A stretch of 64,000 nt of DNA from an uncultured Caulobacterales bacterium (GCA_938040095.1 CALHXF010000029.1:2646-66645); one strand, 5' to 3'; positions 1 through 64,000 are shown, numbered from the stretch's first letter. The notes: generated by a model not told the origin, from the letters alone. Translations and numbers: made by a program.

Positions 1-2
1 CT

Positions 3-581
3 GCAAGTCTTCTCGGAACGGATGTTGCCCGCTCACCATCGTTGATAAATACGGGCGATGCGAAGGCCTATGTTACGCTGGATGTGACCTCAACCCCTAT
101 GACTGCGCCCGAAACCATATCCACTGGGTTCACCGTGACAAAAACCCTCTACACGACAAAGGGGACGGAAATAGGAACGAAGGGTTTGAAACGCGGAGAT
201 CGTGCTATTGTTTTAGTGACGGCTAAGTCAAAGTTCACCGCAGATAGTATGATCGTCCTCGCGGACCTTCTGCCGGCAGGTCTGGAAATTGAGACGCTTC
301 TGACGCCATCCGATGCAGGCAAAGAAGGGGCCTTTGGTTTCCTTGGGGAGCTGTCTGATTTCGACATGCAAGAAGCTCGCGATGATCGCTTCATAGCCTC
401 TGATCGCCGAACGCGTTATGATCGTGAAGGCAATACATTCAGGGCGGCCTATGTTGTCCGTGCGGTAACCGCTGGATCATTCGCTTTCCCAGGTGCAGTG
501 GTCGAGGACATGTACCGTCCGGCTCGCGTCGGAACATCGGATTATGGTCAGGTAGACATTACGGATAGCGGAGCTCTGTAA
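3..581 (+). CDS. Alpha-2-macroglobulin family protein, C-terminal part (truncated by window start)
   Basis: DLLPAGLEIE, E-x-RDDRF and YVVRAVTAGSFAFPGAVVEDMYRP are typical of the bacterial A2M C-terminus; directly upstream of pbpC, the usual partner. Confidence 0.9.
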   Translation, partial: ASLLGTDVARSPSLINTGDAKAYVTLDVTSTPMTAPETISTGFTVTKTLYTTKGTEIGTKGLKRGDRAIVLVTAKSKFTADSMIVLADLLPAGLEIETLLTPSDAGKEGAFGFLGELSDFDMQEARDDRFIASDRRTRYDREGNTFRAAYVVRAVTAGSFAFPGAVVEDMYRPARVGTSDYGQVDITDSGAL

Positions 582-583
582 TT

Positions 584-2632
584 GTGTTGATCTCAAAGTT
601 TCGACGTCGACTTGGATATCTAACGCTAGCTGCAACTGCCTCACTCGGCGTTTGGTTTGCACAAGTTCCGGTATCACAAGCGGATCTGACAGCAACGTCG
701 CCTGTCTTGACCGATCGGCATGGAGTATCGCTTAATGTACGGACAGTTGAAAATGGAACATGGCGAGTACAAGCTGATCTTGAGAACATTGACCCTGCAT
801 TCATTGAGGCTTTGATCGAAATTGAAGATCGACGTTTCTATAGCCATGCCGGCGTAGATGGCGCTGCGATACTGCGGGCCCTGCGGACATGGCAAGAAAG
901 CGGGATTGCGTCTTCGGGGGCTTCAACTCTGACAATGCAACTCGTGCGTCAATATAGGCCGAGACCCCGAACATTACGGTCCAAAGTCATTGAGAGTTTC
1001 GAAGCCCTTCGCTTTGAACTGCATTATTCCAAGCCCGAAATAACTGAACAATATTTGACCCGTGTCAGTTATGGCGGAAATATTGAAGGTATTGAAGCCG
1101 CGAGCCAAATCTATTTCGCGAAATCCCCACGCTATCTGTCGCCAGAGGAAATCGCTCTGCTTTTAGCTCTGCCACAAGCCCCTGAAGCCAGACGTCCTGA
1201 TCGCAATGCACAGGCTGCGAAACTTGGACGCGGACGTATTCTCAAACGTTTGGAAACGGCAGGGTTTATCTCGTCGCGTGAATTCGCGAATGCTGACGCC
1301 GCGCCTGTGCCATTGGAAAAGTCCAAACTGCCATCTCAAGCTTGGTTGACGGCGCGCAAATTGGCAAAATCGGGCGATAAAACCCACTCTTGGTTGGACC
1401 CAAGGTTACAGCTTCGGCTCGAAAACCAGCTCTCCCTGACGGTTGATCGTCTGCCTCATCCTGTCAATGCGTCGGCGATTATCGTCCATGCAGAGACTCG
1501 CGAAGTCCGCGCCCATGCCGCGATTGGACGGCGTGACCATGACGGCGGGTGGCTGGATATGACGGCTGCCATTCGGTCACCCGGATCGACGCTCAAGCCT
1601 TTCGTCTATGGTCTTGGCATGGATGACGGCTTGATAGGAACGCAAACAAAACTTCGTGATGCACCCAGCCGATTTGGGAGCTATCGCCCTGAGAACTTTG
1701 ATCGTCGATACTACGGTGACGTGACGATGGCGCAGGCGCTGCAACATAGTTTGAACATTCCTGCTGTCGGCGTTTTAGATCATGTAGGTGGCAGACGACT
1801 AGATGCTGCCTTGCGGGCGGCAGGGGCGTCGCCCACACATTCAGGACCAAGCGATGATGCCCAAGATGCGGGCCTCGCCTTAGCTCTCGGCGGGACGGGT
1901 TTGCGCGCGACTGATCTTGCAATGCTATATACTGCCATCGCAAATGACGGGATTGCCAATCCATTGAAATGGACACAAAACGAAACAGAGCTGTCTTCAG
2001 GTTTTGAACTTCTGCAAGCCGATACAGCGCAATCACTACGCAGCGTTATGTCGTCTGCCCCAAGACCTGCGGGGGTCATGCCAGCCCATCTTGGGAAAAA
2101 CGTGCCTGATGTCGCGTATAAAACGGGGACGTCTTACGGCTTCCGCGATAGCTGGGCAGCAGGAATAACTGGTGAATATGTGATCGTCGTCTGGATGGGT
2201 CGCCCTGATGGAGGACCCCGACCAGGCGTGACGGGGCGTGCCGCTGCCGCACCCCTCCTGTTTCAAATTGCGGATAGTCTGGCGCTTGACCAACCTGTTC
2301 AAACCACCAACCGCCCCGAACATATGGCTGAACGCTTGAAGTCTGCCGAAGAAATTGGGCCAGTGATATTGTTTCCTATGAATGAGACTGAAATTGCGAT
2401 GAACGCCTTTGGTGAAACGTCTGAGGGTATTGATCTTTTGGTCCAAGCTGAAGGCGAAGACATTCGTCTCTACGTAGGTGAGGCCCCGATCACCAAAGGT
2501 CGCAACGGATATCGATTCAAACCGACGGCTCCAGGGTTTTATGATTTAACCGTCATTGATGAAATTGGCCGTAAAACAAAAGGTAAGTTTCGCGTGGTCT
2601 CACTCAAGGATTTTCGCCACCCGGGCCTTTAA
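584..2632 (+). CDS. pbpC: Penicillin-binding protein 1C
   Basis: Transglycosylase motifs EDRRFYSHAG and GASTLTMQ; transpeptidase motifs STLK, SLN, KTG; follows A2M. Confidence 0.93.
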   Translation: MLISKFRRRLGYLTLAATASLGVWFAQVPVSQADLTATSPVLTDRHGVSLNVRTVENGTWRVQADLENIDPAFIEALIEIEDRRFYSHAGVDGAAILRALRTWQESGIASSGASTLTMQLVRQYRPRPRTLRSKVIESFEALRFELHYSKPEITEQYLTRVSYGGNIEGIEAASQIYFAKSPRYLSPEEIALLLALPQAPEARRPDRNAQAAKLGRGRILKRLETAGFISSREFANADAAPVPLEKSKLPSQAWLTARKLAKSGDKTHSWLDPRLQLRLENQLSLTVDRLPHPVNASAIIVHAETREVRAHAAIGRRDHDGGWLDMTAAIRSPGSTLKPFVYGLGMDDGLIGTQTKLRDAPSRFGSYRPENFDRRYYGDVTMAQALQHSLNIPAVGVLDHVGGRRLDAALRAAGASPTHSGPSDDAQDAGLALALGGTGLRATDLAMLYTAIANDGIANPLKWTQNETELSSGFELLQADTAQSLRSVMSSAPRPAGVMPAHLGKNVPDVAYKTGTSYGFRDSWAAGITGEYVIVVWMGRPDGGPRPGVTGRAAAAPLLFQIADSLALDQPVQTTNRPEHMAERLKSAEEIGPVILFPMNETEIAMNAFGETSEGIDLLVQAEGEDIRLYVGEAPITKGRNGYRFKPTAPGFYDLTVIDEIGRKTKGKFRVVSLKDFRHPGL

Positions 2633-3202
2633 GGTTTCAAGTTCCGCCGCGAACCAATCATGACGTTTGATCCAACCGTTATTTCGCCAGCTAGGATGCG
2701 GGAGTGGCACAATGGTTTGATCGAGCTCGCGCCAATGCCTAACTGTTTCCGTTAAGTTCCGATAACCGAGATGTCCCAAGTGCCATTTTACGGCATACAT
2801 ACCGACAAATAGCGTGAGTTCTACATCTGGGAGCGCGGCATCAAGTCTGTCCTGCCACAGCGGCGCACACTCTGGGCGCGGAGGCAGATCACCGCCTTTG
2901 CTGTCTTGCCCGGGAAAACAAAATCCCATCGGAGTGATGGCAAAATTCTCTGGATTGTAGAATGTCGCTTCGTCCACGCCTAACCAATCGCGCAATCGAA
3001 CACCAGATGGATCGGTAAATGGCAAAGAACTCGCATGAGCCAATGTACCTGGCGCTTGTCCTATAATTCTAATCTTGGAATGGGTTGTCGCTTGCAGGAT
3101 TGGGTTCGGAGTTACGGGGAGAGGTGGGTTGCTTTTGGTGCAGGCCGAGCAGTTGCGTATATCGGATAAAAGTGGCTGGATTCGGCAAATTTTGTTGGTC
3201 AT
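2600..3202 (-). CDS. Uracil-DNA glycosylase family protein
   Basis: [26 protein letters not shown] and LPHPSWRN motifs. Confidence 0.88.
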
Positions 3203-3301
3203 GACATCGTCTTCGGGCTTTCAATGCGCGTTCAGGATTTTATAGCGAATGACGTTCCCCATTCGAACGTGCAAGGCGTATCAAGACGCACGGAGAAGAT
3301 C

Positions 3302-4495
3302 ATGTCCAATGAATTTTATAGTGAGATAAGCGATACGCTTGAAGAAATACGGAATGAGGGCCTGTATAAAACAGAACGCCTGATTTCTGGTGAGCAAGAT
3401 GCGATGATCGACGTTGACGGTCAAAGCGTTTTGAATTTTTGCGCCAATAACTATCTTGGTTTGGCCGATAGTCCTGAATTGGTTTCTGCGGCTAAAACGG
3501 CCTTAGATAAATATGGTTTCGGAATGGCGTCTGTCCGTTTCATTTGCGGGACACAAGGCCAGCATCGTGATCTGGAAATGGCCTTGGCCGATTGGTTGGG
3601 GTTCGAAGATAGTATTCTTTATGCGGCGTGTTTTGACGCCAATGGCGGGGTGTTTGAACCGTTGCTTGGGGCTGAAGACGCCATAATTTCAGACTCCTTA
3701 AACCACGCGTCAATTATCGACGGTATCCGTCTCTGTAAGGCGAAACGCTTCCGCTACGCCAATAATGATATGGTCGATCTGGAGGCAAAGCTGAAAGAGG
3801 CGAAGGCCGCAGGAGCCCGACGCATAATGATTGCAACGGATGGTGTGTTCTCAATGGATGGCACGATCGCGAATTTGGCAGGTATTTGCGATCTCAAGGA
3901 TAAATACGACGCCTTGCTCATGGTGGATGATTGCCACGCGACAGGTTTTGTCGGGGCAGGTGGTCGTGGTTCACCTGAACATTGCGGGGTCGAAGGTCGT
4001 GTCGATATTCTCACGGGAACATTGGGCAAAGCCCTTGGCGGGGCTATGGGCGGGTTCACCTGCGCGCGTAAACCCGTCGTGGATTTACTGCGTCAACGCT
4101 CGCGCCCTTATCTGTTTTCCAACAGTTTAGCCCCGCCAATTGTCGGCGCGAGTTTGAAAGCGATTGAGCTTGCTAAAGCTGGCGATCATCTACGGCAAAA
4201 AATTCGCGCCAATGCACAGCAATTTAGAAGTGGAATGGAATCCGCTGGGTTTACGTTAAAACCTGGTGAACATTCCATCATACCCGTGATGTTAGGCGAT
4301 GCAAAACTGGCGCAAGATATGGCGACAAAGCTGATGGATGAGGGCATTTATGTTATCGGATTCTTCTTTCCTGTTGTCCCTAAAGGTCAAGCCCGCATCC
4401 GCACACAGATGAGCGCGGCGCATACCTCGGATCATATTGAAAAAGCTATCGCGGCCTTCACTAAAGTCGGACGCGAGCTTGGAGTTGTTTCATGA
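3302..4495 (+). CDS. kbl: Glycine C-acetyltransferase (2-amino-3-ketobutyrate CoA ligase)
   Basis: [30 protein letters not shown] (PLP Lys), [11 protein letters not shown]; ATG 3302 preceded by GGAG. Confidence 0.96.
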
Positions 4496-5538
4496 CAAAG
4501 ATGATGAAAGCCCTTGTTAAGGCCAAAGCTGAAAAAGGTCTTTGGATGCAAGACGTCCCTGTTCCAACGATTGCACCCGACGAGGTTCTCATCCGCATCG
4601 AACGAACTGCGATTTGTGGAACGGATATGCATATTTATGCTTGGGATGCCTGGGCGCAAAATGCTGTACCTGTGCCGATGGTGGTTGGACATGAGTATGG
4701 CGGTACTGTCGCTGCCATCGGCTCCACTGTTAAGCGCGTCAGTGTTGGCGACCGAGTCACGGGGGAAGGTCACGTCGTTGGGCGGCGTTCGCGTAATGCA
4801 AGGGCAGGAAAGTTCCATCTTGACCCCGACACAAAAGGGATTGGCGTAAACCTCCCAGGGGCTTTTGCTGAATATCTGGCGCTACCAGAATTTAACGTCA
4901 TTCCACTTCCAGAGGCCCTCTCTTTGGATATTGCGGCCATCATGGATCCCCTCGGGAATGCGGTTCACACCGCGCTAGCCTTTGATTTGGTCGGTGAAGA
5001 TGTGTTGATAACGGGTGCTGGTCCGATTGGTATTATGGCCGCCGCGGTTGCTGAACGGGCTGGGGCACGTCGTGTTGTTCTGACCGACATCGAAGAGTGG
5101 CGATTGGAGTTCGCCAAGAAATTGACGTCTCGAACACGGACGGTCAACACGATGCAAGAGTCACTGAAAGATGTGATGTCAGAACTGGGCATGGCAGAAG
5201 GCTTTGACGTTGGCCTCGAAATGAGTGGCGCAAAGCCCGCTTTTGAACAAATGCTCGATACGATGTTAATGGGTGGCAATATCGCAATGCTAGGCATTCC
5301 CGCTGTACCATATCCAGTCGATCTGTCCAAAATTGTTGGGAAAGCTCTGACTGTCAAAGGTATTTATGGACGTCAAATGTATGAGACATGGTATAAAATG
5401 CTAGCGTTGCTCGACAGTGGCTTAGATATGTCCGAAATGATCACGCATCGTTTTGCCGCGCGCGATTGGCAAAAGGCCTTTGATTTGATGGAAACTCGTA
5501 AGGCTGGGAAGGTCATCCTCGATTGGACGCAATTATGA
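4492..5538 (+). CDS. tdh: L-threonine 3-dehydrogenase
   Basis: [30 protein letters not shown]; ATGA overlap with kbl. Confidence 0.95.
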
Positions 5539-6197
5539 GTGAACCGCATGTTCCACTTACAGGTTACTCAGCCGTCTCGGATCAGGATATGTTTCGTCGT
5601 GCCGATGATGTTTTGTCGACACTCCTGACACGTAGAACAATCAGGGATTTTTCGGATCAGGCTGTCCCGCAAAATATCATAGAAACCGCGATCAAAGCTG
5701 CCGCAACGGCACCAAATGGTGCGAACCAACAGCCTTGGCATTTCGCCGCGATTTCCAATCCTGATATGAAACGCCGTATTCGCGAGGCTGCCGAGGAAGA
5801 AGAGCGGGCGTTCTATGGCGGGCGCGCGTCGGACGAATGGTTAGATGCGCTTGCGCCGCTTGGGACCGATGCGTCAAAACCCTTTCTTGAGACGGCCCCT
5901 TGGTTGATCGCGATTTTTGCGGAGAAAAAAGGCCCGAATGGCGAGAAGCATTACTATGTTACGGAAAGCGTTGGGATCGCCATCGGTATGTTGATTACGA
6001 CCCTTCATTCTGCGGGTCTTGCGACCCTAACCCACACGCCAGCGCCCATGAATTTCCTGCGAGAGATATGTGGGCGTCCAACGAATGAAAAGCCGCTCGT
6101 TCTGTTGGTTGTTGGGCATCCCGCAGAAGGTGCCACGGTTCCATCACACGCATTGGAGAAAAAAGCATTTGATGAGATTGCAAAAGTTTGGACTTGA
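5535..6197 (+). CDS. Nitroreductase superfamily flavoprotein, iodotyrosine deiodinase (IYD)-like
   Basis: [18 protein letters not shown], lid [34 protein letters not shown]; ATGA overlap with tdh. Confidence 0.85.
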
Positions 6198-6289
6198 TCC
6201 GACCTACATGTGACTGAATAGCAATTATAGCGTATCCAGGGTTGCCAGTTTAGATGTCCAAGCGCATAGCGCCGCGGAAGGAGATCGCT

Positions 6290-7534
6290 GTGAGCGTCAA
6301 GAAAACACCCCAAACGACCAGTTCAAACATGCCAATTCCTCGATGGGAATTTATCAGCATGATGGCGGCTATTTTTGGCCTTCAGGCGATGGGCATTGAC
6401 ATCATGCTACCTGCACTTGAGATCATTGGCGAGCATTACACTATCCAGAATGAAAATGACCAACAACTCGTAATTTTTGCTTTTATTCTGGGATTTGGAT
6501 TTCCGCAACTTGTCTTCGGTCCGATTTCCGATCGTTTTGGCCGAAAGGTTCTACTTCAACTGAGTTTGGTGGGCTATTTTATAACGGGTTTTGCCTGTAT
6601 GATTGCGCCTAGTTTCGGAAGTCTTTTGGCGCTTCGGGTGCTCCAAGGCATATGTTGTGCGGGGACACGCGTTTCCGCAGGAGCAATCATTCGAGACCTC
6701 TCAAAAGGTCGTTCTATGGCCAGTATTCTTTCACTCGTTTACACGGTTTTCATGATCATTCCGATCATAGCACCGGCTCTCGGAACGGCCATCATGGCTG
6801 TCGCAGATTGGCGTTGGGTGTTTGGGATATTGGGCGTTTTCTCTGGTCTCGTATTCACTTGGACACAATTTCGACTGCCTATGACTTTAGCTGTTGAGGA
6901 TCGACGTCCATTTGAAATGAAGCAGATTGCGAACGGATTTAAGCAAGTTCTGACTCATCGCATTACGATCGGGTATATGTTGGCCAGTGGTCTGATTTTT
7001 GGATGTCTCTTCGCCTTTATTGGCGCGAGCGAACAGGTCTTTGATGAAGTCTTTGGTCGAGGTGAAAAATTCTATCTCTATTTTGCAGGTATCGCAGGAC
7101 TGCTCGCGGTGATGAATTTCTCTAACAGTCTTTTTGTCGGGCGTTTCGGCATGAGACGGATCAGTCACGTCGTCGTTATAACTTTCATCCTCTTATCCAT
7201 TATAAACCTTGCTTACATGCAATTCGTCGGTCAGAATTTCTGGGTGTTTTACATTTTGTTTGTTCTGACATTCGGGTGCTTTGGAATGATGGGCGCGAAT
7301 TTCTCGAGCCTAGCTTTGGAATATATGGGAAATATCGCGGGTACAGCGAATGCGGTTTATGGCTTTGTGACCATGACCCTTTCTAGCTTCTTAGGGTTTC
7401 TCGTCGCGCGCAGCTTTGACGGGACCGTTCGACCGCTTCTGGTAGCTTACGTCTTATTGGGTGTGTCAAGTTTGATCGTTATTTTGATAACGGAAAAGGG
7501 GAAGTTATTTAGCGTGGGCGAGGGTAAGGAATAG
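6290..7534 (+). CDS. MFS efflux transporter, Bcr/CflA (DHA1) family
   Basis: About 12 hydrophobic segments, IDIMLPAL, motif A GPISDRFGRK; GTG 6290 chosen because it follows AAGGAG (ORF is open from 6254). Confidence 0.88.
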   Translation: MSVKKTPQTTSSNMPIPRWEFISMMAAIFGLQAMGIDIMLPALEIIGEHYTIQNENDQQLVIFAFILGFGFPQLVFGPISDRFGRKVLLQLSLVGYFITGFACMIAPSFGSLLALRVLQGICCAGTRVSAGAIIRDLSKGRSMASILSLVYTVFMIIPIIAPALGTAIMAVADWRWVFGILGVFSGLVFTWTQFRLPMTLAVEDRRPFEMKQIANGFKQVLTHRITIGYMLASGLIFGCLFAFIGASEQVFDEVFGRGEKFYLYFAGIAGLLAVMNFSNSLFVGRFGMRRISHVVVITFILLSIINLAYMQFVGQNFWVFYILFVLTFGCFGMMGANFSSLALEYMGNIAGTANAVYGFVTMTLSSFLGFLVARSFDGTVRPLLVAYVLLGVSSLIVILITEKGKLFSVGEGKE

Positions 7535-7558
7535 TCTCGTTCAGTTTAGAACGCAAAA

Positions 7559-8296
7559 CTAGCGTATGTCCGCAATCACGGATTCGATTTCTGCAACAAT
7601 GTCTTTGTCCAACAAATTGACGTAACCCTTTCGATCAGGTCTCCCAGTTTTGGGTGATTTGAACATCCATAGTTGACCGACATTGGTCCCTACGAGTCGA
7701 TGCTCGCCGTCTACAATGCGTGTAACTGGCGATCCCGATTGCCCTGGAACACCCCGGCAATCATGCGCGACTTTTTGATCTGTTTCACTGAAACGTAGAA
7801 GCGTGAGATTGCACCTTTGACTATTCTCAGACAACCCCAGTGCCTTAGCAAATCTGACCTCTACACCCTCTAAATTTTCAAGATCAGCAAGAGGTTCAAG
7901 GCGATATCTGGTGAGGTTCGGGTTCTTGATCCTCGGGAAGCGTATCACCGCCCAATCTGTTTTCTCTCCAGCTTCGAAATTTTCCGCAAAACGAATGATA
8001 TCAATACGTTCGCTTGCGCCGTTGAAGTCTTGCGCGTCGCAGGGACGGTCCGCTGGGACGCCGTGGCCAGCCGCCAGTGCAAAATCATATTTTGAGTGAG
8101 GAATATCTAAAACCGCGATGCGAGATTGTAGGGATATATCAGTTTCTAGCGCACAACGCAGACGCAACATGTGCGTCTGTTGAATTGGGTTGGATATCTT
8201 AGTTTGACATGCCGTCGCCGTAGCGACGGCGACGCAAATCCCGAAGCTAAGATGTAGCTTCGAGGTCAAAGTCTTTATATTGAATTTTGAGTTCAC
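7559..8296 (-). CDS. Trypsin-like serine peptidase, possible lipoprotein
   Basis: Triad-like motifs AAGH, TDWAV, GQSGSP; hydrophobic N-terminus ending ATAC; start uncertain (50-bp overlap with upstream gene). Confidence 0.7.
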   Translation of the reverse strand: MNSKFNIKTLTSKLHLSFGICVAVATATACQTKISNPIQQTHMLRLRCALETDISLQSRIAVLDIPHSKYDFALAAGHGVPADRPCDAQDFNGASERIDIIRFAENFEAGEKTDWAVIRFPRIKNPNLTRYRLEPLADLENLEGVEVRFAKALGLSENSQRCNLTLLRFSETDQKVAHDCRGVPGQSGSPVTRIVDGEHRLVGTNVGQLWMFKSPKTGRPDRKGYVNLLDKDIVAEIESVIADIR

Positions 8297-9875
8297 GTTT
8301 TAGGATTTTTCCTGTTGCGCCAAGAGGTAGCGATTCAACAAAGACAATCGCATCAGGCATCCACCATTTGGCGCATTTCGCTTCGATGCAGGACTTTATC
8401 TCTTCAATGTTTGGCTCTTTGCCCGGTACAGACTGCACGATTAGCATTGGGCGTTCTTGCCATTTTTCATGACGCACACCGATACAGGCAGCCATTTCAA
8501 CGTCAGGATGATCACAGGCTGCATTTTCAACTTCAATCGAGCTGACCCATTCGCCGCCAGACTTGATGACGTCTTTTGAGCGATCAGTGATTTCCATGTA
8601 ACCGCGCGGATGAATCGCGGCGACATCGCCAGTGGCGAACCAGCCATCATCCGTGAAACTATCAGTGCCGACACCTTTGAAATATCCAGAGGCAATCCAA
8701 GGCCCACGGACATGTAAATGACCTGTGGCCTCGCCGTCTTGCGGTAAGATTTCGCCTTCGTCAGAGACGATGCGCATGTCGACACCAAAAATTCGACGGC
8801 CCGCATAAAGCTTGTCTTTAACGGTAGAGTCATAGTCAGACAAATCATCACCTGGATACGGTGAGTATGTCGTCCCAAGGGGGGAGGTTTCAGTCATGCC
8901 CCAACCTTGCTGCATCGGAATATCAAGCTCTAATTCAAAGGCACGGAGTAAACTCTCAGGCAGGGCAGAACCGCCAACGAGGGCTTTCTTTACAGTTGGC
9001 AAGCTTAGGCCATTTGATTTGACGTGATTATAGATAGCCAACCAAACAGTTGGGACGCCAGCCATCAAGGTCACTTCTTCTTGGATGATCATTTTGGTTA
9101 GGTTTGGTCCATCAAGGCCCGGTCCTGGCATAACCAATTTTGCGCCAACCATAGCGGCTGAATAGATCAAGCCCCAAGCGGAGACATGGAACATCGGTAC
9201 GACGGCCAAGATGGTGTCATTTGATCCGCCACCGATAACGTCTTGGAAACTACCTGCCATTGCATGGAGGATGGTTGAGCGATGCGAGTAAAGAACACCT
9301 TTTGGATCACCCGTCGTTCCAGAAGTGTAGCACAGTGTACAAGCTGTGTTCTCATCGAACCGTTCCCAGACGATTTGGTCGGAATGATCAGAAATGAAAC
9401 TCTCATAGTCTTCAACGTCTGTTTTATAATCTGGCTTGCCAGCTGCATCTGTCAGGCAAATCCATTTTTTAACGGTTGGACACATCGCACCCACACCTTC
9501 GATGATTGGACCGAATGTTGTGTCGAACATGACGAATTTATCTTCAGCATGATTGACCATCCATGCGATTTGCTCGGGCTTCAAACGCGGGTTGATCGTA
9601 TGAACGACCGCGCCAATTGAGCTGACAGCATAGTAAATTTCGATATGACGGTAATTATTCCAAGCTATTGTCGCAACGCGGTCACCTTTCTTCACACCCG
9701 CAGCAATTAAGGCATTCGCCAGTTTTCGGGTCCGTACTGCGCAGTCAGCCCACGTATAACGGTGCTCTTTCATGTCAGTTGTAAGCGTATAAATTTCGCG
9801 ATCCTTATGGACCGTCGAAGCGTGCTCGATCAGATCACTGATCATGAGCTCGTGTTTCATCATGAGGCCTAACAT
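8247..9875 (-). CDS. Medium/long-chain acyl-CoA ligase (AlkK/DmdB-like)
   Basis: YTSGTTGDPKG, WGMTE, TGD, DRSKDVIKSGGEW adenylation motifs; MLGLM N-terminus. Confidence 0.9.
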   Translation of the reverse strand: MLGLMMKHELMISDLIEHASTVHKDREIYTLTTDMKEHRYTWADCAVRTRKLANALIAAGVKKGDRVATIAWNNYRHIEIYYAVSSIGAVVHTINPRLKPEQIAWMVNHAEDKFVMFDTTFGPIIEGVGAMCPTVKKWICLTDAAGKPDYKTDVEDYESFISDHSDQIVWERFDENTACTLCYTSGTTGDPKGVLYSHRSTILHAMAGSFQDVIGGGSNDTILAVVPMFHVSAWGLIYSAAMVGAKLVMPGPGLDGPNLTKMIIQEEVTLMAGVPTVWLAIYNHVKSNGLSLPTVKKALVGGSALPESLLRAFELELDIPMQQGWGMTETSPLGTTYSPYPGDDLSDYDSTVKDKLYAGRRIFGVDMRIVSDEGEILPQDGEATGHLHVRGPWIASGYFKGVGTDSFTDDGWFATGDVAAIHPRGYMEITDRSKDVIKSGGEWVSSIEVENAACDHPDVEMAACIGVRHEKWQERPMLIVQSVPGKEPNIEEIKSCIEAKCAKWWMPDAIVFVESLPLGATGKILKRELKIQYKDFDLEATS

Positions 9876-9956
9876 GGCATCTCCCCGGGTTTAGATTTAC
9901 TCTTGTTGCGGAGAGTATTTTCATTATTCCCCGACAGGGTCAACAAAGGAGCGACT

Positions 9957-10937
9957 ATGACTGTGAAAATGACAGCCCCACCAACGTTCCAAGATGTCTC
10001 CGCTGCGGTTGCCAGATTGGACGGCCATGCCCTCAAAACCCCACTTTTACGCTCTGACGCACTCGATAAATTAGTAGGCAAGACGCTATGGTTCAAAGCT
10101 GAATGCCTACAAAAGAAAAATGCATTCAAATATCGGGGCGCTTTTAACCGTCTATCGGCCATGACCGCTGCTGAGCGCGCCAAAGGCGTTGTCGCTTATT
10201 CGTCAGGGAATCACGCTCAAGGCGTCTCTTGCGCCGCCAAAGAACTTGGGATTGATGCTATCATCGTGATGCCGACTGACGCGCCCGAGGTGAAGGTGGC
10301 GGGAGTGCTGGCAGATGGCGCAACGATTGTTTCCTATGACCGCCTAAGGGAAAACCGTGAGGACATTGCAGCTGAGATTGCTCGGCGTGACGGACGTATC
10401 ATCGTCCCGAGCTATGACGATGCGTATGTGATTGCAGGACAGGGCACGATTGGTGTGGAACTGGCGGAAGCTGAACCAGACTTCGACGCGATGATTACCT
10501 GTTTGGGTGGTGGCGGCATGTGCGCGGGTATATCCCTCGCTATGAATGAGTTGTCACCGAATACACGCATATTCGGCGCAGAGCCGACCGCCTATAATGA
10601 TCATCAACAAAGTTTGCGCACAGGACAGCGCGTTAGCTTGACGGATACCCCACCCACGCTTTGTGATGCCATCATGACACCTATGCCGGGCGAAATAACA
10701 TGGGCAATCAATGGACATTCTTTGAATGATGTCTACACTGTAACTGATGCCGAATGCTTGAAAGCTATGCGTTTGGCACATGAACATCTGGGTGTCATTT
10801 TAGAGCCTGGTGGTGCCGCTGCCATTGCTGCGACTTTGGGCGGTAATTTTCCTGACGATGTGAAAACAATTGCTGTGATATTATCGGGCGGGAATGTAGA
10901 TTCAAAAGTCTGGGAGCGGGCGATAAATGAAACTTGA
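9957..10937 (+). CDS. PLP-dependent threonine/serine dehydratase (serine racemase-like, no regulatory domain)
   Basis: KAECLQ..AFKYRGA, SSGNHAQG, GGGG, SGGN; ATG 9957 after AAGGAG. Confidence 0.9.
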   Translation: MTVKMTAPPTFQDVSAAVARLDGHALKTPLLRSDALDKLVGKTLWFKAECLQKKNAFKYRGAFNRLSAMTAAERAKGVVAYSSGNHAQGVSCAAKELGIDAIIVMPTDAPEVKVAGVLADGATIVSYDRLRENREDIAAEIARRDGRIIVPSYDDAYVIAGQGTIGVELAEAEPDFDAMITCLGGGGMCAGISLAMNELSPNTRIFGAEPTAYNDHQQSLRTGQRVSLTDTPPTLCDAIMTPMPGEITWAINGHSLNDVYTVTDAECLKAMRLAHEHLGVILEPGGAAAIAATLGGNFPDDVKTIAVILSGGNVDSKVWERAINET

Positions 10938-12699
10938 TATGAAATTGAAACCAGAACTAGGCGTTTGCTATTATCCTGAGCATTGGCCCGAGGACATCTG
11001 GGCCGATGATGCCCGCCGCATGGTTGAAATGGGATTGCCATGGGTCCGGGTTGGTGAGTTCGCCTGGAGCCGTTTAGAGGCAGAACCTAACCAGTTCACA
11101 TTCGAGTGGCTAGACCGGGCTATCGAGACACTAGCAAATACGGGCCTCAAGATTGTGATGTGCACGCCGACAGCGACGCCACCGCGTTGGATGGTTGATA
11201 AATATCCAGATATGTTAGCCTGGGACGCAGAGGGCAGACCTCGCGGTTTCGGGTCCCGTCGACATTATGATTTCTCGCATGAAGGCTACCGCGCCGAATG
11301 TGTGCGTATCGCAAGAATTTTGGGTGAACGATATGGCGCTCACCCCTCAATCAAAGCGTGGCAAATCGACAATGAATATGGCTGTCACGATACAACGATT
11401 TCCTACAGCCCTGTAGCGAAACAGGCGTTCCAAAAGTGGTTGTTTGAGAAGTATAAGACGATTGACGATCTGAACTCACGATGGGGCACCGTTTTCTGGT
11501 CGATGGAATATAGCCGTTTTGATCAAATCGAATGTCCGAACCTAACCGTTACGGAACCTATGCCAGCCCACGCTATGGATTTTCGTCGTTTTGCCTCTGA
11601 TCAAGTTGTGAGTTTCAACAAGCTTCAATCCGACGTTTTACGCGACCACACCAAGGTCGATTTACTCCATAATTACATGGGACGCGTAACAGAATTTGAC
11701 CATTTTGCCGTGGGTGAGGATTTGGATATTGCGACGTGGGACAGCTATCCGCTTGGGTTCCTAGAGGATCGGTCCGACCATGACGCGGATTATCGCGCCA
11801 AATACTCACGGGAAGGTGACGCAGACTTCCAAGCCCTGCATCACGATCTTTACCGCGCCGTGGGCAAGGGGCGTTGGTGGGTGCTGGAACAACAGCCAGG
11901 TCCCGTAAATTGGGCGCCGCATAACCCGTCTCCGAAGGCAGGCCAGGTACGCCAATGGACGCTTGATGCGTTTGATCATGGCGCTGAAGTCGTTGCGTAT
12001 TTCCGGTGGCGGCAATTGCCGTTCGGCCCAGAGCAGATGCATGCGGGATTACTGCGATGTGATGGCGAACTGTCTGAAGGCGGAAAAGAGGTGATGGCCC
12101 TTGCGCGTGAGCTTGAATCCTATGTTCCTAACAAGGCAAGAGCGACAGTCGCAATTGTCTTTGATTACGCCTCCCAATGGGCATGGGAGGTTCAACCTCA
12201 AGATCAGAACTTCAACTATTTTCGTTTAATTTTAGATGTTTACACAGGATTGCGAAGATCGGGTCACGATGTCATCGATATTCTTCCCAGTACCTCAGAG
12301 GACTTTGGCGATTATGATGCCGTCTTTATTCCCGGTTTATTCACGTGGACAGATGCATTGCGTGGAGCAATTGAACGTTTCAACGGACAGCTTATCATTG
12401 GGCCGCGAACAGGGTCACGCAATGAAGATTTCCATATACCGCAAACTCTCCCGCCTGGACTTGATGGACTAAAAGTCACGGCAGTTGATACACTTCGGCC
12501 TGATACACCTCTGTCCTTAAAAGACGGAGGGCACCTTCAAATTTGGCGCGAAGATATTGAAACAAATTGGACGGTCATTGATAAGACGACAGGTGGTAAA
12601 CCCGCACGCGTTACATCGGAAAATATGACCTATTGGGCGGGCTGGCCAGATGCGGAGGCGTTGGATATTTGGTTGTCCCAAATGCTGTCCAACCGCTAG
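10927..12699 (+). CDS. Beta-galactosidase, glycoside hydrolase family 42
   Basis: GVCYYPEHW, RVGEFAWS, TPTATPP, acid/base DNEY, nucleophile LEQQPG, YFRWR. Confidence 0.92.
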   Translation: MKLDMKLKPELGVCYYPEHWPEDIWADDARRMVEMGLPWVRVGEFAWSRLEAEPNQFTFEWLDRAIETLANTGLKIVMCTPTATPPRWMVDKYPDMLAWDAEGRPRGFGSRRHYDFSHEGYRAECVRIARILGERYGAHPSIKAWQIDNEYGCHDTTISYSPVAKQAFQKWLFEKYKTIDDLNSRWGTVFWSMEYSRFDQIECPNLTVTEPMPAHAMDFRRFASDQVVSFNKLQSDVLRDHTKVDLLHNYMGRVTEFDHFAVGEDLDIATWDSYPLGFLEDRSDHDADYRAKYSREGDADFQALHHDLYRAVGKGRWWVLEQQPGPVNWAPHNPSPKAGQVRQWTLDAFDHGAEVVAYFRWRQLPFGPEQMHAGLLRCDGELSEGGKEVMALARELESYVPNKARATVAIVFDYASQWAWEVQPQDQNFNYFRLILDVYTGLRRSGHDVIDILPSTSEDFGDYDAVFIPGLFTWTDALRGAIERFNGQLIIGPRTGSRNEDFHIPQTLPPGLDGLKVTAVDTLRPDTPLSLKDGGHLQIWREDIETNWTVIDKTTGGKPARVTSENMTYWAGWPDAEALDIWLSQMLSNR

Positions 12700-12729
12700 A
12701 AAACTGATAAATGATTGAATGGAAATGAT

Positions 12730-13875
12730 ATGAAAACCATGCGCACCAGAGCGGCCGTTGCCCTCGAAGCCGGTAAACCGCTCACCGTTATGGATGTGAA
12801 TTTAGAACTTCCAAAAGCGGGCGAGGTTCTGGTTGAAATCAAAGCCACAGGCGTTTGCCACACGGATGAATAGACCCGATCTGGAGCAGATTCTGAGGGC
12901 GTTTTCCCCTCCATCCTTGGCCATGAAGGCGCGGGTGTCGTGTTGCAAGTCGGGGAGGGTGTTACGACCCTAAAGCCAGGTGATCACGTGATCCCGCTCT
13001 ACACTCCCGAATGTCGAGAATGTTACGCTTGTACCTCTGGCAAAACAAACCTCTGTACCGCCATTCGTGGAACCCAAGGCAAAGGGTTGATGCCTGACGG
13101 CACAAGCCGTTTCTCTATGCTCGATGGTACACCTATTTTTCATTATATGGGCTGTTCAACTTTCGCCAATCATACGGTTATGCCAGAAATCGCTCTCGCA
13201 AAAGTTCGTAAGGACGCCCCATTTGAGAGCATTTGCTACATTGGCTGCGGTGTCACAACGGGTATCGGCGCTGTGATTAACACAGCAGGGGTAGAGATTG
13301 GATCGACGGCGGCGGTCTTTGGTTTGGGCGGTATCGGGTTGAACGTAATTCAAGGTCTTCGCATGGCAGGCGCAGACATTATTATCGGTGTCGATTTGAA
13401 TGATAATAAGCGTGAAATGGCGGAAAAGTTCGGGATGACGCATTTCATCAATCCCAAAGAATTGAAAAGCGGTCAAACCGTTGTCGAGGCTATTATAGAA
13501 ATTACGAAAACTCAAAAAGACGAATTCGGGGGCGTGGATTATTCCTTCGATGCGACAGGCAATGTCCAAGTTATGCGAGATGCTCTTGAGTGCTCACATC
13601 GTGGTTGGGGCGTATCTGTTATTATCGGCGTAGCGCCCGCTGGTGCTGAAATCTCAACGCGACCATTTCAGCTTGTCACGGGTCGCGTTTGGAAAGGCAC
13701 AGCTTTTGGCGGAGCAAAGGGACGAACAGACGTTCCAAAATTCGTGGACTGGTACATGGACAAAAAAATCGAGATTGACCCCATGATTACTCACACAATG
13801 CATTTGGACGATATCAATGATGCTTTTGAGTTGATGCATAAGGGTGAATGCATACGTGCCGTGGTGACATTCTAA
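12730..13875 (+). pseudogene. frmA: S-(hydroxymethyl)glutathione dehydrogenase / class III alcohol dehydrogenase interrupted by in-frame TAG at 12871-12873
   Basis: ATG 12730 reads MKTMRTRAAVALEAGKPL...[30 protein letters not shown], in frame with the listed 12940-13875 ORF. Confidence 0.88.
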
Positions 13876-14723
13876 TGTCAGTCGAGACGCTTTCTACCGT
13901 TCACGCGCATGGAGGCGTTCAAGGTGTTTACCGTCACACCTCGACGTCAACGAAAACACCGATGGAGTTCTCGGTTTTCGTTCCACCGCATGAGGCTGGC
14001 GCAAAATTGCCTGTCGTTTGGTATCTATCGGGTTTGACATGTTCCCAAGCTAACGTGACCGAGAAGGGCGAGTTTCGTGCGGCCTGCGCGGAGCTAGGTC
14101 TGATCTTTATCGCGCCGGATACATCTCCGCGCGGTGATGCTGTCCCAGATGATCCTGATGGGTCTTATGATTTCGGTCTGGGCGCAGGGTTCTACGTGAA
14201 TGCAACGAAAGGGCCCTTCGTCGAACATTACAACATGCGTGATTATATCGAAACAGAGCTGCCAGCCCTGATCGCAGAGACGTTTCCAAGTGCGGATATG
14301 TCTCGTCAATCCATCATGGGTCATTCAATGGGCGGGCATGGCGCATTAACAATTGGACTGCGGAGCCCTGAGCAATACCGCGCAGTGTCGGCCTTTGCGC
14401 CAATCGTTGCACCGATTGAAGTGCCATGGGGCCAAAAGGCGCTCTTAGGGTATCTCGGTGAGGACCGCACGTCTTGGGCAGAATATGATGCTTGTGCCTT
14501 AATTAGAGCAGGGGCGCGACTGCCTGATATTCTGATCGATCAAGGTGAGGCAGATACTTTCCTCGATGAGCAGCTAAAGTCCCATCTGTTCCAAAAATCG
14601 TGTGACTACGCGGGGCAATCCCTAACGTTACGAATGCAAGCGGGCTATGATCATAGCTATTATTTCGTCTCGACCTTTATGGCGGATCATTTGGCGTGGC
14701 ATGCGGAGCGGTTGAAGGCTTAA
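13875..14723 (+). CDS. fghA: S-formylglutathione hydrolase
   Basis: YLSGLTC, PDTSPRG, GAGFY, GHSMGGHG, GYDHSYYF; TAATG overlap with frmA. Confidence 0.95.
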   Translation: MSVETLSTVHAHGGVQGVYRHTSTSTKTPMEFSVFVPPHEAGAKLPVVWYLSGLTCSQANVTEKGEFRAACAELGLIFIAPDTSPRGDAVPDDPDGSYDFGLGAGFYVNATKGPFVEHYNMRDYIETELPALIAETFPSADMSRQSIMGHSMGGHGALTIGLRSPEQYRAVSAFAPIVAPIEVPWGQKALLGYLGEDRTSWAEYDACALIRAGARLPDILIDQGEADTFLDEQLKSHLFQKSCDYAGQSLTLRMQAGYDHSYYFVSTFMADHLAWHAERLKA

Positions 14724-14952
14724 AAACTATCCAAAACAGTGTTTCAGAATACTGATCCGCTGTTATGAAGAGGCTGGCAACCTCCTGATAGCTGCAATCA
14801 ATAATACTGCTGTTGAGGCGCCGAGTCGTGACGATTTGAAAATTGAGCTTCAGTTTTTACCAGCACTGTTTCACATGCTGATCCCAATAAAAGACTATCC
14901 ACATATTAATTAGGACTAAATTCCTTTCTTCTTGACTTACTGCCCTGAGTAA

Positions 14953-14967
14953 GAACAAAAGAAGAAC
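14953..14967 (+). promoter_or_regulatory. Alphaproteobacterial LexA (SOS) box
   Basis: GAAC-AAAAGAA-GAAC (GAAC-N7-GAAC) 3 bp before imuA; TTGACT -35-like hexamer at 14932-14937. Confidence 0.88.
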
Positions 14968-14970
14968 GTT

Positions 14971-15612
14971 GTGTCAGTTGTTCAAATTATAAATCGTCGT
15001 GATGTCGGGACGCTTGCGTCTTTTACATTGCAGGCCAGAAACGAGCTTTGCCTCGCTGATCCTGTGCGATTGGCGAAAGGTCGCGTACATGAGGCAACAG
15101 GCGATAGTTCGGATATGTTTGCTATCTTAACAGCATCCCGTCTCTCTGGACCGATTATTTGGATCGGCCTGACTCGCAATATTGGATCTCTAGCTCCCAC
15201 TGCTTTGCAAGACTTCATTGATCCGGCGCGGGTAATTCTGACGGAAGGCATCAGCCGCAGCGAAGTCCTCTGGGCAGCGGAACAAGCTTTAAGAGCCACC
15301 TGTGCCGAATGCGTTGTTGTTGAAATGTCGAGTGGTCCGAACTTGCGAGAATCTAGACGGCTTCAAATCGCAGCGGAAGAGGGCGGTGGCGTTGGCATCA
15401 TCCTGATCCATGGGCGAGCGCATACTTCTGCGTGCGAGACGCGGTGGCAATGTAATGCGTCTAATGCGGGTGAGAATTCATGGGTTTGGGCTCTAACGAA
15501 AAACCGTAAAGGCGAGCTTGGGGCGTGGCAGGCGCGGTGGATCAAACCCAAGACAAGCGGAGGCGCATATGAGGCGGGTGTTATCCATCTGGCTGCCGCA
15601 ACTGCCGCTTGA
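14971..15612 (+). CDS. imuA: ImuA, RecA-like mutasome accessory protein
   Basis: GRVHE, LWAAEQALR, RRLQIAAE, ETRW; first gene of the cassette; start uncertain. Confidence 0.85.
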   Translation: MSVVQIINRRDVGTLASFTLQARNELCLADPVRLAKGRVHEATGDSSDMFAILTASRLSGPIIWIGLTRNIGSLAPTALQDFIDPARVILTEGISRSEVLWAAEQALRATCAECVVVEMSSGPNLRESRRLQIAAEEGGGVGIILIHGRAHTSACETRWQCNASNAGENSWVWALTKNRKGELGAWQARWIKPKTSGGAYEAGVIHLAAATAA

Positions 15613-17056
15613 TCTTCGGATTCGCAAGGGGGACCTGCGAGTATCTGCGCCTTTTGCGATTATATCAGAAATCAATAATGCGTGGCGACTAACCCATTTA
15701 AGTGACGCTGCGGAATCGGTGGGTCTGTCCTCTGGACTATCCTTGCCTGACGCACGTGCGATCTGTCCTGACTTGCTAACACATCCGTCTAACCAAGCGC
15801 GGGAGGCAGCATTGCTACGCGCATTGTGGCGTTGGGCCGATAGTCTCTCGCCGTGGATTGCTCTGGATGCGCCTGACGGATTATTTCTGGATATCACGGG
15901 CTGCGCGCATTTGTTTGGCGGAGAGGCCAATATGGCGGCTTATGCGCACGAGCGTTTGTCCGATATGCAGATCACATCTCGGCTGGGGATTGCCGACACC
16001 AAAGGTGCGGCTTGGGCTTTGGCGCGTTTCAGTTCTAATGAGGTCAAAGTCGCATTACCTGGGCAAACAAGCGAAGCTCTCTCGGCATTGCCACTGGAAG
16101 CTCTGCGACTGCCGCAAAAGCTGAGTTCTGATTTGCGACGCACAGGTCTCAAAACGATTGGGCAGCTCATGGAGATTAAAAGCGCTGAACTCGCGAGGCG
16201 CTTTGGACTAGCTTTAACACAGGCTTTGTCTGCGGCACTCGGTCATGAGCCGGATCCCGTTTCACCGAAAGCTGCAGACCCAATTTATGCAGCGCGCATG
16301 ACATTGCCGGATCCAATTGGGTTGAAGGGTGATTTATTAGGCGTACTTGAACAGTTGACAGCATCGGTGTGCAGGCGGCTTGCGAAGGATGTCAAAGGCG
16401 CACGGCGTTATTATCTGACAGTGCGCTGCGTCGATACGGGCGATCATTTACTACACATTGGGTTTGCAAGGCCCACACATGAACACCGTGCTGTTATGCA
16501 ACAATTTACCAAACCGCTCGATGAATTAAAGATTGAGTTTGGCGCAGATTGGTTTCGACTAGAAGCGGCCCATATTGAGCCCATTCAACCGTTTCAGATC
16601 AGTCTCGATCAGCACAAGCAAGCCGAAGTCGACACGTCAAAGATCATCTCGACATTGGGTAATAGGCTGGGCTTTGACCGTGTTCGTCAATTCATGCCAA
16701 TGCAAAGCCACCTACCGGAGCGTGAATTCGTCTATGTTGAAGCGATGGACCAACGCGAGCCTGTGTCTTGGACCGCCGCCCCACGCAAACGTCCAATACG
16801 TCTGTTCAAACGACCAGAACGTTTGGTGACCTTGGAAGCGGGACGCCCGCCAAAACGGTTTCAATGGCGCAGAGGGGTGTATTCAACACATGTGGCCAAA
16901 GGCCCTGAACGCCTGACTGCAGAATGGTGGCAAACAGATATGGGAGCTGTGCGTGATTATTGGCATGTGCAAACAACGGAAGGGCTTCGTTTGTGGTTGA
17001 TGACATATCCCGGATCAAAAGAACCGGGTTGGTATATCGCGGGCAAATTTTCCTGA
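15569..17056 (+). CDS. imuB: ImuB, inactive Y-family polymerase
   Basis: RRVLSIWLP, DGLFLDITGCAHLFGGE, GPERLTAEWW, RDY; ATG 15569 after GGAGG. Confidence 0.93.
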   Translation: MRRVLSIWLPQLPLDLRIRKGDLRVSAPFAIISEINNAWRLTHLSDAAESVGLSSGLSLPDARAICPDLLTHPSNQAREAALLRALWRWADSLSPWIALDAPDGLFLDITGCAHLFGGEANMAAYAHERLSDMQITSRLGIADTKGAAWALARFSSNEVKVALPGQTSEALSALPLEALRLPQKLSSDLRRTGLKTIGQLMEIKSAELARRFGLALTQALSAALGHEPDPVSPKAADPIYAARMTLPDPIGLKGDLLGVLEQLTASVCRRLAKDVKGARRYYLTVRCVDTGDHLLHIGFARPTHEHRAVMQQFTKPLDELKIEFGADWFRLEAAHIEPIQPFQISLDQHKQAEVDTSKIISTLGNRLGFDRVRQFMPMQSHLPEREFVYVEAMDQREPVSWTAAPRKRPIRLFKRPERLVTLEAGRPPKRFQWRRGVYSTHVAKGPERLTAEWWQTDMGAVRDYWHVQTTEGLRLWLMTYPGSKEPGWYIAGKFS

Positions 17057-17066
17057 TGGCTATCTC

Positions 17067-20000
17067 ATGAGTTATGCAGAGCTAAACTGCATCTCCAACT
17101 TCACCTTCCTCAAGGGCGCCTCACACGCCGAGGAATTGGCTGTGCGTGCACAAGAACTTGGCCTGTCAGCTATCGCCATTGCTGATACAAATACTTTTGC
17201 AGGGATTGTGCGAGGCCATGTGGCCGCGCAGGAGTTAGGGCTAACCTACCTGGTCTCTGTTCGACTAATCTTGCGCGATGGGGCGGAACTCGTCGCTTAT
17301 CCTAAAACGCGTAAAGGCTATGGACACCTGTGCCGTTTGCTGACGTTAGGAAAACGCCGTGCCGCTAAAGGTCAGTGTGACCTCGGAATTGATGACGTTT
17401 TAGAATGGGGCAACGCGTGTGTCTTTGTCATAATTGAAAAACCTGAACATGCCGAGGCATTGAGAGCTGCTTTTGGTGAGGATGTGTTTCTCGCACTGAA
17501 GCCTCTTTACGATGGTGAGGATGCGATGCGGTTTGCTGATCGACAGCGGGTGTCGGAGGCGATGAATGTTTCGCTCGTTACCGTTGGCAATGTTATCATG
17601 CATACTGGACGGCGTCGGCGGCTTGCGGATGTGTTGTCTTGCATTCGAGAGAAGGTCAAAATTGATCAACTGGGACGTCTTGCGCAACCAAATGCTGAGG
17701 CACGTCTGAAATCTGAATTCGAAATGCGACGATTGTTTAAAGACTATCCAGAGGCCTTATCGAATACACAGGCCATTGTGGGGCGCTGTCTATTCTCACT
17801 TGATGAGCTAAAATATGAATATCCCGATGAGGTCACAAATGGAGAAGACGCCGACATGCGCTTACGGCGTCTGACGGAAGAGGGACTTAAATGGCGCTAC
17901 CCTGACGGCCTCACGCCGCGGGTGCAAGCTATGGTCGTTAAGGAACTTAAACTGATAGCAGAACTGAATTACGCCCGATATTTTCTCACAGTCTACGACA
18001 TAGTTGCCTTTGCAAGATCACAAGATATTCTCTGCCAAGGACGGGGCAGTGCAGCCAACTCTGTTGTCTGTTATGCTCTCGGGATTACTGAAGCTTCGCC
18101 TGAAACGATCTCCATGGTGTTTGAGCGCTTCATCTCTGAGGTTCGAGGTGAGCCGCCAGATATTGATGTCGACTTTGAGCATGAACGCCGCGAAGAAGTC
18201 ATCCAACATATTTACCAAAAATATGGTCGGCACCGCGCGGGCATATGTTCAACTGTCATCCATTTCCGAAGTCGCGCCGCGATCCGCGAAGTCGGCAAAG
18301 CTATGGGGTTGTCTGAAGACGCTGTTGCTGCGCTTTCCTCTCAAGTGTGGGGTACGAACAGTAAGGGCGTTGGAGAGGACCGTGTGAAATCTGCGGGGCT
18401 CGATGCAGCCGATCCTCGGCTACGCCAGACAATGGAACTTACGCATGAAATCATAGGCTTCCCACGTCACCTCTCGCAACATGTAGGCGGCTTTGTCATC
18501 ACGGCAGGACGTCTCGACGAAATGTGCCCTGTTGAAAATGCGGCCATGGCCGACCGTACAATAATTGAATGGGATAAGGACGATATTGATAGAATCGGGA
18601 TGCTCAAGATTGATGTGTTGGCGCTCGGTATGCTGACCTGTATTCGCAAAGCCTTTCATTTACTCGGGGATTGGAAAGGCGAGCAGTACGCACTCGCGAC
18701 AATCCCGCAAGAAGACCCCAAGGTATATGATATGCTCTGTATCGCGGACACGCTCGGCGTGTTTCAAGTTGAAAGCCGCGCTCAGATGAACTTCTTGCCG
18801 CGTATGCGTCCACGAACATTCTACGATCTCGTTATTGAAGTCGCCGTTATCCGCCCCGGCCCAATCCAAGGCGATATGGTGCATCCGTTTCTTAAGCGCC
18901 GCCGCGGTGAAGAACCTGTGGTCTATCCGTCCGCAGCGTTGGAACCTGTGCTTGGCAAGACATTGGGTATTCCGTTGTTTCAGGAACAAGCCATGCAAAT
19001 CGCATCCGTGGCTGCAGGCTTTACACCGTCAGAGGCTGACCAACTCCGTCGTGCGCTTGGAACGGCGAGGGGGCCAGGGACAATCCAAAAATTCAAAGAT
19101 CGTTTTATTATTGGCTGTATTGAAAATGGTTATGACGAAGACTTCGCTTGCGCGGTCTTTCGGCAGCTCGAAGGCTTCTCAGGTTATGGATTTCCAGAGA
19201 GCCATGCCGCGAGTTTTGCCCTATTGGTATATGTGTCCAGCTGGCTGAAGTGCCACCACCCTGAAGTGTTTTGCTGTGCGCTGCTAAACTCTCAACCTAT
19301 GGGTTTCTATGCACCGGCTCAAATTGTTCGAGATGCCCGTGAGCACGGCGTACCTGTGCGGCCCATCTGTGTTGAGCATAGCTATTGGGACAATGTGCTC
19401 GAACCTGCAGGGAATGGGCAGCTCGCGGTACGGCTAGGCTTTCGTCAGATTAAAGGCTTTCGGGAGGAAGACGGGCATTGGCTCTCTGCTGCGCGCGGGA
19501 ATGGATATCGCACAATTGATGCTGTCTGGCGCAAGGCAGGGTTGGATCGCAATGCGCTTTCAAAACTAGCTCAAGCCGACGCCTTTGCTAAGCAGGGGTT
19601 GAACCGCCGTGACGCGCTCTGGGTCGTCAAAGGCCTAGGCGGAGAAAAACCATTACCTTTGTTTGCAAATTTAGGTGAGGGCTTGCCGGAGATACCTGCG
19701 AACCTACCTCTCATGGATTCACGAGAGGAGGTGTTTGAGGACTATATCGGAACTCGCCTAACTCTTCGCGAACATCCCGTGACATTGTTGCAAGTGGATA
19801 TTGGCAACACACTGCCGTCAGCGAACTTACGCAATACAGTTGACGGACGGCATGTTGAGGTCTGCGGTCTTGTCATCACGCGTCAACGCCCGGGCACCGC
19901 TAGCGGTGTTATATTCCTGACATTGGAAGACGGTACGGGCGTGTCCAATATCGTTGTCTGGCCTTCTATGTTCGAGAAACGACGTAAAGCCGTCATGACG

Positions 20001-20354
20001 GGACGATTACTTAAGATACGGGGGAAACTTCAACGCGAAGGCATTGTTACTCACGTCATTGCAAACCAAGTTACGGATATCTCCTATCTGCTCGATACTC
20101 TAGGAGATGCAGGGGGGACAGGTGAGAACATCAATCCTAGCCATGATAATGCCGACGAAGCGCGACGACCCATTCCAGCAAAAGAGATAAAACGCGAAGG
20201 CCGAACGGCTCCAGGCAATCGCCTTTCGCCCGCCAAAGACAGGCCAATTTTGCCAAACCGAAACATCAGTGGATATTACAATGGAGGCGGTGGAGGGGCT
20301 CGTCATCCACGCCAGCAAGCAAATAAATTATTCCCCAGTCGCGACTTTCATTAG
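17067..20354 (+). CDS. dnaE2: Error-prone DNA polymerase DnaE2 (ImuC)
   Basis: YAELNCISNFTFL PHP start, GRGSAANS, PPDIDVDFEH, YGFPESHA, C-terminal SRDFH. Confidence 0.96.
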   Translation: MSYAELNCISNFTFLKGASHAEELAVRAQELGLSAIAIADTNTFAGIVRGHVAAQELGLTYLVSVRLILRDGAELVAYPKTRKGYGHLCRLLTLGKRRAAKGQCDLGIDDVLEWGNACVFVIIEKPEHAEALRAAFGEDVFLALKPLYDGEDAMRFADRQRVSEAMNVSLVTVGNVIMHTGRRRRLADVLSCIREKVKIDQLGRLAQPNAEARLKSEFEMRRLFKDYPEALSNTQAIVGRCLFSLDELKYEYPDEVTNGEDADMRLRRLTEEGLKWRYPDGLTPRVQAMVVKELKLIAELNYARYFLTVYDIVAFARSQDILCQGRGSAANSVVCYALGITEASPETISMVFERFISEVRGEPPDIDVDFEHERREEVIQHIYQKYGRHRAGICSTVIHFRSRAAIREVGKAMGLSEDAVAALSSQVWGTNSKGVGEDRVKSAGLDAADPRLRQTMELTHEIIGFPRHLSQHVGGFVITAGRLDEMCPVENAAMADRTIIEWDKDDIDRIGMLKIDVLALGMLTCIRKAFHLLGDWKGEQYALATIPQEDPKVYDMLCIADTLGVFQVESRAQMNFLPRMRPRTFYDLVIEVAVIRPGPIQGDMVHPFLKRRRGEEPVVYPSAALEPVLGKTLGIPLFQEQAMQIASVAAGFTPSEADQLRRALGTARGPGTIQKFKDRFIIGCIENGYDEDFACAVFRQLEGFSGYGFPESHAASFALLVYVSSWLKCHHPEVFCCALLNSQPMGFYAPAQIVRDAREHGVPVRPICVEHSYWDNVLEPAGNGQLAVRLGFRQIKGFREEDGHWLSAARGNGYRTIDAVWRKAGLDRNALSKLAQADAFAKQGLNRRDALWVVKGLGGEKPLPLFANLGEGLPEIPANLPLMDSREEVFEDYIGTRLTLREHPVTLLQVDIGNTLPSANLRNTVDGRHVEVCGLVITRQRPGTASGVIFLTLEDGTGVSNIVVWPSMFEKRRKAVMTGRLLKIRGKLQREGIVTHVIANQVTDISYLLDTLGDAGGTGENINPSHDNADEARRPIPAKEIKREGRTAPGNRLSPAKDRPILPNRNISGYYNGGGGGARHPRQQANKLFPSRDFH

Positions 20355-20526
20355 AATGAACTTAGGTAGCTTGTCGGACGTTAGACTCACCTGCATTAGT
20401 GCCCAAAAACCTAACCCTAGTATTTTTAGAATACGATTGAGGCAGGAAACCATGACGCTCACCCGTTGCATCGAACGGAACGTGAAAATGTTGTGCGCAA
20501 CATAAACAATGATTTAGATTGGGTAA

Positions 20527-20602
20527 TGGTGCCCGAACCTGGATTTGAACCAGGGACACACGGATTTTCAATCCGTTGCTCTACCAACTGAGCTATTCGG
20601 GC
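20527..20602 (-). tRNA. tRNA-Phe (GAA)
   Basis: Reverse complement GCCCGAATAGCTCAGTTGGTAGAGCAACGGATTGAAAATCCGTGTGTCCCTGGTTCAAATCCAGGTTCGGGCACCA, 76 nt with encoded CCA. Confidence 0.97.
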
Positions 20603-20700
20603 CTCTTAAGTGGGCGGTGTATAGTCGCGGGTTTTCGTCTTGTCCACACCGTTTCTGCCTTAATCTGCATCTGTTTTTGTCATTGAATTTTCTTTGATTT

Positions 20701-20715
20701 TGAGAATTATTCGCA
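20701..20715. promoter_or_regulatory. Fur-like iron box upstream of feoAB
   Basis: TGAGAAT-T-ATTCGCA, an imperfect 7-1-7 inverted repeat 13 bp before the feoA ATG. Confidence 0.7.
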
Positions 20716-20728
20716 GTACGACTGCGGC

Positions 20729-20983
20729 ATGACAAAACGGCTAACCGATCTTCGTAAAAATGAAACGGGTACTATCATCGACTTTGATGACAGATATCTA
20801 GATTTGAGTGTTCGATTACGCGAAATTGGTTTCGCAGAAGGCGATAGCGTAACGCCTCTACACTTCGGATTGTTCGGTAAGAACCCGATTTCCGTGCGAG
20901 TTAATGGCGCGCTGATCGCATTACGAAGAGAAGATGCGAAAGCGATTCTTCTGGGCTCCGTAACGCCAGAGGTGTTGTCATGA
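20729..20983 (+). CDS. feoA: Ferrous iron transport protein A
   Basis: RLREIGFAEG...PI.VRV.GALIALRR; ATGA overlap with feoB. Confidence 0.93.
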   Translation: MTKRLTDLRKNETGTIIDFDDRYLDLSVRLREIGFAEGDSVTPLHFGLFGKNPISVRVNGALIALRREDAKAILLGSVTPEVLS

Positions 20984-22824
20984 GTACAGAGTCGATATTA
21001 CGCCTCGCACTACTGGGTGCTCCGAACTGTGGTAAGTCGTCGCTTTTCAACGCTCTCACTGGCGGGAAGGCCAAAGTCGCCAACTATCCTGGCGTCACCG
21101 TTGAGTATCGCAAAGGAGAATTTGCTTTACCAAATGGCAAAGGCATAGAGCTTTTGGACTTGCCCGGGGTTTACGGAGATTGCGGTCACAGCATGGATGA
21201 ACGTGTCGCATTAGACGCTGTCCGTGGTAATTTAGAAGGCGAACGTGCGCCTGACGCGATCCTGTTCATGATGGATGCCAGTCACATCAACACGCATCTT
21301 CACAATGTTTTACAAGCCAAAAATCACGGCCTACCGATCATTTTAGTTCTGAACATGATGGACATGGCGGCACGTGACGGAATCACCATCGACCTAAACG
21401 CGCTAGAACGCGAAATTGGTATCCCCGTTGTCTCTTGCGTTGCGGTCAGGGGAGCTGGGCGATCTGCGCTTTTGGACTATATAGAAGAGTGGGGCGGAGA
21501 TGTAACGCATGGCTCTGCCGCGCGACCAAAATCAGAAGAGGGTGACTTGAAAGCCCTACAAGCTCGCGCACGGTCAATCACGAGTACTTCTGTCAGTCGT
21601 GTTCAACAGGCCGAGACGTTCTCTCATCGTATCGACAACTGGGTGCTTCACCCTGTTATCGGCATATTGATACTCTTCGTAATCTTGTTTGTAATGTTCC
21701 AAGCCGTTTACACTTGGTCAGGTCCCGCGATGGATGTGATCGAGATTGCGATCAGCTTTCTACAAAAGGGGGCAAGGGCAATTTTGCCAGATGGCTTGAT
21801 AACGTCACTGGTGGTTGATGGTATCATCGCGGGTGTGGGCGCAGTCTTGGTGTTTCTGCCGCAGATTATCATTCTCTTCGCGTTCATCCTCCTGCTGGAA
21901 GCGTCAGGGTATATGGCGAGGGCGGCATTCCTTGTAGACACATTGATGGCGAAAATCGGGCTGAATGGCCGAGCCTTTATTCCGTTACTTTCGAGTTTTG
22001 CCTGCGCAATCCCTGGCATCATGTCTGCGCGAACGATTGAGCAGGAACGCGATAGAATCACGACGATTCTGATTGCGCCCTTAATGACGTGTGCCGCGCG
22101 TTGGCCTGTCTATTTTTTGATCATTGGTGCATTTGTTCCCGCGAGAAAGGTCGGTCCGTTTTCGCAGCAAGGCTTGGTCGCATTTGGACTGATCCTCGTG
22201 GGGGTTTTCTTTGCGCTCCTAATGGCAGCAATATTCAAGCGGACGCTGACAAAAGGCGAGTCTTCTGGACTCTTGATTGAACTCCCGAGCTATAAAGCGC
22301 CAGTTTTTAAAGACTATCTCGTCGGTCTTTGGGACCGCGGGATGATTTTCGTAAATCGTGCTGGCCGTATCATTCTGCCTGCGTCCGTTCTGATTTGGGG
22401 TCTTATGAGTTTTCCGACCCATGCCTCAACGACGGCGCAAACATGGGCCGGTAAAGTTGGGGGTCTGATCGAACCTATCCTGCGACCTATTGGGTTTAAT
22501 CTAGAGATCGCGATATCGCTCATTCCTGCAATGGCAGCGCGTGAAGTCGCGGTCAGTTCGCTTGCCACGATTTACTCCATCGGTGAAGTTGATACAGATG
22601 TGAAGCTTACAGAGCTTATCGCGTCGAATTGGACTTTACCTACGGCTCTGGCATTTTTGGCGTGGTTTGTCTTTGCACCACAATGCTTGTCGACATTTGC
22701 GATTATTCGCAAGGAAACGAACAGTTGGAAATGGCCGCTTTTTGCTTTTGGTTATCTGTTTGCCCTCGCTTACATCGCGGCGGGTGCAACCTATCACACT
22801 GCGCTCGCAATGGGGCTAACCTAA
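20980..22824 (+). CDS. feoB: Ferrous iron transport protein B
   Basis: GAPNCGKS, VANYPGVT, DLPG, NMMD GTPase motifs plus membrane domain with FACAIPG. Confidence 0.95.
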   Translation: MSTESILRLALLGAPNCGKSSLFNALTGGKAKVANYPGVTVEYRKGEFALPNGKGIELLDLPGVYGDCGHSMDERVALDAVRGNLEGERAPDAILFMMDASHINTHLHNVLQAKNHGLPIILVLNMMDMAARDGITIDLNALEREIGIPVVSCVAVRGAGRSALLDYIEEWGGDVTHGSAARPKSEEGDLKALQARARSITSTSVSRVQQAETFSHRIDNWVLHPVIGILILFVILFVMFQAVYTWSGPAMDVIEIAISFLQKGARAILPDGLITSLVVDGIIAGVGAVLVFLPQIIILFAFILLLEASGYMARAAFLVDTLMAKIGLNGRAFIPLLSSFACAIPGIMSARTIEQERDRITTILIAPLMTCAARWPVYFLIIGAFVPARKVGPFSQQGLVAFGLILVGVFFALLMAAIFKRTLTKGESSGLLIELPSYKAPVFKDYLVGLWDRGMIFVNRAGRIILPASVLIWGLMSFPTHASTTAQTWAGKVGGLIEPILRPIGFNLEIAISLIPAMAAREVAVSSLATIYSIGEVDTDVKLTELIASNWTLPTALAFLAWFVFAPQCLSTFAIIRKETNSWKWPLFAFGYLFALAYIAAGATYHTALAMGLT

Positions 22825-22828
22825 AACC

Positions 22829-24031
22829 TTAGTCTATCTTTGGCAAAGTAACGGGGGAGTTCTGAACGTCTTGAACTTCAAAATCGTCTAATAACGCGCC
22901 CGCCCGTTCAGGAAGTACTTGAGCATTCAGTAAGGTCTCAACTCGACGTTTCGCGTCTTGTTTTAAGTCTTCATAGAAGAGGTTTGACGGAAGTGTCCTG
23001 AATTTACCTCCAACCTTTAACGGCCTCCGCAAAGACTTACTACGCGGGGTGTCGACATAGAGAAGGCCATCTTGGCACTGTACACCTGTTTGATTGCGCA
23101 AAGGCGCGGGCTGCATATCGGGGTCAAGGCCTTCGGCTGCGACTCCGCCCAGATGCAAGCGATCAGGCGCGTAATCTTCTGATTGTGTCCAGAGCAGCGG
23201 GTTAATGCAGAGGGTTGGGCGATTGGCAACCGCTTCATAAATGCGGCCATTATAAACAAGCGACTTCTCCGCAAACCGCTTCGCGATCACTTTATCCTTA
23301 GATGTGAAACTCCCGAAGGCGACAACACATTGCGTTTTGTCGCGCGTTTCACAGGAAGACAATCGGCTCAATTCACCGTTGAAAGCATCCAGGGGCAAGG
23401 GGTGATCAATAACATAGGCAACGGCAAGGCGTTGTTTCAAATCACCCTGAAAGAAGTCGGCAAGGAGACGCTGAACATGGCTAGCGCCTTGATTGTGCCC
23501 AACAAGAACGATTGGACGCTCGGGCGGAGATTGTTTGATAAACTGCTGGAACGCGCGTTTGACATCCTGATAGGCGAAGTCCTGAGCCTGCTGCGCATCT
23601 TCGCGGTTAGTCATAAAGGCGTAAAGTGAGGCTTGACGGTAATAGGGCGCAAATAATCGTCCTGCTTCACCGTAGGGAGATACATAATTCGGACGAACAA
23701 TGCGTTGTAACTTGTTCTTTCGCTTCAGATCATCAGACGGCAAATTCCAATGTGACCCGCCGCGATAGACGCTCGGCACCACGACGAAGACATCGCCTTT
23801 GGCTGTTAAGGCGAAAGGATCAACGCCGAGGTCTGGCTGCGCCAACCAACTCTCCATTGAAGTATAATCGGGAGCCTGAGGAGGTGTGTAGGTTTGAAAA
23901 GGTTGCCCGGGGTCTTGAATGGTTTGAAAAATATCATCGCGATAGACATAAATCAGGACAAGCGAGATCAGTATGAGGCCGAGACCACCCCTAATCGCCG
24001 AACGATATTTTTCCAAATCGAACTTAAACAT
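22829..24031 (-). CDS. DUF3089-like alpha/beta hydrolase-fold protein with N-terminal membrane anchor
   Basis: APDY..W, FAPYYRQA, AYQDV..AF, LVGHNQG, CINPL. Confidence 0.8.
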   Translation of the reverse strand: MFKFDLEKYRSAIRGGLGLILISLVLIYVYRDDIFQTIQDPGQPFQTYTPPQAPDYTSMESWLAQPDLGVDPFALTAKGDVFVVVPSVYRGGSHWNLPSDDLKRKNKLQRIVRPNYVSPYGEAGRLFAPYYRQASLYAFMTNREDAQQAQDFAYQDVKRAFQQFIKQSPPERPIVLVGHNQGASHVQRLLADFFQGDLKQRLAVAYVIDHPLPLDAFNGELSRLSSCETRDKTQCVVAFGSFTSKDKVIAKRFAEKSLVYNGRIYEAVANRPTLCINPLLWTQSEDYAPDRLHLGGVAAEGLDPDMQPAPLRNQTGVQCQDGLLYVDTPRSKSLRRPLKVGGKFRTLPSNLFYEDLKQDAKRRVETLLNAQVLPERAGALLDDFEVQDVQNSPVTLPKID

Positions 24032-24127
24032 TTCGACTATCCTTTTTTGGTCACAATCTGGTGTAACGGATTGCATGTCAAAGCGGTAGCGCCCATGACG
24101 CACCGAACCAAGAATTAAGGAACTGGA

Positions 24128-24865
24128 ATGAAGCCCACGTCCAAAGAAAAACGTGAAGAAAGAAAGCGCATAAGAAAAGCGCGTCCAAAGTTCAGCCTTT
24201 TGAAATGGGCAAGAAACCGTTTCTTCACAGGCGTGATTGTCGCGATTCCGGTCGTTGTCACGCTATTAGTTATCAGTTGGATTGTTCAGAAGATTGATCA
24301 AAATGTCTTTCGGATCGTCCCAGACAGTCTGAACCCTGAAACTTATCTGGGGTTCGCCATTCCTGGTCTTGGCCTCATTATTTCGGTTATTCTATTGTTT
24401 GTATTGGGGATTATCGCCTCAAACTTCATTGGGAAATCACTCATAAAATCAGGCGAGGGACTTCTTGATCGGGTTCCAGTGGTCAGTCCTGTCTACAATT
24501 CCCTGAAACAGATTGTGCAAACGGTAGCCGCACAAAAAGATCGCGCTTTTCGGGATGTCTGTTTGATAGAGTACCCGAAAAAGGATGTTTGGGCGATTGG
24601 CTTTGTGACGGCTGATTTGGGCGGGCAGCCAAAGGAAGCTTTAGGCGACGATATGGTTTGTGTTTTCGTGCCGACAACGCCAAATCCAACCTCTGGATTT
24701 CTTCTCTTCTTGCACAAAGACAACATTCGTATCTTGGACATGACCCCAGAAGAAGGCGCAAAAATGATCATCTCTGGCGGTATGGTTTCGGGTGAGCAGA
24801 ACGCGTTGCTCGATGCCGGCGGAGGTCTGGAAATTAATACGAAACCTTCACCGAAAACGCCATAG
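24128..24865 (+). CDS. DUF502 family membrane protein
   Basis: IPGLG, IEYP..WAIGFVT, VFVPTTPNPTSGF, IISGG. Confidence 0.9.
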   Translation: MKPTSKEKREERKRIRKARPKFSLLKWARNRFFTGVIVAIPVVVTLLVISWIVQKIDQNVFRIVPDSLNPETYLGFAIPGLGLIISVILLFVLGIIASNFIGKSLIKSGEGLLDRVPVVSPVYNSLKQIVQTVAAQKDRAFRDVCLIEYPKKDVWAIGFVTADLGGQPKEALGDDMVCVFVPTTPNPTSGFLLFLHKDNIRILDMTPEEGAKMIISGGMVSGEQNALLDAGGGLEINTKPSPKTP

Positions 24866-24879
24866 CTCGGAGTTTCGCC

Positions 24880-26997
<2,118 letters not shown>

Positions 26998-27068
26998 AAT
27001 GCCCTATCTGCCGCTTTGATTGCGTCTGCACAAGTGACATGGGCAATTCAAACCGTTATGGCGCAAAT

Positions 27069-27350
27069 ATGACCGAAATGAATGATACTTCCGACATGGC
27101 CACGCGCCGTAAACGCCTCTTATATCGCTCCAATTATCGCGGTTTCAAAGAAGCAGACATGATCTTGGGGGGATTCGCAAAGGCGTATATCGACACGATG
27201 TCGGATCGTGAAGTTCTTGTCTTTGAAGACCTGCTTGGTGCCAAAGACCATGATATCTATGGGTGGATTATGGGAACACTCGCTGTTCCAGCGAATTTCG
27301 ATACACCGCTCTTGGAACGCCTACGGGCTTTCAATCCTACGATTAAATAA
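27069..27350 (+). CDS. sdhE: Succinate dehydrogenase assembly factor (SdhE/SDHAF2)
   Basis: RKRLLYRS.YRGFKEAD (RGxxE motif); between recG and mfd. Confidence 0.9.
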   Translation: MTEMNDTSDMATRRKRLLYRSNYRGFKEADMILGGFAKAYIDTMSDREVLVFEDLLGAKDHDIYGWIMGTLAVPANFDTPLLERLRAFNPTIK

Positions 27351-27352
27351 CG

Positions 27353-30300
27353 ATGCAAATCCAACTTTCCCGATATGTCGGGCCTGAGCCTAAACTGACT
27401 GCTGCGGGATTACCCGAGGGAGCAGATGCTCTCGCCTTTACGAAAGCTGTGCGCAGAGAAAAAAAGCCAACTCTATTTCTTGCCAGAGACGATACGCGCG
27501 CGTCTTCATTTAAAGCCGCTTGTCATTTTTTCGCCCCCGACATTCCAGTATTGTTTCTACCGGCTTGGGATTGCCTTCCTTATGATCGCGTTTCACCTAG
27601 CCGTACTTTGGCGGCCCGTCGTGCAGGCGTGCTCTTTTTCCTGACGACGATTGACCCGAATAAGCCCTATATCATCGTAAGTACGATCAGTTCCGCGATG
27701 CAGCAGGTTCCACCACGTGACATCATTGCCGAAGCAGGTTTGCATGCGAAGGTTGGCGAGTCGATGGAGCGTGAGCGGATCGAACGCTATCTCACCAATA
27801 ACGGATACTCACGCGCCAGCACAGTTGTCGAAGCTGGCGATTTTGCGGTTCGCGGTGGGTTGATCGATATCTTCCCTCCAACGGAGAAGAACCCTCTTCG
27901 GTTGGACTTCTTTGGCGATGAGATCGAATCCATACGTGAGTTTGATATTGATAGTCAGAGGACGACCTCCGCACGATCAGAGCTAACGCTCGCGCCTGTG
28001 TCCGAAGTGTTCATGACCGAAGATTCCATCAGTAACTTCCGCCGAAATTACATCGCGTCATTTGGTGGTGGTGTGAGTCGCGATCCAATCTATGCAGCTG
28101 TGGTTGAAGGCATACGTCCTCAAGGTATCGAGCATTACATGCCGCTGTTTTACAGCCATGTTGAGACGCTTTTCGATTACCTTGGACCCAATACGCTGAT
28201 CGGATTGGATGCTTTACTGCTCGAAGCAAAACGTGAACGCATTGACCTGATAGAGGACTTTTATACGTCTCGGCGTGAACATGCAGAGGCGAGAGACACA
28301 GGCAGCGGAGATCCGTCCAAGACCGCAGGGCTTTACCGTCCATTAGACATCGAACGGCTATATCTCACGGACACCGCTTGGAACGTACAAATTCAGACGC
28401 AACGTGTTCGACAACATACGCCGTTTGAGAGTCCCGTCGAGGGCGTCATTGATTTCGGCGGACGACCCGCTCGGAGCTTCTCTGTCGAACGTAGGACCGA
28501 GGGCGTAAATGTTTTTGAATCTGTTTCTGAACATATCCGAACGTTACGGGATGAAGGTCAACGAATTTGGCTAGGCTGTTGGACGGATGGCTCTCGCGAA
28601 CGACTCGTGAGTGTTTTTGAGGACCAGGACCTCTTCGTCCCAAAAGTAAATTCGCAAGCGGCTTTGGACAGTAAACCTCGCGATGTTCGTGCGGTTATTC
28701 TGCCTGTTGAAACTGGCTTTACCCTTGGAAAGCTTACGGTTCTTTCTGAGCAGGACATTCTCGGTGATCGGCTGATTAACCGTGGCCGAAAACGCAAGGC
28801 GAAGAACTTTATTGCTGAGGCGGCGTCGCTCTCTCCTGGTGATTTGATCGTGCATATTGATCATGGTTTAGGCCGATACATTGGTCTCAAAACGCTTCAG
28901 GTTTCAGACGCACCGCATGATTGCCTTGAGTTAGAATATGCGGGGCAGGCGAAACTTTATCTGCCTGTTGAGAATATCGAACTGCTATCACGTTATGGTA
29001 GCGCAGGTGACGGCTCTGTCCTGGATCGTTTGGGGAGTGCCGCTTGGCAAGCACGGAAGTCCAAGGCTAAAGGACGTTTGCGCGACCTCGCAGCGGGGCT
29101 CATCAAGATAGCAGCCAAACGCGCACTGCGAAGAACTGATCCCATCACCCCTGATGATTCGACCTATAATGAATTTGCGGCGCGCTTCCCCTATGCGGAA
29201 ACCGATGATCAACTAAACTCGATTGACGATGTTTATAAAGACCTCGCCAGCGGGCGCCCAATGGATCGATTAATCTGTGGTGACGTTGGTTTCGGCAAAA
29301 CCGAAGTGGCATTGCGAGCGGCCTTTGCTGTGGCGATGTCAGGTCAGCAGGTAGCAATTGTTGCGCCGACGACGATCCTGTCTCGGCAGCATTTTAAGAC
29401 ATTTATGGCCCGATTTAGAGGGTGGCCTGTGGAGGTCCGACAGCTCTCTCGTCTTGTGTCCGCCAAAGACGCCAAACAGACCAAAGAAGATTTATCTTCG
29501 GGTAAATGCGATATTATTATTGGAACACATGCGTTGCTCGCGAAAACCGTGAAGTTTTCCAACCTTGGCTTAGTCATCGTGGATGAAGAGCAACGGTTTG
29601 GTGTTCAACATAAAGAACGTTTGAAATCACTCGGTGCGGACGTTCATGTCCTCACTTTGACTGCGACACCAATTCCAAGAACGCTGCAAATGGCGCTGTC
29701 GGGTATTCGGGAACTTTCCCTGATCGCGACACCGCCTGTCGATCGACTGGCTATTCGGACCTATGTGACGCCGTGGGATGAGGTGTCTTTGCGAAAAGCT
29801 CTCTTGCGTGAAAAATATCGAGGCGGGCAGTCTTATTTCATCTGTCCGCGTATTGCGGATATTCCGCGAATTGAAGAATTCATGCGGAATGCGGTCCCAG
29901 AGGTCAAATATGTGATTGCACATGGTCAAATGGCTGCGGGCGCATTGGAAGACATCATGACCGCATTTTATGACGGTGAATATGATGTCCTGATTTCGAC
30001 ATCGATCATTGAAAGCGGTATCGATATTCCGTCAGCGAACACTATGATTATCTATCGTGCAGATCGATTTGGTCTGGCGCAACTCTATCAAATGCGGGGT
30101 CGAGTAGGGCGGTCTAAAGTTCGCGCCTATGCCTATATGACAATGCCCGAAGCGCAAATTGCCACAGAATCCGCACTCAAACGGCTCAAGATTTTGCAGT
30201 CCTTAGACAATTTGGGCGCAGGGTTCACGCTTGCCAGTCACGACTTGGACATGAGGGGTGGTGGTAATCCTCTGGGTGAGGAACAATCGGGCCATATCAA

Positions 30301-30823
30301 AGACCTCGGTGTCGAACTTTATCAACATATGTTGGAAGAGGCCGTTGCCGAATTGAAGAACGATGAAGACTCCGTACGGGACGAAAGCTGGACGCCACAG
30401 GTCAATGTAGGGGTCGCGATTTTGATACCGGAAGCCTATATCCCAGACCTAAACCTGCGCCTTGCGACCTATCGTAGGATTTCCGAAATATCGGATGATA
30501 CGGAGGCGAATGCGCTGGCGGCGGAGTTGATTGACCGCTTTGGTTCAATCCCGCAGGAAGTCGATCATTTGTTAAAAGTTATGAAAATCAAACGACTATG
30601 TCGACTAGCGCATGTTGCAAAGGTCGATGCAGGTCCCAAAGGCGTCGTCATGCATATGCGTCATGAGGACATTAACGACCCGTCTGTGATCATGAATGCG
30701 ATCACGAAAAACAGTGGGTGGCGATTGCGGCCCGACCAGACCATTTTGGTAATGGGAAACTTTAGCGAGCCTAAGTTCCGCCTACAAGGGAGCGAAAAGG
30801 CTGTAGCAGCGCTGCTGCCTTAA
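27353..30823 (+). CDS. mfd: Transcription-repair coupling factor
   Basis: WDCLPYDR, VHIDHGLGRY, GDVGFGKT, DEEQRFG, TRCF C-terminal domain. Confidence 0.97.
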   Translation: MQIQLSRYVGPEPKLTAAGLPEGADALAFTKAVRREKKPTLFLARDDTRASSFKAACHFFAPDIPVLFLPAWDCLPYDRVSPSRTLAARRAGVLFFLTTIDPNKPYIIVSTISSAMQQVPPRDIIAEAGLHAKVGESMERERIERYLTNNGYSRASTVVEAGDFAVRGGLIDIFPPTEKNPLRLDFFGDEIESIREFDIDSQRTTSARSELTLAPVSEVFMTEDSISNFRRNYIASFGGGVSRDPIYAAVVEGIRPQGIEHYMPLFYSHVETLFDYLGPNTLIGLDALLLEAKRERIDLIEDFYTSRREHAEARDTGSGDPSKTAGLYRPLDIERLYLTDTAWNVQIQTQRVRQHTPFESPVEGVIDFGGRPARSFSVERRTEGVNVFESVSEHIRTLRDEGQRIWLGCWTDGSRERLVSVFEDQDLFVPKVNSQAALDSKPRDVRAVILPVETGFTLGKLTVLSEQDILGDRLINRGRKRKAKNFIAEAASLSPGDLIVHIDHGLGRYIGLKTLQVSDAPHDCLELEYAGQAKLYLPVENIELLSRYGSAGDGSVLDRLGSAAWQARKSKAKGRLRDLAAGLIKIAAKRALRRTDPITPDDSTYNEFAARFPYAETDDQLNSIDDVYKDLASGRPMDRLICGDVGFGKTEVALRAAFAVAMSGQQVAIVAPTTILSRQHFKTFMARFRGWPVEVRQLSRLVSAKDAKQTKEDLSSGKCDIIIGTHALLAKTVKFSNLGLVIVDEEQRFGVQHKERLKSLGADVHVLTLTATPIPRTLQMALSGIRELSLIATPPVDRLAIRTYVTPWDEVSLRKALLREKYRGGQSYFICPRIADIPRIEEFMRNAVPEVKYVIAHGQMAAGALEDIMTAFYDGEYDVLISTSIIESGIDIPSANTMIIYRADRFGLAQLYQMRGRVGRSKVRAYAYMTMPEAQIATESALKRLKILQSLDNLGAGFTLASHDLDMRGGGNPLGEEQSGHIKDLGVELYQHMLEEAVAELKNDEDSVRDESWTPQVNVGVAILIPEAYIPDLNLRLATYRRISEISDDTEANALAAELIDRFGSIPQEVDHLLKVMKIKRLCRLAHVAKVDAGPKGVVMHMRHEDINDPSVIMNAITKNSGWRLRPDQTILVMGNFSEPKFRLQGSEKAVAALLP

Positions 30824-30858
30824 TCAAACTCGGTAAACTAGAATTGGTGATTTACGAT

Positions 30859-32229
30859 TTAACTTATTGAGGTAACCAAAGTCGAGAGATGCGCAGTGGC
30901 TGACTGCTGATAATCAGAAATCTCACTCACGGCGCTTTCCACATTAAAGGTCAAAGCGCCCTTTGCATCCGCGCTGTTGTCATAACAGCAAGATGAAATG
31001 AGGCCCTCAATTCGGCCTAAAATAACGTGGGTTTCTACACTATTTGTATTGTAAAAAGCCAAAACGAAGGTGTCTGCATCCCAGCGACATACAACATCCT
31101 GCATTCGGACTAGATTTCCAAGTATACCCGCGATTTGTTTGAATGCGGACGTCAGGTAATCTTGATGAATGTCATGCGGGGCTTGCGGTGAGAGTCGAAT
31201 AGCCATGAGTGTTGTTGGAACGCCAGCCGCCTTAGAATCCGCCAGTAGCCGTGGTAAATGCCCCTCAATAAAGGGTCTTGAAAATGCAGTTCCAGATGGA
31301 TCACGGGCAATATCCGTCGTTAGGGTAAACATGTCGGATTTCAATTGTTCATGGATGCGATGGTAATTTGCGAGTTCTAGGATGCGTCCGCTGATTTCTT
31401 CTGCGTCAGCGTCAACTTCTATTATATCGCGAGCGCCTTTGGCATAGGCGGCATCATGCGCTGTGAAGTTATTTTTATCTGTCAGGAAAAGTGTCGGTGT
31501 ATGGAAGAGTTTCGAGTTTCGACGCATCGCTTCTGAGATACTAAATGCGGGTTCCGTTTGCTCCAGCGCATTCATAACGACCGCGTCAAAAGGTTCTCCA
31601 TGGAGGTAATCGAAGGCGGAAAAGCTAGTGAAGGCGGCAATCACATCAACACCTTTATCTTGTAACGCATTTATGATGATCATGAAGGCGGGTGACGCTT
31701 TACCAATAAAGAGAATCCGAAATCTCCGATCAGGTGTAATATCTCCAATCTCAGGGTGGCGATTAAATGTCTCAGATAAGGTTGCTATACGGCGGGTGAT
31801 TTCACTTTCCATGACACCTAAGCGGATCATTCCATTCACGCGGTTTGCGATTTGCGAGGCATGCATCGGTGCAAATAATGTTGAGTCAAATTCGACAGAA
31901 GCGTTTTTCGAAGGCCGCGACATCGCGCCAATGACGGGTATGGAAATAGGGCTGAAATGGGCTTTCACGACCTTCGCAAGATGAGGGCCTCGCTCAGCAT
32001 AGGCAGTGAGGTGACACAAGACGGCGTCAGGGGCGTGGGTCGGAATAGAGCTAAGCGTCTTCCCATCAAAAAACGCCAGCTGGACATCCAAATCTAAGCG
32101 CCGCAAATTCTTTGCAACGTCCAAGCTTTCGGTTGGGTTATCCGAAACAATAAGGACCCGTGTTTTCCGCGACTTTACAGTGTCCGCAGGAATGGAATCA
32201 GTTGGCAGGCTTTCAGCTGGAATGGACAT
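30859..32229 (-). CDS. PleD/PopA-like protein: two atypical receiver domains plus degenerate GGDEF
   Basis: Two REC-like segments; RMQD I-site five residues before a degenerate DADTF active site. Confidence 0.75.
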   Translation of the reverse strand: MSIPAESLPTDSIPADTVKSRKTRVLIVSDNPTESLDVAKNLRRLDLDVQLAFFDGKTLSSIPTHAPDAVLCHLTAYAERGPHLAKVVKAHFSPISIPVIGAMSRPSKNASVEFDSTLFAPMHASQIANRVNGMIRLGVMESEITRRIATLSETFNRHPEIGDITPDRRFRILFIGKASPAFMIIINALQDKGVDVIAAFTSFSAFDYLHGEPFDAVVMNALEQTEPAFSISEAMRRNSKLFHTPTLFLTDKNNFTAHDAAYAKGARDIIEVDADAEEISGRILELANYHRIHEQLKSDMFTLTTDIARDPSGTAFSRPFIEGHLPRLLADSKAAGVPTTLMAIRLSPQAPHDIHQDYLTSAFKQIAGILGNLVRMQDVVCRWDADTFVLAFYNTNSVETHVILGRIEGLISSCCYDNSADAKGALTFNVESAVSEISDYQQSATAHLSTLVTSIS

Positions 32230-32290
32230 ACTCCGAACCTAGAGGTGAAGTCCTACCAGCTTGTTAACCAAGACTGTCGATACCCTATGG

Positions 32291-34318
32291 CTACCAGCCA
32301 CAGCTCCGATCTTTGTTTTCCTCTTGGAGATAGGTCATCACAGGGTCGAAATATTCTAAGATTGCGGAGCCATCCATATCACGTGTACCTGTAAAGGCTT
32401 CCAAAGCGTCTGGCCAAGGCTTGCTTGAACCCATTTCCATCATCGCATTGAATTTCGCACCAACGTCTTTGTTACCATATACGGAACAGCGATGCAGTGG
32501 CCCTTCAAACCCAGCTTGTTCGCAAGCGGCTTTGTGGAATTGGAACTGTAGAATATGCGCCAAAAAATACCGCATGTAAGGCGTGTTGCCCGGAATATGG
32601 TATTTTGCGCCCGGGTCAAATGCCTCTGCTGGACGGTCTGACGGGGCCTTCAAACCTTGGTATTTCTCGCGAAGTTCCCACCACCCATCATTATATTCAG
32701 ATGGTGAATATGTTCCGTTAAAAACGTTCCAACGCCATTGATCAACCATCAGGCCGAACGGCAAGAACGCGACCTTATCCATCGCTTGGCGCATCAGTAG
32801 CGCGAGGTCGGCATCGTCACCTGGAATGTCAGCTGCATCCAATAGACCGATTTCGACAAGGTATTCTGGCGTGATGGAGAGGGCGATCATATCGCCAATC
32901 GCTTCATGGAAGCCATCATTTGCGCCATCTTTAAAGAAGACCGGCTGATCCTTATAGGCGCGCTGGTAGAAGTTGTGTCCCAACTCATGATGAACAGTCG
33001 AGAAGTCTTCGCCATTGACCTTGGTACACATTTTGATGCGAATATCTTCTTCGTTATCAAGGTTCCAAGCAGAGGCGTGACAGACAACGTCACGATCTTT
33101 TGGCTTTGTGATCAATGAGCGCTCCCAGAATGTCTTTGGTAATGGATCGAAGCCAAGCGATGTGAAGAACGTTTCGGCAGTTTCGACCATCTTCTTGGCG
33201 TCGTAGCCATTTTCTTCGAGCAGTTTGGTAACGTCTACGGCTTCGCCACCTTTTGCGGGTTTCACATCGTCATAGATATTACCCCAGCTTTGCCCCCACA
33301 TATTTCCGAGCAGATCAGCACGCAATGGGCCGTCCAAAGGTACGACTTCATCACCATACTTCGTGTTGAGTTTCGCGCGGACGTGGCAATGCAATTCGTC
33401 ATAGAGAGGTTTGACTTGTCCCCAAAGACGGTCCGCTTCTTGCGCAAACGCGTCGGCATCCATGTCGTAGCCGCCGCGCCAAAGATCACCCGCATCTTTA
33501 AATCCAAGTTCGTTGGAGCCTTCATTGATGATTTTCACCATCTTGGCGTAATCATCTTTCATTTGTGGCGAGACAGTCCGCCACCCTTCCCAAGTTGCTT
33601 GCAGCAGAGCAGGGTCGTCAGACTGCGCAATGATGTCGGAGGCTTGGCCAAGATGGATTGTCCCATCGGGCACTTCCTGATCCAAGGTCCCATCTTTTGT
33701 TAATGGACCATCATCGCCATCAGGGTCGACATCAAGAATTTCGATAATCCGCTTGTCTTTCACGTCGATTGGGAATTTGCCTGTCCCATAAGCACTATCT
33801 AAGCGGGTCATAATCCCCGCGAGATCCTTTGCCGCAGCCGCACTGTCAGGGGCGGGGAAATTCGATCCGCGCAACAGTCCGTCCATTTTGCGGCGCATAT
33901 CACCAGGTAGTGTCAGGCCGTTAAAACGTTTGGCTTGATTGGACAGGCGCGTGGACATCTTTGCGCCCGCTTCTGACATGCGGGCTTCGAGCGCATTTGT
34001 ATCTTGCGTGATAAAGTTCGCTTTTACCCAAGCCGTTTGCGCGGCGTATTTTCCAAACTCTTCAATCTCAATTTCAGTGGCTTCGAGAAACTCTTTCGCG
34101 CTTTGAACCGTTACGGCTTGGTTGTCTGGGCTTTGCTGCGAGGCTGCCATCAGCTCTGAACCGGGACGTGTTGCGGCTTCGGTGACCAAAGTTTCGACGG
34201 CGCTTTCTGTGCGCTCGCTTGGGGTTTCCGCAGGTGTATTCTCCGCACCTGAACACGCGGATAAAAACAATATTGCCGTCGTGAGCGCTGTTGCGCCTAA
34301 GAGTTTTGACTTGGTCAT
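32291..34318 (-). CDS. M2 family peptidyl-dipeptidase (ACE-like) lipoprotein
   Basis: HHELGH, GFHEAIGD, CHASAW, GNMWGQSW, FDPGAKYH; lipobox LSAC. Confidence 0.93.
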   Translation of the reverse strand: MTKSKLLGATALTTAILFLSACSGAENTPAETPSERTESAVETLVTEAATRPGSELMAASQQSPDNQAVTVQSAKEFLEATEIEIEEFGKYAAQTAWVKANFITQDTNALEARMSEAGAKMSTRLSNQAKRFNGLTLPGDMRRKMDGLLRGSNFPAPDSAAAAKDLAGIMTRLDSAYGTGKFPIDVKDKRIIEILDVDPDGDDGPLTKDGTLDQEVPDGTIHLGQASDIIAQSDDPALLQATWEGWRTVSPQMKDDYAKMVKIINEGSNELGFKDAGDLWRGGYDMDADAFAQEADRLWGQVKPLYDELHCHVRAKLNTKYGDEVVPLDGPLRADLLGNMWGQSWGNIYDDVKPAKGGEAVDVTKLLEENGYDAKKMVETAETFFTSLGFDPLPKTFWERSLITKPKDRDVVCHASAWNLDNEEDIRIKMCTKVNGEDFSTVHHELGHNFYQRAYKDQPVFFKDGANDGFHEAIGDMIALSITPEYLVEIGLLDAADIPGDDADLALLMRQAMDKVAFLPFGLMVDQWRWNVFNGTYSPSEYNDGWWELREKYQGLKAPSDRPAEAFDPGAKYHIPGNTPYMRYFLAHILQFQFHKAACEQAGFEGPLHRCSVYGNKDVGAKFNAMMEMGSSKPWPDALEAFTGTRDMDGSAILEYFDPVMTYLQEENKDRSCGW

Positions 34319-34514
34319 ATTATGTTCTCGCAATGTCTATGTCAGACGTCTGCAAAAATATTAGGTAAAACCCACTCGCAGCAATCTTAAAATGTAGTCT
34401 TTGTCGTAGACACAGGGCAGGAACGGTTCAACACTTCACCTGAAAAACTCTCACGCTCGCGGTCTGATTCCGTTGCTTTTTTGGCAAGGTGAGGCCGAAA
34501 GGACACAGCTACCC

Positions 34515-35510
34515 ATGTCTATCCCTGGTTTATTACTCGTCAATCTCGGTTCTCCTGATTCGCCGACAGCGAAAGATACGCGACGCTATCTGGCGGAGTT
34601 CCTGCATGACCATCGGGTTATCGATACATCCCGCTGGATTTGGTGCCCCATTTTACACGGGATCATATTGCGGACCCGCCCGCGCAAATCGGCGGCTTTA
34701 TATGAATCGATTTGGCATGAGCCTGAAGAATTTCCAGGTGATGAAGCCCCGTTGATTAGAATTACCCGCGCGCAAGCGGCTGGCGTTCAGGATCGATTGG
34801 GTGAGGGCGTTCACGTCGAAATCGCGATGCGTTATGGCAATCCGTCCATCGGCGCGAGTTTGGATGCGTTGAAAGCGAAGGGATGCACACGTATTGCTGT
34901 GTTCCCACTCTATCCGCAATTCGCAGGGGCTACGACGGCGTCGGTTTATGACGGTGTTGGTATGGCGTTAGAGAAGCGCATGGATGTTCCTGAGCTGCGG
35001 TTCCTTCGTCATTATTTTGATGACCCTCGTTATATTGCGGCTTTGGCTGGCAGCGTCGATCAGCATCTTTCTGGTTTGGATTGGACGCCCGATGTCATCA
35101 TGACGTCTTATCATGGGCTGCCACAGAGTTATGTCGACAAAGGCGACCCCTATCAGGGCGAATGTTTGGAAACGACGGAATTACTACGTCAACATATGGG
35201 TAAGACTGAAACTGAGCTATACGCGACATTCCAATCTCGCTTTGGACCGAAAGCCTGGTTGCAGCCTTATACGGATAAGACGCTCGAGGCCCTACCCGCA
35301 ACGGGTGTGAAAAAAGTCGCCGTGATGATGCCTGGGTTTTCTGCTGATTGCTTGGAAACATTGGAAGAGATCGCGGAGGAGGCGAAAGAAAGCTTCATGG
35401 AACATGGCGGCACACATTTTACCGCCATTCCGTGTTTGAATGCAGATGAGGCGCACCTCGATTTGCTTGCAGACTTGGCAAAGGAACGCTTGTTAAGCGG
35501 CTGGCTTTAA
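34515..35510 (+). CDS. hemH: Ferrochelatase
   Basis: LLVNLGSP, MRYGNP, PLYPQ, SYHGLP, FQSRFG, DCLETLEE. Confidence 0.96.
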   Translation: MSIPGLLLVNLGSPDSPTAKDTRRYLAEFLHDHRVIDTSRWIWCPILHGIILRTRPRKSAALYESIWHEPEEFPGDEAPLIRITRAQAAGVQDRLGEGVHVEIAMRYGNPSIGASLDALKAKGCTRIAVFPLYPQFAGATTASVYDGVGMALEKRMDVPELRFLRHYFDDPRYIAALAGSVDQHLSGLDWTPDVIMTSYHGLPQSYVDKGDPYQGECLETTELLRQHMGKTETELYATFQSRFGPKAWLQPYTDKTLEALPATGVKKVAVMMPGFSADCLETLEEIAEEAKESFMEHGGTHFTAIPCLNADEAHLDLLADLAKERLLSGWL

Positions 35511-36137
35511 ACGCTGAAATATATCTTCGATGGTTAGCGTCGTGTCCAGTATGACGTCCGACCCAATTGTCGTGTCTGCAAGGTTGTCGTAGGATTTCGA
35601 GCGGGACGCGAGTAGTTTGGGGTAGCTCTCTAAAATAGCTTCATCTTGGCTTTGGCCGCTCTCACATTGATAGTGACCATTCCAAATCAAGGGTTTTGGT
35701 TGCTTAAAATATTGGACTTTCAAGCGTTCTATTGCGTCTGGACTCGCTGAAATATACACGACAAACCAATGGTTTGTGAGCAATTTCTGAACGTCTTTAT
35801 CAGTGTAAATGACGCTGCCTGTTGTGTCCAAGACAGCATTGCCCAGATTATAGTCTAAGGCCTGCCGTGTGGCCTCAGTCTCCAGCGCGATTGAGCGCTT
35901 TTCACGTTCGCCGTAACCTTCCGAGTAAGGTTGGCCTTGCCAAGCTGCAAAGTCTTCCATGCTACCTTGACCGAGTTGCTCACGAATCAATGCGTCAACT
36001 TCTATCAGTTTGAAATCAAACCTCGTGGACAGCCGCATACCCGTGTAGCTTTTGCCAATGTTGGACATGCCAACCAGCGCAATTTTTAGAGTATTCTCTG
36101 CGTAACGCTGTTCAAACTCACTGCGGGTTAACTTCAT
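35493..36137 (-). CDS. Uncharacterised P-loop kinase (shikimate/NMP kinase-like fold)
   Basis: Walker A GMSNIGKS, VLDTTGSVIY, lid R..Y; TGATG overlap with thrC. Confidence 0.75.
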   Translation of the reverse strand: MKLTRSEFEQRYAENTLKIALVGMSNIGKSYTGMRLSTRFDFKLIEVDALIREQLGQGSMEDFAAWQGQPYSEGYGEREKRSIALETEATRQALDYNLGNAVLDTTGSVIYTDKDVQKLLTNHWFVVYISASPDAIERLKVQYFKQPKPLIWNGHYQCESGQSQDEAILESYPKLLASRSKSYDNLADTTIGSDVILDTTLTIEDIFQRLKPAA

Positions 36138-37489
36138 CAGGCGTGGGTTTCGAGATAATCCGACAACGCATCCAATGTCGGTTCCATCACATGCATACGC
36201 TTTTTCTTTCTCATCGCTTTTGCAAGAGGTTCGGGCAAAGGTATATCGGTGTGAAGGATACGCTCGACGCTATCTGCAAATTTTGACGGATGAGCCGTCC
36301 CAACTGTAATACGTGTAAAGGGCTCGGCGATATCTGCCGCAAATTTCTCCATCGCGAGATGGCCAACAGCCGTATGCGGACACATGATATATCCAGTTTC
36401 CGTATGAATTTTGCGAATATGTCGTTCCGTTTCTTCGTCACGAAAAGACGCGCCCCAGCAGACTTTCTTCACGGCGTCATAGTCGTCATCATGCAGCGCC
36501 AAAATACGAGGAAAGTTATTTGGTCGCCCAATATCCATTGCATTCGACAGTGTCGGAACGCTTGGGCGCGGCGTGTAAGTCCCCGTGTTGAGGTAGTCGA
36601 CGAAAGGGTCATTCGTATTGTTGCCGATTACAAATCGGTCAATCGGTGCGCCCATCTGTTTCGCGATCAGGCCACCCGTAAGGTTGCCGAGGTTTCCCGA
36701 CGGGATAGAATACACAAGTGGGCGGTGAGGATAGGCGGCCTTGGCCTGAATAGATGTCCAAAAATAGTAAAAGCTCTGCGGAATGACACGCCCGACATTG
36801 ATAGAGTTGGCACTCATTAGATCATGTTTTTCAGTTAAACCACTGTTTCCAAATGCTTGTTTCACAAGCTGCTGGCAATCATCAAACGTTCCGTCAACGG
36901 CAATCGCTTTTACATTAGAGTTCGCGGTTCCCATTGTTGTCAGCTGTTGTTCTTGTACTTTACTCACGCCGCCCTTTGGGAAGAGGATAAAGACCTTGAT
37001 GCCATCTTGATTCAAAAATGCATCACCAATGGCCCCGCCTGTATCGCCTGACGTCGCAACCAATATTGTGCGTCGCTGCTCTGTTTTGCCCATTATGTGG
37101 CTGGCAGCACGCCCCATGAAACGCGCAGCAAAGTCTTTAAAGGCCAGTGTCGGTCCGTGAAAAAGTTCAAGGACGAAGTCTTCTGCATCAGTTGGTAACG
37201 CGGGGTCTAAATGCTCACCGGAAAGCGTTTCCATCGGGACGGGGAAGTCATAGGCGTCACGACATATGTTCTTCAAATCTGACGTGGTAAATTCGTCACC
37301 TGTGAAATGCTGAGAGAGCTCCGCGGCGCAATCGGCGAAAGACATCGCGCCCAAACGCGCGGTGCCCTTAGACGAATATGTTGGAATCTTATCAGGCATC
37401 CACAACCCACCGCCCGGTGCGAGGCTCGCGAGAAGTGCGTCTGCAAAACCAGCTTTGACCGCGGAATCTTTATGTGAGTGATATTTCAT
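36137..37489 (-). CDS. thrC: Threonine synthase
   Basis: ELFHGPTLAFKDF (PLP Lys), ATSGDTG, SANSIN, PSGNLGN, TAHPSKF. Confidence 0.96.
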   Translation of the reverse strand: MKYHSHKDSAVKAGFADALLASLAPGGGLWMPDKIPTYSSKGTARLGAMSFADCAAELSQHFTGDEFTTSDLKNICRDAYDFPVPMETLSGEHLDPALPTDAEDFVLELFHGPTLAFKDFAARFMGRAASHIMGKTEQRRTILVATSGDTGGAIGDAFLNQDGIKVFILFPKGGVSKVQEQQLTTMGTANSNVKAIAVDGTFDDCQQLVKQAFGNSGLTEKHDLMSANSINVGRVIPQSFYYFWTSIQAKAAYPHRPLVYSIPSGNLGNLTGGLIAKQMGAPIDRFVIGNNTNDPFVDYLNTGTYTPRPSVPTLSNAMDIGRPNNFPRILALHDDDYDAVKKVCWGASFRDEETERHIRKIHTETGYIMCPHTAVGHLAMEKFAADIAEPFTRITVGTAHPSKFADSVERILHTDIPLPEPLAKAMRKKKRMHVMEPTLDALSDYLETHA

Positions 37490-37528
37490 GCGCGTTCACA
37501 TAGCGTAGATCGCGCATTGCGCAAGTTT

Positions 37529-38140
37529 TTACCGTGATCTGACCGCATGAGCGAGGATATTTACCATCGTCGCATGCGCCGCCACATCCCCGATATTCCT
37601 AACGCTATGGGGGCGATCCGCACGATAGCGGAGTGTCTCCCCTGCAGACGCAGACCATGTTTCACCCTCAACGGTCACCTCTAAGCGACCCGTCAGGACC
37701 GTTAGGTTCTCAATGGAACCTGCGGGATGGGGAGAGCTTTCTAGAACACCGTTCGGTTCCGCGCGGAAGTCATACCATTGTACAAATTCAACTGTGTCCA
37801 ATGAGCCAATGATTCGTAATTCACACAGACCATCTTGTGATTGCAGCAGAGGCGTGTCTTGAATTTTTGAGTGCTGAACGAGGGCTGTTTCATTTGGCGC
37901 ACCCGACACCATCGCCTCAACGCTTGTCCCCAAAGCCTGTGATAAGCGTGAGAGGGTCGCCAAGGTCGGATTGGATTCATTCTTTTCGATTTGCGAAATC
38001 ATGGACTTAGCGACCCCAGACAATTCGGAAAGATTGCCTAGTGACAACTTATCCGCCGTGCGAAGACGCAATATTGTTTGACCCAACTTTTCAGAAAGCG
38101 CTTCGGTTTGAGGGCAAGGGGTGCGTTTCTGACGGGCCAT
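37529..38140 (-). CDS. XRE-family HTH plus cupin transcriptional regulator (SutR/PuuR-like)
   Basis: LSELSGVAKSMISQIEKNESNPTL HTH; cupin H...E...G.L and D.PH motifs; divergent from cysG. Confidence 0.9.
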   Translation of the reverse strand: MARQKRTPCPQTEALSEKLGQTILRLRTADKLSLGNLSELSGVAKSMISQIEKNESNPTLATLSRLSQALGTSVEAMVSGAPNETALVQHSKIQDTPLLQSQDGLCELRIIGSLDTVEFVQWYDFRAEPNGVLESSPHPAGSIENLTVLTGRLEVTVEGETWSASAGETLRYRADRPHSVRNIGDVAAHATMVNILAHAVRSR

Positions 38141-38173
38141 AAAATTTTCGTGTTGTGGTAGATTTCTATTCGT

Positions 38174-38213
38174 GCGTTCTTTATATAGAACGCTAATGTT
38201 CAATCAAGTGAAC
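38174..38213. promoter_or_regulatory. Twin GTTC-N8-GAAC palindromes, putative operators of the XRE-cupin regulator
   Basis: GCGTTC-TTTATATA-GAACGC (core 38176-38191) and GTTC-AATCAAGT-GAAC (38198-38213), 22 bp apart, in the 102-bp divergent spacer. Confidence 0.7.
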
Positions 38214-38242
38214 GATTTATATTTAAAAACCCTGAGAGTCGC

Positions 38243-39619
38243 ATGCGATATTTACCAATACATTTTGATACGCGTGATGCCAAGATACTTGTCGTTGGCG
38301 GCGGACCCGCTGCGGAAGCCAAATTGCGTACTTTATTAAAGACCGATGCAAATATCGTTGTCGTGGATACTGACATAGGACCTGAAGTGGCCCGATGGGC
38401 CACCCAAGGTAAATTGGTTTGGGAACAACGAGATTTCGATACTTCGGACTTAGACGGGGCGTCACTGGTCTACGCGGCCACAGAAAATGACGATGTAAAT
38501 GCCGTCATCGCCGAGGCGGCTGCGGCGCGTCAAATTCCTGTCAACGCGGCGGATCAAAGAGACGCCTGTCGGTTCATTACACCTGCGCTCGTTGATCGTA
38601 CGCCTGTCATTGTCTCTATTGGAACCGAAGGCACCAGTCCTGCATTGGCGCGGGCGTTAAAGGCAGATTTGGAAATGCGCCTACCACCAGAGACCGGCGC
38701 ATTCGCGTTAAAAACGAAAACCCTCCGAGATCATGTGAAAGGGTTGATGCCTGACCTGGCGGATCGGCAGAGGTTTTGGGCCAAAATTTTAGGCGGCAAA
38801 GACCTCAGCGCCCAACTTCGCGTATCTCCTGAGACACTCGAAAAGCAAGTCGAATTGAATTTGGCTGGAGAAGATGAAACGGCTGGAAAGGTTCTGCTCG
38901 TAGGTGCTGGTCCAGGTAATCCAGATATGCTGACCACGGCCGCCCGCCGCGCGCTGCATGCGGCTGACGTGATTGTCTATGATCGACTGGTAAGTGATGG
39001 CGTCCTGGAGCTTGGACGCCGCGAGGCTGAATATATCTATGTCGGTAAAACACCGGGAGAGCCGTCTATAGGGCAACCCGCTATTAATGAAATTCTCGTT
39101 GAAAAAGCGTTGGAAGGCCTATCGGTTGTACGTTTGAAATCGGGTGACCCGCTTATCTTCGGGCGTGCCGACGAAGAAATTGACGCGCTCTCAGCTCACA
39201 ATATCCCCGTTGAGATCATTCCCGGTATCACATCTGCTGCCGCAGCCGCAGCCGCAATAAATTCTTCACTTACAACCCGTGGGACAAATCGAGCCATTTC
39301 CTTTCTGACGGGCCACGACGCCAAAGGCTTTGCGGAACAAGATTGGGCTTCATTGGCCCGACCAAATGGACGAGCCGCTGTTTACATGGGGGTAGGCGCG
39401 TCACGCTTCATCCAAGGACGACTGATGTTGCACGGTGCAGAACCAGACAGACCCGTGACCGTTGTAGAAAACGCGTCCCGCTCAAATCAAATTATTACTT
39501 ACACGACGTTACGTAACCTCCCTGACGACATCGCGACGGCCGGTATAAAAGGACCCGCAATTTTGTTGATTGGCTATGCGGAACGGGAAACATTTTCGGA
39601 AAAGAGGCTGGCGGTATGA
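38243..39619 (+). CDS. cysG: Siroheme synthase
   Basis: N-terminal VVGGG dehydrogenase/chelatase domain; LVGAGPG, RLKSGDP.IFGR, PGIT methyltransferase domain. Confidence 0.95.
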   Translation: MRYLPIHFDTRDAKILVVGGGPAAEAKLRTLLKTDANIVVVDTDIGPEVARWATQGKLVWEQRDFDTSDLDGASLVYAATENDDVNAVIAEAAAARQIPVNAADQRDACRFITPALVDRTPVIVSIGTEGTSPALARALKADLEMRLPPETGAFALKTKTLRDHVKGLMPDLADRQRFWAKILGGKDLSAQLRVSPETLEKQVELNLAGEDETAGKVLLVGAGPGNPDMLTTAARRALHAADVIVYDRLVSDGVLELGRREAEYIYVGKTPGEPSIGQPAINEILVEKALEGLSVVRLKSGDPLIFGRADEEIDALSAHNIPVEIIPGITSAAAAAAAINSSLTTRGTNRAISFLTGHDAKGFAEQDWASLARPNGRAAVYMGVGASRFIQGRLMLHGAEPDRPVTVVENASRSNQIITYTTLRNLPDDIATAGIKGPAILLIGYAERETFSEKRLAV

Positions 39620-39927
39620 GCACGCTCAAACATAAGGGCAAAGGCCCTCAATCCATGACCGCAAATGAATTGCGGGATGGATTTAGTGTCTGGTTAGATG
39701 AAAATCTGGATTGGACGCGGGATTTCACGAAAGCGCTTCGAACCGAGGATACAGACTTGATCGACCGTATGCATTTACGGGCTGAAACGGACGAAAAAGC
39801 GAATCTTGTCGTCGGAATTTACTTTATTGATATTGAACCTGAGACAGGCCTTCCAGCGCGTTACCGTGAAAAATTCCGCGTGAATGGCCCATCCTACGAC
39901 ACAGCTGATGTGCTGGAGATTTCCTAA
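39616..39927 (+). CDS. DUF2849-like small protein
   Basis: TANELRDG..VW, VVGIY, RE.FR..GPS; usual position before cysI. Confidence 0.82.
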   Translation: MSTLKHKGKGPQSMTANELRDGFSVWLDENLDWTRDFTKALRTEDTDLIDRMHLRAETDEKANLVVGIYFIDIEPETGLPARYREKFRVNGPSYDTADVLEIS

Positions 39928-41576
39928 TGTATAGATATGACGAATTTGACGCGCAACTTGTTGCGGACCGCACTCGCCAGTTTAGAGGGCAGGTCGAACG
40001 CCGTTTAGCCGGGCGGTTGAGCGAAGCCGAATTCCGCCCTCTGCGCTTGATGAATGGTCTCTATTTGCAGTTACACGCTTATATGCTCCGCGTTGCTGTG
40101 CCTTACGGGACGCTAAACAGCGAGCAATTCCGTATGCTCGCGCACTTGGCCGAGAAATATGATCGCGGATACGGACATGTGACGACGCGTCAGAACATGC
40201 AGTTTAACTGGCCGAAATTACCGGATGTGCCTGACATGCTAGATGATCTCGCGAGCGTTCAAATGCACGCAATTCAGACGTCTGGAAATTGCATTCGTAA
40301 TGTGACCTGTGACCCTTACGCAGGAGCAACCGCCGAAGAAGTCGAAGACCCGCGCCCTATGGCCGAGCTCATTCGTCAGTGGTCAACACTGCATCCAGAA
40401 TTCACATTCCTGCCCCGTAAGTTCAAGATTGCTGTCACAGCCGCCGAGAAAGATCGCGCCCTTATCAAAGCGCATGACATTGGCATTCAGATCATTCGAA
40501 ATGCTGCAGGAGATATTGGCTATAAAATCTATGTCGGAGGCGGCCTCGGACGCACACCTATCATCGGGCAAGTTTTGCGCGAATTTCTCCCAAAGGGTGA
40601 GTTACTCGCCTATCTGACAGCCGCACTGCGCGTTTATAACCGTTATGGACGTCGTGATAATAAGTACAAAGCGCGCATAAAAATACTGGTGCAAGAGACT
40701 GGAATTGAAACCTTTACTGAGCAAGTTGAGGCTGAATACGCCACGATCGACATTAGCGATATTTCGGTATCTGATGCCGAACGCGAACGGATTGCATCCT
40801 ATTTCGCGGCGCCTGATTTCGAGACGTTAGAGAACGACCCGAAGGCCTTTACGGACGCGCTCCAGGTAAATAATGCCTTCTCCCTCTGGGCCAATAATAA
40901 TGTCGCGGCGCATAAAGCCGCTGGCTACGCGATAGTGAACATATCACTGAAGCCTAAAGAGCTCGCCCCGGGTGATATAACGGCCGCGCAGATGCGCGAT
41001 GTATCTGATATGGCGGACACCTATTCCTTTGGGGAATTACGGTCGACGCATCAGCAGAACCTCGTTCTGCCACATGTCAAACAATCCGACTTACTTGCGC
41101 TCTTTACAGAGCTTCAGGCGGCAGGTTTAGCAGCGGATAATATCAACCTGATCACAGACATCATCTGCTGTCCCGGTATGGACTTCTGCGCGCTGGCAAC
41201 GGCACGTTCAATCCCAATCAGTCAGGCCATAGCCGAGCGTTTCGCTGATCCTGAGCGCCAACGCACGATCGGTGAAATGCAGATTAAGATTTCTGGCTGT
41301 ATCAATGCCTGTGGCCATCATCATGTTGGGCATATCGGCATCCTTGGTTTGGAAAAAGCTGGCGTGGAATTCTACCAAATCAAACTTGGCGGTGACGCGT
41401 CTGAACATGCGGAAATCGGCAAGGTGACAGGTCCCGGGTTCTCGCAAGAAGAACTCATCGACGGGATCGAAAACATGGTCGATCTCTATCTGAAACAACG
41501 CGAGGCGGGCGAACGCTTCCTCGACACATACCGACGTATCGGCATCGCGCCGTTCAAAGAGGTGCTTTATGCCTAG
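39927..41576 (+). CDS. cysI: Sulfite reductase hemoprotein (nitrite/sulfite reductase family)
   Basis: MYRYDEFD, RLMNGLYLQLHAYMLR, LPRKFK, CPGMDFC and SGCINAC siroheme/4Fe-4S ligands. Confidence 0.93.
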   Translation: MYRYDEFDAQLVADRTRQFRGQVERRLAGRLSEAEFRPLRLMNGLYLQLHAYMLRVAVPYGTLNSEQFRMLAHLAEKYDRGYGHVTTRQNMQFNWPKLPDVPDMLDDLASVQMHAIQTSGNCIRNVTCDPYAGATAEEVEDPRPMAELIRQWSTLHPEFTFLPRKFKIAVTAAEKDRALIKAHDIGIQIIRNAAGDIGYKIYVGGGLGRTPIIGQVLREFLPKGELLAYLTAALRVYNRYGRRDNKYKARIKILVQETGIETFTEQVEAEYATIDISDISVSDAERERIASYFAAPDFETLENDPKAFTDALQVNNAFSLWANNNVAAHKAAGYAIVNISLKPKELAPGDITAAQMRDVSDMADTYSFGELRSTHQQNLVLPHVKQSDLLALFTELQAAGLAADNINLITDIICCPGMDFCALATARSIPISQAIAERFADPERQRTIGEMQIKISGCINACGHHHVGHIGILGLEKAGVEFYQIKLGGDASEHAEIGKVTGPGFSQEELIDGIENMVDLYLKQREAGERFLDTYRRIGIAPFKEVLYA

Positions 41577-42753
41577 TCATACACTCATCCAAGACGGCCG
41601 CGCCCGCGACGCATCCCGATTTGCAACATCTGTCGACGTGAGCGATATCTCTGGAAATGAGCCCATAGAGGTTCTTCATATCCCGAATGATGCAGATTTG
41701 GATGCGCTTGCACCTACATTAGGTCGAATTGAAACGATCCTGATTGATTTCCCAGCCTATACCGACGGGCGCGGGTTTTCTCTCGCGCGTCAACTTCGCC
41801 GTAGATATAACTATGAAGGCCTACTCATCGCCGACGGTCCATTGATCCCAGACCAACATGCCTTTGCATTACAGTGTGGTTTTGACGCTGTGCGTTTGGA
41901 TGATGAGACCCTGAAACGTCACACAATTGAGGACTGGCATAGCGCCTTGGACGATTTCGATATGACCTATCAACGCGGCTATGCCGTAAAAGCTGGCCCT
42001 GCGACCTCGGTATTTGATGCCCGCATGACAACACTAGATAGCCGAAAGGCAGGTGACCCTTTTTTCGGCCACTCGGCGGAGTTGACGCTACGTAAGGCCA
42101 TTACAAAATTCAAAGGTGATATCGTGCTGGCCACATCCATGGGTGTGGATTCAGCCGTACTGCTACATATGGTGTCACGGATTGATCCGAGCCTTCCGGT
42201 GATCTTCCTTGATACAGGTAAACATTTTCGAGAAACCTTGGCTTACCGCGATGAACTCGTCAGTCGTTTTGGCTTGACCAATTTTCAGAATATCACGCCT
42301 GATCAGGCGGCTATTTTAGCCGAAGACCCAGATGGGACGTTGAACCAAAGCGAACCTGACTCCTGCTGCGATTTGCGCAAGGTCAGGCCGTTGGACGGCG
42401 TCATCAATGGCTATGGTGCGCGCATCACAGGGCGGAAGCGGTACCAAACCCCAGAGCGTGCCGAGATGTCGATTTTGGAAGAAACCTCCCCGCAGGCCAA
42501 GGTCAATCCATTGGCCTATTGGACTGCGAAAGACGTTACCGCCTATATGCGCCAACACGACCTACCGCCGCATCCACTGCTCGCGATTGGATATCTTTCA
42601 ATTGGGTGTCAGCCTTGCACAACCCGCGTATCAGCAGGCGAAGACCCGCGCGCTGGTCGGTGGAGAAATAGCGATAAGACGGAGTGCGGTATTCACATGG
42701 TCGATGGGAAATGGGTGAGCGTTGAGACGAAGGCTACGTTTGAGGCTTTTTAA
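41569..42753 (+). CDS. cysH: DUF934 fused to APS/PAPS reductase CysH
   Basis: N-terminal FP..TDGRGFSLARQLR...DQ...CGFD (DUF934); C-terminal FLDTG, CC..RKV.PL, SIGC.PCT, R.GRW, ECGIH. Confidence 0.9.
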   Translation: MPSHTLIQDGRARDASRFATSVDVSDISGNEPIEVLHIPNDADLDALAPTLGRIETILIDFPAYTDGRGFSLARQLRRRYNYEGLLIADGPLIPDQHAFALQCGFDAVRLDDETLKRHTIEDWHSALDDFDMTYQRGYAVKAGPATSVFDARMTTLDSRKAGDPFFGHSAELTLRKAITKFKGDIVLATSMGVDSAVLLHMVSRIDPSLPVIFLDTGKHFRETLAYRDELVSRFGLTNFQNITPDQAAILAEDPDGTLNQSEPDSCCDLRKVRPLDGVINGYGARITGRKRYQTPERAEMSILEETSPQAKVNPLAYWTAKDVTAYMRQHDLPPHPLLAIGYLSIGCQPCTTRVSAGEDPRAGRWRNSDKTECGIHMVDGKWVSVETKATFEAF

Positions 42754-42784
42754 TGAGTTTGGGATAACGCTCTTTTACGTCTAA

Positions 42785-43075
42785 AAAAAAAGGTTTTGGT
42801 GTCATAAAGATGGGAGGCCTTGGTACCACGTAGATAACAGGACTTGTGGGGCGTTTTATTACACATTTGTTTTCGTTCCAGTCGGGACGTTCGGATTGTT
42901 ATTTATATGGTCTTGGTTTGGAGACCTTAGTTTTTTGGATGGCATTCCAGGAAAAGTATTCGTTGCGATCCTATTCGTTCTGATGGGCTGGGGAGCATTG
43001 CTAGGTTACAGATATCCAAAACCAGCTTTGGCTTTCAGCAAGGTTTTGCGTTATTTCCCTTCCGGGGGGATCTAG
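42785..43075 (+). pseudogene. Start-less 96-codon frame encoding two hydrophobic helices, behind an A9 tract
   Basis: Reads KKRFWCHKDGRPWY...FYYTFVFVPVGTFGLLFIWSWF...VFVAILFVLMGWGALLGYRYP...GGI*; fills the cysH-hisIE gap; TAA at 42782-42784 closes the frame upstream. Confidence 0.4.
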
Positions 43076-43082
43076 ACTGGTC

Positions 43083-43673
43083 CTAGTGTCGAGACTGAAG
43101 TTCTTTGATCACGGCGTCTAGTTTTAGGTCTTTTGCCGCCAATAAAACCAACGTGTGATAGATCAAATCTGCCGCTTCGCTGACCAATTTATCGTCGGTT
43201 TCGGCAACAGCGGCGAGGGCGGTTTCTACGCCTTCTTCGCCGACCTTTTGTGCGGCGCGACGGAGCGGGCCTTGCAGGAGTTGCGCGGTATAGGAGCTCT
43301 CAGGATCGGCTGTTTTTCGACCTTCGATAAGTGTCTCCAGATATGACAGGAACCCAACGCCTTCGGCACCTTCATTGCCGAAACACGAAACAGTACCTTC
43401 GTGGCAGGTTGGACCTTTGGGTCGGGCTTTGACCAAGATCGTATCCTGATCACAGTCGATCGTCATGCTGACCAGAGACAGTGTATTCCCGCTCGTCTCG
43501 CCTTTGGTCCAAAGCGTTTGGCGAGAGCGACTGAAAAATGTAACGAGTCCCGTTTCCGTTGTCTTAGCAACAGATTCGGCATTCATATATCCGAGCATCA
43601 AAACTTGCAGTGTATCTGCGTCTTGAACAATCGCAGGGACAAGGCCTCCGCCTTTTTCGAAATCAATCTTCAC
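43083..43673 (-). CDS. hisIE: Bifunctional PR-AMP cyclohydrolase / PR-ATP pyrophosphatase
   Basis: [22 protein letters not shown]; [20 protein letters not shown]. Confidence 0.95.
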
Positions 43674-44437
43674 AATCGTACCTCTATGCCTGCGCGACGC
43701 AAATCAGCCTTCAAATCAGGAATGGCAATTACGGATTTATGGAAAACGGACGCTGCCAATGCGCCGTCAACATTGGCTTCTTTGAATACGTCCTCAAAAT
43801 GCTCTGTCGCGCCAGCTCCACCAGATGCAATTAATGGCACATTGCAAACCGCGCGAACCGCTTTGAGCTGCTCCAGATCATAGCCTTTGCGGACGCCGTC
43901 GCGGTTCATGCAGTTGAGAACAATCTCTCCTGCGCCGCGTTTGACCGCATCTTGGACCCAATCCAATGTAAGACGTCCCGTTTCGCGCGTCTTATCTGGA
44001 TCACCCGTATGGGATTTGACGCGATACGTTTCTCCGTCCGCGAAAGTATCAATGCCCACAACGATACACTGAACGCCGTAAGCGCCGCTGAGCTCATTGA
44101 TGAGGTCAGGGCGCATGAGAGCGGGGGAATTAACGCTGATTTTATCAGCTCCCGCTGCCAGCCGCGCACCCGCGGCTTCAACGGTTTTAATGCCGCCTGC
44201 CACGCAGAAAGGAATGTCTAATGCGCGACTAACTTTACCGACCCATTCTGGGCTAACGGTACGGTCATCAACGGAGGCGGTGATGTCATAGAAAACGAGT
44301 TCATCTGCGCCTTCATCACGGTAGCGCAAGGCCAAGTCGATGATGTCTCCGACATCTTCGTGGTTGCGAAATTGGACACCTTTGACGACGCGACCATCGC
44401 GCACATCCAAACAAGGGATGATACGACGGGTTAGCAT
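43670..44437 (-). CDS. hisF: Imidazole glycerol phosphate synthase, cyclase subunit
   Basis: [33 protein letters not shown]. Confidence 0.96.
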
Positions 44438-45156
44438 TGGATCGCTTCGGGAAGGCTGAATGCACCTTCATAGAGCGCTTTACCTATGATAACTCCGTAG
44501 GGGTCAATAGACTTTAGATCGCGCACATGATCGATCGTTCCGACACCGCCAGATGTGATTAGGTCCAATGACGGAAAATCGGATTGGATGCGTTTGTAGA
44601 GGTCAACGTTGCCACCTTTCTGCATACCGTCTCTGCCAATGTCTGTGACTAAGATCGTTTTCAACCCTGATCCGAGGTAATCGTCAATGACCTCCCAGAG
44701 TGTTTTATCTGAGGCTTCGGTCCATCCTTTTGTAGCGGGACGAAATTCACCATCTTCGCCTTGGTTGACATCTAGCGCGATACAGATCGCCTCTGGCCCT
44801 ACATCTCGCAACCAATGTTTGACCATTTGCGGACTGGTGACGGCGAGGGAGCCGATAACCACGCGGTCAACGCCACCGTCTAGCAAGCGTTTGATCTGCG
44901 CGAGATCACGAAGACCGCCGCCCGTTTGGACTTTAATATTGGCTGAGTTTGCAATTTTCAGGATAAGGTCAGATTGCTCAGCTTGTCCGTTTTTTGCTCC
45001 GTCTAGGTCGACGATGTGCATCCATTCTGCGCCTGCCTCGGCGTAGCCTCGGGCGACATCAGCAGGGTCAGCGTCGTAATTCGTGCGGGCGTCAAAATCG
45101 CCTTTCAGCAACCTTACACATCCGCCATCCATCAAATCCATTGCAGGGAAAATCAT
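44431..45156 (-). CDS. hisA: ProFAR isomerase
   Basis: [33 protein letters not shown]. Confidence 0.96.
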
Positions 45157-45752
45157 AGTGTTACGTCCAGAAAATTCTTGAGTATTTGCGCGCCAGTTTT
45201 GGAGCTACGTTCAGGATGAAACTGGCATCCCCAGACGTTATTGTTACGCGTAATAGCCGTGAAAGGAGAGCCATATTCAGCCTCCGCCAATGTCGTTTCT
45301 GTCACATCGGCAGCATAAGAATGAACGAAATAAGCGTAATCTCCGTTGGAGATACCGGCTAGCAGAGGGTCCTTTTTTATAGGTTTAAGCGTGTTCCATC
45401 CTATATGCGGCGTCGGCAGGTCCTTTGTCGGTAGCTTACGAATAGCACCTGGGACGAGGGCAAGACCGTCTACGGTTTCGCCTCCTTCTTCGAGGGTTTC
45501 ATACAGAAGTTGCATGCCCAAACAAATTCCGATCACAGGTTGTTTCAGAGACTGAAGCACAGGTTTCAGACCCTTTGCATTGATGCTGCGCATCGCAAAT
45601 GGAGCCGACCCGACGCCCGGAAATACGACCCGTTCCGCAGCGTGAATAACCTCAGCATCTTCCGTTATGATCGGCGAAACGCCCAAACGTTCAAATGCAT
45701 ATTGGACGGAGGCTAAATTCGCACAGCCCGTATCGACGATGACTAAACTCAT
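45153..45752 (-). CDS. hisH: Imidazole glycerol phosphate synthase, glutaminase subunit
   Basis: PGVG, GICLGMQ, YFVHSY, QFHPE; ATG at 45752. Confidence 0.96.
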   Translation of the reverse strand: MSLVIVDTGCANLASVQYAFERLGVSPIITEDAEVIHAAERVVFPGVGSAPFAMRSINAKGLKPVLQSLKQPVIGICLGMQLLYETLEEGGETVDGLALVPGAIRKLPTKDLPTPHIGWNTLKPIKKDPLLAGISNGDYAYFVHSYAADVTETTLAEAEYGSPFTAITRNNNVWGCQFHPERSSKTGAQILKNFLDVTL

Positions 45753-45762
45753 TTTGGTGCGC

Positions 45763-47400
45763 TCACAATGTGCCTTTAGTCGATGGAATTTCGCTACCTG
45801 ATACGGCGAATGCAGGTCGCAATGCGCGTCCGACACCTTTGAAGCAAGCTTCAATCATGTGATGCGAATTATCGCCTTTGACGTCCACATGGATAGCGGC
45901 ACCCAGCGTTTGCGCTAGGCTTTCGAAGAAATGCGGACACATCTCCACGGGGAAATCACCAACGTGATCGGTTGGGAATTCACCTTTGAAAACGGCGGCT
46001 GCGCGACCTGATAAATCAATCGCGACCTGCGCTTGTGTTTCATCCATCGGAATGACGTAACCATAACGACCAATGCCCGCCTTATCACCCAGAGCTGATT
46101 TCAACGCAGCACCAAAGGCGAGGGCTGTGTCTTCAACAGTGTGGTGAGCATCAATATGCAAGTCACCTTCGCAAGACATCGTCAGGCCAAAGCCACCATG
46201 TTTAGAGATTTGTTCCAACATGTGATCATAGAACCCAATGCCCGTCTCGATTTTTGTCTGGGATGGATCATCCAGATTTACGCGCACGGAAATATCGGTC
46301 TCGTTCGTCTTACGGAAGGTTTCACCAATGCGGTCAATGCTCTGCGGAATATCAATTACACCGAACGCTTGCAGGGCGATTGTGTTCTCTTCCGGGGAGC
46401 CAATGGAAATACGCATGTGGCCCGTTGTCGAACGATAGTCTCTGATTTTAATGTTGAATTTGCGGAGTTGTTTCAACAGTGCTGTTTCGTTCTTCACGTC
46501 TAACAGCAGAAAATTTGCGTCCGACGGGAAAACGGTCTCAACGAAATCAGACTGCTCTAGGCCTTTTGCTAATCGTACGCGCTCCGACAAAGTTTCAGCC
46601 AATCGTTGCGCGTGAACGGACATTGCAGACGGGGCAAGCGCATTGAGGATCGCAGCTTCAACAGGTCGAGCAATCGGGTAGGGCGGGAGGACTTTGATGA
46701 GGAGGTCGATGATACGTGGGTCCGCCAATAACGCACCGCCCCGAACACCCGCCAAAGCAAAGGCTTTCGAGAGGGTCCGCAGGACAACAAGGTTCGGGAC
46801 CGTCCCGATTTGATCGGCAAGGCTCTCTTGATCTGAGAACTCAATATAGGCTTCGTCAACGATAACCAATGTTTCAGGCAACTCTGAACAGACGCGGAGG
46901 ATAGCGTCGCGTGTGAGACTATTGCCTGTGGGATTGTTTGGAGAGCAGAGAAAGACCATCTTCACGTCAGATGGACGCCCTGCTTCAATAACGGCTGAAA
47001 TATACCATTGGTAAGTTGCGCTCAGAGGTACTTCAACAATGCCCGCACCTTGGATGTCTGCACAGGTTTTGTAATATCCAAATGTCGGCGGACAGGTCAG
47101 AATACTATCTTGCTCAGCTTCGCAGAACGCGCGGATCAAGCACTCAATGCCTTCGTCGGCGCCGCGGCCCACCATGATTTGATCGGTGTTGACACCATAA
47201 ATGCTTGCGAGACGACGCACTAAGTTTTCAGGTTGTTGGGCAGGATAACGGTTAAATCCAGTTGCGCCAACGACAGGTGGCGGCGCGTATGGGTTTTCAT
47301 TGGCATCTAAATGCAGCGCATCCGTCGCACCGCCGCGCGCAGAATAAGGCAACATTGCAACGACCGCTTTACGAGCAATACTCTCTGGCCAATTTGTCAT
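45763..47400 (-). CDS. Fused histidinol-phosphate aminotransferase (HisC) and imidazoleglycerol-phosphate dehydratase (HisB)
   Basis: Residues 1 to about 350: LDANEN, CSPNNPTG, VDEAY, RTLSKAF; residues about 357-545: RKTNETDI, DHMLEQ, DAHHTVED, HHMIEACFK; no stop between. Confidence 0.92.
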   Translation of the reverse strand: MTNWPESIARKAVVAMLPYSARGGATDALHLDANENPYAPPPVVGATGFNRYPAQQPENLVRRLASIYGVNTDQIMVGRGADEGIECLIRAFCEAEQDSILTCPPTFGYYKTCADIQGAGIVEVPLSATYQWYISAVIEAGRPSDVKMVFLCSPNNPTGNSLTRDAILRVCSELPETLVIVDEAYIEFSDQESLADQIGTVPNLVVLRTLSKAFALAGVRGGALLADPRIIDLLIKVLPPYPIARPVEAAILNALAPSAMSVHAQRLAETLSERVRLAKGLEQSDFVETVFPSDANFLLLDVKNETALLKQLRKFNIKIRDYRSTTGHMRISIGSPEENTIALQAFGVIDIPQSIDRIGETFRKTNETDISVRVNLDDPSQTKIETGIGFYDHMLEQISKHGGFGLTMSCEGDLHIDAHHTVEDTALAFGAALKSALGDKAGIGRYGYVIPMDETQAQVAIDLSGRAAAVFKGEFPTDHVGDFPVEMCPHFFESLAQTLGAAIHVDVKGDNSHHMIEACFKGVGRALRPAFAVSGSEIPSTKGTL

Positions 47401-48695
47401 TTCAACGCCTCCAAGCGTAGGGTCACAGCATTTTTATGACCGTCCAGACCTTCCATTTCGGCCAAGCGTTCAACAACAGGACCTAAACGTTTTAGTCCCT
47501 TTTTTGTGAGTCGTTGTATCGAAATGAACTTCAAGAAACTATTCAAGGTCACACCTGAATAAGCACGCGCTGCGCCATAAGTTGGCAGCGTGTGATTTGT
47601 TCCGCTGGCGTAATCGCCGACACTTTCAGGTGTCCAAGGGCCGAGAAAAATCGACCCCGCATGACGTATCGCGCCAACATAGGTTTCGGGCTGACGTAGT
47701 TGAACAATCAAATGCTCGGGTGCGTAGCGATTGACGATATCGATGATGTCCGACCGATCTTCTGCAATGAACATGCGGCCATACCCTAAGGATTCCCGTG
47801 CAATTTTTGAGCGAGACAGTTTCGCGAGTTGAGCTGTAATTTCGATTTCTATCGTATCCGCAACTGCGTCATTTTCGGCAACGCAGACGACCTGAGCAAC
47901 CGTGTCATGTTCAGCTTGACTGAGAAGGTCTGACGCCACAAATGCGGGGTTAGCAGAACTATCCGCCAGGACCATAGCTTCGGATGGACCTGCTGGCATA
48001 TCAATCGCGGGGCCGCCCGCTTCTTGGGCGACCAATGATTTTGCTGCGGCAACCCACGCATTACCTGGGCCGAAAATTTTGTCACATTTAGGAATACTGT
48101 CTGTTCCATAGGCCAACGCGCCGATGGCTTGCGCGCCGCCGACAGCGAATAGACGGCTAACTCTGCATCGATATGCTGCGGCCAAGATCATAGGATTAAC
48201 CTCTCCATCTTTGCCTGGAGGCGTGACAACGATACGGTTTTGAACACCCGCAACTTTCGCGGGTACAGACAACATCAGCAGCGTCGAAACGAGGGGGGCT
48301 GTGCCGCCCGGAACGTAAAGTCCCGCAGTTTCAATAGCGCGGGATTCGCGGCGACATATCACGCCAGGCTCTGTCTCAACTTCGACTGGCGCAGGTATTT
48401 GGGCTTTGTGAAAACGTTTGATATTGCGTCTGGCACGTTCAATGACGGCTTGATCTGATGCAGAGAGGGCATTCCAAGCGGCTTCTAGTTTTGAGGCAGG
48501 AACTTCCAAGGCATCCAGTTCAACGCTGTCGAACTTTTTCGTCAAACGTAGGAGTGCTTCGTCGCCGTCGGATTGAACGTCGGACAAAATGGTTCGCACA
48601 CCATCAATCAACGCGGCGTTCGAAATGGCGGCGGGACGGGCGAGGGCGTCGCTGCGCTCAGCTGGCGTTAGGTTTTTCCAGTCGAAGCGCTGCAT
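47397..48695 (-). CDS. hisD: Histidinol dehydrogenase
   Basis: GLYVPGG, GGAQA, GPGN, AGPSE, QAEH, APEHL, GTNHTLPT. Confidence 0.97.
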   Translation of the reverse strand: MQRFDWKNLTPAERSDALARPAAISNAALIDGVRTILSDVQSDGDEALLRLTKKFDSVELDALEVPASKLEAAWNALSASDQAVIERARRNIKRFHKAQIPAPVEVETEPGVICRRESRAIETAGLYVPGGTAPLVSTLLMLSVPAKVAGVQNRIVVTPPGKDGEVNPMILAAAYRCRVSRLFAVGGAQAIGALAYGTDSIPKCDKIFGPGNAWVAAAKSLVAQEAGGPAIDMPAGPSEAMVLADSSANPAFVASDLLSQAEHDTVAQVVCVAENDAVADTIEIEITAQLAKLSRSKIARESLGYGRMFIAEDRSDIIDIVNRYAPEHLIVQLRQPETYVGAIRHAGSIFLGPWTPESVGDYASGTNHTLPTYGAARAYSGVTLNSFLKFISIQRLTKKGLKRLGPVVERLAEMEGLDGHKNAVTLRLEALK

Positions 48696-49579
48696 TAGCT
48701 CATCATCTTCTCGATTGGCAGAACAAGAATCGCGCGCGCGCCTAATGCCTTGAGCGCCTCTAACGTCTCCCAGAAAACCTTCTCGGTACAGACCGCCTGA
48801 ATAGCGACAAGGTCACTTTGACCTGCAAGTGGCATGATCGTTGGTGCATCTGATCCGGGTAATAGGTCCGTGATCGCGGCGACTGCCTCTTTAGGGGCGT
48901 TTAGCATAATGTATTTTGTATCAGCTGATTTCAGGACTCCATCAATGCGATTCATCAATTTCGCCAATATGTCAGCTTTCTCAGGAGATAGCTTTCGTCC
49001 TGACTGAATTAGGACAGCTTCGCTTTCTAATATCGTTTCAAATGCCGCCAATCCATTCGCTTCCAATGTTGCGCCAGACGACACCAGGTCACAAATGCTC
49101 TCGGCGATGCCAATGGACGGAGCGAGTTCGACTGCGCCCTTCATCTCAACGAGTTTCGCATCTAACCCTTGCTCAGATAGGTAGCGCGCCGTTACACCCG
49201 GATAAGTGGTCGCGATACGGGTGCCATTCAAATCCGCGGGTGACTGAACCTTACCTGTCTCACTTGCGGCTAGACAAAGTTTACAACGCGAAAACCCGAG
49301 ACGCATCGTGATTTCAGCATCCAGTGGTGTTTTTGCACTGAGTTGCTCCTCGACCAAGACGTTCTCACCGACAATACCAATGTCAGACGCATTATTTGCG
49401 ACAAATGACGGAATATCGTCGTCCCGCACAAGCAAGAGATCAACAGGCATGTTTTTAACGCGTGCCAGTAATCCACCACCACGTATAGAGAAGCGCAAGC
49501 CGCATTTTTTCAACAAAGCGAAGCTGTCTTCAGCTAAGCGTCCTTTTTTCTGAAGTGAGATGCGCAAGCGATCTGTCAT
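48695..49579 (-). CDS. hisG: ATP phosphoribosyltransferase, long form
   Basis: QKKGRL, RDDDIP, ATTYP, GAVE, DLVSSGATL; 294 aa including C-terminal regulatory domain. Confidence 0.96.
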   Translation of the reverse strand: MTDRLRISLQKKGRLAEDSFALLKKCGLRFSIRGGGLLARVKNMPVDLLLVRDDDIPSFVANNASDIGIVGENVLVEEQLSAKTPLDAEITMRLGFSRCKLCLAASETGKVQSPADLNGTRIATTYPGVTARYLSEQGLDAKLVEMKGAVELAPSIGIAESICDLVSSGATLEANGLAAFETILESEAVLIQSGRKLSPEKADILAKLMNRIDGVLKSADTKYIMLNAPKEAVAAITDLLPGSDAPTIMPLAGQSDLVAIQAVCTEKVFWETLEALKALGARAILVLPIEKMMS

Positions 49580-49863
49580 AATGTTTCTTTCTTACCAAGG
49601 ACCGCACGGTAACCGCCATGTGGTTCATCTCGCAGGAAGCGTGCAACGCGCCCAATTGTTGTTGTGGAGACACCCGTATCCGCTTGTATCTCACGATAGG
49701 ATTTTTCACCTTCATCCAAGATTTGTGCAACGTACCAACGCTCTGACAATGCGCGCAGTTCTGCGGGCGTACAAAGGTCGACGAGAAAATCGCGCACGTC
49801 TTTTTCTGTGCCAAGATGGACGAGGGCAGCTTCAAGTTTTAGATATTTGTCTGGCTTGCTCAT
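49576..49863 (-). CDS. TrpR-like YerC/YecD family repressor (HisR-like)
   Basis: FLVDLCTPAEL..L.ERW, SYREI...TGVSTTTIGRVARFL..GY; ATGA overlap with hisG. Confidence 0.9.
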   Translation of the reverse strand: MSKPDKYLKLEAALVHLGTEKDVRDFLVDLCTPAELRALSERWYVAQILDEGEKSYREIQADTGVSTTTIGRVARFLRDEPHGGYRAVLGKKETL

Positions 49864-49882
49864 GTGTTAGCGCGCTAATACA
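49863..49882. promoter_or_regulatory. 20-bp palindromic operator at the start of the his operon
   Basis: TGTGTTAGCGCGCTAATACA, 18/20 self-complementary, abutting the repressor start codon. Confidence 0.75.
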
Positions 49883-50030
49883 CTGGTACAAAAATAGCAC
49901 AAGCTCAAAAGTGAGTGAAATGCAGAAATCTGTGTAAAAGAATGTTATATACCTCTGGCTCTAATTCGGATGCGCCTCACACGGGTAAAGCGCCCAAAAG
50001 CGCTCGTCCACTAAGAGTAAGGCTCGTTTG

Positions 50031-51713
50031 CTAAAATAGTTGTCCTACAGGTGCCTCTGCATCCGGTATTGGGAGTTGGTTCCATCTCAGGGTTACAATC
50101 TGATTGCCTTGCCAAAATCCAGATGGAGTCAGAATATGCAGCCCCTGCGTTAGATTTATGACATCTCCATCTCGGTATATGTCCCCATTTAGCTCAACAG
50201 GCATTGCTGTCTCGACGCCGTAGGGGCCAGCAATATATATTTGAAACTCGACAGGTTCCACACGGCTCAATCGCAGTGTTTTCCCCGCGACATAAATGGG
50301 TCCCCAATGCGCAATATAGTTATCACTCAATAAGGCCTCATCTTCTGGAAAGAACCGACGTTCAGTTTGGTTTGTGACCTTCTGCAAATCTAAACTATCT
50401 ATGTTTGCCAAAATAAATTTCGGCTGCTGCGTTTCAAGAATATCCAAAATAATCCGTTCGTCAGCATTGTAGTAATCCGTCATCACCCAATTGCTCATAA
50501 ACAATCCATATTTGGGGAATGAAGATACCATGGCACATCTATCAATATAAGGCGTAGGGGTTGGGAAAAGCGTGTGAATTGTTCCCAATACCTCTCGTTG
50601 GGTATCCATGTTCTTGGATACGAAACTACTTGCATTTGATAGGGCACTTAGAAACATAAGCGAAACAATTGCCAATAAGATTGAGAGTTTTTCCCTAAGA
50701 ATGGATACGCTCAAACCGATAGCTACCAGTACCGACGCAGGTGCGAGCATAAAAGTATAGAAGTACGGAAATCCATGACGGTAGAATAGAAGCGTAAAAA
50801 ATGGAGCCATAAAACCGGAAGCTGCGATATATGCCCACTTATTGTCGCTCTTTTTAATCTGCGACACGGACACCAAAAGGCCTACCATCATAAAGAGAAA
50901 AACGAGTGGACTAGAGATTACAGCAAATAAAAAAGCTGTTCTTCGAGGAAAAAATCCAGCGTCAAACAAACTGCCAACCGCAGCATGTTTTATATAATCT
51001 CCACTCGGGGAAACCGTTTCTATGCTTGAGCCATGTAGAAAATATAACGCCCCGAAAGAAAACAAGGATAACAAACCGCAGGTGCAGCATTTTACAAAAA
51101 CGGATCTACTCCACGCTGAAGCCCCCCAATGTGCAAACAAGATAATCGAAACGATTGGCATATAGAAGATTGCCTTGATCGTAATCATACCTGCCAAGCC
51201 AATTAAAAAGCCGACGAGGGAAACACGTTTCCATGTCAAGGTTGGTGTCATCAACAACCACAAAACACCCATCAAAAGGGTTACCGCAAGTGCATCATTC
51301 CGAAAGCTCGTCCCGTTCTGGAGAACAAAGATCATTGTTAAAAAGAGTAGTAAGCTCAACACTGATATGACTGGAGCGGCAAACTTTCGACACAGACCAT
51401 AGATGAATGCCGATGTGGCCGCCAAGCAAAAAAACATGACGAGCCGCGCCGCAATAATTTGATCAACCTCATTTGCACCAACCGAGGGCAACCAAGAAAA
51501 GGCTCTGAAATAAATCGTTTGGATCACGAGCTTCAATTCATTATTATTCCATTTATATACCCAATCGAGCAGAAAAAACTCATCCCAATGAAGTTGGTAT
51601 CGTAACGCCATAAATAAATGAAAACTGGCGACGACCGCTAGAAATGCCATCAAAACGAATTTCAGCCCTATCGGATAATCATTTTCGGGTGATAATGTTG
51701 ACTTGAATAGCAT
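50031..51713 (-). CDS. Polytopic membrane protein, possible GT-C (ArnT/PMT-like) glycosyltransferase
   Basis: About 11-12 hydrophobic segments, WDE motif after the first helix, soluble C-terminal domain; AT-richer than flanks; start uncertain (frame open to 51836). Confidence 0.55.
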   Translation of the reverse strand: MLFKSTLSPENDYPIGLKFVLMAFLAVVASFHLFMALRYQLHWDEFFLLDWVYKWNNNELKLVIQTIYFRAFSWLPSVGANEVDQIIAARLVMFFCLAATSAFIYGLCRKFAAPVISVLSLLLFLTMIFVLQNGTSFRNDALAVTLLMGVLWLLMTPTLTWKRVSLVGFLIGLAGMITIKAIFYMPIVSIILFAHWGASAWSRSVFVKCCTCGLLSLFSFGALYFLHGSSIETVSPSGDYIKHAAVGSLFDAGFFPRRTAFLFAVISSPLVFLFMMVGLLVSVSQIKKSDNKWAYIAASGFMAPFFTLLFYRHGFPYFYTFMLAPASVLVAIGLSVSILREKLSILLAIVSLMFLSALSNASSFVSKNMDTQREVLGTIHTLFPTPTPYIDRCAMVSSFPKYGLFMSNWVMTDYYNADERIILDILETQQPKFILANIDSLDLQKVTNQTERRFFPEDEALLSDNYIAHWGPIYVAGKTLRLSRVEPVEFQIYIAGPYGVETAMPVELNGDIYRDGDVINLTQGLHILTPSGFWQGNQIVTLRWNQLPIPDAEAPVGQLF

Positions 51714-52207
51714 TTCTAGACGCTCCAAACGGACAATACGTCTTAAATGTGAAAGAAATTTCATCATTGTGACGTTGGGGAGGCTAATAATATAACTTAT
51801 GACCTCGATGAAACCAAATTCGCGAAAGAGTGGCATTTAGGCTGGGACTGAAATTGAATTGAAACAACATCGTCAGAACATCAGAAGATTTCGATATTTA
51901 GCGATATTAGCCTGGTATGGATTTTCTAGAGACTCAGGCCTTCAAGATTTGAAGAACTGACTTACAATGCTCTTCGGCAAGCTTCTGAATTTTATATTTT
52001 TAATCTCGGGCAGGGGACTGAGAAAGCGATTTGGTCCATCAAATTTTGACGGTGAACGCGTAATCTTAGTAGCATCTTTCTTTCGCAATGACGTTAAAGT
52101 TTATTGAATGCTCATAAATGCTGTTCAGGCATTCCTTGTTTCGTCCATCAAGCTAAGCTAGACGGCAACACCACAACCCTTACGGAAACATCTGCGGAGA
52201 CGTCTCT

Positions 52208-52235
52208 GTATCGCATAATGAATATTATGAGAAAT
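52208..52235 (+). other. dif-like XerC/XerD recombination site
   Basis: GTATCGCATAA-TGAATA-TTATGAGAAAT, 11-6-11 layout, 22/28 identical to E. coli dif GGTGCGCATAATGTATATTATGTTAAAT; intergenic. Confidence 0.8.
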
Positions 52236-52266
52236 ACTATCCATTATTGATTTGGACCTCAGACCT

Positions 52267-53898
52267 ATGTCAACGACCCGTACTATTTCCACCAAGGCTT
52301 ATGATGACCAAAAGCCAGGAACATCAGGCCTGCGAAAACGTGTATCTGTTTTTCAACAAGCGCAATACCTCGAGAATTTTATTCAATCGACGTTTAATGC
52401 GTTACCGCAACTCGTTGGCGGAAAAATTATATTGGGTGGTGATGGTCGATATTTTAACAACGAGGCAGTTCAAATCATTTTACGCATGGCAGCGGCCAAC
52501 GGTATCGCAGAAGTCATCCTCGGGAAAAATTCAATCTTATCAACGCCAGCAGCGTCACACTTAATCCGGAAATACTGTCTGTCAGGTGGTTTCATCCTAT
52601 CTGCAAGCCATAATCCCGCAGGTCCCAGTGGAGATTTTGGTATCAAATTCAATCTCGAAAACGGAGGTCCCGCACCGACGTCCATAACCGATAAGATATT
52701 CGAGATTAGCCAAACCCTATTGGAATATAAAATCGTTGAAGGAGCAATCGACACGTCGCGTATTGGCCAACAAAGTTTAGGTGACATGAAAGTCACGATC
52801 ATCGACCCCGTCACAGATTTTGCAAATTATATGGAAAATTTGTTTGATTTCAATGCGATAAAGGCCCTTATTGAAAGCGATTTCTCTTTTGTTTTTGACG
52901 CTATGAGTGCCGTTTCCGGGCCATATGCTGAAGAAATCTTCGGAGCGCGGCTAGGAGTCTCCGCCAACAATCTATTCAACACGCGTCCCCTTCCCGATTT
53001 TGGCGGCGGTCATCCAGACCCCAATCCCGTTCACGCTAAGGCGCTATTTGATCTCATGTATGGTTCTGATGCGCCTAATTTCGGTACGGCTTCAGACGGC
53101 GATGGTGATCGATATATCGCGTTAGGTTCCAAATTTTATGTCAGCCCGTCTGACTGCCTCGCGATCATTGCGGCAAATGCGCATCTGTCTCCGGGCTATA
53201 AAGATGGCATCCAAGGTATTGCTCGCTCTATGCCAACCAGTCGTGCCGCGGATAAAGTAGCCGAGCGCCTCGACATTGTGTGCCATGAAACACCGACGGG
53301 CTGGAAGTACTTCGGCAACCTGATGGAAGCTGGCCATATTACGATTTGTGGCGAAGAAAGCGCCAGTACTTCATCCAATCATATCCGTGAAAAGGACGGT
53401 CTGTGGGGGGTCCTGATGTGGCTGAATATAATCGCTGTTCGAGGTCAAAGTGCCGAAGATATTGTAAGAGCCCATTGGCTAAAATTTGGACGACATTATT
53501 ACACGCGACATGACTATGAAGAAGTTGAAATCGATCGCGCCGAAACAGTTATGCAAACCCTACGCGGAAAGCTCTTCTCGCTTGCCGGGAAAAAGTTACA
53601 CGGCGAAACGATAGAAGCCGCCGATAGCTTCACCTACACGGATCCTGTTGATGGAACTGTAACGGAAAATCAGGGGCTTCGGGTGTTTTTCGAAAGTGGC
53701 TCTCGATTCGTTATGCGGCTTTCTGGAACGGGAACCAAAGGCGCTACTTTGAGGCTTTATCTGGAGAAATATACAGAACCTAAAGGTGATCATTCGCTCG
53801 ACTTGGCCGATGCGACAGTCAATTTAGCTAAAATTGCGAACACACTCACAGATTTAAAAACAACATTAAACCGGGACGCGCCCTCCGTCATTTCGTGA
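52267..53898 (+). CDS. pgm: Phosphoglucomutase
   Basis: DQKPGTSGLRK, SASHNP, DGDGDR, ETPTGWK, GEES, MRLSGTGT. Confidence 0.95.
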   Translation: MSTTRTISTKAYDDQKPGTSGLRKRVSVFQQAQYLENFIQSTFNALPQLVGGKIILGGDGRYFNNEAVQIILRMAAANGIAEVILGKNSILSTPAASHLIRKYCLSGGFILSASHNPAGPSGDFGIKFNLENGGPAPTSITDKIFEISQTLLEYKIVEGAIDTSRIGQQSLGDMKVTIIDPVTDFANYMENLFDFNAIKALIESDFSFVFDAMSAVSGPYAEEIFGARLGVSANNLFNTRPLPDFGGGHPDPNPVHAKALFDLMYGSDAPNFGTASDGDGDRYIALGSKFYVSPSDCLAIIAANAHLSPGYKDGIQGIARSMPTSRAADKVAERLDIVCHETPTGWKYFGNLMEAGHITICGEESASTSSNHIREKDGLWGVLMWLNIIAVRGQSAEDIVRAHWLKFGRHYYTRHDYEEVEIDRAETVMQTLRGKLFSLAGKKLHGETIEAADSFTYTDPVDGTVTENQGLRVFFESGSRFVMRLSGTGTKGATLRLYLEKYTEPKGDHSLDLADATVNLAKIANTLTDLKTTLNRDAPSVIS

Positions 53899-53929
53899 CA
53901 TCGCCCCTCATTTCGCGCTAACAGGGCTT

Positions 53930-54895
53930 ATGACACACTCTCATCAAGATCACCTCGCCATTGGTCGCAACGTTATTCGCGTAGAAGCCGAAGGCTTGCT
54001 CGCTTTAGAAGGTTCGCTAGGGCAAAGTTTCTTGGACGCGATTGATATCATCCTCGCTTGTGACCAACATTTGATCGTTGTCGGCATCGGTAAGTCTGGA
54101 CATATTGGCCGCAAGATTGCTGCAAGCTTTGCTTCGATGGGAACGCCCGCATTTTTCGTGCATCCATCTGAAGCCGCACATGGCGACCTCGGGATGATTA
54201 CGGCGGGTACCATTGTTTTGGGATTGTCCAACAGTGGTGAAAGCGCCGAAGTAAATGGCGTTATTGAATATGCAAAATCACTCGGAAATCAAACACTCGC
54301 GATCACAGCAGGTCCTCAATCTACACTCGCAAAATGCGCAGATATTGCCCTGCTTTTACCTAATGTCCCAGAAGCCTGTCCGAACCGTTTGGCCCCGACA
54401 ACATCCACCACACTAACCCTCGCATTGGGTGACGCCCTAGGCGTTGCTGTTATGGAAGCGCGGGGGTTTACAGCCGAAGATTTCGGTCGACGTCATCCCG
54501 CTGGCAAACTCGGTTTCGGCTTAAAACGTGTTACAGAGTACCTTGCCGGTCAGAACGCCTCTGTGCCGCTCATTCAACCCGATGCAAGGATGGCCGATGT
54601 GATCCTCGCCATTACGGGCGGTGGCAAAGGTTGCGTTGGCGTCGTTCAAGATACACAACTGATTGGCATTGTGACGGACGGCGACTTACGGCGTGCAATG
54701 GGGCCGGACATTATGTCTCAAACTGCGTCTATGATTATGACGAAAGACCCGTTTACCCTTGCGCCTGAAATGCGAATTAAGGATGCTATTACCTCGTTCA
54801 CTGAACGTAAGATCGGGAATGCATTTGTCCTGGATGGCCAGAATATTATCGGGTTGATTGATCTCAAAACGCTATTGGCTACCGGTTATGTCTAA
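53930..54895 (+). CDS. kdsD: Arabinose-5-phosphate isomerase (KpsF/GutQ family, SIS plus CBS)
   Basis: GIGKSGHIG, HPSEAAHGDLG, APTTST, HPAGKLG, TDGDLRR. Confidence 0.92.
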   Translation: MTHSHQDHLAIGRNVIRVEAEGLLALEGSLGQSFLDAIDIILACDQHLIVVGIGKSGHIGRKIAASFASMGTPAFFVHPSEAAHGDLGMITAGTIVLGLSNSGESAEVNGVIEYAKSLGNQTLAITAGPQSTLAKCADIALLLPNVPEACPNRLAPTTSTTLTLALGDALGVAVMEARGFTAEDFGRRHPAGKLGFGLKRVTEYLAGQNASVPLIQPDARMADVILAITGGGKGCVGVVQDTQLIGIVTDGDLRRAMGPDIMSQTASMIMTKDPFTLAPEMRIKDAITSFTERKIGNAFVLDGQNIIGLIDLKTLLATGYV

Positions 54896-55685
54896 GCCCC
54901 TCATCGTCATACCCGCGCGCATGGCCTCAACCCGTTTTCCGGGGAAACCTCTGGCTAAAATTGCTGACGTTAGCATGTTACGACGAACAGCCCATATTGC
55001 GGCTAATGTCTCGGATTCAGAATTCGTTGTTGCAACTGACCATAATGATATTGCCGCCCATTGTGAAGATCATGGTTTGCCCGTTGTGATGACCAATGCG
55101 GATCTTGCATCTGGGAGCGACCGAGCACTCGCCGCGTCACGACAATTTCGACCCGAAGCCGACATCATTGTCAATTTGCAAGGGGATGCCCCATTCTCTG
55201 ATCCGTCCCATATTAGTGCGGTGATCGAACGTCTCAAAATAGAGGCTGTTGACATTGCGACACCTGCGATACGGTTGACATGGGATGAACTAGATGTGCT
55301 GCGCCGCACAAAATTAACAACTCCGTTTTCCGGAACGACGGTCGTTGAGAAAGATGGGCGCGCGATATGGTTTTCAAAGAACATCATCCCTGCAATTCGC
55401 AAAGAGGAAGACCTTCGTCAGAGTTCCTCTGTCTCCCCTGTCCTTCGTCACGTTGGGCTTTACGGTTTCAAGAAGCAGGCTTTGGAACGTTTCAATGCAC
55501 TACCTGAAAGCCACTATGAAACCCTAGAAGGTTTAGAACAGCTGCGCGCGATTGAAGACGGTATGCATGTCGCAATTATCCACGTTTCTGCACCACATAT
55601 TTCTTCACCGGGTATAGATACGCCCGAGGATTTGGCACGTGCGGAAGCGCTGATCATGGAACTTGGCGACCCCTTTTTATCATGA
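54888..55685 (+). CDS. kdsB: 3-deoxy-manno-octulosonate cytidylyltransferase
   Basis: IPARMASTRFPGKPL, VATD, SGSDR, NLQGD, HVGLY, EGLEQLR, IDTPED. Confidence 0.92.
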   Translation: MSKPLIVIPARMASTRFPGKPLAKIADVSMLRRTAHIAANVSDSEFVVATDHNDIAAHCEDHGLPVVMTNADLASGSDRALAASRQFRPEADIIVNLQGDAPFSDPSHISAVIERLKIEAVDIATPAIRLTWDELDVLRRTKLTTPFSGTTVVEKDGRAIWFSKNIIPAIRKEEDLRQSSSVSPVLRHVGLYGFKKQALERFNALPESHYETLEGLEQLRAIEDGMHVAIIHVSAPHISSPGIDTPEDLARAEALIMELGDPFLS

Positions 55686-56275
55686 CGAATGCGAAACGAG
55701 GCCGTGTTTTCATTGTCCGTCATGGAAACACATTTGATAAAGGTGACATATTATTGCGCGTTGGCGGCAGGACGAATTTGCCATTGTCGACTTCAGGTTT
55801 GATTCAAGCGAAATCCTTAGCGGTCCATTTCGAAACTTTCGATTTCATGCAGGCTTACTCCTCGGATTTGAAACGTACGCGCCAAACTGCGGAAACCATT
55901 CTAGGCGAGCAGCCTTACGAGTTGGCACATTTCCTCGCGGAGATTGATTACGGCCCTGATGAAGGCCAGCCTGAGGAGGTTGTTGTTGCACGACTAGGGC
56001 AAGCCGCTTTGGACCGTTGGGACACAGACGCGATTCCGCCTATTGAGTGGCATGTTGATCCAGAGGATTTGCGAACGGCGTGGCAAGCCTTTCTTGCGAC
56101 GTGTTCGCAGACATCTGACACGCTCGTCGTGACCTCAAATGGTGTCGCAAGGTTCCTATTGGATGTTGTCGAAGTTACCAAAGATGTTCCGCGAAAATTA
56201 CGCACAGGCGCTTACGGGACCGTTGAATTCACCCCAAAAGGTCCAGTTCTCACGGCATGGGACGTTAGGCCCTAA
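55682..56275 (+). CDS. Histidine phosphatase family protein
   Basis: IVRHGNT, SSDLKRTRQTA, EIDYG..EG, VVTSNG; ATGA overlap with kdsB. Confidence 0.88.
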   Translation: MTNAKRGRVFIVRHGNTFDKGDILLRVGGRTNLPLSTSGLIQAKSLAVHFETFDFMQAYSSDLKRTRQTAETILGEQPYELAHFLAEIDYGPDEGQPEEVVVARLGQAALDRWDTDAIPPIEWHVDPEDLRTAWQAFLATCSQTSDTLVVTSNGVARFLLDVVEVTKDVPRKLRTGAYGTVEFTPKGPVLTAWDVRP

Positions 56276-57083
56276 CCACCATTCGATCATATGCGGGCAC
56301 CGCAATCAAAGGGAGTTCGGACTTCAAAGTTGCGTAATCCATATCAATATGAAGGTTCGTCAAAACAGCCGATTTAGCCCGCGAACGCGCCAACCAAGAG
56401 AGCGTTTTGTCAGCATGCGCGTGGGTTGGGTGTTGACTGTAACGTAACGCATCTACGATCCAACAGTTCATTCCACTCAGGCGCTCGAGCGTCTGGTCTT
56501 CTATGTCCCAGACGTCAGGCGCATAAGCGATTTCGGAATCAAAAACGAAGCCTAATGACGGTGTCGGGCCATGACTGACCTCTAACGTTTCAATATCAAT
56601 AGAGCCGCCTGGACCGTCAATGTTTGTAACCGAACCATCGGAGATCAAATCCTGCAGAGCCAATATTGGTGGATGAACGCGGCCCTCGGGCATTTCGAAA
56701 CAATAGTTGAATCGCTTGAAAACATGGGTCTTCGTATGCTGATCCATATAGGTCGGAATTTGTGCGCGCATCCGATAGGCAATGGCGCGAAGGTCATCGA
56801 TACCATGTGATTGATCGGCGTGATCATGGGTGTAAAATACAGCATCCAAGTGATGGATGTCTTCGCGCAATAGCTGAACGCGGAGATCGGGCGAGGTGTC
56901 GATCAAGACATTTGTGCAGGACTTAAGATCAGGCTCGTCCGAACCCTCCCACTTCTGGACCAAAATAGAGCTGCGAGTTCGTGCATTTTTCGGCTCTGTT
57001 GGATCACAAAAACCCCAATCCCCGCCAATGCGCGGGACACCACCCGAGGAACCACATCCCAATATGATAGCACGTAAACCCAT
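56265..57083 (-). CDS. MBL-fold metallo-hydrolase (PhnP-like)
   Basis: LGCGSSGGVP, IDTSPDLR, THDHADQSHG, HPTH. Confidence 0.9.
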   Translation of the reverse strand: MGLRAIILGCGSSGGVPRIGGDWGFCDPTEPKNARTRSSILVQKWEGSDEPDLKSCTNVLIDTSPDLRVQLLREDIHHLDAVFYTHDHADQSHGIDDLRAIAYRMRAQIPTYMDQHTKTHVFKRFNYCFEMPEGRVHPPILALQDLISDGSVTNIDGPGGSIDIETLEVSHGPTPSLGFVFDSEIAYAPDVWDIEDQTLERLSGMNCWIVDALRYSQHPTHAHADKTLSWLARSRAKSAVLTNLHIDMDYATLKSELPLIAVPAYDRMVVRA

Positions 57084-57865
57084 TACTCAGGCCTCTTCGC
57101 TTTGATGAACAGCTCAAAGAAAGCATCCGTTGTCTTCTGCGCCGTTTCTTCTTCGGTCCAATCAAATAATGTTGCCAGCGCTTTGCAAACTTCAACCACA
57201 TAAGCGGGTTCATTCCGTCGCCCTCGATATGGAACGGGTGCAAGATACGGACAATCTGTTTCTAACATGATGCGGTTTCGTGGCATTTTCAATATACACT
57301 CCCGAACCTCATGCGCAGATTTGAAGGTCATAATACCGGACACAGAAAAATAGAATCCCATCTCAGCCGCAGCATCCGCCAAACGCTGTCCAGAGGTGTA
57401 ACAATGCATGATCGCATTGAATGGTTTCTTCGCATAGGCAGTTTGAAGTATCTCCAACATGTCGTCATCCGCCTCACGCGTATGGACAATAAGGGGAAGC
57501 TGCGTTTCCTGCACGGCTTCAATATGAGCGAGGAAGTTGGCCCTCTGGATCTTGCGCGGCGACCAATCATAGTGATAATCTAAGCCTGTTTCACCAATTG
57601 CAACGACCTTTGGGTCATGTGTCAGCGCGACGATTGTTTCGGCTTTAATGTCAGGATTATCTTTCGCATCGTGCGGGTGCGTTCCGACGGTTGCCCAGAT
57701 ATTCGGGTCCATATGCGCGACATCTAAAACAGCTTTCGCATCTTTCAGATGACAACAAATGTTAAGCATTGGGCCAACGCCTGCGTCTCTGGCGCGTAAT
57801 ATCGTTTCCGCTAGGTCGTCGGCGAACTTTTCACCATGTAAATTTACGTGACTATCGACAATCAT
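57083..57865 (-). CDS. TatD family nuclease
   Basis: DSH..LH, GTHPH, IGETGLDY, IVHTR, MHCY, LETDCPYL, RNEP. Confidence 0.93.
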   Translation of the reverse strand: MIVDSHVNLHGEKFADDLAETILRARDAGVGPMLNICCHLKDAKAVLDVAHMDPNIWATVGTHPHDAKDNPDIKAETIVALTHDPKVVAIGETGLDYHYDWSPRKIQRANFLAHIEAVQETQLPLIVHTREADDDMLEILQTAYAKKPFNAIMHCYTSGQRLADAAAEMGFYFSVSGIMTFKSAHEVRECILKMPRNRIMLETDCPYLAPVPYRGRRNEPAYVVEVCKALATLFDWTEEETAQKTTDAFFELFIKAKRPE

Positions 57866-58929
57866 CAAGCGGCCCTAATCGACGAAAGAAGTTCAAACAT
57901 AGTGGCTGTCTTATCCAAATTAATCGCGGCTTCTGCGCGGCGAACATCCCGCAAACGCGCGTGATTTTCCTGCCAAACCTGAGCAGAACGTTTTATTTTT
58001 GCAGGCGCAAACGGTCCTTCATACTGCCCTGTTGCTGCGAACAATGCGTGCGCATGAATTGTATCGTCCAAACTATCCCAGAATAGCCCCCGAGAAATCT
58101 GGTGACGTTTCTCCGCCATCCGCTTTGCTATCGCCATGTCGACATCTAACGCGGGGGTGCCGAGTGAACTGAGATAATCAGAAATGGATCGTAACACGAC
58201 ATCAGCGTTTTGCACCAAGGCCAGTGCCTTTCCCGGGGCACCACGTGAAAGCCTGACAGCCGCGTTGAGTAATTCTGGTGCCCCACGACCATGATCTGAC
58301 AGCCAGCTCAGGATTTGATCATCGGGAACAGCCCGCAACTCCAAGGCCATACAGCGAGACCGAATGGTCGGAAGCAATCGACCTGGCGCAGAGGAAATCA
58401 GAATAAACAAGGTATTGGACGGTGGCTCTTCAAGAAGTTTGAGAATGGCGTTTTCTGAATTTCGATTCAGTTCATCCGCACTGTCGATGATGCAAACTCG
58501 CCATTTTCCGGTTTCTGAAGCTGTCTCCTGAAAAAAACCAGACACTTCACGGACACGGTCAACAGGAATGTCTTGGCGAAAGCGTTTGAGCTTCGTGTCA
58601 TAGGGGCGGCGTAATACAAAGAGATTACCATGCGTGAGCGCTTCGACGCGTTGCGCAACAGGGTCCGTTTCTGGAATATCAAGAGACGTCGAAAGCAGCG
58701 AATCTCCACCCAATAATTTGCGAGCCATGCGGTATGCTAATGTGGCCTTTCCAATTCCCTTTGGGCCCGAAAGTAACCAAGCATGATGCATTCGCCCGGA
58801 CCGCATAGCCTTCAGAAAGCGCGTTTCTGCTGCCTGATGACCGAGTAGAGAATAGACCTCTCGCGGATGCGGACACGCATCGGCCCGATCAGCTTCAGGT
58901 AAAGCCTCAGCATTCTCAATGGTGCGCAA
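57865..58929 (-). CDS. holB: DNA polymerase III subunit delta'
   Basis: HHAWLLSGPKGIGKA, NAILKLLEEPP, LLPTIRSRC; follows tmk. Confidence 0.92.
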   Translation of the reverse strand: MRTIENAEALPEADRADACPHPREVYSLLGHQAAETRFLKAMRSGRMHHAWLLSGPKGIGKATLAYRMARKLLGGDSLLSTSLDIPETDPVAQRVEALTHGNLFVLRRPYDTKLKRFRQDIPVDRVREVSGFFQETASETGKWRVCIIDSADELNRNSENAILKLLEEPPSNTLFILISSAPGRLLPTIRSRCMALELRAVPDDQILSWLSDHGRGAPELLNAAVRLSRGAPGKALALVQNADVVLRSISDYLSSLGTPALDVDMAIAKRMAEKRHQISRGLFWDSLDDTIHAHALFAATGQYEGPFAPAKIKRSAQVWQENHARLRDVRRAEAAINLDKTATMFELLSSIRAA

Positions 58930-59580
58930 CTAAGCCCCCACTTTTCCTGCGAGAGCTGGGAATTGCTTCGTTAAAGCGAAAAGAATGCTGTTTTGAACAT
59001 TTCCACGTGTGCCATCTGCATCAACGGTTTGAACACGGTTTGGACTTTGAGCTGCAATTTCGAGAAAAGCAGAGCGCAAAGTCTTGTGGAAATCCAAGCT
59101 CTCCGCATCAAAACGTGTCAGGTCTTCGCCGCGGGTCTCAACTCGTTTTTGTGCTAGAACAGGGTCCATATCGAAAAGGATTGTCAAATCTGGTTCAAAG
59201 CCACCCATGACAGCTTTATGTACCGCTCTCACACGGTCCGCGCCCAATCCACGTGCATAGCCTTGATACGCCATGCTGGAGTCTGCGAAACGGTCTGAGA
59301 TCACCCATACACCGCGTTGCAAGGCCGGCTTAATCAGCTTCTCAACATGGTCAATCCGCGCAGCATACATCAGCAATAATTCCGTCATTCCCGACCAGCG
59401 GTCAGAGGTGCCTTCAAGCACGAGATCACGGATCGCTTCTGCGCCAAATGTCCCGCCAGGTTCTCGAGTTAAGAGCGTTTCAACGCCCGCTTTTTCGAGG
59501 GCTTCGGCAAGGAGTGTGGCTTGGGTCGTTTTCCCCGCACCTTCACCACCTTCAAATGTTATGAATTTTCCAAGTTCCAT
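58930..59580 (-). CDS. tmk: Thymidylate kinase
   Basis: FITFEGGEGAGKTTQ, TREPGG, DRF.DSS.AYQG. Confidence 0.96.
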   Translation of the reverse strand: MELGKFITFEGGEGAGKTTQATLLAEALEKAGVETLLTREPGGTFGAEAIRDLVLEGTSDRWSGMTELLLMYAARIDHVEKLIKPALQRGVWVISDRFADSSMAYQGYARGLGADRVRAVHKAVMGGFEPDLTILFDMDPVLAQKRVETRGEDLTRFDAESLDFHKTLRSAFLEIAAQSPNRVQTVDADGTRGNVQNSILFALTKQFPALAGKVGA

Positions 59581-59582
59581 GA

Positions 59583-60719
59583 TCAGCCTCTAATTTTTGC
59601 CAGTAATCCAGTCCAAGCCCGAGAAAATAAGCCTTTGCGCTCGACATCTTCCATTGCGACGAGATCAAACGTTTCAATAGGTCGCCCAAGAACACTGATG
59701 TCTAGTTCGGCCACTTTATCACCTTTTGAAATCGGAGCCTTCGCAGCCGTGAAACGGACGCTAGATGTGACTTTCTTGCGATCAACAACGGCCAAACCTT
59801 TTCGTATATCTTGCGTCAATGCGACGGGAACCGTGCTGGCTTTTCCCATATACACCTCCACATTTCCCATCGCGACGCCTTTGCTATGGAGATCGTAGAT
59901 ACGGAATTGCGTGAAAGCGGCCTCCATTAAACGGGTTGCAGCGTCTCGACGCTCGGTCTGGCTAGACAAGCCATTGATAACAATAATGCGTCGATCACCC
60001 CCGCGTAGCGCAGACCCAACAAGGCCATATCCTGAGGCTTCAGTGTGACCAGTCTTTAGGCCATCGGCCCCATTTACGCGACCCAAGAGCGGGTTTCTGT
60101 TGCTTTGCTTAATATCGTTCCACGTGAAATTTCGCTCGGCATAAAGCGGATAAAACTCTGGGTAGGTTACAACTTGTTGCTGTGCGAGTTTAGCGAGGTC
60201 TAACGCGCTGATTTCATGCTCTGGATGAGGCCACCCTGTTGCATTGCGGAAAGTTGCGCTCTTGAGGCCCAGTTCATGCGCACGTTCAGTCATGCGTTGA
60301 GCGAAAGCCGCTTCAGAGCCTGACATACCTTCTGCCAACACGATACAGGCATCATTGCCAGATTGAATGATGACGCCTTTGAGGAGGTCCGCGACACTCG
60401 CTTTTGAGTTGACGTTCAGGAACATCGTCGAAGAACCAGATTTAACGCCACCCCGACGCCAAGCATCTTCGCTAACGGTGAACTCCGTAGACGGCGAGAG
60501 GGTGCCGTCTTTAAGGGCCGCGAATACCAAATCAGCCGTCATGATTTTCGTCATAGATGCAGGGGCCATAGGTTGACGTGCATCTTTTTCAAACATCACT
60601 TCGCCCGTTTTGGCGTCAATGATCACGGCGTGAGGGGCAGCGGTTTCGAAATTAGATTGCGCTAAAGCCGATGCCGAAAGCAACAAACTAAGACTTAAAA
60701 TGGAAATGGAGCGGAACAC
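59583..60719 (-). CDS. D-alanyl-D-alanine carboxypeptidase (PBP5/6 family)
   Basis: Signal peptide; ASMTK, SGNDA, KTG motifs. Confidence 0.94.
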   Translation of the reverse strand: MFRSISILSLSLLLSASALAQSNFETAAPHAVIIDAKTGEVMFEKDARQPMAPASMTKIMTADLVFAALKDGTLSPSTEFTVSEDAWRRGGVKSGSSTMFLNVNSKASVADLLKGVIIQSGNDACIVLAEGMSGSEAAFAQRMTERAHELGLKSATFRNATGWPHPEHEISALDLAKLAQQQVVTYPEFYPLYAERNFTWNDIKQSNRNPLLGRVNGADGLKTGHTEASGYGLVGSALRGGDRRIIVINGLSSQTERRDAATRLMEAAFTQFRIYDLHSKGVAMGNVEVYMGKASTVPVALTQDIRKGLAVVDRKKVTSSVRFTAAKAPISKGDKVAELDISVLGRPIETFDLVAMEDVERKGLFSRAWTGLLAKIRG

Positions 60720-60748
60720 AGCGAGCGGTACCTATCGAAATACGAATC

Positions 60749-60778
60749 AAAAAAGGGATGCCCCGTCAAGGACATCCC
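60749..60778 (-). terminator. Intrinsic terminator after rlpA
   Basis: Minus strand GGGATGTCC-TTGACG-GGGCATCCC-TTTTTT: 9-bp stem with one G-U pair, then U6. Confidence 0.75.
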
Positions 60779-60832
60779 ATTTCGTCGCATGGTGATATGG
60801 CAATCGCAAGGCAGAGCGCTGCAATTATCGCC

Positions 60833-61783
60833 TTATTTTGTCGTAATGCGCTCACGGATCAAAGTGGGTTGAGAGCCTGTGTGACTCGCAACATGGATCG
60901 GGCCTTTGATCGTTAAAGTCACTTGACCATCGGGTGCTTGCAACCCGTTCCCGATGGCTTGCGGCGCATTCGGCGCGATTGGGGCCACAGGAACATATGG
61001 CGCAGGAACACGAGGTTGAGGGGCTAGTGGCGTGAACGGCATTACAGGCCGTGGCGCAGGACGTGCGGCAGGTGCTTCGACGAACTCTTCAACGGGGCGT
61101 GGCACTTCGACAGGGGCGCGAACAGGCGCACGACTGGCGGCCATCGGATCAGCAGGACCCGCATATTGCACCCGAACTTTGCCGAGACCTGTGATCCCAA
61201 GCGCTTTTGCAGAGGCTTGTGAAAGATCAATGATACGATCGCCAACGAAAGGACCGCGATCATTCAAACGCACCAACAGTGTTTTCCCAGTTTCGACATT
61301 TGTTACGAATAACATCGAATTTAAAGGCAGCGTCTTATGCGCGGCTGTCAGGTCGTTTTTATTGTAAGTTTCGCCTGTCGCCGTGGGCTTTCCATGGAAT
61401 TTGTCACCATACCAAGAGGCAACACCCGTCACATCATAACCAGGTTGATGCTTTGGCGTGTAGGACTTCCCCATGATCGTGTACCGCTTACCAATGCGTT
61501 GATGCTTATAAAGGTCAGTATCAACATTGGCTTGGTCAAAACGTTGCGACGCTTGAGGTGTAGGCATAGGACGCGCAGGAATGTAACTATCTGGCACAGC
61601 CCGCGTACCCGGTGTTCTGGGTGTTGATAGGGACGCATATTTAGTTGGACCGTCTCCGACCTTGTAAACGATAGGTGCCGCCTGAACAGATTTCGTCATG
61701 GATGTGGACGCACAGCCAGTGACCGCAAGCCCCAGCATTGCCGTCGTAAGGCCCGTTCCAAATCGTTTTACATTCACAAACAT
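60833..61783 (-). CDS. rlpA: RlpA family lytic transglycosylase lipoprotein
   Basis: Lipobox VTGC; GVASWYG..FHG..TATGE, TAAHKTLP, NDRGPF, RIIDLS. Confidence 0.92.
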   Translation of the reverse strand: MFVNVKRFGTGLTTAMLGLAVTGCASTSMTKSVQAAPIVYKVGDGPTKYASLSTPRTPGTRAVPDSYIPARPMPTPQASQRFDQANVDTDLYKHQRIGKRYTIMGKSYTPKHQPGYDVTGVASWYGDKFHGKPTATGETYNKNDLTAAHKTLPLNSMLFVTNVETGKTLLVRLNDRGPFVGDRIIDLSQASAKALGITGLGKVRVQYAGPADPMAASRAPVRAPVEVPRPVEEFVEAPAARPAPRPVMPFTPLAPQPRVPAPYVPVAPIAPNAPQAIGNGLQAPDGQVTLTIKGPIHVASHTGSQPTLIRERITTK

Positions 61784-62021
61784 ACTCACCTCTTTAAGTT
61801 GCCCCACCCGACAGGCCGAATGACCATTGCGTCATGTCTTGGACAGTGCACATTGATCTCTTCTATGTTTGGTAACCTAAATGGGCAGGCTTAAATGGCG
61901 GTTCCGAAATAGCCCTAACGTGAGAACAAAATTCAAGGTGACCATGAGGTTAATGAAATAAGTGGATTGACCATTGTTTCGATACGTCATATGCCGCCGC
62001 TTCATTGACCAATGTACCCGT

Positions 62022-62111
62022 GGGCGGGTGGCAGAGCGGTTGAATGCACCAGTCTTGAAAACTGGCGTGGGGGCAACTCCACCGGGGGTTCGAATCCCTC
62101 CCCGCCCGCCA
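62022..62111 (+). tRNA. tRNA-Ser (TGA)
   Basis: GGGCGGG acceptor stem, anticodon arm CCAGT-CTTGAAA-ACTGG, long variable arm, TTCGAATCC, GCCA end; 90 nt. Confidence 0.97.
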
Positions 62112-62268
62112 CTACAGTCCAATAATCCCCCCATATTTTGAATCAGGCCATAATGTCTTGTCGCGTACGCTCCGACATCTCGCAAATCTGATCCTCAATG
62201 AAAAACCAATACGATTTAGACGCTTGGCTTTCAGACCCGTGGAACAACACTTGTGTTTTGGGTTTGGC

Positions 62269-63732
62269 TCAGGTGTCGATGCCTCCCATACACAGGGACT
62301 TAATCTCCAGATAATCGTCCAGGCCATATTTCGACCCTTCACGGCCCTGCCCCGATTCTTTGACGCCGCCGAAGGGGGCCATTTCATTTGAAATTGCGCC
62401 GGCATTAATACCCACCATTCCGTATTCGAGCGCCTCTGAGACACGCCAGACACGTCCGATATCTCGAGAATAGAAATAGGCCGCTAGCCCAAATGGCGTA
62501 TCATTGGCGCGTTTGATAACGTCGTTTTCTGTGTCGAACTTAAAGATTGGGGCGACGGGACCGAAAATTTCTTCGTGGAAAATCCGCATATCATCACTCA
62601 CATCCGTCAGGATTGTGGGTGCCACAAAGCAGGCATTTGGAAGCTCATCAATTGCAAAGCTCTTAGACGTTGCGCCCTTAGACACGGCTTCCTCAATGAG
62701 GGCGCGCACATTATTGGCCGCGCGTTCATGCACTAGTGGGCCAATGCTGGTACCTTCGGATCGCCCATCACCCACCACGAGTTCGCTGACAGCTTTGTTC
62801 AGCCTCTCCACGAATGCATCATAGATGCCCGATTGAACAAATATGCGATTGGAACAGACACAGGTCTGGCCTGCATTACGGAATTTGCTGATCATCAATC
62901 CGGAAACCGCAGCGTCCAAATCGGCGTCATCAAAGACAATGAAGGGCGCATTGCCTCCCAGCTCCATTGAGGTTCGCTTCATTGTCCGTGCGGAATCGGC
63001 TGTCAATTTTTTGCCAATAGGCGTCGACCCAGTGAACGTCAGCTTACGCACAATCGGATTAGACGTGATCTCTTCCCCGATTTCGGGTGTAATCCCATTG
63101 ACCATATTAATCACGCCCGCAGGGATTCCAGCCCTATCTGCAAGCTCGGCGAGCGCCAGAGCGGAGAGAGGTGTCTCATTCGCGGGCTTGCACACAACGG
63201 TATTACCTGCTGCCAAGGCAGGGGCAATTTTCCGCGCAAGCATCGCATTGGGGAAATTCCACGGGGTGATACATGCGACAACGCCGATGGGTTGTTTGAT
63301 AACTAACAGGCGTGTGTCAGATGTGGCATTTGGAATTGTGTCTCCATATACACGCTTTGCTTCTTCGGCAAACCACCGCACATAATTTGCGCCGTATAGA
63401 ACCTCACCCTTAGCCTCTGCCAATGGCTTCCCCTGCTCCAACGTTAGAAGCAATGCCAGATCTTCGAGATGCTCGTGCATCAGATCATGCCACTTCATTA
63501 GGTAAGCAAACCGTTCCTTGGCGGATGTTTTCTTCCAAAGCTGTTGCGCTGTGTCGGCGGCTTTAATCGCGTGAGCCGTTTCTTTCGCACCGCAACGAGA
63601 AACGTTCGTCAGGACGTCACCCGTCGCAGGGTTCGTGACTGCAAATGTCTCACCGCTCAACGCGTCCACCCATTGCCCATCAATATAGGCTTGGTTCCGA
63701 ATAAGAGAATCGTCTTTCGGGGTAGGTCTCAT
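62269..63732 (-). CDS. gabD: NAD(P)-dependent succinate-semialdehyde dehydrogenase
   Basis: ITPWNFP, FTGST, MELGGNAPF, KFRNAGQTCVC, EEIFGP, PFGGVKESG.GREGS. Confidence 0.92.
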   Translation of the reverse strand: MRPTPKDDSLIRNQAYIDGQWVDALSGETFAVTNPATGDVLTNVSRCGAKETAHAIKAADTAQQLWKKTSAKERFAYLMKWHDLMHEHLEDLALLLTLEQGKPLAEAKGEVLYGANYVRWFAEEAKRVYGDTIPNATSDTRLLVIKQPIGVVACITPWNFPNAMLARKIAPALAAGNTVVCKPANETPLSALALAELADRAGIPAGVINMVNGITPEIGEEITSNPIVRKLTFTGSTPIGKKLTADSARTMKRTSMELGGNAPFIVFDDADLDAAVSGLMISKFRNAGQTCVCSNRIFVQSGIYDAFVERLNKAVSELVVGDGRSEGTSIGPLVHERAANNVRALIEEAVSKGATSKSFAIDELPNACFVAPTILTDVSDDMRIFHEEIFGPVAPIFKFDTENDVIKRANDTPFGLAAYFYSRDIGRVWRVSEALEYGMVGINAGAISNEMAPFGGVKESGQGREGSKYGLDDYLEIKSLCMGGIDT

Positions 63733-64000
63733 TGTCTATCTCATTTCGTAAATTCACGATATTGATAGGGATTAAAAATATTGAAGACAAATAAGCAATA
63801 TTGAAAATGGTGAAAGCTAACGCGCCGTTCCGCAGAGACTCAAGGATGGTTCAAGCGAGCAAGCCAAGCATGAACCCCAAACAAGCTTGCGCCACACACA
63901 GACGTCATGCCCGCTTGCAATCGGAATTATTCGCCACTGGCCGAAAGACGTGTGATCTCTACGCCAAACGCTACACCTGATGGTCCCTGGTCAAGTCTGG

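Follow-up and report, generated by a model that had tools for sequence, protein, structure and literature searches.

The 64,000-nucleotide stretch of DNA analyzed here (the window), from an uncultured Caulobacterales bacterium, carries a regulator gene that lies back to back with a sulfite-reduction operon. The regulator, a 203-amino acid SutR-like protein of the XRE-HTH (HTH_3) and Cupin_2 type—identified by Pfam, BLASTP, and AlphaFold—is encoded on the minus strand (37529-38140). On the plus strand, the operon begins with cysG for siroheme synthase (38243-39619; NF007922 CysG, 504.8 bits, above cut-off), followed by a gene for a DUF2849 protein that overlaps cysG by 4 bp (39616-39927; PF11011), a cysI-type gene for a sulfite reductase hemoprotein with NIR_SIR and NIR_SIR_ferr domains (39927-41576), and, in last position, a gene for a DUF934::CysH fusion (APS/PAPS reductase; 41569-42753; PF06073 and PF01507; NF002537, 259 bits). 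A terminator-like hairpin follows at 42909-42926. The divergent ATG codons at 38140 (minus strand) and 38243 enclose a spacer of 102 bp (38141-38242). On its other side, the regulator gene, whose stop codon occupies 37529-37531, is separated by 39 bp from the ATG (37489) of the co-directional thrC gene for threonine synthase (36137-37489, minus strand; TIGR00260, 252 bits, above cut-off), to which a gene for a SKI-like (shikimate-kinase-like P-loop) kinase (35493-36137, minus strand) is translationally coupled. The ferrochelatase gene hemH (34473-35510) is convergent with the kinase gene, and a 680-amino acid Peptidase_M2 protein of the angiotensin-converting-enzyme family (E 4e-211) is encoded at 32291-34333 on the minus strand. 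An XRE-cupin regulator facing the sulfate-assimilation operon, co-directional with thrC and 39 bp upstream of it, had been proposed in a preliminary description of this DNA, and the domain assignments and coordinates agree with that arrangement.

The regulator protein

Pfam places the HTH_3 domain at residues 25-75 (PF01381, E 6e-11) and the Cupin_2 domain at residues 126-193 (PF07883, E 7.5e-12). The start of the protein was set at the ATG at 38140 because the N-termini of all orthologues read MARQKR from this codon; the sequence 5′ of it diverges. A TTG start at 38203, taken from the ORF list, was rejected as an artefact whose upstream extension lacks conservation. The AlphaFold model (pLDDT 90.6) features an N-terminal domain of four to five helices, and the recognition-helix region, SGVAKSMISQIEKNE, is invariant across 81 orthologues. 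In a 50-member family alignment, the cupin residues H138 and E144 show no variation, conservation of H178 and N182 is at least 90%, and the position of the canonical second histidine of cupin motif 1 is occupied by alanine. The His/Glu/His ligands that define metal-binding cupins are found in motifs 1 and 2 as a 2-His-1-Glu triad (H138, E144, H178), and the conservation of H138, E144, H178, and N182 points to a putative metal or ligand site.

Database names for the protein are all generic, as exemplified by "XRE family transcriptional regulator". Its kinship with E. coli SutR (YdcN, b1434), an XRE-cupin protein mentioned in the preliminary description, is shown by a BLASTP alignment of residues 13-202 with residues 2-178 of SutR, which covers the full length at 32% identity (E 8e-28). 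Both proteins share the two-domain architecture (178 amino acids in SutR versus 203 here), and their recognition-helix regions are very similar. The contention that the system is not of the LysR/CysB type holds as well: Pfam reports HTH_3 and Cupin_2 only, with neither the HTH_1 nor the LysR_substrate domain that would mark a CysB or Cbl protein. The XRE-HTH/cupin architecture is likewise found in E. coli PuuR, a local autoregulated repressor of putrescine utilization with an effector-binding cupin, but pathway and operator differ, and membership in the PuuR equivalog was rejected at a score of 40.7 bits against a cut-off of 211 (NF007408). The best structural match is PDB 1y9q, an HTH_3-family regulator from Vibrio cholerae without an assigned regulon (sequence E 5e-14, Foldseek E 5e-17); further fold matches are 6b8w and HppE, which shares HTH and cupin domains and is an Fe(II)-dependent enzyme, not a regulator. 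TM-scores for 1y9q and HppE are 0.42-0.48, as the two domains are oriented differently.

A conserved palindrome in the spacer

The spacer contains two GTTC-N8-GAAC palindromes with centers 22 bp apart, as had been noted from the outset: Pal1 (38176-38191; GTTCTTTATATAGAAC), the candidate main operator, and Pal2 (38198-38213; GTTCAATCAAGTGAAC), a candidate lineage-specific auxiliary site. The arms of Pal1 extend to 7 bp (GCGTTCT/AGAACGC). The loose GTTC-N8-GAAC pattern occurs three times in the window versus 1.0 expected, a count reached by 6 of 100 shuffles, and 52 times in the 2.7-Mb genome versus approximately 41 expected, which makes it uninformative as a genome-wide probe for a regulon. 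The significance of the palindromes rests on the extended motif and on its conservation, not on the loose pattern.

Conservation was assessed in 104 orthologous regulator-cysG spacers, 25 of them taken from genomes of the genus and 79 from contigs of public genomes. Their regulators, which belong to Litorimonas, Algimonas, Hellea, Robiginitomaculum, and related genera, are 66-87% identical to the present one. Wherever a locus includes upstream sequence (104 in all), cysG points away from the regulator, and Pal1 is found in 104/104 spacers, almost always as the perfect 16-mer GTTCTATATATAGAAC, the clade consensus. Among the 81 unique spacers, Pal1 is the sole near-invariant block, with about 2 bits at 14 of its 16 positions and symmetric Y/R flanks; information content amounts to 0-1 bit elsewhere in the spacer and to nearly 0-0.5 bits beside Pal1. 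The claim of a readable, conserved palindromic operator in the spacer is therefore upheld for Pal1, whereas footprinting confines Pal2 to a single branch. Of the 104 loci, 22 have a GTTC-N8-GAAC site at +22 (perfect arms in 16 of the 81 unique spacers); every one of them belongs to the closest Litorimonas subclade, outside which only the CAAG of Pal2 is kept, at +28 to +31 from Pal1. Within the subclade, the linker and the downstream bases vary while Pal2 stays constant, and one variant (L075) has an altered center and retains both arms. These patterns argue that Pal2 is probably functional in the closest Litorimonas subclade, as a lineage-specific addition.

A reading of the palindrome as an RNA hairpin or RNA element was rejected. 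Arm variants (GTTCG..., GTTCGT...) occur without a compensating change on the opposite arm, an Rfam search of the spacer gave no match, and the predicted fold of the spacer RNA is only marginally better than that of shuffled sequences (z = -1.8). For these reasons, a role of Pal1 at the RNA level is unlikely.

Extent of the regulon

A symmetrized PWM built from the orthologous sites was run on the organism's own genome, which is 79% complete, so that further sites may be unseen. It returned two strong sites, one in the cysG/regulator spacer and one on another contig (C105). The strict motif GTTCNWTATAWNGAAC likewise has exactly two copies in this genome; it averages about two copies per genome and is found in one to three copies in 46 of 48 genus genomes, where a reversed control pattern gives one match in total. 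The second site (C105:10436-10472; L031 5937-5973) is located 88 bp upstream of a gene for a 265-amino acid protein with FAD_binding_6 and NAD_binding_1 domains, a bacterial-type ferredoxin-NADP reductase (fpr), which is divergent from the methylmalonyl-CoA mutase genes mutA/mutB. All 22 second-site loci inspected, from four genera, have it in front of the fpr orthologue, even where the other neighbor is not mutA. A weaker site, nnnC(T/G)ATATAnnGAAC, is positioned 21 bp nearer to fpr than the strong site and is conserved through the genus. The twin operators announced in the preliminary description have thus fared unevenly: Pal1 is universal and twin sites recur at fpr, but the intact arms of Pal2 are restricted to the 22 loci mentioned above. 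Twin, helically phased sites do belong to the system, but in another form than first assumed.

Other matches were discarded. In the own genome, the PWM match at C34:2437 is inside an ORF for a beta-eliminating lyase, and the one at C108:31592 is weak and lies beside an unrelated LysR/SnoaL pair. In Hellea-type genomes, GTTCAATATATTGAAC sites fall within a conserved ORF and represent coding coincidences. The sequence GTTCCATATATGGAAC, found in two same-genus genomes (L064:2349, L065:1169) in an IclR/KDPG-aldolase/PfkB spacer, belongs to a different system; a TTCC..GGAA repeat is adjacent to it, and it probably serves as operator in a sugar-acid regulon of the KdgR type.

Five loci from Robiginitomaculum provide evidence for a link between regulator and fpr that is independent of the motif, since in all of them the regulator gene is followed by fpr after 15 bp; a single operator is the usual number in these genomes. 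A scan of five complete genomes, allowing up to two mismatches, detected no recurrent sites besides those at cysG/regulator and fpr, and no operator-like site was present within approximately 1.5 kb of cysD or cysK/cysM, where the best matches (5-6 mismatches) equal background. A sulfur regulon that takes in cysD and cysK is not supported by these scans. A narrow predicted regulon composed of the cysG operon (siroheme synthase, sulfite reductase, and APS/PAPS reductase), fpr, and the regulator itself is solidly supported.

A further alternative, in line with the preliminary description, is a sulfur regulon that is broad, CysB-independent, and governed by twin phased operators, in which cysteine synthesis is coupled to the threonine/homoserine branch through co-transcription of the regulator with thrC and the kinase gene. 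Twin sites at 21-22 bp, here and at fpr, are in keeping with it, and so is the order regulator-thrC-kinase, which is seen in 85 of 105 loci. Moreover, no terminator was detected on the minus strand, the coding strand, in the 39-bp gap, so that transcripts from the regulator promoter may extend into thrC. The gap, however, contains a promoter-like element that thrC can call its own (CTTGCG-N16-CTATGT; 37498-37525, minus strand), ending 8 nt before the thrC ATG. Its core, CTTGC(G/C)-N16-(C/T)TA, persists in 25/25 genus loci while the remainder of the gap diverges, and comparable promoter-like elements precede unlinked thrC genes in two other genera. In each of five genomes, a single threonine synthase, that encoded by thrC, scores above the curated cut-off, which assigns thrC and the kinase gene to housekeeping threonine synthesis. 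In 20 of 104 loci, thrC does not adjoin the regulator; five of these are the Robiginitomaculum loci, all of which have fpr in its place. Together with the lack of sites near cysD or cysK/cysM, the lack of further recurrent sites, and the confinement of Pal2 to one subclade, these findings render the broad regulon highly improbable. The proposed tie to the threonine/homoserine branch is not sustained; thrC and the kinase gene appear to be neighbors, possibly reached by read-through, and are not supported as core members of the regulon.

The kinase merits attention in its own right. Five genomes of the family, among them four that are 99-100% complete, yielded no canonical ThrB, be it a GHMP-type or an APH-type homoserine kinase. 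The SKI-like kinase scores 34.6 bits against the model for the Desulfovibrio-type homoserine kinase (NF040667; cut-off 197). Since no canonical ThrB was found and the gene is coupled to thrC, its product is a strong candidate for a non-canonical homoserine kinase.

Co-occurrence of regulator and motif

Among 151 genomes of the family, 53 possess both regulator and motif, 93 possess neither, and 5 are discordant. The single regulator-only genome has a site with one mismatch, and the four motif-only genomes comprise two incomplete genomes from regulator-bearing genera and two with variant sequences. In four patchy genera, the lists of regulator and motif match genome for genome. The cys-linked regulator group is present in 9 of 26 genera sampled in one family. 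cysI identities across the family sort into two classes, one of at least 69%, always accompanied by the regulator, and one of at most 62%, without the regulator; such a distant cysI without the regulator is present in 40 genomes of the family sample. cysI is absent altogether from many genomes of the same genera. The sulfate-reduction cassette and the regulator appear to have been gained and lost as a unit. Since regulator, operator, and cassette move together, the co-occurrence counts do not represent independent events, and co-occurrence alone fits both binding of the motif by the regulator and a motif that rides along with the cys cassette. A suggestive case is provided by the complete genome G044 (L155; C1:1937000-1941200), in which the regulator is frameshifted near residue 145 and Pal1 carries a GAAC to GTAC change, owing either to natural loss of the regulator with decay of its operator or to a sequencing or assembly error.

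The question therefore arises whether Pal1 might be bound by another factor, or might merely be a bidirectional core promoter, with the XRE-cupin protein regulating, e.g., thrC and the kinase gene or an unlinked target. The center of Pal1, TATATATA, would make a good -10 element in both directions, and since a single cys-cassette lineage carries both regulator and motif, their association could be indirect. However, the invariant GTTC/GAAC arms and the Y/R flanks have no role in a core promoter and are typical of a site for a dimeric HTH protein. In addition, the palindrome recurs on a different contig, at fpr, a gene that in Robiginitomaculum is operonic with the regulator, and the locus has no second conserved candidate for a regulator. 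For local regulators of the XRE type, divergent and autoregulated pairs of transcription factor and target are the norm. Binding of Pal1 by a different factor, or by none, is thus very unlikely.

Proposed mechanism

A conserved motif that is rare in the genome accompanies the regulator and marks two target regions. The regulator very probably acts via GTTCTATATATAGAAC on the cysG operon, on fpr, and on its own gene, and it is probably a dimeric, autoregulated local repressor. Alphaproteobacterial and Caulobacter promoters follow the consensus CTTGAC-N17-CTATAT or TTGACGS-N10-14-GCTANAWC, and the -35 and -10 assignments given here were read against this consensus. The AT center of Pal1 contains the -10-like element TATATA (38182-38187, plus strand), which is -10-like in both directions, and the putative -35-like element of the cysG promoter, TAGATT (38159-38164, plus strand), is located 17 bp upstream of it. 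Across the 81 unique spacers, a T.G..TT pattern at -17 to -11 from Pal1 is moderately conserved (0.9-1.1 bits), and we infer that it constitutes a -35-like element facing cysG at exactly 17 bp from the TATATA center. On the opposite side, Pal2 overlaps the element CTTGAT (38208-38203, minus strand), and the widely kept CAAG—the reverse complement of CTTG—is likely to be the -35-like element of the leftward regulator promoter. The palindrome center is the sole conserved -10-like sequence in either direction, with conserved flanking elements at -35 distances, and the sites at fpr similarly cover the -35-like and -10-like positions of a leftward promoter. These three features favor repression by promoter occlusion together with autoregulation.

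The opposite sign of regulation has to be weighed. With the same protein and the same operator, an activator or dual regulator could switch on the cys operon and fpr under sulfur scarcity. The -35-like element that faces cysG is a weak one (TAGATT/TGGATT), as is the case in activator-dependent promoters, and annotations of the homologue SutR list it as a dual regulator. Furthermore, a strict scan for the E. coli promoter consensus found no self-sufficient promoter in the spacer. An activator bound at Pal1 would nevertheless call for a -10-like element downstream of it, and none is conserved at the distances expected for class I or class II: beyond +38 from Pal1, information content drops to about 0-0.3 bits, and the only conserved TATA-like element is the palindrome center itself. 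The fpr sites, too, cover -35-like and -10-like positions. Activation is for these reasons considered unlikely.

Under the favored repressor reading, a dimer of the regulator on Pal1 would block access of RNA polymerase to the promoter of the cysG-DUF2849-cysI-DUF934::cysH operon, and the same occupancy would block the divergent promoter of the regulator itself. The second operator would bring fpr, the probable NADPH entry point for a CysJ-less sulfite reductase, under the same control. In the present genome and its closest relatives, Pal2 would probably add cooperative binding on the same face of the DNA. The 2-His-1-Glu triad of the cupin domain presumably senses a signal of sulfur status.

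The proposed role of Fpr draws on several observations. A search of five genomes of the family for cysJ gave no hit. Fitness data connect DUF2849 and DUF934 with a CysJ-less sulfite reductase (Price et al., bioRxiv 10.1101/072470); the module described there, DUF2849-CysI-DUF934, consists of the same genes as the one considered here, but that work names neither a regulator nor an NADPH-linked reductase, whereas in the present system fpr shares the motif of the operon. Taken together with the co-regulation of fpr implied by the motif, these points make Fpr a plausible NADPH entry point for CysJ-less sulfite reduction. A bolder, joint proposal—that the cupin contains a metal with direct coordination of a reduced form of sulfur (sulfide, sulfite, or cysteine) and that Fpr, with DUF2849 and DUF934, is the NADPH-linked donor that replaces CysJ—is speculative and, as a whole, rather doubtful.

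Comparison with known systems

SutR is described as an XRE-HTH/cupin regulator of sulfur utilization (Yamamoto et al. 2015, cited in PMC4797297 and PMC8464067), and its binding motif is reported as palindromic (PMC8464067). Despite their relatedness, several differences exist between SutR and the present regulator. SutR is annotated as a dual regulator with 17 SELEX sites, in contrast to the two operator regions found here. The neighbors of sutR are the transporter gene ydcO and rlhA, not cys genes, and orthology by context was rejected in view of the different neighbors and of the lack of a continuous series of cys-linked homologues. Among 17 alphaproteobacterial homologues (34-58% identity), neighbors are, e.g., EamA, DctP, and ThiD, and none is a cys gene. 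With these 17 class-level homologues and 2 order-level ones devoid of cys neighbors, the general equation of the SutR family with cys regulation likewise found no support. The ydcO-sutR spacer of E. coli K-12 (L168 8090-8140) harbors two palindromes of the CGTTATA(A/G)CG type approximately 31 bp apart, which may be autoregulatory sites of SutR. These repeats upstream of sutR differ from GTTC-N8-GAAC in sequence and in the spacing of their arms.

CysB, a LysR-type activator with N-acetylserine as inducer, governs a broad regulon including transport, cysDNC, and cysK. It also controls genes of assimilatory sulfate reduction but belongs to an unrelated protein family, and the regulon considered here differs in its scope (siroheme, APS and sulfite reduction, and fpr) and in its sign, which is likely repression. 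To our knowledge, regulators of assimilatory sulfate reduction are poorly known outside the CysB-bearing gammaproteobacteria and a few Gram-positives, and a search of the literature on XRE/cupin proteins in connection with sulfate assimilation found no paper describing the regulator or the motif. The assignment of the protein as a SutR-like local regulator of the XRE-cupin class, with an operator newly defined here and a predicted two-target regulon of reductive sulfur metabolism is solidly supported by the comparative data, and its logic is conventional.

Implications

The scope of the finding is limited, as the regulator group occurs in only a part of a single family and a local palindrome-binding repressor follows conventional logic. 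With a defined 16-bp operator, two target regions, and cultured hosts (Litorimonas, Hellea, and Algimonas), the system represents an experimentally ready case. The regulon also constitutes an independent argument for a plain ferredoxin-NADP reductase as the electron supply of the CysJ-less DUF2849-CysI-DUF934 sulfite reductase. If the joint proposal proved true, a metal-coordinating cupin would represent a new kind of direct sensor of sulfur status, and Fpr would be the missing electron donor in many bacteria with CysJ-less sulfite reductases. Finally, the apparent gain and loss of the cassette within genera implies that sulfur auxotrophy is frequent in the family, which is of relevance to marine bacteria.
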